Positions 1 through 64,000 of a stretch of DNA of 64,000 bases are shown one piece after another. The notes below the pieces were generated by a model that had not been told where the DNA came from, ran no database searches, and saw only the letters and a list, made by a program, of their open reading frames with translations. The stretch spans positions 9,548,001-9,612,000 of the forward strand of contig NC_042997.1 of the NCBI RefSeq assembly GCF_006345805.1, read 5' to 3'. Within the stretch, counting starts at the first letter, position 1. The number at the start of each line of letters is the position of its first letter. Both the position numbers and the translations under genes were made by a program. Origin of the DNA: Octopus sinensis. Taxonomy: Eukaryota.

Positions 1-274
1 CCTAAGTAACTTAAGTACAGGACTTGCTTTTGTTTTGAACTTGCTGCTGTATTGAAAGCAACTTCTGAAAAACACATGAAATGCAAAGCAGTGCTGTTTT
101 CTGTATGTAAATCTAGGTGCAAATCTTGGGGGTTTGGGGTTCGTATTTATCTGTGTCTTTTTAAATAATTTCCCAGGAAGCTATTATTTAAGCCATTGTT
201 TCTGTTTTCATTTTCCTCATCCTAATAATCTCTATTTCTACATATTTAATAAATTCTCCATTTCTTTTAGCAAC

Positions 275-1290
275 ACATTATCATTGCTGCTGAGAAAGGA
301 TCCAAGTAATAGGGATCACATTTACATTTTTGGGCCCATAACTCTGAAGATTCAAAGGTTTTGGCCAATATGTAAGTGAAATAGCTGATGCTTGTCACCA
401 GTAGTCTTAGTGGAAGAGCACAAACTTGTACTATCCTAAACAGATCTGGCCATAACAACCTTCATCTCATGTGGTATATCATAGGGGTGGAGGAGAAAAC
501 TGGCATGAGTGAAGCCTTGATAGATCAGCCAAGGGCCTTTGACTTTCAATACTTGATGGCTATCTTCACAACACTCGTGTAGCAAGTGGGTGGAGGAAGT
601 CCGCCCCAAGTGGCACTTTTAAAAGGTAGCACTTTTGGGTCTGTTGTAGGCAATAGGTGTCTTTTGTTGGGTACAGGGACAGAAAATAGAATGGCCACCC
701 CAGGCGGCACACACTCTAGCTATGCTAGTGCTTCACAGCAGCTGATTTTGATTGCGTTTTTAGGGGCTGAATCACAGCAGTGTTCAGCAACATTTGCTCA
801 GTAGTTAGAGTAAATGGCCAGCTATCAGAAGCATTTTGTATCATGGACTCAATCTATGAATGTTGTCCCCTTTCATCCATTATGTGTATACTAACTGTAT
901 AAAGTTACTAGAGCTACAATGGAAACTAGAGACTTTGAGAGGCATCTTGCATGAAATAGGATGAAGAAGATCAATGTTGGCATACATGGATAAAGTTACC
1001 ATCACAATGTCAGAGGCAAAGTACATGCAGGTGATTGGCACTTACTACAAGGCGGTAACAGGAGCACAACTTAATCAGGAAATATCAATGGCCCTGAATC
1101 TGTGTACCTGAAATGGGAGATTCTTGCCATCCAATAGCATCATTGGATGTTGGATGGACAGAATGGTTAAACTATTCAAAGTCAAGATCTTCGGGTGAGG
1201 TAGAACTGGGAGAAAATCATCTGTATCATTGGCAATCTCATACATAGTGGCATTTTGTCTATCTTGACATTCTGATTTCAAATTCCACCG
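275..1290 (+). mobile_element. Decayed Tx1/L1-like non-LTR retrotransposon, reverse transcriptase region
   Basis: Broken frames give LLRKDP..GPITL, AQTC..NNLHLMWYII..ALIDQPRAFD, VRVNGQLSEAF..CCPLS, AYMDKVTI (YADD position) and TGAQLNQE. These follow the order of L1/Tx1 RT motifs. Stops and frameshifts are present, and a MITE interrupts it at 572-730. Confidence 0.85.
572..730. mobile_element. ~160-bp MITE, probably hAT-type
   Basis: Imperfect TIRs cactcgtgtagc / gctatgctagtg. 8-bp TSD cttcacaa (564-571) / cttcacag (731-738). The RT reading resumes after it. Confidence 0.75.
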
Positions 1291-1309
1291 AGACCAACTT
1301 TGCCTATAT

Positions 1310-1418
1310 CCTTTTGAGGTCAATGAAATAAGTACCAGTTGAGCCCAGGGGTGTCAATGTAATCAACTTATCCCACTCATCCCCGAACGTACAGGCCTTG
1401 TGCCAAAATTTGAAATCA

Positions 1419-1420
<2 letters not shown>
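1310..1420 (+). mobile_element. 3' part of SINE family E (Meta/Sauria-like central domain)
   Basis: ggtcaatgaaataagtaccagttg...ggccttgtgccaaaatttgaaa matches the copies at 10385 and 29742. Confidence 0.7.
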
Positions 1421-1477
<57 letters not shown>

Positions 1478-1494
1478 ATTAGAATTATTATTAT
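1418..1494. repeat. (TTA)n microsatellite
   Basis: Direct inspection. Confidence 0.95.
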
Positions 1495-2022
1495 TGAGTG
1501 AGAGAGCAGTGCATGCCATCAAAGTAACACTGGGGTAAAATATACAAAGTCTAGTATACTCATCATGACTGATAATGGTTCACCAAGCACATACATCACA
1601 ACCATATGTATGACATCGTGATCTCATATCAAGGTAAACAGTGCATGACCTTGTAGGTAGGGCGCAGTTAGAATTTTCTTCATGTTGAGTAGCCCACCCC
1701 ACTCAAAAGGTTCCTGAATAAGGGATGTTTAAGGATGTTTCCAAAGGTGAATTATCCAAACCCCAAAGAATTCCTCTCAACACATGGCTATGATACTTCG
1801 CTGCTACTTCTGCTCATGATCAGAGATGCACATATCATCAGACACCAAAAGACATGCTCAACTGGTTAAGATCAAACAACTGACAAGCAAGTCTGTGGTA
1901 TTGAGCAGAATATTTGTTGTAGCCCATCTTTTATACCAAGACAAAGCAATGTACATGATAACCTTTCCGATAAGTTAAGACCAGAAGCCATGAGAGCCAC
2001 TGCCTGGTACTGCATCAGGGCA
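1495..2022 (-). mobile_element. ~530-550-bp non-coding retroposed element in (TAA)n, copy 1
   Basis: Aligns over its length with 27045-27599. Same 5' end (tgccctgat on the - strand) and a (TAA)n tail. Confidence 0.85.
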
Positions 2023-2035
2023 TTATATATTATTA

Positions 2036-2368
2036 TGGAGATGTACTCACATAGCAAGTGACCTGATCTGAAATCGTGTGCTTAAACAAAAACAATTGCA
2101 GCATGGAAGGTGTTTATAAACCATTTAAAAACTCACAAAACTATTAGATTCACTTCAACATTTAAATTCAATTTGTTAAAACATATTCGTTGCTTTGAAA
2201 CCGCGACCAGTTCACTGAGAAAAGAGATGCAGCACAGAATTTTGTCAGTGAACAGGTTGCGGTTTCTAAGCAACGAATATATTTTGACAAATTAAATTTA
2301 AGTGTTGAAGTGAATCTAACGGTTTTTGTGTTTTTAAATGGTTTATAAACACCTTCCATGCTGTAATT
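2036..2368. mobile_element. Inverted dimer of a ~205-bp Penelope-like non-autonomous element carrying hammerhead-like motifs
   Basis: ~130-bp arms (2093-2223 vs 2237-2368) are reverse complements. 16-bp TSD gcattatatattatta (2020-2035) / gcattatatatcatta (2369-2384). The monomer recurs at 27870-28074. Confidence 0.8.
2241..2291 (+). ncRNA. Hammerhead-like motif with GUGAACA core; A15.1 mutated in this copy
   Basis: tttgtca-GTGAACA-g-gttgc[ggtttctaa]gcaac-GAA-tatattt-tgacaaa. Stems I and II pair perfectly. Confidence 0.55.
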
Positions 2369-2739
2369 GCATTATATATCATTATTATTATTATATTACA
2401 TAATAATGTTGTTATACAATATTATATAATAATGCTGTTATATAATGTTGTTGTTGTTGTTGTTGTTCAACATTTGGTAGTTTCAGACAAATTTCTACTC
2501 CATCACCTGCTATACATCTCTGTTACTGGGGTGTGCACAGCTTTGTGTGTTCTTTTTTGTTGTTGGAACTGTACAATCTCTTTCCGGTATTGTATTGCAT
2601 CAGTTTCTTTCTTTTAAGTCTTTTGTTGTATTAGTGTTGATATTGTGCACTGTGTGTGTAATGCATTGGGTATGCAGCCTGCTGGTGGTAGCTTATTTCC
2701 ATGGATATTTACTATATAGACTGTGTCTTGCATTTGCGG

Positions 2740-3075
2740 GTGAAGGCACATGGCTCAGTGGTTAGAGCGTTGAGCTTATGATTGTGAGGTTGTGAGTTCA
2801 AATCCCAGACCGGGCTGTGTATTGTGTTCTTGAGCAAGACACTTTATTTCACGTTGCTCCAGTTCACTAAGCTGTAGAAATGAGTTGTGATGTCACAGGT
2901 GCCAAGCTGTATCGGCCATTGCCTTTCCCTTGGATAACATCAATGGCATGGAGAGGAGAAGCTGGTATGCATGGGTGACTGCTGGTCTTCCATAAGCATC
3001 ATTGCCTGGACTTGTTCCTGGGAGGGTAACTTTCTAGGTTCAATCCCATGGTCAGTCATGACCGAAGGGGGTCTC
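2740..3075 (+). mobile_element. tRNA-derived SINE family B, full length
   Basis: A box tggctcagtgg and B box gagttcaaatccc. Matches 20104-20439. Confidence 0.9.
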
Positions 3076-3622
3076 AGCAGTGTGTTTGTGGATTGTTTTG
3101 TTTGGGTTGTATTATTGAATTGATAGTGTCTTGCGTAGGATGTGGGCTGTTACTAACAAGGCTATCTTTTGGATAGTGTTGAGTGAGTAGTTTTATCATT
3201 ATTATTAATATTATCATCATCCTCATTAATATCATCATCACCATTATCATCATTGTTACATAGTCCAGGTTCATGCCCTTTGCATTACATTTTGGATCAT
3301 AAGTGCTCTTGCTATAGCTTCAGGTTAACTCAAATATTGAGAGGAAATTTGTCTTGACAGAAACTATGTAGAATCCATTGAATGTAGCTGGAATTCAAAA
3401 GTCTGGCCTTGTCACATGGTTCAACTCTGATTACTACTTGAGAATCGTTATAGAGTACAAGCATCTGTAGTTAACTTACCTACTTGGCATGTTAATTCAA
3501 AGAGCAGATAATGCATATGTATGTATGTATGTATGTATGTATATAGAAAACAGTTATTAAATGAAGAACTAACCATTCATTTTTACTGTATCCATGCATG
3601 GGGCACTGCCATTAGGGATAAA

Positions 3623-3679
<57 letters not shown>

Positions 3680-3702
3680 ATATCTACATATATATATTTT
3701 TT

Positions 3703-4092
3703 TATTTTACTTGTTTCAGTCATTTGACTGCAGCCATGCTGGAACATTGCCTTTAGTCAAACAAATCAACCCCAGGACTTTGTAAGCCTAGTAATTATTC
3801 TATTAGTCTCTTTTGCTGAACCACTAAGTTATAGGGATGTACACACGCCAACCTAGGTTGTCAAACGATGGTGGTGGGGGACAAACACAGACATACGAAT
3901 ACATACATATATATATATGTATATGTATACGATGGGCTTCTTTCAGTTTCTGTCTACCAAATCCACTTACAAGGTTTGATTGGCCAGAGGCGATAGTCAA
4001 AGACACTTACCCTAGGTGCCACAGAGTGGGACTGAACCTGAAACCATGTGGTTGGGAAGCAAGCTTCTCACTACACACCCAGTCATGTGCCT
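3703..4092 (-). mobile_element. SINE family A (abundant, internal TA/TG microsatellite)
   Basis: Reverse complement of the family at 11149, 30821 and 60916. Confidence 0.9.
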
Positions 4093-4329
4093 ATATACAT
4101 ACATATGTTCATACATAAGATATATAGGAATCCTGACCTTTATAATCATTATTATTGATTTTTCTTGCTGGCATGCACTGGGCAGTTATTCTGTAGCAAC
4201 ATCTTATGGCCAGATGCCCTTCTTAATGCAAACCCTCTTTATGTCATCTTTCATAACATGCACAAACATGGTGTGTCTATTCTAAAACTGGGATGGAGAC
4301 ATACATACATACATACATACATACATACA

Positions 4330-4361
<32 letters not shown>

Positions 4362-4392
4362 AACATACATATATACATATATGCATATATAT

Positions 4393-4780
4393 AGCTTACT
4401 TCCCAACCACATGGTTCCAGGTTCAGTCCCATAGGTTCAGTCCTTGGGCAAGTGTCTCTACTACAACTTCGGACCAACCAAAGTTTTGTGAGCAGATTTG
4501 GTAGACAGAATCTGGAAGAAGCCTGTCATGTGTGTGTGTGTGTGTTAGTGTGTGTGTGTGTGGGTGGGTGGGTGTGTTTCTGTGTTAGTCCTTCACCACT
4601 ACTTGGTGCTAGTGTGTTTACATTCCCATAACTTAGTGTTTTTGGCAAAAGAGACTGTTAGAATAAGTACCTGACTTTAAAAATATAAGTTCTGGGGTCA
4701 ATTTGTTCAATAAAACCCTTCAGTGTGGTGCCTCAGTAAGGCCACAGTCTAAGGATAGAAACAAGTAGAAGATAAAAAGG
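4393..4780 (+). mobile_element. SINE family A, 5'-truncated and diverged
   Basis: ccacatggttccaggttcagtccc...gaataagtac...gaaacaagta. Confidence 0.85.
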
Positions 4781-4782
4781 TA

Positions 4783-4795
4783 TATCTATCTATCC

Positions 4796-4875
<80 letters not shown>

Positions 4876-4978
4876 CTTTGTCTATTTATTTATCTATCTA
4901 TCTACATGTGTATGTGCGTGTGTGTGTGCATGTGTGCGTGTGTGTGTGCGTGCATGTGTGTGTGTGTGTGTGTGTGTG
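4783..4978. repeat. (TCTA)n followed by (TG)n compound microsatellite
   Basis: Direct inspection. Confidence 0.95.
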
Positions 4979-7324
4979 CTCACACATATTTGTATGCCTA
5001 TTGTTTTAGTGAAAAAGGGATGGCTATTACTGATGGTCTTTTCCAGACCCTCCAAAACTGATAGGAGAGAAGGAGGAAGTTCTCCCCAGATCATAGAACT
5101 TGCCCTAATGCTTACAACAAATTTGACTTTGCTAAATACATTGAAAGACCTGACAGTGGTATTATACCAGGCAACAGATTCAGTTCACTACCTCAAAAAT
5201 ATATTTCTGAATTGCTTTGAAAGTTTCATTATTCTAAAGTCTATAATGTAAATACCTGTAATAAAATGGAAATTGATTTAATCAACTAACTCCACTTTCC
5301 CCCTCTCTCACTAAATTTAGTTTCTACCCAAGTAAAAAAGAAATTTTCATTTGAAAGATTTTTTTTTCCAATTCTCCAATAATCATAAATTTATGTTTGT
5401 CTTAGATATCTGCATTATTAATTCCACCTAACTTTACAAACATGATTGGTTTTCTAAATAGATTGAAGTTTATAGTAATATATTTAATTAATTTAAGCAT
5501 TTATTATAAATTTACACTATATTATTATATATTTTTAAAAAAATAGTTTTTCAGTTCCATGCACATACATATGTACACTAGCTAACACAAACACATACAG
5601 AAACACTGAAACATACCTATACATAAACATATGTATCTCTTTTTTCTTTTTTCCCTTTTAGTAGATGAAAAATTTGTAATTACACATCAAAGTCATGCTG
5701 ACTATAACATAAAGGGGTTGAGCCTGACACTTGGAATGTTTCTGTATAATATTGGCACATCTCTTTTAACTCTTAATATTTACAAACAGTTTTTGGTTTC
5801 TCTTTTTCTTTGAGATTTGTTTTACAACCATTGATATTGATATTCTTGTCCAACCCAAGTCAAGCTAAAGGTGGAAGAGGGTGAGGTGAAAAAAAATGTT
5901 GTGAGATAGACATAAACGATGGTGATGGTCATGGACAATGATGAAAATGCTGATGATGGCTGGATACGACAATATTGGAAGTAGTGAACATGATGATTGT
6001 GGCATAATTAAATAGTTTATAAATTACACCAAATATGAAAAGTGGTTAATTAGTCGCTGGTGTCAAGAAAAACTAAAAAATGAATGAGTAGAGGCTATTT
6101 TTAATTGCTTTATTCATTTAGTTATTTAAATTAAAGTTTTTTTCACATTTATTTATTTATTTATGTTTAAACTTGTGTTCGATTAATTAAAAATGATTAA
6201 TCATTTTATTCAAATATCAAATGAACTAAAACTTGAAAAATTCTAATTTTAATACTCATACCTATTTTTTTTTTTTTTGATTTTGTTTTTAACTTAAGTT
6301 TTTCAATTCGTACCTCCACCTTGTGCAAATGTATATATATATATATATATGAATATATATACATACATTTATATGTATCTGCATATGTATATATACACAG
6401 ATGCACATGCTTGCACACACACACATATAACTATTGAAAATGTTTGTTTGTATGTATGCATGTATTTAAGTATATATATGTATCTACATATTCGTATATA
6501 TTCTTATGTATGTATGTATGTGTATCTATGTATTCATGCATACATGTATGTGCGTGCACATACATGTATAAAACATACACATGTGTATGTGTGTGATGTG
6601 TCTGTCTGTCTGCATACATGTGTGTCTGTGTGTGTGTATGCATGTGCATGCATGTGTATGTGTATATATATATGTATATGTGTTATATGGAAACTGATGA
6701 ATGAGAATTGTAGAGTATTTATGGAACATGTTTTATGTAAAAACTTGAAATTAAAATATAATTGACTAAAAATGTTTAATTCATTTTTTCGCCTCTTCAA
6801 CCCTATGACAAACATTTTTAAAACAACAAATTACACATGTTCAAATTGTTCACACGAATCATAAATTGATACATATACATACACACTCATGTGTGTATGT
6901 ATGTATGTATATGTGCATGTGTGTATGTATGTATGTGTGTATTTCAATTTGCTCCCATTTATTTTCATATTTGTTAATTAATTTTTATTAACTGACAGCT
7001 ATGATGATCAACACCAGATCATCAAGCACAGGGTGAATGAATTTTGGAACCTGGGTTTGATTCTTTGTTGAAGCAAAATTTCCACTTCAGTTAGACACCT
7101 CAAAAGTTATTTTGAGAAAGCTTTTATATGTTCACTCAACTTGCAAAAATTGACAGCTACAATGTGTGTTTATTAAATGTATGCACGTAAACTTATTTAC
7201 AATTTATCCACATTTGCTTTCTCCATAGTTTAGCTGACACACACATACACACACACAAATATATATCATCATCATCATCATCACCCTCCCCCCTATCGTC
7301 GTTGTCATCGTTGCCGTCGTTATC

Positions 7325-7550
7325 ATCATCATCATTTAACTTCCATGTTCCATTCTGGTATAGACTGGATGGTTTGACAAGATCTGACATGTCAAAAGAC
7401 TGCATCATGCTCCTCTGTCTATTTTAGCTAGATTTCTAAGGCTAGATCCATTTCCTATTGGCAACCACTTTACAGTGTGTATGGGGTGCTTTTTTGTGTG
7501 CCACCAGTACTAGTGAGGTTGCCATGCAGTTTGCATGACTATAGACTCTG
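7325..7550 (-). mobile_element. Diverged RTE-type 3' tail with (GAT)n end
   Basis: catcatcatttaacttccatgttccat...ggatggtttgac resembles the LINE end at 44180. Confidence 0.6.
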
Positions 7551-7586
7551 AGAGAGGTGGCTTTATTCTACAAAATAAAGGATTAA

Positions 7587-7807
7587 CCCTTTAGCATTCA
7601 GTTTACTCTATCAAATGCAATGCTTATTGACTCACATCTGTTTTGAATTAATCATGCATTATCTTGTAGCTTTGAGATTTCAATGATGTGCTTGTATACT
7701 TTTAGAATGACATTCTAGGGTAGGTGTGAGAGACCAGATCAGGCCAGTTTGAACATAAAACAAGTAGAATATTTTGGCTAGATATGACTGGTTTAACTGC
7801 TAAAGGG
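7587..7807. mobile_element. piggyBac-type MITE
   Basis: TTAA-ccctttagca ... tgctaaaggg-TTAT termini. Confidence 0.8.
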
Positions 7808-7855
7808 TTATAGTATGAGAGAAGAGGGCAAAGTTAAAAAGGTTTGTTGCTGTAG

Positions 7856-8062
7856 TTGTTGTTGTTGTTAAGCAACATGAGAGGTAAGGGTGATCAGGTG
7901 ACGGTCTAGGGCTCAGGGGTGGGAGACCCCAGACCTTGGGAAAAAAAAAACTTTGGTTGTCTTGTTGTAGTCGAGGGCTCTTCGCTGATGCCTGACACTG
8001 CTGGGAAGTGGCCCTCGAAGTCACTGGAAATGGTGATCTCCAGGTCCAAATTCTTGGACGGC
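7856..8062 (-). mobile_element. ~200-bp structured retroposed element with (CAA)n tail, copy 1
   Basis: Homologous to 24102-24304 and 31502-31709. 11-bp TSD tgttgctgtag (7845-7855 / 8063-8073). Confidence 0.85.
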
Positions 8063-8094
8063 TGTTGCTGTAGCAGTGCTGCATAGCTACTCAC

Positions 8095-8900
8095 ATTTAG
8101 AAATACCCCAAATGCATACTCTCCACTCCAATTAGGAAGAAAAGAGGGGATGAAACCAATAAACTGTCCACAGTCTGTCTACCTTATGTGAAAGGCCTCT
8201 CTGAAAAGTTACAAAAAGTTACATCCCATGACATCAGGACAGTATTCAAAAGTAATACAACACTTCGCAAATATCTCCTTCAAGCAAAACCACTAATAGA
8301 AGAGAATATGACTAAGAACTACATGTACTCCATCCCATGCAGCTGTGGTAGGTTATACAAAGTCGAAACATGCAGCCCCCTCAAAATAAAGATAGAGGAA
8401 CATCAGTGAGATATTGATAAATTGGGTATAGCTGATCGTGTATGGAAAAACGGAGACCATCTCTCCCTGTGGGATGAAGTTAAAATAATATACAGAGAAC
8501 ACCACTGGAAAATACAAAAGCTAAAAGAAGCAGCACATATGTTAGGACACAATGACCTCCTAGGCAGACCAAGTGCAGATATGAACAGCATATGGGAACC
8601 GGTATTAAGGAAGGATAGGAGAATATTAGATTTATAAGCCCTAAAATTCACTCCATAATGACCCACGGCATATGGCGTAGTGGTTAAGAGCACAGGCCAT
8701 TAACCCCAAGATTCCGAGTCTGAATAATAATAATGATGATGATGATGATAATAATATCGAAATATACCTTAGGAATGAGAACCCAGGTTCAAAATTTCCC
8801 CAAGGCACCTAATGAAGGCTGAAGGGTATATCAGCTGAAATGTTGTGTTAACAACAAACAAGATGAGGACAAATATCCATTAATGGTAAATAATGTTCTT
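8095..8900 (+). mobile_element. Penelope-like element 3' part (GIY-YIG endonuclease remnant plus terminal region)
   Basis: CLPYVKGLSEKLQK..IRTVFKSNTTLRKYL..YSIPCSCGRLYKVET..KIEEH..WDEVKII..KLKEA, followed by a tRNA-like segment and a hammerhead relic. Confidence 0.88.
8805..8848 (+). ncRNA. Degenerate minimal hammerhead ribozyme (G5A)
   Basis: gcac-CTAATGA-a-ggctga[agggtata]tcagct-GAA-atgtt-gtgt, downstream of the PLE ORF. Confidence 0.65.
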
Positions 8901-9389
8901 TTGTACTGTAAACCATTTCTGTGATCATCCCTTTCCTTGATGCCCTAAGCAATGCTTATTTTGCTTAATGGTTAATCCAGCACAGCCTCTCTCTTATAAA
9001 TCTCTCCTACCACACATCCCATTTCTTTCTTTATCCTATGCCACTGGTATCCATGCCTTTAATGGCTTTATCTCTTATGCTTCTATATCTCATTTTCTTA
9101 CTTCTTATTTCTAAATCACTTATCTTCTTGTCTCTTTCAGTTTTCTATGTGATCAGGGTAACTAAGAATGGTAGAGGATCACTGTACCATGTCTCCGGTA
9201 TAACTAGAGATGTCATTAAACCGATTTGACTCTCTCATCAAAACTCAGCTCTTCTCTTTCTCATTTTTATCACCAAATCTCTCTTGCCCATCTCCAGCCA
9301 TAGGTATAAACATTTTATCAGCTTTGCATGTACTTCACATACTGCACCAACATCTCATCATTATTCCTTCCAACCATTTGTTACCCCTT

Positions 9390-9660
9390 GACTGGCTCTC
9401 ATGCCGGTGGCATATAAAAAGCACCATCCAAACATGATCGATGCAAGGCCCAACTGACTGGTTTCTGTGCCAGTTTCAAGTATAAAGCACCCACTACATT
9501 TTTGGCGTGGTTGGCATTAGGAAGGGCATCCAGCCGTAGAAATATTGCCAGATCAGATTGGAGCCTGGTGCAGCCACTGGCTCTCCAGACCCTAGTCAAA
9601 CCGTTCAACCTATGCTAGCAAGGAAAACTGACATTAAACAATGATGGTGATGATGATGAT
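9390..9660 (+). mobile_element. RTE LINE 3' UTR/tail fragment
   Basis: aaagcacccactac..ttggcattaggaagggcatccagc..(GAT)n, the same as the end of the LINE at 44180-46310. Confidence 0.88.
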
Positions 9661-10384
9661 CTATTAGTTATTCTCAACATTTAGCCACCTCTTACTATCC
9701 ATCATTTTCTCACCCTTTCTACCAGCCTTATCTCAATCACTGTTCCCTTTCATTTCATTCTTGATCCCTCAACCCCTTCAATCCCATTTCTTCTTTTGTT
9801 AGTGCTGTATTTTTTTTATTCAGCTCATCAAATATGTTGTTCTGAGGGAATATACATGCAAAAAAGAGACAACCACTTCATAATCTTATGGGGGCAAACA
9901 ATCTGACCAAATAGGCTCCTACAAAGTGGTGATGAGGGCATTCAACAATGCAGATATATGACTTCATAGGATTATATATACTGGAAACCTTAACAAAGAG
10001 GGCCCCATCAGTCCTTTTGGTTTATAGAGAGATGACATGTCAGCCCCCTTTAGAGACATAAATAGGCACACCCTAGACAGTCTTTCGGAGGATCTAATTC
10101 ACACAGCTCATTTGGTCTTAAGATTAGAATTCAGACCAGTCTTACAAACCCTACTACAAACCAAATGAAAGGTTGTCATCTATTAACACAGCTTCCTGCT
10201 ACTCATCTGTTGTGTTTAAGAACTTTGCAAAGGTAGTCAGTTAGAGGATGTTGAGCCTATCCTTGAATAAAGAAATTTACGAAGCTAGGCCCCTCTAGTA
10301 CAAAAAGGCTTTGGCAGCCTGCAGGTTTGAGGACCTAATGCTGGGACCTAATACCCCCAAAAGAAAGTGCCACCATATGGTCAT

Positions 10385-10617
10385 AAAGGTGGCGAGCTGG
10401 CAGACACGTTAGCACACCGGGCGAAATGCGTAGCCGTATTTCGTCTGCCGTTACGCTCTGAGTTCAAATTCCGCCGAGGTCGACTTTGCCTTTCATCCTT
10501 TCGGGGTCGATAAATTAAGTACCAGTTTCGCACTGGGGTCGATGTAATCGACTTAATTCCTTTGTCTGTCCTTGTTTGTCCCCTCTATGTTTAGCCCCTT
10601 GTGGGTAGTAAACAAAT
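10385..10617 (+). mobile_element. SINE family E, full length and well preserved
   Basis: B box gagttcaaattcc. Central gaggtcgactttgcctttcatcctttcggggtcgataaattaagtaccag resembles the Meta/Sauria domain. 10-bp TSD atatggtcat. Confidence 0.9.
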
Positions 10618-11148
10618 ATATGGTCATTTAGTTTCATCATCCTTCTCCATCAACTCAAAACATGCATGGAAAGGGTATTCCTTAGATCAGTGGATAAGCA
10701 TTTTATGCAATTCCATGGGTACAGAAAATTATTTAATAAATACACTTAAAGGTCTCATTTAACTGTGCACCCAGTATAAAAAAAGATTTTAGTGAATACC
10801 CCTAAACCCCACATAGAGGTGGGATGTTCATGTTGGCTCAGGAAGAAATCCCTCATAAGCAGACGATGTGATTGACTCCAAGGCTGTGGTCTATGAGATG
10901 GAGGTGGTGTCCATCAGTAACAGCAGCAGCACCATCAATGTATCCGACAATAGCAGCAATAATAGCAGCAGCAGCAACAACAACAGTAACATAGGGATAC
11001 ATACATGAAAATATGTTGGAGCTACAACTAAATAACAAGTTGTCTTTTAGGATTCCAGAGAGGAACGTACTTCTTGGCCATCTGCATATTGTATCTAAAT
11101 GAGGAGAGGATGTTATACATGATTAAGTGGAAGCTCCTAAAAAAATCT

Positions 11149-11517
11149 GGCAGGAGTGGCTGTGTGGTAAGTAGCTTGCTAACCAACCACATGGTTCCGG
11201 GTTCAGTCCCACTGCGTGGCACCTTGGGCAAGTGTCTTCTGCTATGGCCCCGGGCCGACCAATGCCTTGTGAGTGGATTTGGTAGACGGAAACTGAAAGA
11301 AGCCTGTCGTATATATGTATATATATATATGTGTGTGTGTCTGTGTTTGTCCCCCTAGCATTGCTTGACAACCGATGCTGGTGTGTTTACGTCCCCGTCA
11401 CTTAGCGGTTCGGCAAAAGAGACCGATAGAATAAGTACTGGGCTTACAAAGAATAAGGCAGTGCTCCAGCATGGCCACAGTCAAATGACTGAAACAAGTA
11501 AAAGAGTAAAAGAGTAT
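11149..11517 (+). mobile_element. SINE family A, near full length
   Basis: gcaggagtggctgtgtggtaag head and (gtaaaaga)n tail. Confidence 0.92.
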
Positions 11518-12152
11518 ACATCAGTGGGAGCAGACGATGTAAACTTTGCTTGGCTGAGAGGGCAAGGATATTAAAAGATTTGCTTGATCTGGAAAGCATC
11601 TTAAATTCCAAAAGAGAAATTTTTAGTTGGTGCCATTATGAGAGAAGATTCATGTTGAAGACATGGATTTATCCACTGACTACTGAATGATAATTGTGCA
11701 TAAACTAACCCTTTTTGGACACAGCTGGAACCTTTGAAAGGGACATAACTTCATCTTGCACAGAGGAGGCTTTTGCCTCGAAGAATTTTGTTTTAGGTTT
11801 ATTTTGTTTACGACTTTGCTGACCAAGACTGTATTCTTACTTATATTAGTAAAGAGATTATGTACCTCTGGCCAGTGGGTTTGATGAGTCACCTTTGTTA
11901 CTAAGAGCAATAATAGACATGAAACCAGGGGTAACTTTCTGATCAGCTGTAACCAACATCTTCATGACATATATATATATATATATTTATAATTAAGGGT
12001 TAATTGCAACAAGTTGCTCAAAACCACATACCGAAAATATTAGAAATAGCAGCCAAAATTGATCACTATTTCCTCTACTAATAAAAAGTCTCCACAAACA
12101 AACAGAATTTGTAACCTGTATATGGCGAAAAAGGAAGAAAATAACGAAATCC

Positions 12153-12156
<4 letters not shown>

Positions 12157-12216
<60 letters not shown>

Positions 12217-12365
12217 TATATATGCACAAACATATATATATCAATATAGACATACACACATATATAAACATATATACACACATATGTATGTATATTTATG
12301 TGTGTGATATGTGTGTATGCATGTATATATGTATATATGTATGAGTGCCTGTGTGTGTGTGTGCA
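12157..12365. repeat. (TA)n and compound TA/CA/TG microsatellite
   Basis: Direct inspection. Confidence 0.9.
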
Positions 12366-13849
12366 TGAAATTTTAATTTATGCAACTTATAGAATGAGTG
12401 AAAGATCAAAGAACATGAGGAAGTTATATTAGTGCAGGAGAATATAAGAGTAAAGATGAATTTTGTTTGTCTTATTGTTTAATATGATTGATTCTCAGTC
12501 ATATTTTTTATATATTCTGTGCATAACTTGCATGATAACACATCATATTTCTCTATGCCCCATTTAAAACACAACAAAATTGATGCTTTGGCTTGCAGAG
12601 TTCTAGATTTGGATAGTAGAAGACAGTATCTGTTGTAGACAAGTTCCTCCCTACTCCCAAAACATACCAATGCACACAGATATTGAAATATGGTAATGTT
12701 GAAGCAACAAAGATACTCCGATTGACAGCTAATGATATATTCTGGAGAAAACTACATGCGTTCCTCATGTTGCTATGAATGGAAGATGTAACAGCATCTT
12801 GTGAGGGAAAGGTTTTTGTTTTCTTAGAATCCTTTAAATAAGTTATCTGTCATAAACTAGGCTCTTAAATTATGTTAAGATAATGTTCACTATTCAGCCT
12901 GTGCCATTACTGGTCCTTGTGTATGTATATACACACATACATACAAACAGATATTCACACACATACATAAAAACATACATTCACTCACACATACATGCAT
13001 GCATACACACATATACACACATGCACACACTTAGATATATGCATACATTCATACACATACATACATGGGTACATACTTATGTACGTACACATACATACAA
13101 GCATGCCTATGTACATATGCACATGTCTTATGTACGTATAAAATTTTAGATTTGTCAAAGTATTAGAAAAAATGTTTAGCAGTATTTGTTCCAGCCCAAT
13201 GTACTTCTAAAGTCAACTGTACTTTCCATCTTTCTGAAGTTACCAAAACGTATCCATCCTAGGTGGTGAAATGACAGAACTGCCAGAGAGTCAGAAAAGA
13301 TACCTTTTGATATTTGCTCCAGCAAAGATACCTTTTGCTATTCTGACAGCAATACCTGTAACAACACTAGAGCCAGTGTACAAAGTATCTCTACATAATA
13401 GAGCAGCAAATCTTTGTTTTGGCGATAACTTTTACAGGCGGATGGTCTAGTAAGTTAGAGAAATGCATTGACTCATAGATATGTTTTAAATGTCTTAGTC
13501 GAGTTTTGTTATTCTTTTAGAAGATAGCTGTACACTTAATGACCTTTAAAATGCAACGCTGTCGTTCCACTTATGTACATAATACAGTAAGCTGAGAGCC
13601 ATTGATTACCTAAGATTATCCATGCAATTAGTAAGCAAAACCTCCCTGTTGGTGTTTGAATTTTAAAACTAACATGCAAGATAGATAATTCTAATAAGGT
13701 TACATTTAGCTGATGCTTATTGGAGTTAACTCACTTGACTGTTGTATTTTTTTAATTTTAAATATCGATGGAAAAAAAAACTTGTTTAATTGCATGAATA
13801 ATTCTGTAAATAAAATATTCTCAACTTTCTGTATTACATATGTGAGATC

Positions 13850-14500
13850 CTAACCTGTATTTACTATTCAGAATGCTTCTCTGATATACACAGGTTTTTC
13901 ATGCAATAGTATGAAGAAAGGCATCTTGGGACCTGACTCCAGCCCCTATTCTTCTTATATTTAATTTCTTGTATGTCAAACTTTTGAACAAGGCATTTGA
14001 CAATCTTTCACACATGTATGATGGTATATTTTTTCTCTAGAGTTTCACAGCAGTATTGTGGTATTTCCATTATTTCAAGTCTCCTGGTGAAGACATTGTT
14101 TTAAATGTCTCCAATTGGTAAGCAAGGTATGAACTACAGTGAGACCATATTGTTGGCCTGTTGTCCCAACTAAAACAAGAGATATCCATCAATGTTGTTC
14201 TTCCTTGTATATGTTCTCAGTATCCAACCACAGAATTCTCAACAAATTGTCAGCAGTCCATGAATATGTGAAAGGTTCTCAAAAACATGCATCTCAGGCA
14301 GTTATGTAACAGGTTAAAAATAAGCACATAGTTTTGAATAGTTTCCCAGCTTAGGGATTATCTGTTTGCAACAAAGATTATGGTCATGGAATTTTGTATC
14401 TTTGAATGCTATTATCACTCATCTAGTTGCACTTAAGTATTATTGGGACACACAAATATTGTCATTTGTCTTAATCCTTAACATAATTTTAGTGCCATTG
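13850..14500 (-). mobile_element. Highly decayed CR1-like LINE ORF2 3' fragment
   Basis: The minus strand gives CGWILRT, followed by QLE..FTRRL-like and IIHV.KI..LVQKF-like blocks with many stops and frameshifts. Confidence 0.55.
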
Positions 14501-14859
14501 GAATAGATGCCAAGTCTGGCTGATTGTATATTTGTATCTTTGTCTCATAATGTGTGTGCATGTATGTGCATGTATGTGAGTGTGTGTGTTATGTGTGTGT
14601 ATGTTATTGTATAAGATAATAAATGAACATACACATGCATGCATACACATATATCAACATCATTTTAATGTTCACTTTTCCATGTTTGCATGGGTCAGAT
14701 AGAATTTCTTGAGGTGGATTCCACAGCTGGATGCCCTTCCTGTTGCCAACCTTTACCTATTTCAAGATCAGACATCTTTTTACAGAAAACTGAAAATGAA
14801 AGACTACTTGTATGATGGCGACATTTGTTTACAACTATTTTGAAGTCAGATCAAGTATG

Positions 14860-15880
14860 ACTGCTTTATCTTTTTCAATGAAAGTATTGATAAATTATTT
14901 GAATTTAAAACAGTGCTCAATGGTATAAGTACTGACATCTAATTTACAATAGAATGCAGTAAAAAGAAACTTCCGTTCTTGATATTTTAATAAAAAGACA
15001 GTCAATAACCAAATTGATAAACAGACATCTATTATAATCCAGAGTTGAAGCAATACTTATAATTTAATTCATGCTACCTGAAACACGTTAAAATAAATAT
15101 CCTTTTGAATTTAGTGAAAAAGATTTTGACAATAGTGTCTGATGCAAATTCCTATGACTTCATGAAATTAAAACCAGACATCATCCGCCTTCACTAATTG
15201 ATGATTGGATAAAATATTTGAAGAGACATCCAAACACTAAGGAAAATAAAATGAAATGCAACCAATTTTAAAATGCTACGTATATTTCTACCCACAACCC
15301 TAGAAACAATGAGGCATATAACATTATTATTCAAAATTTACCTATGCTCACTAGGGGCCCTAAGAACCAAATTCAAGGTACACACAAATTCATCAAAAAT
15401 TTTTTAAATCAACCAAAATCACTGAAGAAAATGCTGACAGGTCTGAAATTATACTCAGCAACAATGGAACCAAGAGTTAAAGATGCAGGGGATCAAACTG
15501 TGGAACAGATCCCAACCGAAAAGAAGGCTCAGAATTCCACTTTAAACAAGGACAACGATTCAAAATTATGACTGAGTTTACCTGTGTGTCTGAAAACTTA
15601 ATCTATGTCATAGCTTGTTCAGGTTGTGGACACAACTATACAGGTCAAACAAATATGTTTCTAATGGAGAACAACACTACATAAGGAACAAAGCCATTTC
15701 CAGCATATAGACAAATACCATTAAACAAACACACAAAGAGATATACAAGGAATCTCCAACTGAACTTTTCATTTTTTCCCTATCTACTGATGCAATGAAA
15801 CAACTTTTGCACAACAGCAGTTAAATAAAGAGACTATGTATATTGAAAAATACCAACTGCCCTTAGATATGAACACATAA
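14860..15880 (+). mobile_element. Penelope-like element remnant (RT C-terminus plus GIY-YIG)
   Basis: FTIECSKKKLPFL, TDIYYNP, FNSCYLKHVKINI, NLIYVIACSGCGHNYTGQT. Confidence 0.85.
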
Positions 15881-16342
15881 GCAATTAAGTAGTATGTAAA
15901 TATTTTAGTTCATATATTTATATCTTATTAATCAAAATATGATGAATTCACCTTAAAATATAAAAAAGAGTAAGCACCTTCCTTGCTTCTAATAATAACA
16001 ATCACTGATTACCTCCCCTGACATTTATTTGCCTCCTGATTCATTTACAAAATGTCCTTCCTCCTACTAATATGGAATGAAAACTTCCTATAACATTAAA
16101 TTATAACATAATCACTAACTTCTTAATCCTGATTAACACAAGCAAAATTTCTGTGCATTTTCCTACTTTTTATAGTTTTCACTAAATTTCATTATATGTA
16201 AATAAATTTTTATCAAAGTCGTTATGTTAGGAAAATGTTATAAAATTTTGTGTATAGTAACATAGTTTTTGGAGAAATAACCGGTTTCGTATATACTTTT
16301 AAAATTTCTCAAATTTCTTTACCTACATCGTGTCATATCTTC

Positions 16343-16379
<37 letters not shown>

Positions 16380-16384
<5 letters not shown>

Positions 16385-17280
16385 ATATTTTGTATTAACA
16401 AAGAGTTAAATCATCCACCTGTAATTCTTAAGAATCTAGTTTGTGATATAGGAAGGTGCGTATAATCCATTTCTTCAGATGGGACACATTTCAAAATACC
16501 ATACTGTATTATGATAATGCATTAAGGAACAGTGGATTCTCAGAGAAGATCCAGTATAGTCAAACTACTTTTAGAAATAATAGAACACATAGAACTAGAA
16601 CTAGGAAAGTTTTTTGTCTTAATCTGGCATTTAACAAACGTAGGTAGGACATTCTTAAAACTAGTTTCTAAACATTTTCAAACTAGCCATAAGATCTATA
16701 GAAGTTTTAATAGGACAACACTGAAGGTTAGCTAGTCTTGTTGCAAAAACTTCACCTCTTTAATTAATCAGCACAATATGAAAACCATTAGAAGCAACCA
16801 CAGTGAGGAATTTAACCAGAACAATTTCAGTTTCAAAGATCAGACTTGCTCTCCATTAGGAGGAAAATATCTTAAGAAATGAATAGTTTCTAGAGCTAAA
16901 GTGCATATAGATGGCTTACAAGAATACAAAATATATGCAAGAGCTTAGGAAAATTCCTTCGCAACTAGGTTTTATTCCCACCAAAATTATTTTTGATACC
17001 CCGAAAATAGGAGAGCAACAAGTCTTGCAAAACATGTATGGCTATTGCAAGAAAATGATGTCTGTCCTTTCAATATCAGCTGGCCAATTTTGGAGAAAGC
17101 AGCACCATATAAATATGGAGCATATAGAAGACCAATGAGATGCAATTTGTGCCTCTTTGAGAAACTTTTCATCTGTTCCCAGACAAACATGCATTGAACC
17201 AAAGGTGAGAGCTTTTAAATTCCTGCAGGCATGCTAAGAGGTTTAAAATGTCAGCTGAGAAAATACTGGATGGATAATTT
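16380..17280 (+). mobile_element. Second Penelope-like remnant from a different subfamily
   Basis: INKELNHPPVILKNL, TRKVF, NVGRTFLKLVSKHF..FNRTTLKVS, TSLAKHVWLL, ILEKAAPY..CNLCLFEK. Confidence 0.82.
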
Positions 17281-18010
17281 TTGACTTTCAAAAGTCTTTT
17301 GACTTTCGCATTTGAATTTGGCTTTTACACCTAAAATATAAACATCTTTTAGTATTACCATGCTGGTACATATTTTGCCTTCATATTTTACATTCAACTT
17401 AAAAAGCCTTCGACTGTTTTGCAAATTTAAATTTAAATTTTGCCGAGGTTTAATTTTTACTCATTTTTACTCATTTTCATATTCAAATTTTAAATTTTAA
17501 ATTCATATTTTTTGAATTCTTATTTTTAAAATTCATATTACACTTAATTGTATCATATCAATTTTCTTAATTAAATACTCAATACACCAGTTTTTAGTAT
17601 ATTTGTATGTACATATACGTTATGGTGTATATATGTATCTTGATGTGAATATATGTATGCAGATATATATATATATATATCTGTTTATGTTTATATGTAT
17701 ATTTCTATCTGCATGTGTGTTACTATTGTATATATGTATGTATTTACATAGATATGCATGTCTGTTTATTTGTGTACATTTTTGTGTGTGTTTGCAAGCT
17801 TACAGAAGTATATAACATTTGTTAGATACTGTTTGGGAATTCCAATTTCCAAATTATTTCTCTCTCTCTATCTGTTTTTCTCTTTTTTCCCTTTTTTCTT
17901 TCTTCTTTCTTCCACCTCTTCTTTTTCTTTCTCTCACTACTTCTTTTTCTTTTTCTAATTCGCAATAACTAAGTTGTACATTTAGAAAAATGCAAGGAAA
18001 CCCATTATGA

Positions 18011-18052
<42 letters not shown>

Positions 18053-18077
18053 ATGTGTATATGTGTATGTGTGTGTG

Positions 18078-18108
<31 letters not shown>

Positions 18109-18959
18109 ACGTAGATACCTATATATAAATTAGTATGTATATATATATATATATATATTGCCTGTATTTGTATATCTATGTGGACATGTACCAACATTTG
18201 TATGTTTAGTGTGTATATATGTATGTATAGGTTTTTTGGGATGTGTATGTATAGATAAATGCATATGCATTTTTATGATGTTAGTTCTTTCTGAGTGGAT
18301 ACTTTTATTATAAATGGACATAAATTTAAATTTATTTTACCATTAATTAACTTACCCTGGGTAATACAGATTTTTTTCTTTCTACTAAAGCTAATTTTTG
18401 ATTTAAGGTTTTCTTCGCTTTTAAATAATATGATTCTAATTTGTAATTCTAATTTTAATTTCATGTAGCCGGTTATTGAAAATAGTGTTAGTTGAAAGGA
18501 CCAATAAAACAAAACCAATTTCTTATGTGTATCTATCAATGTAATTGTATATTTATATGTATAACTTTTTTTGTTCCATTCTCAACCAAAACTGTCTGCC
18601 AAACAGGAATGTGAAACTTTGAGTAACAGTTTTTGTGATATCTTTGCAGCTTTATTAATAAAGCATATTACTCTACCTCTGGTATTCGAGTATACTTTTT
18701 TTCCGCCTTGTTTCACATTTATGCACTTACTCTGGTATATATCCATACACACACACATATATATATATACATACAGGTGTGTTTGTGTGCATGTGTGTAT
18801 GATATTTCAGACCACACTATCAAGATCACACTTCAATAAAGCACTCAGTATATTTAAAAAAAAGAGAGAGTACACATGTCTGTTGATTTAGATTCTGATC
18901 TGACTGCTAGCTGACTGTTTTCCTATGTTATAAGAATATTGTCAGACGGGTGAAAATTA

Positions 18960-19160
<201 letters not shown>

Positions 19161-20103
19161 AAAGGGAGAGACATATATGTGAGTGTAGCTCTATGGGTGT
19201 TGTTATGTGTGTGCAGCTGTATATGTGTGTCCATGGGCCTTATTTGAACTCAAAGCCATAAAACTGGAAATAAATATCATACAGAGTTAAATCATATTCA
19301 CAAATATCCACACCTCTACATAACAACTTTATATCTTACAACAATATAATATGCACATTTATGTCTCATTTTTCTTTTTAATGTTAAGAAAGTAATAATT
19401 TTATTCACCAACTGTCACATTATATACCACAATCACCATCATTATCATCATCATCATTGTCATCATCACCACTGCCACCACCACCATTACCGCCGCCACC
19501 ACCATCATCATCACTTTCCATATTATTGGCTCAGCTGTGAAGTAAATCTTGTTCAGCAATTTTTCCGTCTCCCATCCTTACCAAAATGATTAAATGTCTT
19601 TCTTTACCACATAATTATTTTAAATTATATTTTTTGATGTTCACTTCATTAAATACTTTAATACTAGCTTAACTATTGTTTATGTTGGAGATAGTGTCTC
19701 TGAATAATAAAGTTCAGTGATTTATATTTTTAGATATGCAAATTTTTCATAATATTGTATGCATACTTTATAATACTTTCATCACTAATTTGGTAAGTAC
19801 AATAAGGCCAATACCTCACTGTAACTGTCTCCTGTTCATGCTCAGATTATTAAAATAGTTTAATTGTCATATTTTGGGAGGGTCATTTTGCCAATAACCT
19901 ACAGAACTGGTTGAATTCACACCAGTTTTAGTTTTTGTTAACTAAATTGTCATAATCTTCCCATGCAATGTCTGTGGCATTTTCAATGATTTAAACTTCT
20001 TCAATTTATCAATGTGAAGAATCTGAAATCATAGCACCAAAACTGAAGCAAACTATAACTTGTGCATGATATATTCATATGTATATGTGTGTGTACATGC
20101 ATG

Positions 20104-20439
20104 TGAAGATGCACGGCTCAGTGGTTAGAGTGTCGAGCTAACGATCGTGAGGTTGTGAGCTTGAATACCGGACCGGGCTGTGTGTTGTGTTCTTGAGCAT
20201 GACACTTTATTTCATGTTGTTCCAGTTCACTCAGCTGTAGAAATTAGTTGCAACGTCATAGGTGCCAAGCTGTATCGGCCTTTGCCTTTCATTGGATAAC
20301 GCTGGTGGCATGAAGAGGGGACGCTGGTATGCATGGGCAACTGCTGGTCTTCCATAAACAACCTTGCCCGGACTTGTGCCTGGGAGGGTAACTTTCTAGG
20401 TGTAATCCCATGATCTGTGTCGTGACTGAAGGGGGTCTC
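20104..20439 (+). mobile_element. tRNA-derived SINE family B, copy 2
   Basis: Aligns with 2740-3075 end to end. Confidence 0.9.
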
Positions 20440-20705
20440 AGACATGCTAAGCTTGTCAGCATTTAAGCAAGATTATGCTGGTGTTAACAGTCTTTGTTGA
20501 TATTATGACTGGCTGCTATGTCCTATCAAAGACCTAGTGAATGAAAAAAAATCACTTTCTTGAGAAACAAGGAAGCATTGGTTATAGGAAAAGCATCTAA
20601 TCTGGCCATAAAATCTACTTCAAATATCTTGCCATTCGGACTCACGCTATCATGGAAAAAATTAACTTAAAATTAATAAACAAATGTGTGTGTGTGTGTG
20701 TGTGT

Positions 20706-21105
20706 AGGCGTAAACCCAGGAAGACATAGGACGAGGTGGTGAAGCATGAACTTCAAACGTTGGGTCTCACAGAGGTAATAACAAGTGGTTGAGACCTTTG
20801 GCAATTTGCTGTGCTTGAGACCACTCATCAAGAATAGGGAAATCATAGTCATGGCTGGTGCTGGGGACACATAAAAGGCACCCATGCTAGTGAAACTTAA
20901 AAGCCACCCGCTACACTCCTGGAGTAGTTGGCATTAAGAAGAGCATCCAGCCATAGGAACCAAGCCAAACCAGACTGGAACCTGGTACAGCTTTCTAGCT
21001 TACTAGTTCCAGTTAAATTGTCTAACCCATACCAAGAGAAAAGTAAGGGTTAAAGCAATGATGACGATGATGATCATGTTGTTGATGATGATGACGACGA
21101 TGATG

Positions 21106-21108
<3 letters not shown>
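20706..21108 (+). mobile_element. RTE LINE 3' fragment (ORF end plus UTR), diverged
   Basis: aaacccaggaagacataggacgaggtggtgaag (KPRKT.DEVVK), UTR motif and (GAT)n tail. Confidence 0.75.
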
Positions 21109-21136
<28 letters not shown>

Positions 21137-21640
21137 TATATATATATGCATACATACACACATACATATACACACATATATATATTTACATATATGTGCA
21201 CATGTATGTGAGGGACCCTCTGTGTGTGTGTGTGCGTATGTACTTAAATGAACCCAGATATAACATTCTAAGCTCTTTCAGTCTCCCAGAGCTAGTAGAC
21301 TAACAAGCCACAAGAAGGTGAGAGTTAAAATAGCAAAATATTAATCTATATACAACGGCATTAACAAATAAAATAAAATAGCACTGATACATTCTATACA
21401 ATATACTATCCTGCAGCTGAATTCTGGAAGCTTTTGCTTCAATGAAAGAAATCTTGAAGCTAGATCTGACAGGGATTAAAAGAAGCAGAGTTAAGCCTAT
21501 AAAACTTAAAAATATAATGAAGAAAGAACATATATATAGACATATATCATGAGTGTATATTTGTATATATACTCTCATCTATGCACACATATGCAGATAT
21601 AATAATACATACACACACACACAAACACATGCGTGCATGC

Positions 21641-21688
<48 letters not shown>

Positions 21689-21831
21689 TGTTTAAATGTG
21701 TGCATATGTGTATGTGTGGGTTGGCTATGGATGTACATTTAGAAAGACTTGTTCTCTTCCTGCTGTCTTACCATCACTCACTTTGTCTCTCTTCTTTTTA
21801 CACTCAAATTAATATATATCTACTGCAAGAT

Positions 21832-22873
<1,042 letters not shown>

Positions 22874-24101
22874 GCTTTCTTTCATATATTAGCACACAAA
22901 ACCATTTTCTTTGACACAATTTGAGATGGAAAAATCAAAAGAAATCAGCATCGGCTTGCTTTTGGCACATCAAACTGTGTATACTGTTGATAATGACACT
23001 AAAAACAAGCAGATGAATCAATATTTAGTTACAACAACAATAGCAAAAACAGCAATGCCAGTAACAATAATCCTTTTAACAACAACAATTAAAACATGCA
23101 AGTTAAACATCTTTATTGTCTATTTGTGCAGTTCTTTCAATGTTTATTCCTGTTTCATCTATATTATTTGAATAGAAACGATAGCTTATTGAAGTGACTG
23201 AAATAATAAGGTGTATGTTGTTTCCTCATCCTACATTCTCTATTCTTCTCTATTAGAGGTCATCTTTGCCTTTCATCCAACTGAAGTCAATAAAACATAT
23301 ACTAAAATATATACTAGTAATATACCAATGTAATTACAATTACTCCCCTTCGTGATAAATTTTGTAGCCTTATACTAATGTATTTTTTATTCTTATATAT
23401 TTTATGCCCATTTTATTATTCTGACATGGGGTTTATATGAATATGCTGTTGAGGTGTTGTTTTACAGCTGGATGCTCTCCCTGATGCTAATCCTTACCTG
23501 TTTCAAGTACAGAGACTCTCAAATCTTTCATTTTACAGGCTTTAAGGGTATGAAGTGACCACACACTCTACTGGCAGGAGAAATGCCAAGAGAGCATCAT
23601 GTGCGCATTGTAACTTTTGAATAGCAAGCAGCAAGGGTGAGCAAATGCACAAACACACACATGTATACTCTCTCTCTCTCACTCACTCACTCATTCTCTC
23701 TCTCGCTCTCTCTCTCTCTCTTTCACAAAGACACATATAAACGTATACATAGTTTTGCAATACACATTCTGCCTAACTCAAATCATTGTCTATACTACAT
23801 ATATTGTATATATTTGTGTGTGTACGCATGTGTGTGCACATATGTGTGTATGCATGTACATATGCATAGTTTAACTATATACAATCTTTGTCATATTTTC
23901 AGCTTAAGATCATCTATACCACATTCAACCATAGTTTCTAGCAGGGAAACAAAAGAAGTGATTCAAAGACCAATGCAGGATTACTTTAAAGATAAATAAC
24001 ACTATCTCTTCAAAAGTAAAATACATCACTTTGATGGTGCAGACTTTTAGAAAATAATTTAAGAAGTCAGAAGTATACTGCACATGACAGCATCAGAAGC
24101 A

Positions 24102-24304
24102 GCCGTTCAAGAATTTGGACCTGGATATCTCCATTTCCAGCGACTTCAAGGGCCACCTCCCAGTGGTGTCGGGCGTCAATGAAGAGCCCTCGACTACAAC
24201 AAGACAACCAAAGTTTTTTTTTTCCAAGGTCTGGGGTCTCCCACCCCTAAGCCCTAGACCATCACCATCACCCATCTTGTTGCTTAACAACAACAACAAC
24301 AACA
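24102..24304 (+). mobile_element. ~200-bp structured retroposed element, copy 2
   Basis: Flanking direct repeat acagcatcagaagcag (24087-24102 / 24305-24320) and (AAC)n tail. Confidence 0.88.
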
Positions 24305-24346
24305 ACAGCATCAGAAGCAGAGGCAACAATAAAGACAAAAAGTAGT

Positions 24347-24730
24347 GGAAGCACTCCGTCAGTTACGACAACGAGGGTTCCGGTTGATCTGATCAACGGA
24401 ACAGCCTGCTCGTGAAATTAACGTGTAAGTGGCTGAGCACTCCACAGACACGTGTACCCTTAACGTAGTTCTCGGGGATATTCAGCGTGACAGAGAGAGT
24501 GACAAGGCCGCCCCTTTGAAATACAGATACAACAGAAACAGGAAGTAAGAGTGAGAGAAAGTTGTGGTGAAAGAGTACAGCAGGGATCACCACCATCCCT
24601 GCCAGAGCCTCGTGGAGCTTTAGGTGTTTTCGCTCAATAAACACTCACAACGCCCGGTCTGGGAATCGAAACTGCGATCCTACGACCGCGAGTCCGCTGC
24701 CCTAACCACTGGGCCATTGCGCCTCCACTC
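24347..24730 (-). mobile_element. tRNA-derived SINE family D, full length and CpG-rich (young)
   Basis: Minus-strand head ggaggcgcaatggcccagtggttagggcagcgg with B box gtttcgattccc. 12-bp TSD acaaaaagtagt. Confidence 0.9.
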
Positions 24731-24902
24731 ACAAAAAGTAGTATACACGTTATGATACATACGTGGTCCCATTAACTAAGCATTTAGTTGTTCTACCGGC
24801 AATCATGTTGCACATTTAGGATTTGGGTGTACAGTCATCTACAGATTCAGCTCTGATAAAGATTATCATCATCACATTCAATGTACAGCATTAAGCAAGC
24901 AT

Positions 24903-25121
24903 ACTCTTACTCTTTACCTGTTTCAGTCATTTGACTGCGGACATGCTGGAGCACTGCCTTTAGTCGAACAAATTGACCCCAGGACTTATTCTTTGTAAAC
25001 TTAGTACTTATTCTATCAGTCTCTTTAGCTGAACTGCTAAGTTATGGGTATGTAAACACACCAGCATCAGTTGTCAAGCGATGTTGGGGGGACAAACACA
25101 GACACACACACACATACATAC

Positions 25122-25163
<42 letters not shown>

Positions 25164-25337
25164 ACACATATACAATAGGCGTCTTTCAGTTTCCGTCTAC
25201 CCAATCCATTCATAAGGCTTTGGTCGGCCCGAGGCTATAGTAGAAGACACTTACCCAAGGTGCCATGCAGTGGGACTGAACCCGGAACCATGTGGTTGGT
25301 AAGCAAGCTACTTACTACACAGCCACTCCTGTGCCTA
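24903..25337 (-). mobile_element. SINE family A, full length
   Basis: Reverse complement of the family consensus. Confidence 0.92.
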
Positions 25338-26761
25338 GCCTAGCATTCTGAACAATTTTAATTGGTAGGGGTCACTAAATATGATATTTAAAGATGGGGG
25401 TGTAAATAGGGGAACTGAGTTACTGAAAACTTTCTGAATGCTTTGCTAGCTTGCACAACTAAATTTCTATTTCAGATATAAAGCATGTATATAAAATCAG
25501 GTGTTATTATCTTAATATGGGATAATTCTTAGATACTCTATATGAAGAAACTTTGAATAAATTTTCAATACAGAACACTCAACAATGCAAATAGAACTCT
25601 TAGTTCCAGACATTGTATCCTTTTACCACCTTTTCTCATATTTCTAATAGCTTGCTGCGATGTTCTGGAGCTATTTTACACTTCTATCCCCTTCAAATTT
25701 CAAAGATAGAGATAATTCATATTCAATATTGAAATCAATCCTTTGATGCCTAAATTATCACTATGCACAAAATATTCATTTGTCTTCTAGAAAATGTTTA
25801 ATTTTTTTAAATATGTTTTTTTAGACATACACATGTATTATTGAAATATTAATAATTCTGTAACACCTATTAGATGTTATAATTGCTTGCAACCAAAATA
25901 TTGTTCAAATATAAAATACTAGGTTTCATTTTTGCTATTTTCTCTACAAAATATTAGAAGATTTTAGAATTATTAGCAAAAGGTATTATAGGTTTAAGAA
26001 TAAAATTTAAATAAAAATTAAAATTTAATATATAACACAACATACAATATGATATCACTATTGTGCATTAGTTATTGATTTAATTTTAACTTAGAAAAAC
26101 TTCAGAACTTTGCTAGTGTGAAAGATGAATTCTCTGGTGGAGAAATACATTTCAATTAGGTTTTCTTTCTTATTTAAATTTTCCTTAGTATCTTAAGGAC
26201 AATTTTACATCCAATTAAATATTTCTAAATGTAAAGTTCAGGTTCATAGGAATATCTACTTAATTTCACAAACTCTACTTTATATAGATAAAATTGTTTT
26301 TATTTATATTAGTTGTTGTTATCTATTGGACACAAAACTTTACTGTATTAAGTTACAACCCTTTACATTGTAAGTCAAAAATCTAACCATGATCAATTTT
26401 ATCTTTCAAATTTCCTGCATCAATTAAAATATAGCATCTGTCATGTTCTTGAATTGATTTATTTGATTATACTTCCATAAATATTTGTGAATTGCTAATT
26501 TTTAGAAATCAATTTTAATTTTATTACTATCATCATCTTTATCAGCAAAAGTACTATCAGAGGGTCAAGAGATCATCCTTCTTGTACTCATTCAGTGTCC
26601 AGGTATTACTGACTTAAGGAATTATATGTCAAGCAGTTGTTGTTGCATTTAAAATAGATTTGCCTATCAACAAAGTCTCTCATATAAATTTCCCAGCTCC
26701 CCACTTTTAGTCAGAAAGAATTACTAACTTTCCTCTATCTGGTAGCTTTGGCTAAATAGGT

Positions 26762-26975
26762 TCAGAGGAGGGTGAAGCTGAAAAGGCTGAAGGCTGACTC
26801 ATCTTTGATCAAGCTTTCTTTAACTTTTTCATATTCCACTTGGAAAAACACAAACAACAATAGTGAAAATGGGAAGAGAGAATGTACTTACATTCAGCAT
26901 GTTCTTGTTGGTCAAAGAGAAAAGTGCACATGTCTTTGGTAACTGAGGGGATCCCAAATCTTGATGGAGCGCCTT
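26762..26975 (-). CDS. Candidate host exons (26892-26975 and 26762-26838), product unknown
   Basis: tttttaatatag|84-nt exon|gtaagt, 53-nt intron with a pyrimidine-rich tract ending ccaag. The joined frame reads xGAPSRFGIPSVTKDMCTFLFDQQEHAELEYEKVKESLIKDESAFSLFSFTLL*. No family recognised. Confidence 0.35.
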
Positions 26976-27044
26976 CTATATTAAAAACACTGAATTATTA
27001 TTACCAAACTTTTTATTTTGTTATTGTTATTATTATTACTATTA

Positions 27045-27599
27045 CTGAGTGAGAGAGTAATGCATGCCATCAAAGTGATACTGGGGTAAAAATATACAAA
27101 GCCCATTATATCCATTATGATTACCCATCTAATAAGGGTACACTAGGCACATGCATCACAACCATATGTGCGTGACATGGTGATCTCATATTAAGATAAA
27201 CAGCACATGACCTCGCAGGTGGGGCCCAGTTAGAATTTTCTTCTAGTCGAGTAACCCATCTCACTCAAAAGGTCCCTGAATAAGGGTTGTTTAAGGATGT
27301 TGAACGATACACCCATGTTTCCAGAGGTGAATTATTCAAACTAAAGAATTCCTCTCAACACATGGCTATGATGCTCCCCCACTATTTCTGCTCATGATCA
27401 GAGATGCACATATCGTCAGCCACTAAGGGACATGCTCAACTGGTTAAGGTCAAACAACTGACAAGCAAATCTGTAGTATTGAGCAGAATATTTGCTGCAG
27501 CCCATCTTTTATACCAAGACAAATCAATGCACATGATAACACTTCCAATCAGTAGAAAGCAAAAGCCATGTAGCCACTGTCTGGTACTGTATCAGGGCA
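27045..27599 (-). mobile_element. ~550-bp non-coding retroposed element in (TAA)n, copy 2
   Basis: Aligns with 1495-2022. Confidence 0.85.
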
Positions 27600-27869
27600 A
27601 GGTACTGCATCAATTATCATTATTATCATTATTATTATTATCGTCATCATCATTATTATTATTGTTGTCGTTATTGGTTTCTTAAGTAGTCATCACATAC
27701 TTTCGCTCTATAAGTTTTGTTGATTTTCACTTGTTTACATAATATTTCTTGTTAACATTTTTTATTACAAACTGTAAAGGGAACACCCTACATTACCCTG
27801 ACACCTTTTAATATTTGGGCCAAAGTCCCTGTTAGTACAAATTTTAAACACATTACAACCACAAAATTA

Positions 27870-28074
27870 CGGAGATGTACTCGCATAGCAAGTGATTTGA
27901 TCTGAGATCGTGTGCTGAAATGAAAACAATTGCAGCGTGGAAGGTGTTTGTAAGCCATTTAAGAAACACACAAAAGCCGTTCGATTCACTTCAACATTTA
28001 AGTTTAATTTGTCAAAATATTTTCGTCGCTAAAATCCACCACCTGTTCACTGACAAAAATCCGTGCTGCATCTC
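27870..28074 (-). mobile_element. ~205-bp Penelope-like non-autonomous element (monomer)
   Basis: 13-bp TSD aaccacaaaatta (27857-27869 / 28075-28087). Homologous to 2036-2223. Confidence 0.85.
28008..28057 (-). ncRNA. Hammerhead-like motif with GUGAACA core
   Basis: tttgtca-GTGAACA-g-gtggt[ggatttta]gcgac-GAA-aatatt-t-tgacaaa. Palindromic stem III aatatt. Confidence 0.6.
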
Positions 28075-28418
28075 AACCACAAAATTATAAAATAAAAAAA
28101 AGAAGTCATCATCCCCTTCCACACTTGCAAAATCTGCAAAGATATTTCACATGTGCAAACAATGATTCACAACAGCAGCAAAATGCTCAAAACACAACTC
28201 CAGCATCACTGGTAACACCACCACTACAAAAACAACCATCAACAATAGCAACAAAATCAACAACAGCAACAACAACTCTACACAGAAAAATTGACATAAA
28301 TTTCCTGCACCATCACAAGAACTTCAAAATATAATGAAAATAACATAACAAAATATGACAACACTACCATGAACATTGCCATCACCAACACCATCACTAC
28401 CACCACTGCAGCATATAA

Positions 28419-28661
28419 AAAAGTAAATGCGCCCTTTTAAAGCCTGGCCAGGCTCATGGGCCCGGTTTCCATGGCGTATGTGTTTCCCAGCTGGACGGGA
28501 CGCCAGTCCATTGCAGCGTTACTAATTTTTGCCAGCTGAGTGGACTGGAGCAACATGAAGTGTTTTGGTCAAGAACACAATGCGTTGCCCGGTCCAGGAA
28601 TCGAAACCACAATCTTACGATCATGGTGCTGACACCCTAACCACTAAGCCACATGCCTCCA
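28419..28661 (-). mobile_element. tRNA-derived SINE family C (V-domain-like)
   Basis: tggcttagtggttaggg head, gtttcgattcc B box and tgcaatggactggcgtcccgtccag. 15-bp TSD cactgcarcatataa. Confidence 0.88.
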
Positions 28662-28779
28662 CACTGCAACATATAACAGAAGCAAAAAAAAACAACAATA
28701 ACAGATAACAACACAAATAACAATGCCAACATTAATAATAATAACTACAAGAAACCAATGCCAAAGGAACAAAACTTTT

Positions 28780-29460
28780 AACATGAACATTTTGGAAAAA
28801 AGAAACATATTTGTCCCAAATGGCCGAATTGATCAAACTAGAAGAATCATGGGCTAACATAGCCCATGGTGTTGGGAGAAACATACTCAAAAACTGTAAG
28901 TAATAAATACATGTATGCAGGTAAGAATGGGCAGAATCAGGTAATCAGTAGAGCACTGGAAAAATAATGCTCAAGATACAGGGGTGGAGTCACATGTTAT
29001 AGATGAGGGGGAAAAGGCTTTGTGGCCATCTGTGTGGGGAAACTGGCCACTTGATTGTTTTCTGCCTTCAACAGAAGGCAAACCATAAGGTCCTCTTACT
29101 GTCAATACCAGGACCCCAAAAGTGACAACAACAACAACAACAACAGCAGCACTAGCCCTGGTAACAGCAGCAACATCAACAACAGGAACAGCAAAACCAG
29201 CAACTGCAGGAGCAACACTGACACCTGCAACAGCACCTACAACACCACCAACACCAGTAGCAGGGGTAAAAGACATCAGAAACCCCCAGATTTCCCAAAA
29301 GAGTTCACCTTCTCCCTTTCTTTAATTCCTCTAAACACAAACACACACATAGACACTCACGCAAAAATAAACACAATCCCACCCATACCTGAGACAGATT
29401 CCACAGACAATGGTATCACCACATCTCAAAGTGAGGAAGAGGGAGAACTTCAAAACCAAA
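28780..29460 (+). mobile_element. Probable L1/Tx1-like ORF1 remnant with CCHC knuckle and T/A/P-rich tail
   Basis: EGEKAL(C, frameshift)HLCGETGHLIVFC at about 29004-29068, followed by low-complexity sequence. Confidence 0.55.
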
Positions 29461-29741
29461 AAATTCTTCTCTGGAAAAATGACAGTAAAGCAGTGTTTTA
29501 CAACCGAATGCCCTTCTTGTCACCAACTCTTTTAGTTACCCTCAACAATATGCAGGGATGCAGTCTATTCATTCTAAAATTGGGGATGTATATGGTGGAG
29601 AGAACAAAGAGATATGTTTTGTAATATTTTATCTCACTTTTTCTTTGAGTTTTTTCTACATTTAATTCATACTGTATTGTCTTTCACAATACCCTGCCTG
29701 CAGCCCCTAAAATCTAGTGTGTCAGTAATGGAAATCTACCC

Positions 29742-29920
29742 AAGGCAGTGAGGTGACAAACTTATTAGCACACTGGAGTTCAAATTCTGCTGAGGTTGAC
29801 TTTACCTTTCATCTTTCCAGGGTCGATAAAATAAGTGCCAGTTGATCACTAGGATCAATATAATCAACTTAACTTATTCCCAAAATTGCTGGTCTGTGCT
29901 AAAATTTGAAACCAGTATTA
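29742..29920 (+). mobile_element. SINE family E, diverged
   Basis: gagttcaaattctgctgaggttgactttacctttcatc. Confidence 0.75.
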
Positions 29921-30537
29921 CACATTTACCATAATGTAATGTAGTGTTTATGCCATAGACATAGTGTGTTACTTCCACTGTTGATGTCGCTGTTGTTGTT
30001 GTTGTTACTGCTGCTGTTGTAAACAATGATGGTGATGGTGGTGTGATGAGGTAGGTGGGGGGGGGGGATCTCCTGTCATTTCGGAAAGAAAAGTATATAA
30101 TCTAAAAGTATCTAGGTGAATGCTTGGTAATGGAGCAGCAAAATCAGTAACACTGGAATCTGTGGAATGTTATTGCTTGGTTATCACTGCTTCTATTCCC
30201 ATGACATTTACTTTTTGTTTATTGCTATGAAACAACATAAATCTAAAGAAATAGCATTCTAGTGCATTGGTAATCATATTTCCTGAGATACAAGTTATTA
30301 ATAACGGTACTGTTATTGTTGTTGTTGTTGTTGTTGTCATTCTTGATGTTGTTGTGAAGTAGACCAATGATAAAAGGCCATCCAGCTGTCATCATTCTGC
30401 TCTTTTAGAGGTTTGTACATCTATATTATTGAAAGTTGTTATTTTGAAATAGCACGCTGCAATTCATTGGTGTGCAGTATTACACTGGTATACTGCATAG
30501 AGTATTTGGGTGTACCATGTATTTTTTTTTATTGGTA

Positions 30538-30679
30538 CTCACGGAGTGGTTGGCATTAGGAAGGGCATCCAGCTGTAGAAACACTGGCAGATCAGACTGG
30601 AGCCTGGTGCAGCCTCCTGGCTTCCCACACCCTGGTCGAACCGTCCAACCCATGCTAGCATGGAAAACGGACGTTAAAC

Positions 30680-30714
<35 letters not shown>
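30538..30714 (+). mobile_element. RTE LINE 3' tail
   Basis: ggagtggttggcattaggaagggcatccagc...cggacgttaaacgatgatg. Confidence 0.9.
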
Positions 30715-30820
30715 CTTTTAGGCTTTTGGAAACCTATGTTAATGCTTGAGCAACTTGAAATATATATGTTGCTGATAATTTTGTGTACACAGGTGTGATT
30801 AATAAAACAACACAAACAAT

Positions 30821-30991
30821 AGGCGCAGGAGTGGCTGTGGGGTAAGTAGCTTGCTAACCAACCACATGGTTCCGGGTTCGGTCCCACTGCGTGGCATCTT
30901 GGGCAAGTGTCTTCTGCTATAGCCCCGGGCCGACCAATGCCTTGTGAGTGGATTTGGTAGACGGAAACTGAAAGAAGCCTGTTGTATATAT

Positions 30992-31027
<36 letters not shown>

Positions 31028-31233
31028 ATGTGTTTGTGTGTCTGTGTTTGTCTCCCTAGCATTGCTTGACAACCGATGCTGGTATGTTTATGTCCCTGTC
31101 ACTTAGCAGTTCGGCAAAAGAGACCGATAGAATAAGTACTGGGCTTACAAAGAATAAGTCCCGGGGTCGATTTACTCGACTAAAGGTGGTGCTCCAGCAT
31201 GGCCGCAGTCAAAAGAGTAAAAGAGTAAAGAGT
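30821..31233 (+). mobile_element. SINE family A, full length
   Basis: Matches the consensus head, internal microsatellite and tail. Confidence 0.92.
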
Positions 31234-31501
31234 AATAGTTTTCTTTATTTTATTTTCCTGTATATTTAGCTTTCCATGGCTTCTCATAATTTCAAGACTC
31301 ATTTCAAATGCAAGTAGCTAAGACTAGAACAAGAAAACTCATTAAGAAATGTCTATAGTTAAAGTACGAGAGTTCATAACAATTTTCAAAATTTAAATAT
31401 CACACCCTTTAGATGGCTAAGATGATAGTGGTGGTGGTGGTGGTGTGGTGGTGGTGGTGGTGGTGGTGGTGGTGGTGGTGGTGGCGGTGGCAGCAGCAGT
31501 A

Positions 31502-31709
31502 GCCATTCAAGAATTTGGACCTGGAGATCTCCATTTCCAGCGAATTCGAGGGCCACCTCCCAATGGTTCGGGCGTCAACGAAGAGCCCTCGACTACAACA
31601 AGACAACCAAAGTTTTTTTTTCCAAGGTCTGCGGTCTCCCACTTCTAAGCCCTAGACCATCACTTAATCACCCTTACCCATCTTGTTGCTTAACAACAAC
31701 AACAACAAC
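31502..31709 (+). mobile_element. ~200-bp structured retroposed element, copy 3
   Basis: Homologous to 24102-24304. Follows a (GGT)n/(CAG)n run. Confidence 0.85.
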
Positions 31710-31799
31710 AGTGGTAGTAGTGAAGGAGACGATGGTGACAGCAGCAAAACATACCCAGGTTTTCCCATTTGTAGCTGTCATGGAAACCACATATCTCCA

Positions 31800-32006
31800 T
31801 ACGCAGTGAGGTCTAAATTTGTGCAGGTTTTTTTGGCAAGTAAAACCCAAAGGAAATTACCAGTTGGGGTTAGATCCAGTGATGATGACAGTCAACGGGT
31901 ATTGCTGAATCAGGAAATGAGATGTCCAAGGAACTGTTGTGAAAGGGTTGTCTTTGATAATCATGTCATATGCCAAGTGACACCATCTTATTGCATCCAC
32001 ATTTGT
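31800..32006 (-). mobile_element. Tc1/mariner-superfamily transposase relic
   Basis: MWMQ*DGVTWH..QQFLGHLIS*FS..SLDLTPTGNFLW resembles WFQQDGA..FPGRLISR..SPDLTP.DFFLW. Confidence 0.65.
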
Positions 32007-32010
32007 TTAA

Positions 32011-32231
32011 CCCTTTCGTTACCAACCCGGCTGAAACCGGCTCTGGCTCTGTAGTACAAATGTCTTGTTTTCATAAACTTTGAATCAAAATCTTCTACCA
32101 AACCTTAGTCACAATTTATGTTCCTAACATTAGCTTAATGATAACGAAGTTATTTTACTAAATTCTTTGTTACATCTAAAATAATTGAAAGAAACACAGA
32201 GCATCTCAAAATAAATACGGTAACGAAAGGG
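32011..32231. mobile_element. piggyBac-type MITE
   Basis: TTAA followed by perfect 13-bp TIRs ccctttcgttacc / ggtaacgaaaggg. Confidence 0.85.
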
Positions 32232-32558
32232 GCCTAAGTCATTGCATGTATTTCATTGTCATGAAACACTTTGTAAAACAGACTTTTAAAAAAACATTTT
32301 CATGCTGTGTATGCCATTTTTTTTATGACTAGCATGTCACAAAATTATGTTCATATTTAAATCAAAATCTCCTACCATAAATTTATGTAAGTACATCTTT
32401 GCTATGTTCCAATCATCAGCTTACACCAGTTATCATGTATGGCAATATTTTCCCATGACCATACATGTTTTTGCAGAAGTACATCTTTGCTATGTTCCAA
32501 TCATCAGCTTTAAAAATGGCTATATTTGTTGTTTTACAAAATTACTTCGAGTTTTTCA

Positions 32559-32951
32559 TTACTCTTTTACATGTTTCAGTCATTTGACTGGGGCCATGCT
32601 GGAGCACCGCCTTTAGTCGAGCAAATTGACCCCCATGACTTATTCTTTGTAAGCCTAGTACTTATTCTATCAGTCTCTTTTGCCGAACCACTAAGTTGCG
32701 GGGACGTAAACACACCAGCATCAGCTGTCAAGTGATGTTGGGGGGACAAACACAGACACATATATAGAGATATATATACATATATACGATGGGCTTCTTT
32801 CAGTTTCTGTCTACCAAATCCACTCACAAGGCTGTGGTCGGACTGAGGCTATAGTTGAAGATACTTGCCCAAGGTGCCATGCAGTGAGACTAAACTCGAA
32901 ACCATGTGGTTGGTAAGCAAGCTACTTACCACACAGCCACTCCTATGCCTA
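32559..32951 (-). mobile_element. SINE family A, full length
   Basis: Reverse complement of the consensus. Confidence 0.92.
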
Positions 32952-33396
32952 GTGGTACTTTTTTAAAAAGTATCTCTATTATAGTAGAAATATGGTCACA
33001 ATACTGCTAAGACTATATACTATGATAAAAGGTAAATTTGGCTATTACTTCTAGAAGATCAAGTAACCATGCAAAGCTCCTCATTGATTTATTGTTGCTG
33101 ATGCTGTTATTGTTATGTGTATGAATGTCACTGAGTTGCACAGTCCTCTTTTTAAGCCGACTTATATCAAGGAGGTAGTAAATTTTTTATGTTTATGACT
33201 ACACTTTATATTTCTATGGTTGAGCAGTCAGTTCCAAATAATGGCAACTGTCTTCAAACAAAAGAAAAGTGCTTTTAACTTCTTTGTCTATGACTACTGA
33301 TGGTTGAGAGTGCTTTCACTTACTACAAGAGATGTAATGAAGAACTCTTGACATATCTCCAACGCATGCACATTTTGTACCAGCGTAAAAAATAAA

Positions 33397-33728
33397 GGTA
33401 TGACTGTGTGGTTAAGAACTTTGATTCACAACCATGAGGTTTTGGGTTCAGTTCCACACTGAGGCACCATGCGTTAGTGTCTTCTACTGTAACCGTAAAC
33501 TGACCAATGCTTTATGAATGAATTTGATAGACTGAAACTGTAATAAAGCCCTTCGTATATAGGCACAGGAATGGCTGCATGGTAAGAAGATTTCTTCTCA
33601 GCCACATGGCTCCAGGTTCAATCCCACTATGTGGTACATCGAGAAAGTGTTTTTTTCTACTACAGCCTTGATTTGACCGAAGCCTTGTGAGTGGACTTGG
33701 TAGACAGAAATTGAGAGAAATTTGTCAC
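33397..33728 (+). mobile_element. Two tandem diverged SINE family A 5' halves
   Basis: The head motif repeats at about 33397 and 33562. Confidence 0.75.
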
Positions 33729-34919
33729 ATTTATATATGTGTATTATATATGTTACTCTTTTCATGTATTGACATCATGGAATAATTGTAAACAGGTATC
33801 ACCATTGTGCAAGCAGTGTCCTTTGTTTCCAATGTGCTGTAAAACCATGTATGGTCATGGGGGAATATTACCATACTTGAAAACTGGTGCAAGTTGGCAA
33901 GAGGAATGATGCCCAACCATAGAAAATCCACTGATCAAATTTGTTTGACCCATGCAAACATAGAAAAATGAACGTTAAAATGATGATGATAATGATGATG
34001 ACGATGGTATATTAAAGTTTGTCATTATGTGACGTTATATATAAAAACAATTTACTATAAAACTAAAGGATTGATTGCTCAGTATCTTAAATAATGTGCA
34101 TAATTATTAATTTTGATGAAGAAAAGTTTGAAAACAACTCTGAAATTTCAGCTTATTTGCTGTCATGTGAGAGTCTGAAAAGGGCAATGGATCTGAAATT
34201 TTGAAGTCATTGTCAAACTTTGCCATGTAAATATTAAGGTCTGTCCAGAGTTACCTCTCTTAAGTATTTCCCATTGATAACGACTAAAAATTTAGAAACA
34301 TTGATATCTGGGAATCCAGTAGATGGCGACTGTGGGTAAATATTGTGATTTTACACCTTTTTACCATAAGAGAGAATTTTTTCTTCATGGTAACCACAGT
34401 GAGTTTGCATTTTAGCAGTTGAATTACATCACAAACATATTTTAACCAACCTAAAATTTGCTTATGCTTAAACATTGCTTAGTATTGATATTACAATGAT
34501 GATGATGATGTGGATGATGATGATGATGATGAGGAAGAGGATGAGGATAATGATGATGATGATATATGTGTGTGTGAGTATGTGTGTATGTATACATATA
34601 TGTGCATGCGTATATATGATATGGGTGTGTGTGTGTAGTATTCTTCAATACATTACAACTGAAAAGCAACAATTTCTAGTATTCAGAGTTGCCTGTTTCT
34701 TTCTTCTATTTGAAAAGGGCAATTGTTCCCGAAATATTATAGGAGTGTTCAATAACCTAGGCAAAGAAATACAATATTTTGCCTCATTGTCTACATTCAT
34801 TAATGTCACTTTACCTATTTTATAGCTCCTCAGTTTCATTGATCAAATAAATATTTTTCCAAACATGTATCTCATATATACATGCATAAATGCATACACA
34901 CTCAAACAGACACATACAC

Positions 34920-35030
<111 letters not shown>

Positions 35031-35063
35031 CACATGTATTAATATATATGTGTGTGTGTGTGT

Positions 35064-35760
35064 AGCAGTAGAGGGAACCTGTAGAAAAAGTAAACCCAGG
35101 AAGAAGTGGGATGAGGTGATGAAGCACAACCTTCAAACATTGGGCCTCACCAAGGCAATGACAAGTGACCGAGACCTTTGGAGATATGCAGTGGTTGAGA
35201 AAACCCAGCAAGCCAAATGAGACCATATCTGTGGCCTATGCCAGTGTAGCATAGCCAGCCCATTTAAGAGTACCCCTCAATCATTGGGCATTAAACTGTA
35301 CATGCAAAGTCCTGCTGAGGCAAGTGAAATCATTGTGGTGACTGATGACAGTACTGCTTGATTGGCTCCCATGCCAGTGACATGTTAAAAGCACCATTCG
35401 AGTGTGATTGTTGCAAATTCCACCTGACTGGCTCCCAAGCCGGTGGCATGTAAAAAGCATTATTCATGTGTGATCGTTGCCAATGTTGCCTGACTGGCTC
35501 CTGTGCTGGTGGCATGTAAAACGCACCATTTGAGTGTGACTGTTGCTAGTACAGCCTGACTGGCCCTCATGCCAGTGGCACATAAAAGCACCCACTACAC
35601 TCTCGGAGTGGTTAGCATTTGGAAGGACATCCAGCTGTAGAAACTCTGCCAGATCCGATTGGAGCCTGATGAAACCTTCTGGCTCGCCAGCCCTCAGTCA
35701 AACTGTCCAACCCATGCCAGCATGGAAAGCAGATTTTAAACGACAATGATGATGATGATA
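35064..35760 (+). mobile_element. RTE LINE 3' fragment with tandemly repeated UTR units
   Basis: VEGTCRKSKPRKKWDEVMKHNLQTLGLTKAMTSDRDLWRYAVVEK, then four gtggcatgtaaaagcacc-type units and (GAT)n. Confidence 0.9.
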
Positions 35761-35761
35761 T

Positions 35762-35793
<32 letters not shown>

Positions 35794-37394
35794 CACTATC
35801 CATTTTGTTCTAAAGCTCTTCCACCCAGTGTACTCAAAATATATCTTTTGTAATTTAAATTCAGTGTGAAGTGAAACAATTGTAAGCTATGTTAATTAAT
35901 TAATAATCTAATTTTTATCCATTGAATCTCTCCATTTTCAAATTTATTAATTATATATAAATATATCAATACATACATACTTGTGTATATGTTTGTGTGT
36001 GAATGTTAACATTCAATGCTTAGTTAGGCTTTGAGGAGTGTTATATGTTGGCTCTCATTTCTCTGTCAATAAATAATTTGGTGGCTCTTAACTTCCAATG
36101 ATGAGTGAAAAAAAATCCTTCGCTTAAAAAACAGGTATGGGTTATTAACAGGAGAGCTAACAATATCTATAAATCTGAAATGCGAAAAGTTTGTTTGTCT
36201 GGTTTTGGCATTGGAACGGGTTAAAGGGCACTAGATCCCGTCGGATTGACACCAAAATTTACAGGGACATGTAAAATGAGGTGAGGATATGAGTGGGCTA
36301 GGTTAGAAATCCCTATCTTAAAAGTATGTAAAACAATGCCTTGATAATATGTATTCATCCAACCCATGCTAGTATGGAGAAATGAACATAAAATGGCATA
36401 AAACAGATATAAATGATTGAACATGCATCATGAAAACCATATCTACAGACAAACAACATTGAGAAACTCATTGTATACTAGCAAGTAAAGTACTTGATTT
36501 TGAGAGTACAAGATATGGTGAGTGGGAAGACAATTGAGTCTCTTAATACATTTGGTGTAGCTGGTAGAGAGATGGGGATAGATGAACAGGATGTGCATGT
36601 TGGCAAATATAACAACAATAAAAAGAAGGCAAACCATAATAAGTCTTCAATGCAATGATCTTGAGAAACAGATGGGAGTCATTGAGTCATTATGTAACCA
36701 CTTGACCTGTCATAAATTACAGTTGAATCTCCATCAAACTGCAGTCTACCATTTGAGGAAAGAAACACCACATTGCATAATACAGCTATATATTGCAATA
36801 CCTGAAAATATAATAGCACAGTCAGCCTTGGAATGCTATTGATCATAGATCTGTTTGATTAAGATTCACCTGTTTATAAGCAGCAATAAGCAACAAGTGA
36901 TCATTACAGTAATATTACACAAAGGGAAACATGAAAATAAAATTTTCTACTTTACAGTGAAACAATTACTTATAAAATTATTTCATTCTGTGCAGCAATA
37001 AATGTGTTTATCAGAAAGCCTGAATGACAAAATTATTCTCTGTATGAATTTATTCCTGTTCTAACTCTTGGTTTTATGCCATGCTACATGAATTAACTCA
37101 TATTATCATTGCAGACCACTTCACCATTAGATGATTTACTTTTGATAATGACTTACTCGCACGCACACACGCACACACACACACACACATACATGTATAT
37201 ATTTAAGTAGAATCACAAGAGAGTGGTAGGAGCTACATATATTATTTATTTAATAACAGTCTGGTGCATGTTCCATGAGTTTTTCAAACAAACCTAGCTT
37301 GTTCTACTATCTAAGGCTGATGTGCTAGGCTCATTTGACAAGTCAACAAGACTTTAAGTTCCTTGGAGCTGAAACAAACTGTTATCAGATAAAT

Positions 37395-37434
<40 letters not shown>

Positions 37435-37439
<5 letters not shown>

Positions 37440-37827
37440 AAAGGGCTTAGTAAAATAAATTACTTTGCCGCATACTGAACTCATTAGAAATAGCAGCTAA
37501 AAAAACTTTTTTAAAACTATTTCTAATACTTAAAGAAAACCTCTCTCATATAGTGTTTGCTCAATTCAACTCACGAAAGTATGGGGGTAAAGACATTAAA
37601 AAATCAAATGCAAAGGTTATTTGAGAACGTACGTTTCAAGATTAGTCAACACGACACTTCTATCATCAGCTCAGAACTCCTTGGTTTGGATTTGAAAACA
37701 CTGAAAGTGGGAGCATACCCTTTCGGCTTCTTATCGCTTCTGAAGATCTGCTCGAAACTAACAGTGCCAGCAAACTCAAATATGCAAGCGAAGAATTTCT
37801 GCTCTCCCCTTCCCACCAGCGTGGGTT

Positions 37828-37829
<2 letters not shown>
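37435..37829 (-). mobile_element. ~395-bp insert between (TA)n runs carrying a hammerhead; probable Penelope-derived element
   Basis: CpG-containing segment bounded by (TA)n on both sides. Confidence 0.6.
37622..37673 (-). ncRNA. Type I minimal hammerhead ribozyme with intact core
   Basis: tgag-CTGATGA-tagaagtgtcgtgttgactaatctt-GAAAC-gtac-GTT-ctca. Palindromic stem III acgtacgt. Confidence 0.8.
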
Positions 37830-37863
<34 letters not shown>

Positions 37864-38263
37864 ATTAATATTTAGCAGAAGCAACAGAGTGACTCAAGGT
37901 CCAAGAGTTTTATCCATTAGCACTTATCTCTATCTCTCAGTTTGATAAATACTAGTGCACAAAATTCTAGGTCCTTGGGTCACTCTATTCCTTTAGCTTA
38001 ACATTAATAAAAAATATATACACTCATGTTTTGAGTTCTATTTTACCTGTTTGCATCACCAAACCTTTATGTATATATAGATCATGTAGATATAGCTGTG
38101 TGGCTAAGAAGTTTCCTTTGCAGCCACAAGAATTTGGGTTCATTCCCATTGCATAGCAACTTGAGCAATTGTCTTCAATTACACAATGTAACACGATTTT
38201 TGTCCTTGAGTAGCAACTGTTATTTCTTATTTGTTTAGCCCTAGAAAGTATGAAAAAATTCAT

Positions 38264-38370
38264 AATCAGAGATGCACATAATGCCAGCCTCTAAGGGATA
38301 TACTCAAGTGGCTAAAGTCAAGCGTCTGACAAGCAAATCTGTAGTATTGAGTACAATATCTGTTGTTATG
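38264..38370 (-). mobile_element. Internal fragment of the ~550-bp element
   Basis: atcagagatgcacat...ctgacaagcaaatctgtagtattgag. Confidence 0.7.
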
Positions 38371-38448
38371 ATATTTCTGCTTCAGCAACTCAGCGAGTGG
38401 ATTTGTAAATGGAAACTGAAAGAAGTGCATTGTGTGTGTGTATATATA

Positions 38449-38490
<42 letters not shown>

Positions 38491-38905
38491 TCATCATCAT
38501 CATCATCATTATTTAATGCCTGCTTTTCATGCTGGCATAGGTTGGATGGTTTAATTGAAAACTGGTAAACCAGCAGGGTTGCATCAGGTTCCGATATGAT
38601 TTAGCAGTGATATGATTTTGAGTACCCTGGGTGTCAGATTTTCAGGGCAAAATGGACAGTATATATATATCATATGAGATCAGGGTTGATAAAATTAAGT
38701 ACAAGTTGCATGCTGGGGTCAATCTAATCGACTGGCCCCCTCCCCAGAAATTTCCAGCCTTTTGCCTAAAGTAGAAAAGAATATCCTGGTCCTTTGTCAT
38801 CTCACCCATCAGGTTTAGGATACTAAGGTCAGCTTTCACCACACACACACACACATGCATGTATATATATTTATGTATGTATATATATATATATATATAT
38901 ACACG

Positions 38906-38940
<35 letters not shown>

Positions 38941-39561
38941 CTTCTTATATAAATAAACAATCTGGTTGAATGAACATCTCTTGTTCTGATAGTACAAGTT
39001 CTTTTGAGATGATTGGATTTCAAATCCAGGGCCCATAACCAATTACAGGAGTTTCATGTTTCATTCTGTCTTTTGTTTTTATTTGCAAAAGAGTTAATAA
39101 ATTATATAGGCAAGGCTAAGAAAGTAATTTAATTAGCAGCTTAGTATGCCTCAGTCTCCACAAAGCACTTTTCCAAAGTTGAACTATGGAATGGTATTGT
39201 ATTCTCAATCTAGACAGATAGAAGCCTGTTGAATTTCAAAATAATAATGAGTTTTCGCTGCATTCTCACATCCTTCAGGTTCTATTTCAATTCCAGAAGT
39301 AAAATCAATTTTCTCTCAAAAATATGATAATTCAATCATTATTTAATATTTTCTCCCTCATACTTCAAGAACAATTCTCACAAATAATAGAACAAATAAA
39401 TAAATCTATGAACAAAATTCTATTTAACTTTAATAAGATTATTTAAATTTTTTTTTATCAATACAAATTGTTTTTCCAAGCTAACCTGAGTAGAAAGACA
39501 GGTACACAAATTTAGTTATTTGAAAAATCATTTTCTTTTGACTTGCTTATTTTGTGTACAT

Positions 39562-39611
<50 letters not shown>

Positions 39612-39652
39612 TCATACATATATTCACATACACACATATATATCCACATATA

Positions 39653-39686
<34 letters not shown>

Positions 39687-40392
39687 TGTATGTATGTAAA
39701 TAGAGAGAGAGAAAGTGAGAGAACGAGAGATGAGGTCCTACATAATATCAAACAATGAGCCTAATTTTCATTGTTGCTACTATTATTGTTGTTATTGCTG
39801 TGTACCATCAATCAGCTCTGCTTGAGCAGACATATGGAGGTAGCTGACTTATTTGATCAATAACTCTAGCTATAGCTACCTCATCATTATAGTATACATG
39901 TTTTTCTAAGATTTGGAACTTGAATTATTTGATTGCCATTGAACAGGCTGGTTGTCTATGTAGAACCTTCCATATAAATTTATTTGATCATTGTAGAATT
40001 ACCACTTTAATGGGTGTATTATGACCCTGTGCTATTTACAAAGAGCGATCAGAGCTGGATATTTAGTATCTCCATATGAGCTACTTAGTAGCTCCATAAG
40101 CATGAACTGTATTCTGGGTTGTTCAACATAAATTAGAGCCTCTAACAATCTGTTACATAACAGTCATCACTTAGAAAATCATTCCACTATTAACTCTGGT
40201 AATCTGTGATATTCCAAGTTAATATTTATCTGAATTGACTGAAGCTCACTAAGAGTTCTTGGAACTTGCTGTTTTGATATTTTGACTCAATTTATTGTAA
40301 TAGAGACTAATTACTAAAGGTACCACATGATTAGAAACTCATTAGGACAGTATGGAGTACTGGTATACTTTTGATGATAACAACCAATAAAG

Positions 40393-40645
40393 TGTGGAAG
40401 TGCATGGCTTAGTGATAATGGTGTTGGACTCATGACCGTAAGATTGTGGTTTCATTTTCTGGACAGGGCAATGTGATATGTTTTTGAGCAAAACATGTAA
40501 TTTCATGTTGGCCCAATCCACCCAGCTGGCAAAACTAAGTGATTCTGTAACAGACTGACATTCTATCAAGGTGGGGAATATATATACCATATGGAAACCA
40601 GGGAAATTGGTCCGTGAGACTCTATGACTCAGGAAGGAATTTTAC
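40393..40645 (+). mobile_element. SINE family C, diverged
   Basis: Similar to the reverse complement of 28419-28661. Confidence 0.7.
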
Positions 40646-41639
40646 TTTGTACCAGTCAGTTTTCATTCTTTATCATTAGAAATTTTAAAAAAACCTTACA
40701 AGAATGTTTTCTGCCTGATAATTCCAAATCTCTCTTTAGTTTTCCCCAGCACATGTAATTTTGAAATATGACAGTTTTTATTTCTCACAATTTTATCAAT
40801 TTTTAAGCTATTTTAAGTAGCATTTTATACAAAATTTGTTTATTACTTGACCTGAAACACAACATAAACTAAATTCATTTGCATAAAACTAATTTTAATT
40901 GGATTTTTAAAAATATTTTCTCGTCAATTATATAAGCATGTAATCAATTTTTTAAAGTACTGCAAATATGGTTTTCTCTTATAAATTTTGTTTTGAGCAT
41001 TTCAATATAGCACCCTAACATGATACTTTCATTCTATAATCACAGGTTTTGTGTTTCTATTTCATGAATATCTTGATGGTATTGTCCATCCCATGCATTA
41101 ATTATAAAAATGTTTTCTGTAATGAAGTCTAAATAAGAATGGAGTAAATATACTTCTGGTGACACCTGGTGAAATTTGTTCAGTTATCAAGGATGTTCTC
41201 AATTCCACTTCCATATTCAGATACCTTATTGCCTAGAAATGATTTGCCATAACATTTTAAAGACTACCAAACTTTTTATTCCAGATTTTCTTTCAAATTA
41301 GCAAATTTTTGATAATCTTTTAGAAACTGAAATTGTGAATTGACTTTATTATTTTAACAAAATTTTACATTAAACTAAGTTTTAAAAAGAGATATGTCTA
41401 ATTACACTAATTCCATTACCTTACTTAAACTCCTCAGCATTAGGTTAGCAACAGAAGCAGTCACCCTCCAATTGTTTGTGTAAGTAGCTCTCCAACTGTT
41501 GGTGTAAGCAACTCTCCAACTGTTGTGCAGGTAACTCTTCAACTGTTGATTGATGCAACATATAATCACATAGTGGAGGAAGTGGTAGTGGTGGCATATA
41601 TTATGGTATTGGTCTCAGTCACCATGATGTTTTAGTAGG

Positions 41640-41990
41640 AGCCACCAGCTCAACTCAGATCAACTGTTAATTTTCAGGTTGAGGTGGTGGATCAATATAG
41701 CTGCTTTTATATGTAGATGTCCAGTGTTCCTATCTAAGGCCAGTATGGAGACGTCTATCTCTTTGGTGGTGTTGCCTCATCTGGCTAGGTGCTTGCAGAA
41801 GGAAGACACATTAGTAGTGAGGTGCTCATTCATTTGTACATGGAGTGGTCATACTACTAATGTAGCAACATGAATCAAATGGAACTTCACTACGTGCAAC
41901 ACAGAGTTGCTTACATCAACAGTTGGAGAGTGGTTGCTACTGCTGCTAACCCAATGCGGAGGAGTTTGAGAAAGGTAATGGAATCAGATT
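41640..41990 (-). mobile_element. Penelope-like GIY-YIG remnant
   Basis: CYISSM..PLHVQMNEHLTTNVSSFCKHL..IDVSILALD..HIKAAILIHHLNLKINS. Confidence 0.6.
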
Positions 41991-42459
41991 GGAGCATGTA
42001 TGAAAGTGAAGCCTTATGTCCTTGCCATAAAGCTTCACTTTCATGCACACCAGCTTAATTTAATTCGTCCTTCGTTGAAAGACACCTGTTGTTATGTCCT
42101 GTTATTTGCATTTGTATTTGTGTAACATTTCTTGCTTTTATTCTGTCTTTGTTTTCATATATAATCACTACTTTCTTCCAAGGAATCTAATGCTCTTAGC
42201 TTAGTTTTTCCTTGAGGCTGGCCAGATTGGAGCAATTTCGAGTATAACCAGCTGAAAATGCAAAGATAATCTGGAACTCGACTGAGGAAAGAAAACTTCG
42301 AATGATCCATCTGTGTTTTTTTCTTGTCCCTCTTTTGTATCATCTGTCTGGATGTTTTGTTGTCCTTTTTTGTATTATCTAGCTGTCCCATTTTTTGTAT
42401 TCCTTTTTATATACATATGGTGGCATACGTACACTTTGGTTTCTTATATCTATATATAT

Positions 42460-42595
42460 TTCTTTATTGCCCACAAGGGGCTAAACATAGAGGGGACAAA
42501 CAAGGACAGACAAAGGGATTAAGTCGATTATATCGACCCAGTGCGAAACTGGTACTTTATTTATCGACCCTGAGAGGATGAAAGGCAAAGTCGCC
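42460..42595 (-). mobile_element. SINE family E, 3' part
   Basis: Reverse complement of 10480-10617. Confidence 0.85.
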
Positions 42596-42599
42596 CCCT

Positions 42600-42925
42600 C
42601 TCATATATATATATATATATACTCACATACATGCATACATACATTCATACACACAGACACACAACACTCACAAACACTTGCGCACACACTCACACACACT
42701 CACATACATACACACACACACTCACATACATACACACACACACACACTCACACACACATATTCATACACATAAACTCACAAACACACACTTACACACTCA
42801 CACACACACACACGCACACACAGTCACACACACACACTCACACACACATTCACACATACACACACATGGTCATACACACATACACATTCACACACACATA
42901 CATACACACACACACACACACATAT
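42600..42925. repeat. Long degenerate (CA)n tract
   Basis: Direct inspection. Confidence 0.95.
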
Positions 42926-43090
42926 GTATATGACAGGCTTCTTTCAGTTTCTGTCTGCTGACTTTACAGTTTTGGTCAGCTCAGGGTTACAGCAGAAGAT
43001 ACTTGCCCAAAGTATCAGTGGAACTGAATCTGGAACCAATTAGTTGGAAAGCAAACTTCTTACCACATGTTATTACAAACATCCAGCCAC
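42925..43090 (-). mobile_element. SINE family A 5' half, diverged
   Basis: ggcttctttcagtttc...cttgcccaa...aaacttcttaccac. Confidence 0.75.
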
Positions 43091-43449
43091 ATATATAACT
43101 GTGTATGTGTGTGTGCAATTATGTGTGTGTGTGTGTGCATATGTGTGTGTATGTGTGTGAGACCATACTGCTCCTCCTTAGAGAAATTATACAAAAAGAG
43201 ACAAGGCAAGAACTTTGAAACTGAAATAAAACATATGCCATTTATATCTGTTGAAATTAATGAAACATTAACTTAAATTTATTTAATTTTAATCAATATT
43301 TCAGTTATCTGCATTGTTTCAAAATTGTAATACTCAATCTTTTTCTATCCAGAAGATAGATTAGTTGATGTAAATGAAATGAGTTTCCTGCAGAGAACAA
43401 ATTAGTTCATGGTTTGCTAACTAAAAGCCTAAGTTTTGTTTTATGTTAC

Positions 43450-44175
43450 TCCATCATCATCATCATCATCGTCATCATCATCGTCATCGTCGGCATCATC
43501 ATCATCATCATCATCATCATCATTGCCATCGATGTCATCGTCATCGTCGTCGTCATAATCATCATCACCATTTAATGCATGTTTTCCATGCTGACCATGG
43601 GTTTGACGGTTTGACAGGAGCTAGCAAGCCGGAGGACTGCACCAAGCCCCACTCTCTGCTTTGACATAGCTTCTACTGTTGGAAGCCCCTTCTGATGTCA
43701 ACCTCATTACAGAGTGTGCTAGCTTCTTTTCACATGGCTCCAGGAGCAGTGGAGTCACCAAACAATTTACATGACTCATCATCTGAAGTAAGGAACAGTT
43801 TTGAGGAATGTGGCTTTGTGCCTGTTGATAGACTGGAATATGAATAGAGGGACATTTTCCGTCACATTTAGAGATCAGCTCTTCTTTATGCAGATGTCTA
43901 TAACCGTCTATATGCATCACATGACCATACCAGTGCAGTCTTCTCTCTTGCACACTACATCTGATGCTGCTTATACTCAATGTTTCTGTCAACACATTTA
44001 CACTTTGCCATACATACACAGGCATTGCACATCCAGCAAAACCTGCTGGTTTTGTCTCTTCCAAGCCTTTACATGTCCTTTGCAATTGCAGCCCATATTT
44101 TACCACCATGTAACATAGCTGTTCATACACATGCATCACACAATCTGCCAGTCACTCTGAGAGAGAGGCTCTTAG
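43450..44175 (-). mobile_element. RTE LINE 3' fragment with long (GAT)n tail
   Basis: LSISSIRCSVQERRLHWYGHVMH and DACV.TAMLHG blocks. Confidence 0.75.
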
Positions 44176-44179
44176 TTAT

Positions 44180-46310
44180 CATCATCATCATCATCATTTA
44201 ACATCCATTTTCCATGCTGGCATCGGTTGGATGATTTGACTGAGGATTGGCGAACCAGATGGCTGCACCAGGCTCCAATCTGATCTCGCAGAGTTTCTAT
44301 AGCTGGATGCCCTTCTTAATGCCAACCACTCCGAGAGTATAGTGGGTGATTTTACGTGCCACTGGTGCGAGGGCCAGTCAGGTAGTACTGGCAATGGCCA
44401 CACTCAAATGGTGTTTTTTGACGTGCCACCTGCACAGGAGCCAGTCCAAAAGCACTGGCAATGACTTCACTCAGATATTTTTCACGTGCTACCGACACAA
44501 GTGCCAGTAAGGCAGCACTGACAATGATAACGCTCACATGCTGCTTTTTACATGCCACCAGAACAAAAGCCAGTCAACTGCTCTGGAAATGATCATGCTC
44601 AGATGGTGCTCTCAGTGCTTCACTAGCACAGATGCTAGTCAGGCAATGCTGTCATCGAATTTTATTTTGAATTCAATTTCACTTACCTCAACAGGACTTT
44701 GCAAGCAGAGTTTAGTGTCCAATGAAGGAAAGGTACACATAAGTGGGCTGGTTACATCCCCGGCATAGGCCACGAGTTATGGTCTCACTTGGTCTTCTCA
44801 AGCACAGCATATTTCCAGAGGCCTCGGTCATTAGTCATTGCCTCGATGAGGACTAAATTTCAAAGGTCCTGCTTCACGACCTCATCCCAGGTCATCCTGG
44901 GCCTACCTCTTCCACAGGTTCTCTCAACCATTAGGGTGTGGCACTTTTTCACACAGCTATCCTCATTCATTCTCACCACATGACCATACCAGCACAGTCG
45001 TCTCTTTTGCACACCACATCTGATGCTTCTTAAGGTCCAAATTTTCTTCCAAATTTTCTCTGTTGAGTGTGCACACTGACATTACACATCCAGTGGAGCA
45101 TACTGGCTTCATTCCTTACAAGCTTACTCATGTCCTCAGCAGTCATAGCCCATGTTTCACAGCCATGTAGCATGGCTGTTCATACACATGCATCATACAG
45201 TCTACCTTTTACTCTGAGCGAGAGGCCCTTTGTCACCAGCAGAGGTAAGAGCTCTCTGAACTTTTCCCAGGCTATTCTTATTCTAGCAGCTACACTTTCA
45301 GAGCACCCATCCCAGCTACTGACTTGGTCACCTAGGTAACAGAAACTATCAACTACTTCTAGTTTTTCTCCCATGAATGTGGCAGATATTATTCTCTGCA
45401 CATTTTCAGTGTTTATTGCTCCTGAGCATCTGCCACATACAAAAACTATCTTCCCAGTTAGCCTTCCTTTGATATTGCTGCACCTCTTATGTGTCCATAG
45501 CTTACACTGGGTACATCTTATAGAGTTTCTTCCTACGCCTCTACTACAGATCGAGCAGGGTCATCTACCTGAAGGGATTTGTGGTTTGCCTGTCTTCCTA
45601 CTTATTAGGACTTTGGTTTTAGCTAGGTTGATTCTAAGGCCCTTTGATTCTAATCCTTGTTTCCACACCTGAAACTTCTCCTCTAGTTCTGATTGTCACT
45701 GAGCAATTGGGGGACCCTGTCAAAGGCTTTCTCTATGTCAACGAAAGCCAGGTACAGAGGTTTATCTTTGGCAAGGTATTTCTCCTGCAGCTGTCTTACC
45801 AGAAATATGGCATCAGTGGTACTTTTCCTTAGCATGAACCCAAGCAGCATCTCACCTAAACTGACTTTCTACCTAATTAGTTGGGCTATGACCCTCTCCG
45901 TGACCTTCATTACCTGATCCAACAACTTGATACCTCCGTAATTATTTGTATCTAAAGCGTCACCTTTACCTTTGTAGCAGTTAACTATGGTGCTGCTACA
46001 CCGGTCATTGGGTATGATTCCATGTATTATCTGGTTAACTATATGGGTGACTAGGCTATAGCCAACACCTCCAGATATTTTGAGCATCTCTGCAGTGATT
46101 CCTGATGGGCCAGGGGCTTTCCCTGTCTTCATACTCTTAATTGCTTTATCTACCAACGTACTTTCAATTCGGACAGCTGGTCTCTCTGTTGGCTCGACAT
46201 TCGGCAGACTCTCTTTCTCCCATTCATTCTCTTTAGTGAGCAACCTTTCATAGTGGCATCTCCAAACCTCTCTCTTTGCAGCCTCATTTAGTGCAAGTGA
46301 ACCATCATAT
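44180..46310 (-). mobile_element. 5'-truncated RTE-clade LINE (RT pseudogene plus 3' UTR)
   Basis: AIKSMKTGKAPGPSGITAEMLK, VNCYKGKGDALDTNNYGGIKLL, KAFDRVP, EKLEVVDSFCYLGD, ARIRIAWEKFRELLPLL. An internal deletion removes the YADD region. (GAT)n tail. Confidence 0.95.
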
Positions 46311-48393
46311 TTTGGTTAATATTATTTTACTCCAAGTATGAAGCAAATATTTTCAAAGAGCAGTTACAACTAATTGACTCCATCATAATGTTTTATTAGT
46401 ACCTAACTTGTGCAAATAAAGGAGTGTCTGCATGGTTGTTTGAGATGCTAGAAATAGCAGACAAATCTCCATTAATTGCATGCCACAATTTAAAAGAAAA
46501 ACATAAAATAACCCTAAATTAGAGAATTGTTATGACTGGAAGGATTTAATCATAAGTCTGCTCAGTTAAGACTAACGAGTGACTAATGAGCAACAATAAA
46601 TACTTACATTATTTCATCTAGAAAGGAAAATCCATATGGATCCTGGAGAGATTTGAACTTTGTAAATACTGTATGCTAAAGGTCATCAACACTGCTCCTC
46701 CACTTCTGATTATCTCGTAAAAAAATAAAAATAATAATTAGTTCAACACTTAGCCTCCTCTGACAAAAATGTCCTCTTACATATGTATGTACTATTTAAA
46801 CTAACTATGGAATTATAAACTCTTTAAAGAATTTATAAGCAATATAGCACTTTACTAATAGTGAACTTACAAAACTCTTAGAAAGGTAAAAAAGAAAAAA
46901 AAGTAGCCAAGTTAAAGCTAACTGAAAAACTAGTAGACTTATTTAAAAGTAAAAAACAAAAACAAACAGAATCTAGACAGAAAAATAAATAATGAAAGTG
47001 TTGTTGCTGAGTAACTACTAAAAAGACATTTTTTTTTTTTGTTAGAATTTTAAATGTAAATCCTCATTTTTCTTGACTCTGTCTCACTTTTGCTTTCAGT
47101 TTTTTTTTTGTTCTTGTATTTTGGAAACTGTTTTCAAAAACATTTTGACAGTATTGAATACTAAGCTTAGTATGTACCCAAACATTTATACATCATGTGA
47201 CATCAGTAGTAATAATTGTTCTTTATTCCCATTTTTAAAATCAACCTACTTTTATACGTCAACTTCGATGCCTTTATACTTTGCCGATGTTTTGTTTGAA
47301 TTTGGATACATTATTTTTTTTTTTTTATCAATGTCTGTTTGGAGTTAAATAATTCAAGAAAGTGCTAAAATTAATTCATGCTTCAAGCAAAAACAAATTT
47401 TTTCATTAATCTTGATTGCAGAAAATAAATAAAAAAAATAAAATAAACCTAACAACAGTAACAATAAAATTTAGTTTACTTGTTGAATTCTATTTTTTTT
47501 TAAAATCTTATCTCTTTCTTTTCCACAAAAACAGTCGTTTTAGATTAACTTCCAGGTGAAATTTTTTTCCTATTTTTCCCAAAGAGTTCTTAAAATGCTC
47601 TATAGACATTATTTCCCTTATTTGCATTGCCAATGGTGCTGTTGTTCAATTGTTGTGCATTCATATCCACCAATTATATTGTATGCATCTTGTGTTATCA
47701 ATTAAATAAAAGTATTTTAAAACAAAAACCGTATCTTTATTAATATTTTCTATATTATCATCATCATCATCATCATCGTCATCATTTTCATGTCCACTTT
47801 TCCAGGCTTGCATGGGTCAGAAGATATTTACTGAGACAGATTTTCTTATGTCCAACCTGTCACCTACCTTCTCCTTTTTCCAAATAAGGTAAAATTTCTC
47901 CATAGCCAGATATGATTTTGCATCATATTGGAAATAAATGACACTGCTTGTATGACAGTGACACTCATATACGACTACTACACAATATCAAGACAAGGTG
48001 GCACAAACATACATGCACTCACATACATATTTACATAAACACACACACACACATACACACACTTGCTGGTTTCTTTCATTTTTCTATCCAGCATATCCAC
48101 TCACAAGGCTTTGGTTAGCCCAAAGCAAAAGTAGAAGACACTCGAGACACTGACCCAAGTTTTCACAACTGCGTCATATACATTCATCAAAATGTATGAG
48201 ACTTTTGTTATGGACACACTTAAATGCTTAGTTTATGATCACTCAGCTTTTGAGGCTGAATTTTTGCAGTAATTTCTCTGAAGGTAAAATGGGGTATTGT
48301 GCTGAAAGCGTAATCTAAAAATATATATCATCATACTTCCTTCAAATTTTTTCTCGATTTTAAAGTTGAGTTTTCAACCAGTGATGGTTGGTT

Positions 48394-48397
<4 letters not shown>

Positions 48398-48427
<30 letters not shown>

Positions 48428-48640
48428 TATTGTCATTTCCCATCGATTTTCCATGCTGTCATGGGTTAGGCAGTTTGATCAGATCTGATAAGCTGAAGAG
48501 CTACACTAGGGCACCAATCATTTGTTTTGGTTTGGTTTGGTTTGGTTTGGTTTTTACGTACTGCTGGATGCCCTTCCTAATGCTGACCACTCTACAGAGT
48601 GTACTAGGTGTCTTTTACTTGTCAGTGGTACAGGTGCCTT
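48398..48640 (-). mobile_element. RTE-type 3' tail, diverged
   Basis: (CAT)n, ttttccatgc, gctggatgcccttcctaatgc. Confidence 0.7.
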
Positions 48641-49169
48641 TTATGGGTTACCACCACTGACCACAACTACAATTTTACTTAGCTTCACATATTTTCTCGA
48701 ACACAGCAAAGTGAAGATTATTTTTCCATTTGGCATATGGGTGGAATTATAATGCTTGTCAATATTGATAGTGTAAACACTATCCATCATTAAAAGTATG
48801 TGTCATTAGTGACAAGAGATACTTTTTATCCTTCTCCCACCAAGTTCAGTAAACAGAAGTATAGACTGCACTTCAATTAATGAGGTTTATGTCAAAGTTC
48901 ATTTCTTTGGACCTCCCTGTTTGTATTTCTTGATTTCTTTCTTTCTCTCTGATATATAGCACAATTTTTATGGATGTTTTGTAACATTGCTATATATTTT
49001 TAATAGAGTTAGAGTTACTATTGTCTAAGTATCGATTTGTTTTACTTATGTTATAGTCTGAAATATGACTGAATGGTTAAGAAATTTGCTATGCAACCAT
49101 ATGATTCAAGATTTGATCCCACTGCACAGCCTGGAATTTAGGAGACAGAAACTCTGTAAGAGCCTACAT

Positions 49170-49670
49170 CATCAGCAGTATTTGATATCTGTGTTCCATG
49201 CTGGCATTGGTTGAATGGTTTGACCAAAGCTGTTAGGATCAGGGGCCACACCAGACTCCATTGTCCTAGCATGGTTTCTATAACTGGATGCCCTTCCTAA
49301 AAGAAAACAGCACAGCTCCCATGACTTTCGGAAACATTTTTCATTCGAAGAGTTGCTGAAGTATGGAACAAACTGCCAGCACCAGTTGTTAGTTGTCGGA
49401 GCACTGCATCCTTCAAAACTTCCATGCTTCCTGAGATTCGCCAACACTACACCTGATTTTCTTCCCTCCATACACACACAAGCATGCATCTGACTCATAT
49501 ACTGTTCACTTTCCAGACATTTGTACATTACTGCATATGCTTTATATGCACTTTTGACAAGTTGTGGTGTGCCTGAGCACTGTATACAATAATTTCATTA
49601 TTATTATTATTTTAATGCCAACCACTCCACAGAATGTACTGTGTGCTTTTAATGTGGCCCCAGTACTGAA
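49170..49670 (-). mobile_element. RTE-type 3' tail split by a CR1 insertion
   Basis: ggatgcccttcctaa | insert | taatgccaaccactcc. Confidence 0.7.
49301..49612 (+). mobile_element. CR1-like LINE 3' end
   Basis: RKQHSSHDFRKHFFIRRVAEVWNKLPAPVVSCRSTASFK, then a UTR and (TTA)n tail. Confidence 0.85.
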
Positions 49671-50051
49671 ACCAATTCTGCTGTGGCAGATAGGTCTTCT
49701 TGAGTACAGCAATGCACAAGATAGCTTGGTCCACATAGTTCTTCTTTCTGAGTTTATGTTGCCCATGTTCAGAGAGTGGGCTTGAATTTGTGCAAATCCT
49801 TTTTCCACTATATAAAAAAAATCATTATGTACAGGCATCACTTGAAAAAAAACATTAAGACCTATCACAAAAATGGTTGGTCATAACCTTTGCATGTGTG
49901 GGACTTTCCATCAGGTTTTGGAAATACTCGAACACAAGTTTGCAGCCATCATCTTTGTGTGTGTGTGTGTGTGTGTGTCTATGTATGTTTGTGTGTGTGT
50001 GTGGAGAGAGAAAGAGACTGTGGGAAGTCAGAATATAAGAAGAAAGATTGC

Positions 50052-50099
<48 letters not shown>

Positions 50100-50119
50100 T
50101 TGATGAAGGCATGCATGTA

Positions 50120-50684
50120 TTGGGTTGTCCGGAAAGTTTGTGCCAAATTATAGTAGCTTACCTTTCGATATATTTTAGAACATGGTTGAGTCCATAAAAT
50201 AGGATTTGACTACACCTCCATTTAGAGCACAGTTTAAGCTATTTTTCGTGGAAGAAGGTTTATGTTCCTATAACCTGTGTTAATTTTGTAACCTTTTAAA
50301 ATGTAAGATATGAAAGTTCATTTTCGGCACTTGATGCTTTGGGGACCAGACAAAAATTGCTGCAGCTCAGCTGGGACGTGTTACCCAACACTCCATATTC
50401 ACCAGATATTGCTCCTTCAGATTTCCACTTATTCAGGTCTCTGCAGAATAGTCTTAATGGTAAAAATTTCAATTCCTTGGTTGACGTAAAAAGATACCTT
50501 GATGAATTCTTTGCCATGAAACCACCTCAATTCTGTGAAGAGGGTATTTCAAAGTTAAAGGAAAGATGGAGACACATTGTGCAACAAACTGGTTCATATT
50601 TGGTTGATTAAAAATGTAATGGCAAGTATTTATTGACCTTTTTCTTTCCTTTAAAAATCAGCACAAACTTTCCAGACAACCCAA
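50120..50684 (+). mobile_element. Internally deleted mariner element
   Basis: TA-flanked TIRs ttgggttgtccggaaagtttgtgc / gcacaaactttccagacaacccaa. The ORF contains WDVLPNTPYSPDIAPSDFHLFRSL. Confidence 0.93.
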
Positions 50685-50705
50685 TATGTTTGTATGTGTG
50701 TGTAA

Positions 50706-51072
50706 TGTTGTTGTTGGCATCCTTTTTGTCTCAGGAGACAATGGAGTTGTGCATAAAGTAGTCTAGTCCGGCTTTTACATTTCATGTCCTGATGCATTTC
50801 CTGCTGTGGCTGTGTAGTCCTATCTTGGACAAACACTCCCTCTGGCAGGTACCGCAAATGTAGTGAAGACTGTTCCTGGCTGGTTGTAATGCCATAGTTT
50901 CTTGTTGACGTCTCTTCTTTTCTTTCCATTTCTCCTCTCTCTCTCTGTCACTCCTTTGTATTCCCTCTTTTACTGTACGTTGCCATTCTCCACGGTTACC
51001 GGCAACTGCCTCCCAACTGCTAATATTGATGTTGCAGGCCTTCATGTCCCTTTTGCAAACATCCTTGTTTGT
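50706..51072 (-). mobile_element. RTE/BovB-like LINE 3' end with (CAA)n tail
   Basis: CKRDMKACNINISSWEAVAGNRGEWQRTVKEG..ICGTCQRECLSKIGLHSHSRKC. Confidence 0.88.
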
Positions 51073-51537
51073 AATGTACTACAGAACATATATATATAGA
51101 AGTTTTTGCCAACACCATGTCCCAATGAATGTCAACATTACATTTGTATACACAGTGTGTTCGTGGACAGAAAACTAAGAACAAGTTGTATATGAATATT
51201 TCAACACTGCTAAACGATGATGATGATGATGATGCTCCAATACAATTATAGGAATAAAACGAAAGTGTTAACTCACCAGTAATTCAATATTCAAACTAGC
51301 TGCCAAGAGAGTGTTAAATGTACAAATTGGTCTATCCAGTTTGATTTAGCCACTAATTTCTGTTTGTTTATAAGTAGTGGACACATGGTTAGTTAAGGAA
51401 GGCACATGCCTGCTGACAGAATTCAGATATGCATATAATACTGCTCTTTCTTTTACTGTCCATGAACACATTGTATATGTAGACCTAAAGTTTTACCTCC
51501 ATCAGAATATACAGATCTGCTTAATAATTCTGTAGAT

Positions 51538-52948
51538 ATGCACAGGAGTGGCTGTGAGGCAAGAAGCTTGCTTCCTGACCATATGGTTCCGGGTTCAGTC
51601 CCGCTGCATGGCATTTTGACCAAAGCCTTGTGAGTGAATTTAGTAGATGGAAACTGAAAGAAGCCCATCGTATATATGCATGTGTGTGTGTGTATGTGTG
51701 TGTGTGTGAGTGTGTTTGTGTGTCTGTGTTTCTCCTCTCACCATTGCTCAACAACTGATGTTGGTGTGTTTATGTCCTTGTAACTTAGCAGTTCAGTAAA
51801 AGAGACCGATAGAATAAGTACAAGGCTTAAGGTGGTGCTCCAGCATGGCCACAGTCAAATGACTGAAACACATAAAAGAATAAAAGAATATACGAATTTT
51901 CTCTAGTATTTTGTAGTCACAAAGCAAATTACTGTTAACATACCACGAAGGTATGGCTGTGTAGTAACTGCTTCCCAAATACAAGATCTCATGTTCAGTT
52001 CCACTGTGTGCCACCTTGGACAAGTGTCTTCCATTGTAGCCTTGGGCTGACCAAAGCCTTATGAGCAGATTTGTTAGTTGGAAACTGAAAGAAACATGTC
52101 GTGTATATATGTGTGCAACTGTGTGTGTGTGTTTGTATGTTTGTGTGTGTGAGTGCATGTGTGTGTGTGTTTGTGTATGTGTGTATGCATGGGTTTGCGT
52201 ACATGTGTACATGTGTGCATATGTGCTTGTCTCCTGCCATCACTTGTCAACTGGTGTCAGTGTGCTTATATCCCCAAAAAAAGGGACCATAACAAAATTG
52301 GAAAAAAAAAGGTGGGGGTGTCTATTCATTGGGCTTAAATTTCTCAAGGTACTTCCCCAGCATGGCCACAGTCTGATGACTGAAACAAATAAAGGAAATT
52401 GAATACAATAATATATATATATCATCATCATCATTTAACGTCCATTGATACGCAGTTATGTACGTGCGTGTGTGTGCACACAGGCACACATGCATGTGTG
52501 GAGGAGCAGTATGAAATCATCCATATTATGGGAGAAATGTGTTTATAAAAATCTGCAGGCACAGGAGTGGCTGTGTAGTAAGAAGCTTGCTGCCCAACCA
52601 CATGGTTCCAGGTTCAGTCCCACTGCATAGCACCTTAAGCAAGTGTCTTCTACTATAGCCTCAGACTGACCAAAACCTTGCAAGTGGATTTGGTAGACGG
52701 AAATTGAAAGAAGCCCTTCATATATATATGTGCATGTGTGTGTGTGTCTGTGTTTGTTCTCCCACTATCACTTGACAACCAATGTTGGTGTGTTTACATC
52801 CCTGTAACATATCAGTTTGGCAAAAGAGACTGATAGAATAAGTACTAGACTTACAAAGAATAAGTCCAGGGTTCACTTAATTTGACTAAAGTTATTGCTC
52901 CAGTATGGCCACAGTTAAATGGCTGAAACAAGTAAAAGAGTAAAAGAG
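51538..52948 (+). mobile_element. Cluster of three same-orientation SINE family A copies (51538-51890, 51949-52400, 52557-52948)
   Basis: Three heads and three tails matching the consensus. Confidence 0.88.
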
Positions 52949-53045
52949 CAATATGAAATCCTATAATGCAGTACTAATTTTCTTCATTTTCACGTTACGA
53001 TAATGCGTTCTAAAGGATTTGACTTAATTCCTCTCTATCATTATA

Positions 53046-54269
53046 TTGTCTTGGCAACTAAGTTCCCGCCTTTTTTTAAAATTTTGGAATTTATTACGTT
53101 TTCAAATCTTGGAATCTATTTTTGTATTTTTTCTAGTTAATTTTTGTTTATTTTCAGATCATTAAAATGGAATGTCAGGTTAAGAAAAACGGCCATTTTC
53201 AGCACCTCCTTTTTTTGCTTTTAATCAAGGTTCTAAGCCCACAAAAAAGCGGCTCATGACATTTGTCCATTGTATGGAGAGGGTGCCGTAGCTGAAAGAA
53301 CTGCTTGTGATTGGTATGCCAAGTTCAAAAATGAAAATTTTGACCTCAAAGACACACCTCATTCTGGCCATCCATTTGAGTTCAATGAAGAGCGATTAAA
53401 CCAACTTTTGCATGACATCAATGGATAAGGGAACTGACAGAGAAAATGGAATGCTCCCACGCTGCTATAGGGAAGCACTTTAACTCAATGGGAAAGGTTC
53501 AGAAGTACAGGTTCCACATGCATTAAGTGACAGCAACAAAAATCAACGAGCTACAATCTCAACTTGTTTGATTACTCGTCACTGCTCAACTCATAGACAG
53601 AAGCAACAATTTCTTTACTGAATTGTTACTGGTGATGAAAAATGGTGCCTGAACATCAATATGAAGCAGTGTAAGGAATGGCTTAGCCCAGGTAAACAAG
53701 CGACATCACATGTGAAACAAGATCTTCACCCACATAAAATGATGTTGTGCATGTGGTGGAACTGGGAAGGGATTATCCATTACAAGTTGCTTGAACGGAA
53801 CCAAACGGTCAATATGGAACTCTATGTTCAACAGATGGAACGACTCAGCATGACTATTCAAGAGAAAAGACCTAATCAGCAGCATGGAGTTCTGCTGCAC
53901 GACAACGCTTGCCCTCATATCACCAATATGACCAAGGAAGCCATTCAAATGCATGACTGTGAAGTGCTACCACACCCACCGTACGCTCCTGATTTGGCAC
54001 CAGTAGATTTCCACCTCTTTCGATCTCTTTCAAATGCTATGCACGGAGTTTCATTCAATATTGATGCAGAATTGAAAGCTTGGTTGGATCAATTTTTTAG
54101 TTGAAATCGAGTGATTTCTACTGAGGTATTGAAAATATTGTTGAATGTTGGGAAGAAGTTGTAAACAGCAAGGGTGAATACATTATCGATTAATTAGCTG
54201 TTATTTTTCATTAAACCTTTTAAAAAATTTAAATTTAAAAAAACGGTGGTAACTTAGTTGCCAACCTAA
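53046..54269 (+). mobile_element. Near-full-length mariner (DD34D-type) element with pseudogenised transposase
   Basis: TA-flanked TIRs (ttggcaactaagtt / aacttagttgccaa). IVTGDEKW, LLHDNACPH and HPPYAPDLAPVDFHLF motifs. Frameshifts and stops. Confidence 0.95.
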
Positions 54270-55029
54270 TATATTGTTCCAATTTTAGGTGTTGCAAGCT
54301 TTTATGTTTTGGCAATGTTGGTGATGTGTTTTTTGCCAAATCAAGCATTTATGAAATATCTAGCTGAATATTTGTTAGGAAAACTATAAACATTTACAGA
54401 TTCTTTTAACAATACTACCTTCATTTTTTTCATGGTGGATTATTTCCATACATCTTGAATTGTAGATAAATCAAACAATTGCAGTCATCAACAGTTATCC
54501 ACAACAAGTATGTTGATAAAGAGAAGCAGAGGAAAGAAGTGTTTTGTAAGAGTAGGAAAATGTTTTATTTCTATGGCTGTATGGAAGGAAGTATGATGAA
54601 AGGCTAAAGACATGTGATAGGAGGAAATACTGTATGATAATATTTAGTTGGAGGGTTACCATGTTCATGGGCATTTTGCCCATTGCACAGCAGACTCGAG
54701 CTATTAAAACTTCACAATCTACCCACATCCATACACACACATACACATATATAGGCAAAACAGTTGTGCTGACTTGCAACATATGTAGCTACAGGCATTG
54801 TTTTCATGTTACCCGTTGGTTATTCATAAGTTGTTGGGTTGGTGGTGGTGGTGTTAGTGATGGCGGTGTCAGTGATGGTGGTGGTGGTGGTAGTGGTGGT
54901 ATTGGTTGCATTAGTTTTGTTACTGGTGATGGTGGTTATGGTGATGGTGGAATTGTTGTTGCTAACAGAGATTATATTGTTCTTGTTAACTGTATTGTTG
55001 ATGTTTAGCCTCTGTCCATCTGCATTGAC

Positions 55030-55655
55030 CTAAGATTAAATCTATTTAATTCAAAATTTCTTTCTGAAAATCCCAGTTTATTCAGATTCTGCTTTAAGCA
55101 TCTACTAACAAAATCTAGTGCTCCAATTATTATTGAAATGGATATGTATTCATATTCTGGATATAGAAGCTGGAGGTTTCAAAGCAGTTGTTCAGAGATA
55201 GCCTCTTTCTGTTTGATTTTGAAAGAGATATTTATATCTGCAGGGCAGCTGACATCTATGACGGGATATATCTTTTCCCCTCTGTCCCAAATGACAATAT
55301 CCAGCCTGTTATGTTTACATATGACAGAAGTTTTGATGGTAATATCCCACGAGTATTCCTTGAGCTAGTGTTTATGAATTTATTCCATAAGGGAGAGATT
55401 TTCTAAATTTATTTCAGGACAGTCTTCCTTGCGGATGGCATTGTAAATTGTTTTAGCAACAACATTGTGCCACGTAGGGAGGTAGTAACATGATGACATT
55501 TTAGGACAGCCACTACTCACACAGGTGATGTCTTCCACAGAAACATGATATAGCCTACACATGAAGTTGCACCTTGGGATTACAAGAGTGTCACTGTGTC
55601 TCTTGTTTACCAGGTACTTTGTGGCAATCTGCTGTTCCTGGATTGCAAATGCAAT
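55030..55655 (-). mobile_element. R4/Dong-like non-LTR element fragment (CCHC plus restriction-like endonuclease)
   Basis: AIQEQQIATKYL..CRLY..EDITCVSSGCPKMSSCYYLPTWHNVVAKTIY, then KHNRLDIVIWD..IDVSCPAD..IIIGAL. Confidence 0.8.
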
Positions 55656-55688
55656 ATATGTATGTAGATATGTATGTATGTATGTATG

Positions 55689-55720
<32 letters not shown>

Positions 55721-56584
55721 AATGTATGTATGCTTTCTCTAGACTAAGACAAAGGAATTTAAGACCAGCTGTCCACGACAACTTTTTTATGGGCTGGTAG
55801 ACTACTCGAACCAGTAACTATACTTGCCATAGGAACCCATGTTTGAGCCATAATGTGGGATCTAGTCTAACATTGTAATGCATTCCAATGTACTCTGTAC
55901 CTGACAAGTACTTTATCATATTTGAGCCCAGAGGATGAAAGCCAAGGTTGATCTCAGGATATAAAGAGCTGGAATAAATACTTCAAGCATTTTGCCAATA
56001 TTAAAACTAGTTTGTCAATCCTCCAGCATCACCATCACTAATGTATCTTTGTTTTGTGTAAAGTCCAATTTTAAATTTATCTTTGTTGTGTGTAAAGTCA
56101 AATTTTAAATTTAGATTTAAATAGAATAAATTTTATTTATTTATTCTTTACTTTTCACTTGAAATATAGGCAATTTAGGAAATTTATTGTCTTTGGGTAA
56201 GTAAACATGTAAGCTACAGGAAGGCAGCTAAAAAAGAAGAAAAAAATGTTCTGTAATAGATTTTTTAATAAGATGTTATTGGAAGACTTTTATAGTAGAA
56301 ATTTTAAGTAATGAAGAATGGAAATAAAGAGAATAGTTTAGGTAAGATATTAAAACTCCTCTTCTAATTAAATTCCTAGCAGGCTGAATCCAATCTGTCA
56401 AAATTGAAATTTTTAAATAGAGAAATCCTTATTTTCACTTGTGAAGATTTTAAATTTGTCTGCTGTCATGATACATATAGAAATATTCAATTTGGTTTTG
56501 CTACAATGTCATGCTTTGATAATCTTGTATTATTCAGTTGGAATATGAGGAGGAGAGTCACTCAATATTATTTCTCCATTTCAC

Positions 56585-56841
56585 CGTGCCTGTGGCATGT
56601 AAAAAACGCCAACCGATCGTGGCCATTGCCAGTCCCCCCCCCCGCCCCTGGCACCTGTGCCAGTGGCACGTAAAAAGCACCCACTACATTCACGGAGTGG
56701 TTGGCGTTAGGAAGGGCATCCGGCAGAAACACTGCCAGATCAGACTGGAGCCTGGTGCAGCCTCCTGGCTTCCCAGACCACGGTCGAACCGTCCAACCCA
56801 TGCTAGCATGGAAAACGAACGTTAAACGATGATGATGATGT
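56585..56841 (+). mobile_element. RTE LINE 3' UTR/tail
   Basis: Two tggcaygtaaaaa units, the conserved tail and (GAT)n. Confidence 0.9.
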
Positions 56842-57419
56842 TTATCAAGATATGGGCTTCTGTTTGATTATAGAGGACATACAGGAAAAGGCATTCTATC
56901 ACTGACCATGCAATTTTCTTAGGTGCCTATAGAACTACATTTACTAAGGTGGACTTCCCCTTTTGTAAGTTGGTAAGGTGTAATTTTGTGGATGATTTGA
57001 GTGCTTTTTCGTGCAGATCATGTGACCATGTAGGAGCTTCCTCATAGTCTCAAAAGTGTTTTGTTTAAACGTGTGTGTGTATGTATGTATGTATGTGTGT
57101 GCATCTATGTGTGTATCTTTCCATGTCTATTTTTTATGTTTATACTGGTCTAAAAATTATAATTATTTGTATTTTGTTTCTTTATACCCCATTGCTTATC
57201 ATTTAGACAAATCAATGCAAAATATGCCATACCGAAATAAAAGCTGAGATCAATACGACTGGCAGAACTTTTCAAATAGAGTCCCATTTTTGCAACCGAA
57301 ACTAATAAAATAATTTCTAAAAATCATTTACTCTCCTTCACTGAAATTTGAGCCAGTACAAGTTCTACAAGCTTCTTCATAGAGAATAGAAATTAAACTT
57401 AACTTTTGACATTTTAATA

Positions 57420-57862
57420 ATCTTTTCTACTAAAGGCACAAGGCCCAAAATTGTGGGGGAAGAGACTAGTTGATTACAGCAACCCCACTGCTTCACTGGT
57501 ACTTAATTTATTGTCCCTGAAAGAATCAAAGGCAAAGTCGACCTAGGAGGAATTTGAACTCTGAATGTAATGACAGACAAAATGCTGCTAGGCATCTTGC
57601 CCAGCATGCTAACGATTCTACCAGTTTACCACCTTAAAATATTGGCTTCAATTTTGGCACATGGCCAGCAATTTGGGGGGGGGGGCAGGGTAAGTTGATT
57701 ACATTGATCTCAGTGCTCATCTGGTACTTATTTTATCGACTCTGAAAGGAAGAAAGGCAAAGTCAACCTTGCAGAATTTGAAGAACTCAGAATCTAAAGA
57801 CAGATGAAATGCCGCTAAGCATATTGCTGGGTGTACTAATGATTCTGCCAACTCGTGACCTT
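57420..57862 (-). mobile_element. Two tandem SINE family E copies
   Basis: aaaggcaaagtcgacc..gaatttgaactc occurs twice (about 57530 and 57755). Confidence 0.82.
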
Positions 57863-59129
57863 AGTTAACATTTTAATGCTGATTTTGAGGACGGAATAAA
57901 AGATGGAAGTTTTACCCGATGTTGAAAATTTTTATTGCATCTTCGATAAAGCAAAATGGCACAAACATAAGCAAGTTAACCTGCATAGAATATATTGAGA
58001 GTAAAATTAGAAGCTGTATTTGAAGTTTGGAAGCAGTATAAAGTTCTTTCCATTCTGTGGTGCTCTCAATTCCACATTTTCATATTTTCTTTCTTTCTGA
58101 TATTCTTCGTCTGCTTTGATAGGCTCGGTCAGGGTTGACCAGGGGCTAAACAACTATAACAGAAATTCAAGACATTTAAGTTTGTTGTGCACCATTACAC
58201 TATATCTACAATGTTAATTCGAGTTAATGACAAAGCATGTACATGGTCATTTAACCTGTTAGAAATAGCAAGCAAATATTCCTCAAACCATACCTTATTA
58301 TCTTAAAATAGACACATTGGATGATATAGTGTAAGCTATATTATGTTGAAATTAAAGACAGTCTAGTTATTTCTGAAAAGCTTTTAGATCTAAATAGCAA
58401 CAACACTTTATAATAATTTACATCTGATATTCTTCAACTAGTGAGGCAAGTAGAATTGTCTTGACCAGAGACAATGGGCAAACATAAATTTATGATAAAT
58501 GTGTTGGTTGTCTCATAATAAACCAGTCATCCATTATGAGCCAATTATGAAGCATCTATGCCAATGGTTTTCAATGTAAACTTTCCACTGAGTTTCAGAA
58601 CATCATTCTGTCCTTTTCTATGTTGTTTAAGAGTCTGTGTTCATTCTAAATAATAGGCATATAACATGGAATTTTTTTCTTTAGTTCTGTGTTATAGATG
58701 CACATGTGATGGTGTGGTAAGTAGCTTGCTTCCGAGCTACATGGTCCCGGGTTCAGTCTTACTGCATGGTATGCCTTCTACTGTAGCTCTAGGCTAACCA
58801 AAGCCTTGCAAGTGGATTAGGTAGAAAGAAAGTGAAAGAAATCCATCAAATACACACACACACACACACACATACACACATACAACACATTACTTATATA
58901 CTTATACATACAGGCCAACAATTTTAAGATCACCCACACATACATACTCACGCACTTGCCCCCATCTGCACATAAACTCTCACATACACACATGCACTTC
59001 CACACCTTCAATCAGGTGGGTCACTGTTATTATCTCCTTTTCACTCAGCTCTTTCTACTTGCCATTTCATCATGTTGAGCTTGTAATCCCTGTGCATTCT
59101 TTTCTCTCTCTGTTTTTTACCTCTCAATC

Positions 59130-59165
59130 CTTTCTGTCAAAGAGTGTAGGCTTGTAACATCAAAG
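59130..59165 (+). ncRNA. Degenerate hammerhead-like relic
   Basis: cttt-ctgtcaa-a-gagt[gtag]gctt-gtaac-atc-aaag. Several core positions are mutated. Confidence 0.35.
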
Positions 59166-59471
59166 ACATTTCCATTCTTCCTGAGCATTAAACTAATACA
59201 CGTGCTTCTTGTTCCTTTACCTGTCTTTGTCATTTGTTTCCTGTAAATTTGAACTATATATATATATATATTTAAGTAGATGAATGAATTATCCTAGTAT
59301 GGATAATTCTGTTAATCGATACCTGGGTAGCAAATTCACTTCAGTAAAACACGGTTGAAGTTACATGCCAAGGCCTGAACCCCGTGTTCGTGTGTGGAAA
59401 TTTGTGTGTTTTTTTATATGAATAAATGAAAAGAATGGAGTCGAATGAAGATTTTATCAAAATTCCTTTAC

Positions 59472-59552
59472 TTTCGACATATGTTTCGAAGACTGCATAT
59501 TCTTAATTCTGAAGGAATGAAGGTTGCATTATGCCGTCTTCTCATCAGTAAA
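59472..59552 (-). ncRNA. Type I hammerhead ribozyme with intact core and long stem II
   Basis: ttta-CTGATGA-gaagac-g-gcata[~30 nt]tatgc-a-gtcttc-GAAAC-atat-GTC-gaaa. Confidence 0.78.
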
Positions 59553-59949
59553 TATATATATATATATATATGTGCACATGTGTGTATATGTGTGTGTGTG
59601 TTTGTCCCCCACCACTGCTTCACAATCAGTTTTACATCCCCATAACTTAGCGATTCAATAAGAGAGACCAATAGAATAAGTACCAGGCTTGAAAAATATA
59701 AGTACTGGGGTTGATTTGTTCGACTAAAACTCTTTAAAGCAGTGCTACAGCATGGCCACGGTCCAGTGACTGAAACAAGTAAAAGATTAAAGATCAAAGA
59801 TAGTACTTGTACATTTGGATTATATTTATAAAGATGTCTTACAAATTTGATAACGTCAGAAAATGTTGATCACCTTTGAAACTAAAGTAGATTTTATATT
59901 CAAGACTAATTACTTAACAGACCAAAGCTACTGAAATATATTTCAATAA

Positions 59950-62150
59950 ATTAAAAAGTTCAATGGAATACCATAGTATTATAATTAATTCTATTCTGTG
60001 GAATACAAGCAATAACAAACCAGTGATTGTGTTTTCTTGACCAATTCTTTGATATTCAAAAGAATGCTTGAAAAGGTATAATGCAGGTAATTTTTTTTTT
60101 TTTTTTACTTCCAATCTACTTTGTTGCTTTGTTTTTGTTTGCAACAGAACTGAAATGCCTGATTCACAAAGATATGTCGAGACAAATAAATGCAATGTAT
60201 GTAATAGTTCTTTCCAACACCTTTGGATAGGAATCTTCAAGGGCCACAATCCTATTATTGGTTTCTCATCAAATATAACTTTTGCTCCCAGATTGTTCAT
60301 CAGCTCTAGTAATTCATCACAATAATAATCACGAACTTTTCAAATGACACTTTAAATGGAATTCACTGTAAATCCTGCTCCTCATCACTGAATTCAGGAA
60401 AATATCGACTGAATTAATTTTCTAGTGCTGTCAAATACTGAATAGTTTTATTTTTTGTAAATTTTCGAAACACTTAGTCTTCATTGCCAACAACAAAAAT
60501 TGATGACAGTTTCTCAAACATCGCAACATTTTGATATTGACCTTTCTCTTCCAATTTTCCAATTTCTTTAAGAAAGCTTTTTGGGAATCAATGATTATTG
60601 TGGATATTCACATTCATTCTTTTATGTCGGATTCCATTTATTCAGCTGCTCAAAAATATCAACCAAACAAGCAAGGTGCATGATGTATTCCTTATTATTC
60701 AGTCAGGTAAACACAATTCCATTTTACTCTGAATGTCAAAAAGATTGTCTTCTAGACTCAAATACTTATTGAATTACATTTCATCTTCGAAGCTAATGAA
60801 CTTATGTATGGGAAAAGCCCCATAACATTATATAAAGGGTCAAAATGACATGAGTTGAAGGCTCTTCATTTCACAAAATTCACAATTTAAATTGTTTCAT
60901 CTCAAAACTTCTTCGAGCGCAGGAGTGGCTGTGTGGTAAGTAGCTTGCTTATCAACCACATGGTTCCGGGTTCATTCCCACTGCATGGCACCTTGGGCAA
61001 CTGTCTTCTACTATAGCCTCGGGCTGACCAAAGCCTTGTGAGTGGATTTGGTAGATGGAAACTGAAAGAAGCCGTCATATATATGTATATATAGATATGT
61101 ATGTGTGTGTATATGTTTGTGTGTCTGTGTTTGTCCCCCCAACATCGCTTGACAACCGATGCTGGTGTGTCTATGTCCCCATAACTTAGTGGTTCGGCAA
61201 AAAGAGACTGATAGAATAAGTACTAGGCTTACAAAGAATAAGTCCTGGGGTCTATTGGCTCGACTAAAGGCAGTGCTCCAGCATGGCCACAGTCACATGA
61301 CTGAGACAAGTAAAGGAGTAATAGAGCCAGAAATGCATTTGAAGCAAGAACTTAAAGATGGGTTATGCAGTGAATACTATTCCTCTTTGGAGATTGCTGT
61401 TTCACTTAAACTTGAAATCCAGATTTTATTCCAAATACAGTTGGTGCTACATCTACACAGCACCACAGACATTTACCTCAAACATTACCTCACAAAGGAT
61501 TTTCTGATTTCATGAAAGAGGAAACCTTCTCCAAAAGTATCTGAGGCTTGGTAATTATTTCTAAAAGAGAATAAAAGAGAAACTTCTCTTTAAATGAACC
61601 TGGTTTACATATCTTGCAAGAACTAACTCTACTGGGAACATAATGCCACACCAGCTGACTCAAGTTGAGTTGAAAATAAATCAAATATAGCAACCATGAA
61701 CTCCTGCACAACTTGATCCTTGATATCAGTGGCCCTGTCACTGCTTCCCTTTCAAACTGTACTGATTGATAGTGAAGTTGCTGGAATGTTTTTTCTCAAT
61801 TCATTTTTCAACACAATTTCCATCAGTTTTAGGACACAAGCTTTGATCAAAATTTGCCCTGCTTTGCTATCTTTAGTTATATGACAGAAGCTTTGATAAT
61901 GTTTTACTTTGTTCTTTGGAATACTTCCATTGAAACCAACTTCATCTTTTTCAAAGCAATCCTATATTGCTAAAAACGATTTTCCTCTTATCCTTGAGTT
62001 GAGTACAGATATTCTACTAATATTGCTCTAACTTTGTTGGTTTCACAGAATCATTTGATAAAGCTTTGCTACAAATAACACTGAGAAAACTTTCTTTTCT
62101 TTTAATGATAATAGATATGAATTCATATTGAATACCTGATGTTTTCTTTT
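59950..62150 (-). mobile_element. Decayed hAT (Buster/Charlie-like) transposase, interrupted by a SINE
   Basis: C-terminal LFVSTYLCESGIS.L..TKTKQQSRLEV. Upstream GQILIKACVLKLMEIVL and DVAPT-like blocks. Many stops. Confidence 0.75.
60916..61322 (+). mobile_element. SINE family A, full length
   Basis: Matches the consensus. Confidence 0.92.
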
Positions 62151-63604
62151 ACAATTATGATGGGCTCAAAAGTAAGTAATTAGAAGGGTCTAGAATAGGT
62201 AAAAAAATAACTAAAACTGAAATATCTTTGATTCTCAAAAACACTTAATAAATGTCACAACTTAAGCTAGAAGCAAACTACAATTCTAGAGAATGTGTAT
62301 AACCAAATACATCACACTTTTTTGAATATTAATCACAATTCTCCCTTGAAACCTTAAAATTCTACACAGTTGCTTGAGCCGCTAAGAAAATAACAATCAA
62401 ATCTCTCCCAAATTGAACCCAGCTGTCTAAATATAAGAAAGATATGTACCCAGTATATTATGCAGGAATAAAACATCGGATGGTTATAGCTGGAAGGATT
62501 TTGATCATTGGACTTTTTCTCAAGGTTGACCTGACACTAAATATAGAGAATAACAATGCAGCCATTTCAGGACATATTGTTGATGTAAGGTAAAGTTACA
62601 CAGCTACAAGAGGAAATCAAAATTGTTTGGAAACTTTGTGCAATTTATAGCCACCAAAACTCAGCTCATATGAAGAGTTTATATTAAGAAAGTAAATCCC
62701 AGTTTAAACAAGTATACTTAAATTCAATGTTATTATTAAATTTCTTTATTATATATTTTTATTAATTTCAAAAATTATCAAACATATGGCAGCAGAGACA
62801 AATGAATGTAGAAATTATATTTCATTCATTCTATTTTTGTAAAGTTGTTTATAAAAGATGAAAATTAAAATTGGATTTTGTTTTCTCTTCACAAATTGCT
62901 AAATTTATTAATTTCTTTATTATATTTTACATTTATTTATATTTTATGTATTTGTTGAATAGAAACAATTTTTCCTCCTATAAATGAAATCATCAAATTG
63001 ACTACACCATAGAGGGAATTGCTCAGAAAAGGAAAAAACATAAAAATAAAAGTCAGGTTTATCTATAAACTTTTATGTTTATCAGCTGGATTGAAATGAA
63101 ACAAGATTTCCAAGTGAAAAATCACTCACTACTTTCTTTAGCAATGACAAATTTATTAATTTCTCACATAATAAAAATTCACTTTGACAGTTTCCATCCA
63201 GAAGAGCATAATTGAGAAAATCAACAAGAAACATTTTTTTAAAAAATTAGATAAAAAGCATTTGCATCAACTTGTTAACACTTCAGCATACATTTTCTTT
63301 CTTTCTGAGATTTTTGCTTCATACTTACGATTTTAGTTTGTGTTTATTTTCACAGTTAACTAGCGAGAGAGAGAGAAAAAACAAATGTAAAATTTAAGGA
63401 AAAAAAATAATAAATGAGTAAAGTACATATCTGAAAGTTTACATCGATAAAAAGATATACAAAAAATTCACTTACAATTATTAGTACTTAGTTGTTTAAA
63501 ATTTTATTCCCAGCCTCTTGAGGATTGCAGCTGAGATACATTTAATCTTTATATACAAGCAGAAGCACACACAAATATACGCATTAAGCGTATATCCAAG
63601 TGTT

Positions 63605-63943
63605 TATATAAACATACATATATACACATATAGATATGTAAAATGAATATGTTTATGTCTGTTTATGCATATATATATATATATATATTTATACATGCTT
63701 ACATACATACATTCATGCATTCATGCATACATACATATAAATATATATACAATATATACATACAATATATATGTATATATATATATATATATATATACAA
63801 TATATATATATACATATATATACACATATACATACATTCATGCATACATACATACATACATACACACATATACATATAATACATATATACGTATAAATAT
63901 GTATAGTTAGATATATATGTATATACACATATAAAAGTATACT

Positions 63944-63979
<36 letters not shown>

Positions 63980-63983
63980 TATA
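63605..63983. repeat. Compound (TA)n/(TACA)n low-complexity tract
   Basis: Direct inspection. Confidence 0.92.
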
Positions 63984-64000
63984 CCCAAATTCATAATTTA

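Follow-up and report, generated by a model that had tools for sequence, protein, structure and literature searches.

The 205-bp element at positions 27870 to 28074 of the window, the 64,000-nt stretch of Octopus sinensis DNA analyzed here (35% GC and rich in repeats), probably makes up the terminal module of a Penelope-like element (PLE) that is autonomous and of the Neptune/Nematis type. It carries a hammerhead fold with a swapped G3-C8 core pair and is predicted to be a slow self-cutter, assisted by a partner or by a protein. The G3-C8 pair itself is genuine and runs through the whole family, a natural variation on the minimal Penelope hammerhead; the element is otherwise of a known kind.

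Anatomy of the window copy

The copy lies on the minus strand (27870 to 28073) and represents a terminal, or pseudo-LTR (pLTR), module of the young subfamily, consisting of a 5' untranslated region (UTR) with the hammerhead and the first ~30 codons of a parent open reading frame (ORF). This assignment is based on genomic copies in which the same module follows full ORFs. The parent ORF begins at an ATG (27958 to 27956, minus strand) and is cut off where the copy ends (27870 to 27958), as seen from an in-frame junction at locus L166 and from independent contigs. The element had been called noncoding in a preliminary description of this DNA, which does not apply to these last ~90 nt. An ATG three bases inside the module also opens a 19-codon frame (28071 to 28012, minus strand) that runs across the hammerhead to a stop in the 3' strand of stem I.

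The copy is flanked by an identical 14-bp target-site duplication on the left (27856 to 27869, plus strand) and on the right (28074 to 28087, plus strand). The last bases of the left duplication overlap the element's own TAA end, and the right one begins with the G found immediately before the module when the minus strand is read. The 13 bp originally given for the duplication are correct if this terminal G is counted as part of the element, whereas assigning the G to the target makes the duplication 14 bp long.

A minimal type I hammerhead motif of 50 nt occupies 28008 to 28057 on the minus strand. It is composed of stem I (UUUGUCA/UGACAAA, 28051 to 28057 with 28008 to 28014), the swapped core GUGAACA (28044 to 28050, with G3 at 28050 and C8 at 28045), stem II (28038 to 28042 with 28025 to 28029), GAAA (28021 to 28024), the palindrome AAUAUU (28016 to 28021) and a UUU triplet with position 17 at 28015, the predicted cut falling between 28015 and 28014. 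One extra G separates the core from stem II. Stem I, the core, GAAA, the palindromic stem III and UUU, all named in the preliminary description, are present in the sequence; stem II is present as well but damaged in the window copy, where two substitutions relative to the family result in a G.G mismatch and a U.G wobble. In total, the window copy differs from the family-typical copy at locus L004 at four positions, two of them in stem II. The 50-nt fold gave z = −4.24 for the family-typical copy (0 of 200 shuffles as good) and z = −1.25 for the window copy (20 of 200 shuffles as good). The window copy, with its damaged stem II, is likely an inactive, decayed by-product.

In the family-typical copy, stems I and II, the G10.1-C11.1 pair, the extra base, GAAA, the palindromic helix III and the NUH triplet were all found, in agreement with the earlier assignment to the minimal type I hammerheads of the Penelope kind. 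The core reads GUGAACA instead of CUGANGA, and Rfam scans of the window and of the locus returned no hammerhead match, confirming that CUGANGA descriptors and Rfam miss the family.

The G3-C8 pair is a family-wide trait

We found 2,049 candidate copies of this family (family A) in the 2.72-Gb genome, and 40 scored copies were 97 to 100% identical to the window module. A metagenome scan returned no relative. A 30-nt family pattern with positions 3 and 8 left free had 1,093 exact genome matches and none in a reversed control; G3-C8 was present in 95 of the first 100 matches listed, and C3-G8 was present in none of them. When the genome was searched for the form with an 8-nt loop, a pattern that misses the older subfamily with its 9-nt loop, 1,832 matches had C8 and 60 had a different base (31 G8, 21 T8 and 8 A8). 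G3 was found in all 100 listed among the 1,832 C8 matches and in 59 of the 60 others, none of which was C3-G8. Among the aligned distinct copies from fetched loci, which cover both subfamily ages, 170 of 182 carried G3-C8 in the core GUGAACA. These counts bear out the initial view that G3/C8 is a family trait and not random decay.

The preliminary description had been staked on conservation of stems I and II, and we detected no common non-CpG variant in either the stems or the core: the hammerhead sites with a minor allele of at least 10% were four positions in loop II and two CpG sites in stem II. All four non-CpG differences between the subfamilies inside the hammerhead fell in loop II, and none in the stems or core.

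At core position 8, C-to-G changes were more frequent than C-to-T and C-to-A changes, and the G8 copies (L299 to L328) did not share a second variant. The excess of C-to-G may reflect a mutational hot spot, errors of the reverse transcriptase (RT) or conversion by sister-family RNA. A G3.G8 source lineage within the young subfamily was considered and found no support; because there is no second shared variant and 4 of the 16 copies examined have a partner arm with C8, the G3.G8 copies look sporadic. Five copies of the older subfamily are also G3.G8 (L149, L151, L155, L179 and L182, two of which are duplicates) and could be a trace of an intermediate between C3-G8 and G3-C8.

C3-G8 cores in sister families with the same fold

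The protein of a second family (family B) is 54% identical to that of family A over 814 residues, and its hammerhead occupies the same place, before an N-terminus that is homologous (ungapped identity at 10 of 25 residues). A pattern of the same architecture that did not demand G3 gave 2,265 matches versus 42 in controls. These were mostly C3-G8 cores of older family B copies and of families C and D, which are linked by their N-terminal codons only. Families B, C and D share this fold and retain C3-G8, and their stems II and III have changed in a paired way; the 3-8 pair is Watson-Crick in both forms, G-C in family A and C-G in its sisters. By parsimony, G3-C8 would be the derived state, arisen in family A.

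We then aligned 23 hand-picked rows from the four related families. Position 3 was paired with position 8 in all 23 rows, and five pairs had both partners exchanged; among them were 3-8, 15.2-16.2 and a pair of stem II, with stem I also represented. The covariation score was 0.305 compared with 0.170 for shuffled alignments; none of 500 shuffles reached it, and slid controls stayed at or below 0.13. Further pair types in these 23 rows did not rise above the shuffles (145 of 500). The covariation supports the 3-8 and stem pairs through few independent events, since only four related families contribute.

A very young subfamily of family B, in which 40 scored copies were 100% identical over 221 bp (L178:6240-6460 and L239 to L268), carries C9 in the core in 49 of 49 matches, in place of the A9 of older family B copies. 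Both the spread of this C9 subfamily and the higher than expected number of G3.G8 copies (31 of the 60 non-C8 matches, plus five from the older subfamily) suggest that selection on fast catalysis is weak. Starting from locus L269, we looked for a sister family with U3-A8; the relatives of this locus were mostly C3-G8 (7 of 12 motif rows, among 30 loci), and we therefore claim no such family.

The module belongs to an ORF-bearing Penelope-like element

Three of the first 30 copies extended upstream in common sequence. A search with this upstream segment gave 393 candidates, the module was also present in 29 of the 30 that were fetched, and walking along the segment led to a GIY-YIG domain and RT-like frames. 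PF01541 (GIY-YIG) scored 25.3 bits on a fragment at L123, above the cutoff of 22.6. The module was present in all eight family A RT loci fetched at 10 kb; five of these also had an inverted module at the 5' side, and one had only the inverted module within the stretch.

At locus L161, a 1,042-codon open frame is followed by a microsatellite-rich 3' UTR of ~900 nt and then by the G3-C8 module. The encoded protein contains the motifs DKS, D..SL, GGAIG, YVDD and VYQI/YIG, a Cx3CxxC linker at residue 913 and two cysteines between residues 934 and 951. At L166, a tandem junction, the module reads in frame from its ATG into the RT ORF, and contigs from three of four other runs bridge the junction between module and ORF. 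Pfam did not call an RT on the family A ORF and gave a weak RVT_1 match on family B (E = 0.002). Three close homologues were found, and PDB returned no match. The family has a single ORF with RT plus a C-terminal GIY-YIG domain, as in EN+ PLEs, a CX2-5CxxC linker with cysteines between GIY and YIG, and a pLTR from a partial tandem with an inverted 5' partner, a tail and AT-rich targets. Based on sequence motifs, and not on a tree, we assign the parent to the autonomous PLEs of the Neptune/Nematis type. The idea that Penelope machinery moves the module is upheld. The accompanying idea of a nonautonomous, retrozyme-like family is not supported: in the eight RT loci the module is the 3' end of autonomous copies, and it reads in frame into the ORF.

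Several other Penelope-like sequences were encountered. At L177 (G000:C17:58533000-58542999), two family B elements are arranged head to tail with a period of ~3.9 kb, and a head-to-head pair adjoins them on the 5' side, as in a textbook partial tandem. L122 holds a further long RT frame, which has a stretch rich in N, ends in a GIY-YIG-like region and belongs to a different Penelope-like family. Within the window, 8101 to 8409 is a fragment of the endonuclease region of a Poseidon-type Penelope element, whose family has 2,372 candidates and a canonical C3-G8 hammerhead. This family was rejected as a partner of the module: none of 30 loci had the module, and 3 of 30 had a canonical C3-G8 motif in unrelated sequence.

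Copies share a fixed start and two 3' ends

To describe the 3' ends, we used the 117 copies that had not been chosen by their 3' end. Of these, 45 ended at module positions 145 to 154 and 56 at positions 195 to 207. The two sites lie ~35 and ~90 nt into the ORF, 55 bases apart, and delimit a "tail" of ~55 nt (27870 to 27924, minus strand, in the window copy); they would correspond to start sites of reverse transcription. Loose ends at the same two sites were seen in contigs of other runs, and in family B the two ends fall at homologous codons.

When 30 copies were taken in genome order, 15 continued into the UTR and 15 began at, or at most 3 nt upstream of, a fixed base, which is 28073 in the window copy (minus strand), the A of the upstream CTC-AG, and a putative transcription start. 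A G replaced the C of the parent in 11 of these 15 short copies (P = 4 × 10−6 at 18% G) and, across all fetched loci, at 32 of 51 short junctions, a total that includes sets biased toward G. The base preceding this G was A at 15, T at 11, C at 5 and G at 1 of the 32 junctions, and hence followed the composition of the flank rather than being conserved. That an untemplated G can be copied from the RNA cap is an idea from LINE-1 work, and one untemplated G fits the copying of a cap. In the window copy and at L076, the extra G falls within the duplication, so that it may derive from the target or be paired with a target G.

Among 30 copies chosen by the last 118 nt (two of which duplicate each other and two of which were seen in earlier sets), 21 started within 16 nt of the fixed base and one ran upstream. 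Seven started in the hammerhead before the cut site, one started after it and none started at it, and the cut site was spanned by 29 of the 30. Since no copy starts at the cut site and the hammerhead is whole in nearly all copies, the templates appear to have been mostly uncut. Together with the fixed base and the two stops, the extra G in 11 of 15 short copies indicates that these are likely copies of a capped, uncut 5' RNA end. L226/L359, considered as a full-length copy from the start base, contained only a module and a short inverted piece.

Paired modules are mostly head-to-head

The other two copies in the window, both of the older subfamily, form a pair at 2032 to 2369. The left arm (2032 to 2223, minus strand) has a tail, is 5' truncated and carries the core GTGAACT (2215 to 2209), in which A9 is changed. 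The right arm (2224 to 2369, plus strand) is tail-less, begins with G + AG and carries GTGAACA at 2248 to 2254. Both core readings agree with those first reported. The pair had been described as a dimer; its arms lie on opposite strands, 5' to 5', and not in tandem, and a single transcript thus cannot carry both hammerheads in sense. Among the first 100 of the 1,832 matches listed, pairs within 250 bp comprised 16 inverted (head-to-head) and 2 same-direction cases. An unrelated 600-bp repeat (81% identical) adjoins both hammerhead loci of the window in the same orientation (1442 to 2022 and 26994 to 27599); this is probably a coincidence, as the two modules belong to different subfamilies.

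Discussion

We propose the following sequence of events. Transcription of a tandem copy would begin at the fixed base and give a capped RNA comprising module, ORF, UTR and module. The element's protein would nick AT-rich DNA and start reverse transcription internally at one of two sites. A start in the downstream module would yield long or truncated copies, while a start in the first module would reach the cap after ~150 or ~205 nt and leave a solo module like the window copy, in many cases with a cap-derived G; head-to-head pairs could result from two of these first-module products. Cutting is likely occasional and would need a second hammerhead, engaged through the palindromic AAUAUU, or a bound protein; it may free the ORF RNA or yield monomers and circles. 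Cofolding of a dimer by minimum free energy gave an alternative duplex and not the helix III dimer. By analogy, the swapped core could work, as G3-C8 rescues other hammerheads: C3G/G8C is the sole core double change to restore activity in a full pairwise scan (PMC9901934), it partly rescues the Penelope hammerhead of PAc (PMC11167929), and a review also mentions the rescue (PMC8495972). A bolder and tentative version, which we place somewhat short of even, is that this is a natural G3-C8 hammerhead not described before, that an active retrotransposon lineage came through a two-step fitness valley in the ribozyme core and afterwards kept the flipped pair as a working, protein-gated cutter, and that its thousands of solo copies record the capped, uncut PLE 5' end, its start and both RT start sites. 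If so, solo copies would map the transcription start and both RT start sites to the base.

Rather unlikely, in our judgment, is that the same parent carries a G3-C8 motif that is now a non-ribozyme, with a fold that persists because it binds protein, acts as a promoter or controls translation, and a swap that drifted in through a dead intermediate. Uncut templates, with none of 30 copies starting at the cut site, would fit this, as would the recurring G3.G8 copies, the amplification of sister family B with C9, the in vitro insertion of PAc with no need for hammerhead cleavage (PMC11167929), and the proliferation of Naiads without canonical hammerheads. On the other hand, the Watson-Crick 3-8 pair was restored exactly, by the only rescuing core double change, and U4, G5, A6, A9, GAAA and NUH are kept in both old and young subfamilies, as would be expected under selection for the active conformation; in addition, the G3.G8 copies look sporadic, with no common second variant and a C8 partner arm in 4 of 16 examined. 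Improbable to a greater degree is that the 5' boundary is a splice acceptor and that the short copies stem from spliced RNA, with GAG as the end of the first exon. The boundary does resemble an acceptor, having a branch-point-like CTAAC, pyrimidines and CAG (the parent reads CTAAC...TTTCTCAG upstream), and in Penelope, 46 nt beyond the start, there is an intron (PMC2377424), which in Drosophila virilis ends at helix I, just before the hammerhead. Against splicing, the base upstream of the single G is not conserved over the 32 junctions, so that the first exon would be 3 nt long, and, as a weak point, the fragmentary contigs of four runs taken as RNA contain no GT..AG joint.

Two further readings concern the class of the element. 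An independent nonautonomous family, retrozyme- or SINE-like, that a borrowed Penelope enzyme amplifies by way of small circular RNAs of the family's own, would explain why short copies (2,049 candidates) far outnumber ORF copies and why contig depth, which is not a copy number, is far higher on the module than on the ORF; the size also matches retrozyme monomers, and vertebrate retrozymes derive from pLTRs. We regard this as very unlikely, given that the module ends ORF-bearing copies of the same subfamily and is neither noncoding nor independent of an ORF, that head-to-tail arrays of monomers, as in non-LTR retrozymes, are absent among the first 100 of the 1,832 matches listed, and that copies are bounded by a fixed start and two internal sites and not by the cut site, as a ribozyme-made circle would be. 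A MITE-like DNA element with the short terminal inverted repeat GAGATG...CATCTC has a negligible chance of being right. Complementarity extends to seven of eight terminal bases of the window copy, whose ends are paired in the fold, but the parent lacks the outer G, the ends and the lengths of the duplications vary, and 5' truncations, inversions and an RT/GIY-YIG parent are traits of retroelements; the parent ORF effectively refutes it. The reading that we prefer remains a PLE terminal module with a swapped hammerhead that is predicted to cut slowly.

As far as the available reports go, the natural variation at 3-8 described to date is U-A, and G3-C8 is known as an engineered rescue. A fixed natural G3-C8 pair means that descriptor searches undercount ribozymes. 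Sister elements of one genome provide a matched set (G3-C8, C3-G8 and C9) for asking what Penelope hammerheads do. The fixed ends and the extra G give a simple account of solo pLTR modules that dispenses with a separate nonautonomous family, and this account bears on the annotation of "retrozymes" and of SINE-like Penelope pieces.

In our incomplete survey of published natural variants, U3-A8 was the only natural exchange reported (PMC4209133, PMC3088659), no natural G3-C8 hammerhead was found, and "G3-C8" appeared with "hammerhead" as an engineered variant only (PMC3884650). The minimal type I PLE hammerheads of Cervera and de la Pena (2014, PMC4209133) likewise have an extra base between 9 and 10.1, G10.1-C11.1, GAAA, a short palindromic helix III, NUH and a location in the pLTR. 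Their extra base has the consensus H, while it is G in family A, and of the 56 representatives shown in their Fig. S3, 53 have C3, 3 have U3 and none has G3, in contrast to GUGAACA here. EN+ Neptune/Nematis PLEs (Craig et al. 2021, PMC8557442) share the single ORF with RT and then a C-terminal GIY-YIG domain, the CX2-5CxxC linker, the two cysteines between GIY and YIG, and a pLTR with a hammerhead, an inverted 5'-truncated partner, an optional tail and a (TA)n target bias; family A differs in its tail of ~55 nt (30 to 40 in theirs), in its G3-C8 core and in that most copies are a bare module. Metazoan non-LTR retrozymes (PMC7229834; bioRxiv 10.64898/2026.07.22.740005) are likewise small and low in GC, with a type I hammerhead and Penelope ancestry. 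They form noncoding head-to-tail arrays of cut-to-cut monomers, whereas the family A module terminates a coding element and occurs singly or head-to-head. PAc, a Poseidon element of Anolis carolinensis (Frangieh et al. 2024, PMC11167929), is similar in that a hammerhead sits at the ORF start, a pair of internal RT start sites within the first codons defines the tail, targets are AT-rich and, as shown in vitro, uncut RNA is the template. It belongs to the Penelope/Poseidon clade and has C3-G8, its G3-C8 form being an engineered, partly active double mutant, and the pile-up of an extra G at a fixed 5' base, for which the available text on PAc has no counterpart, is a feature of family A.
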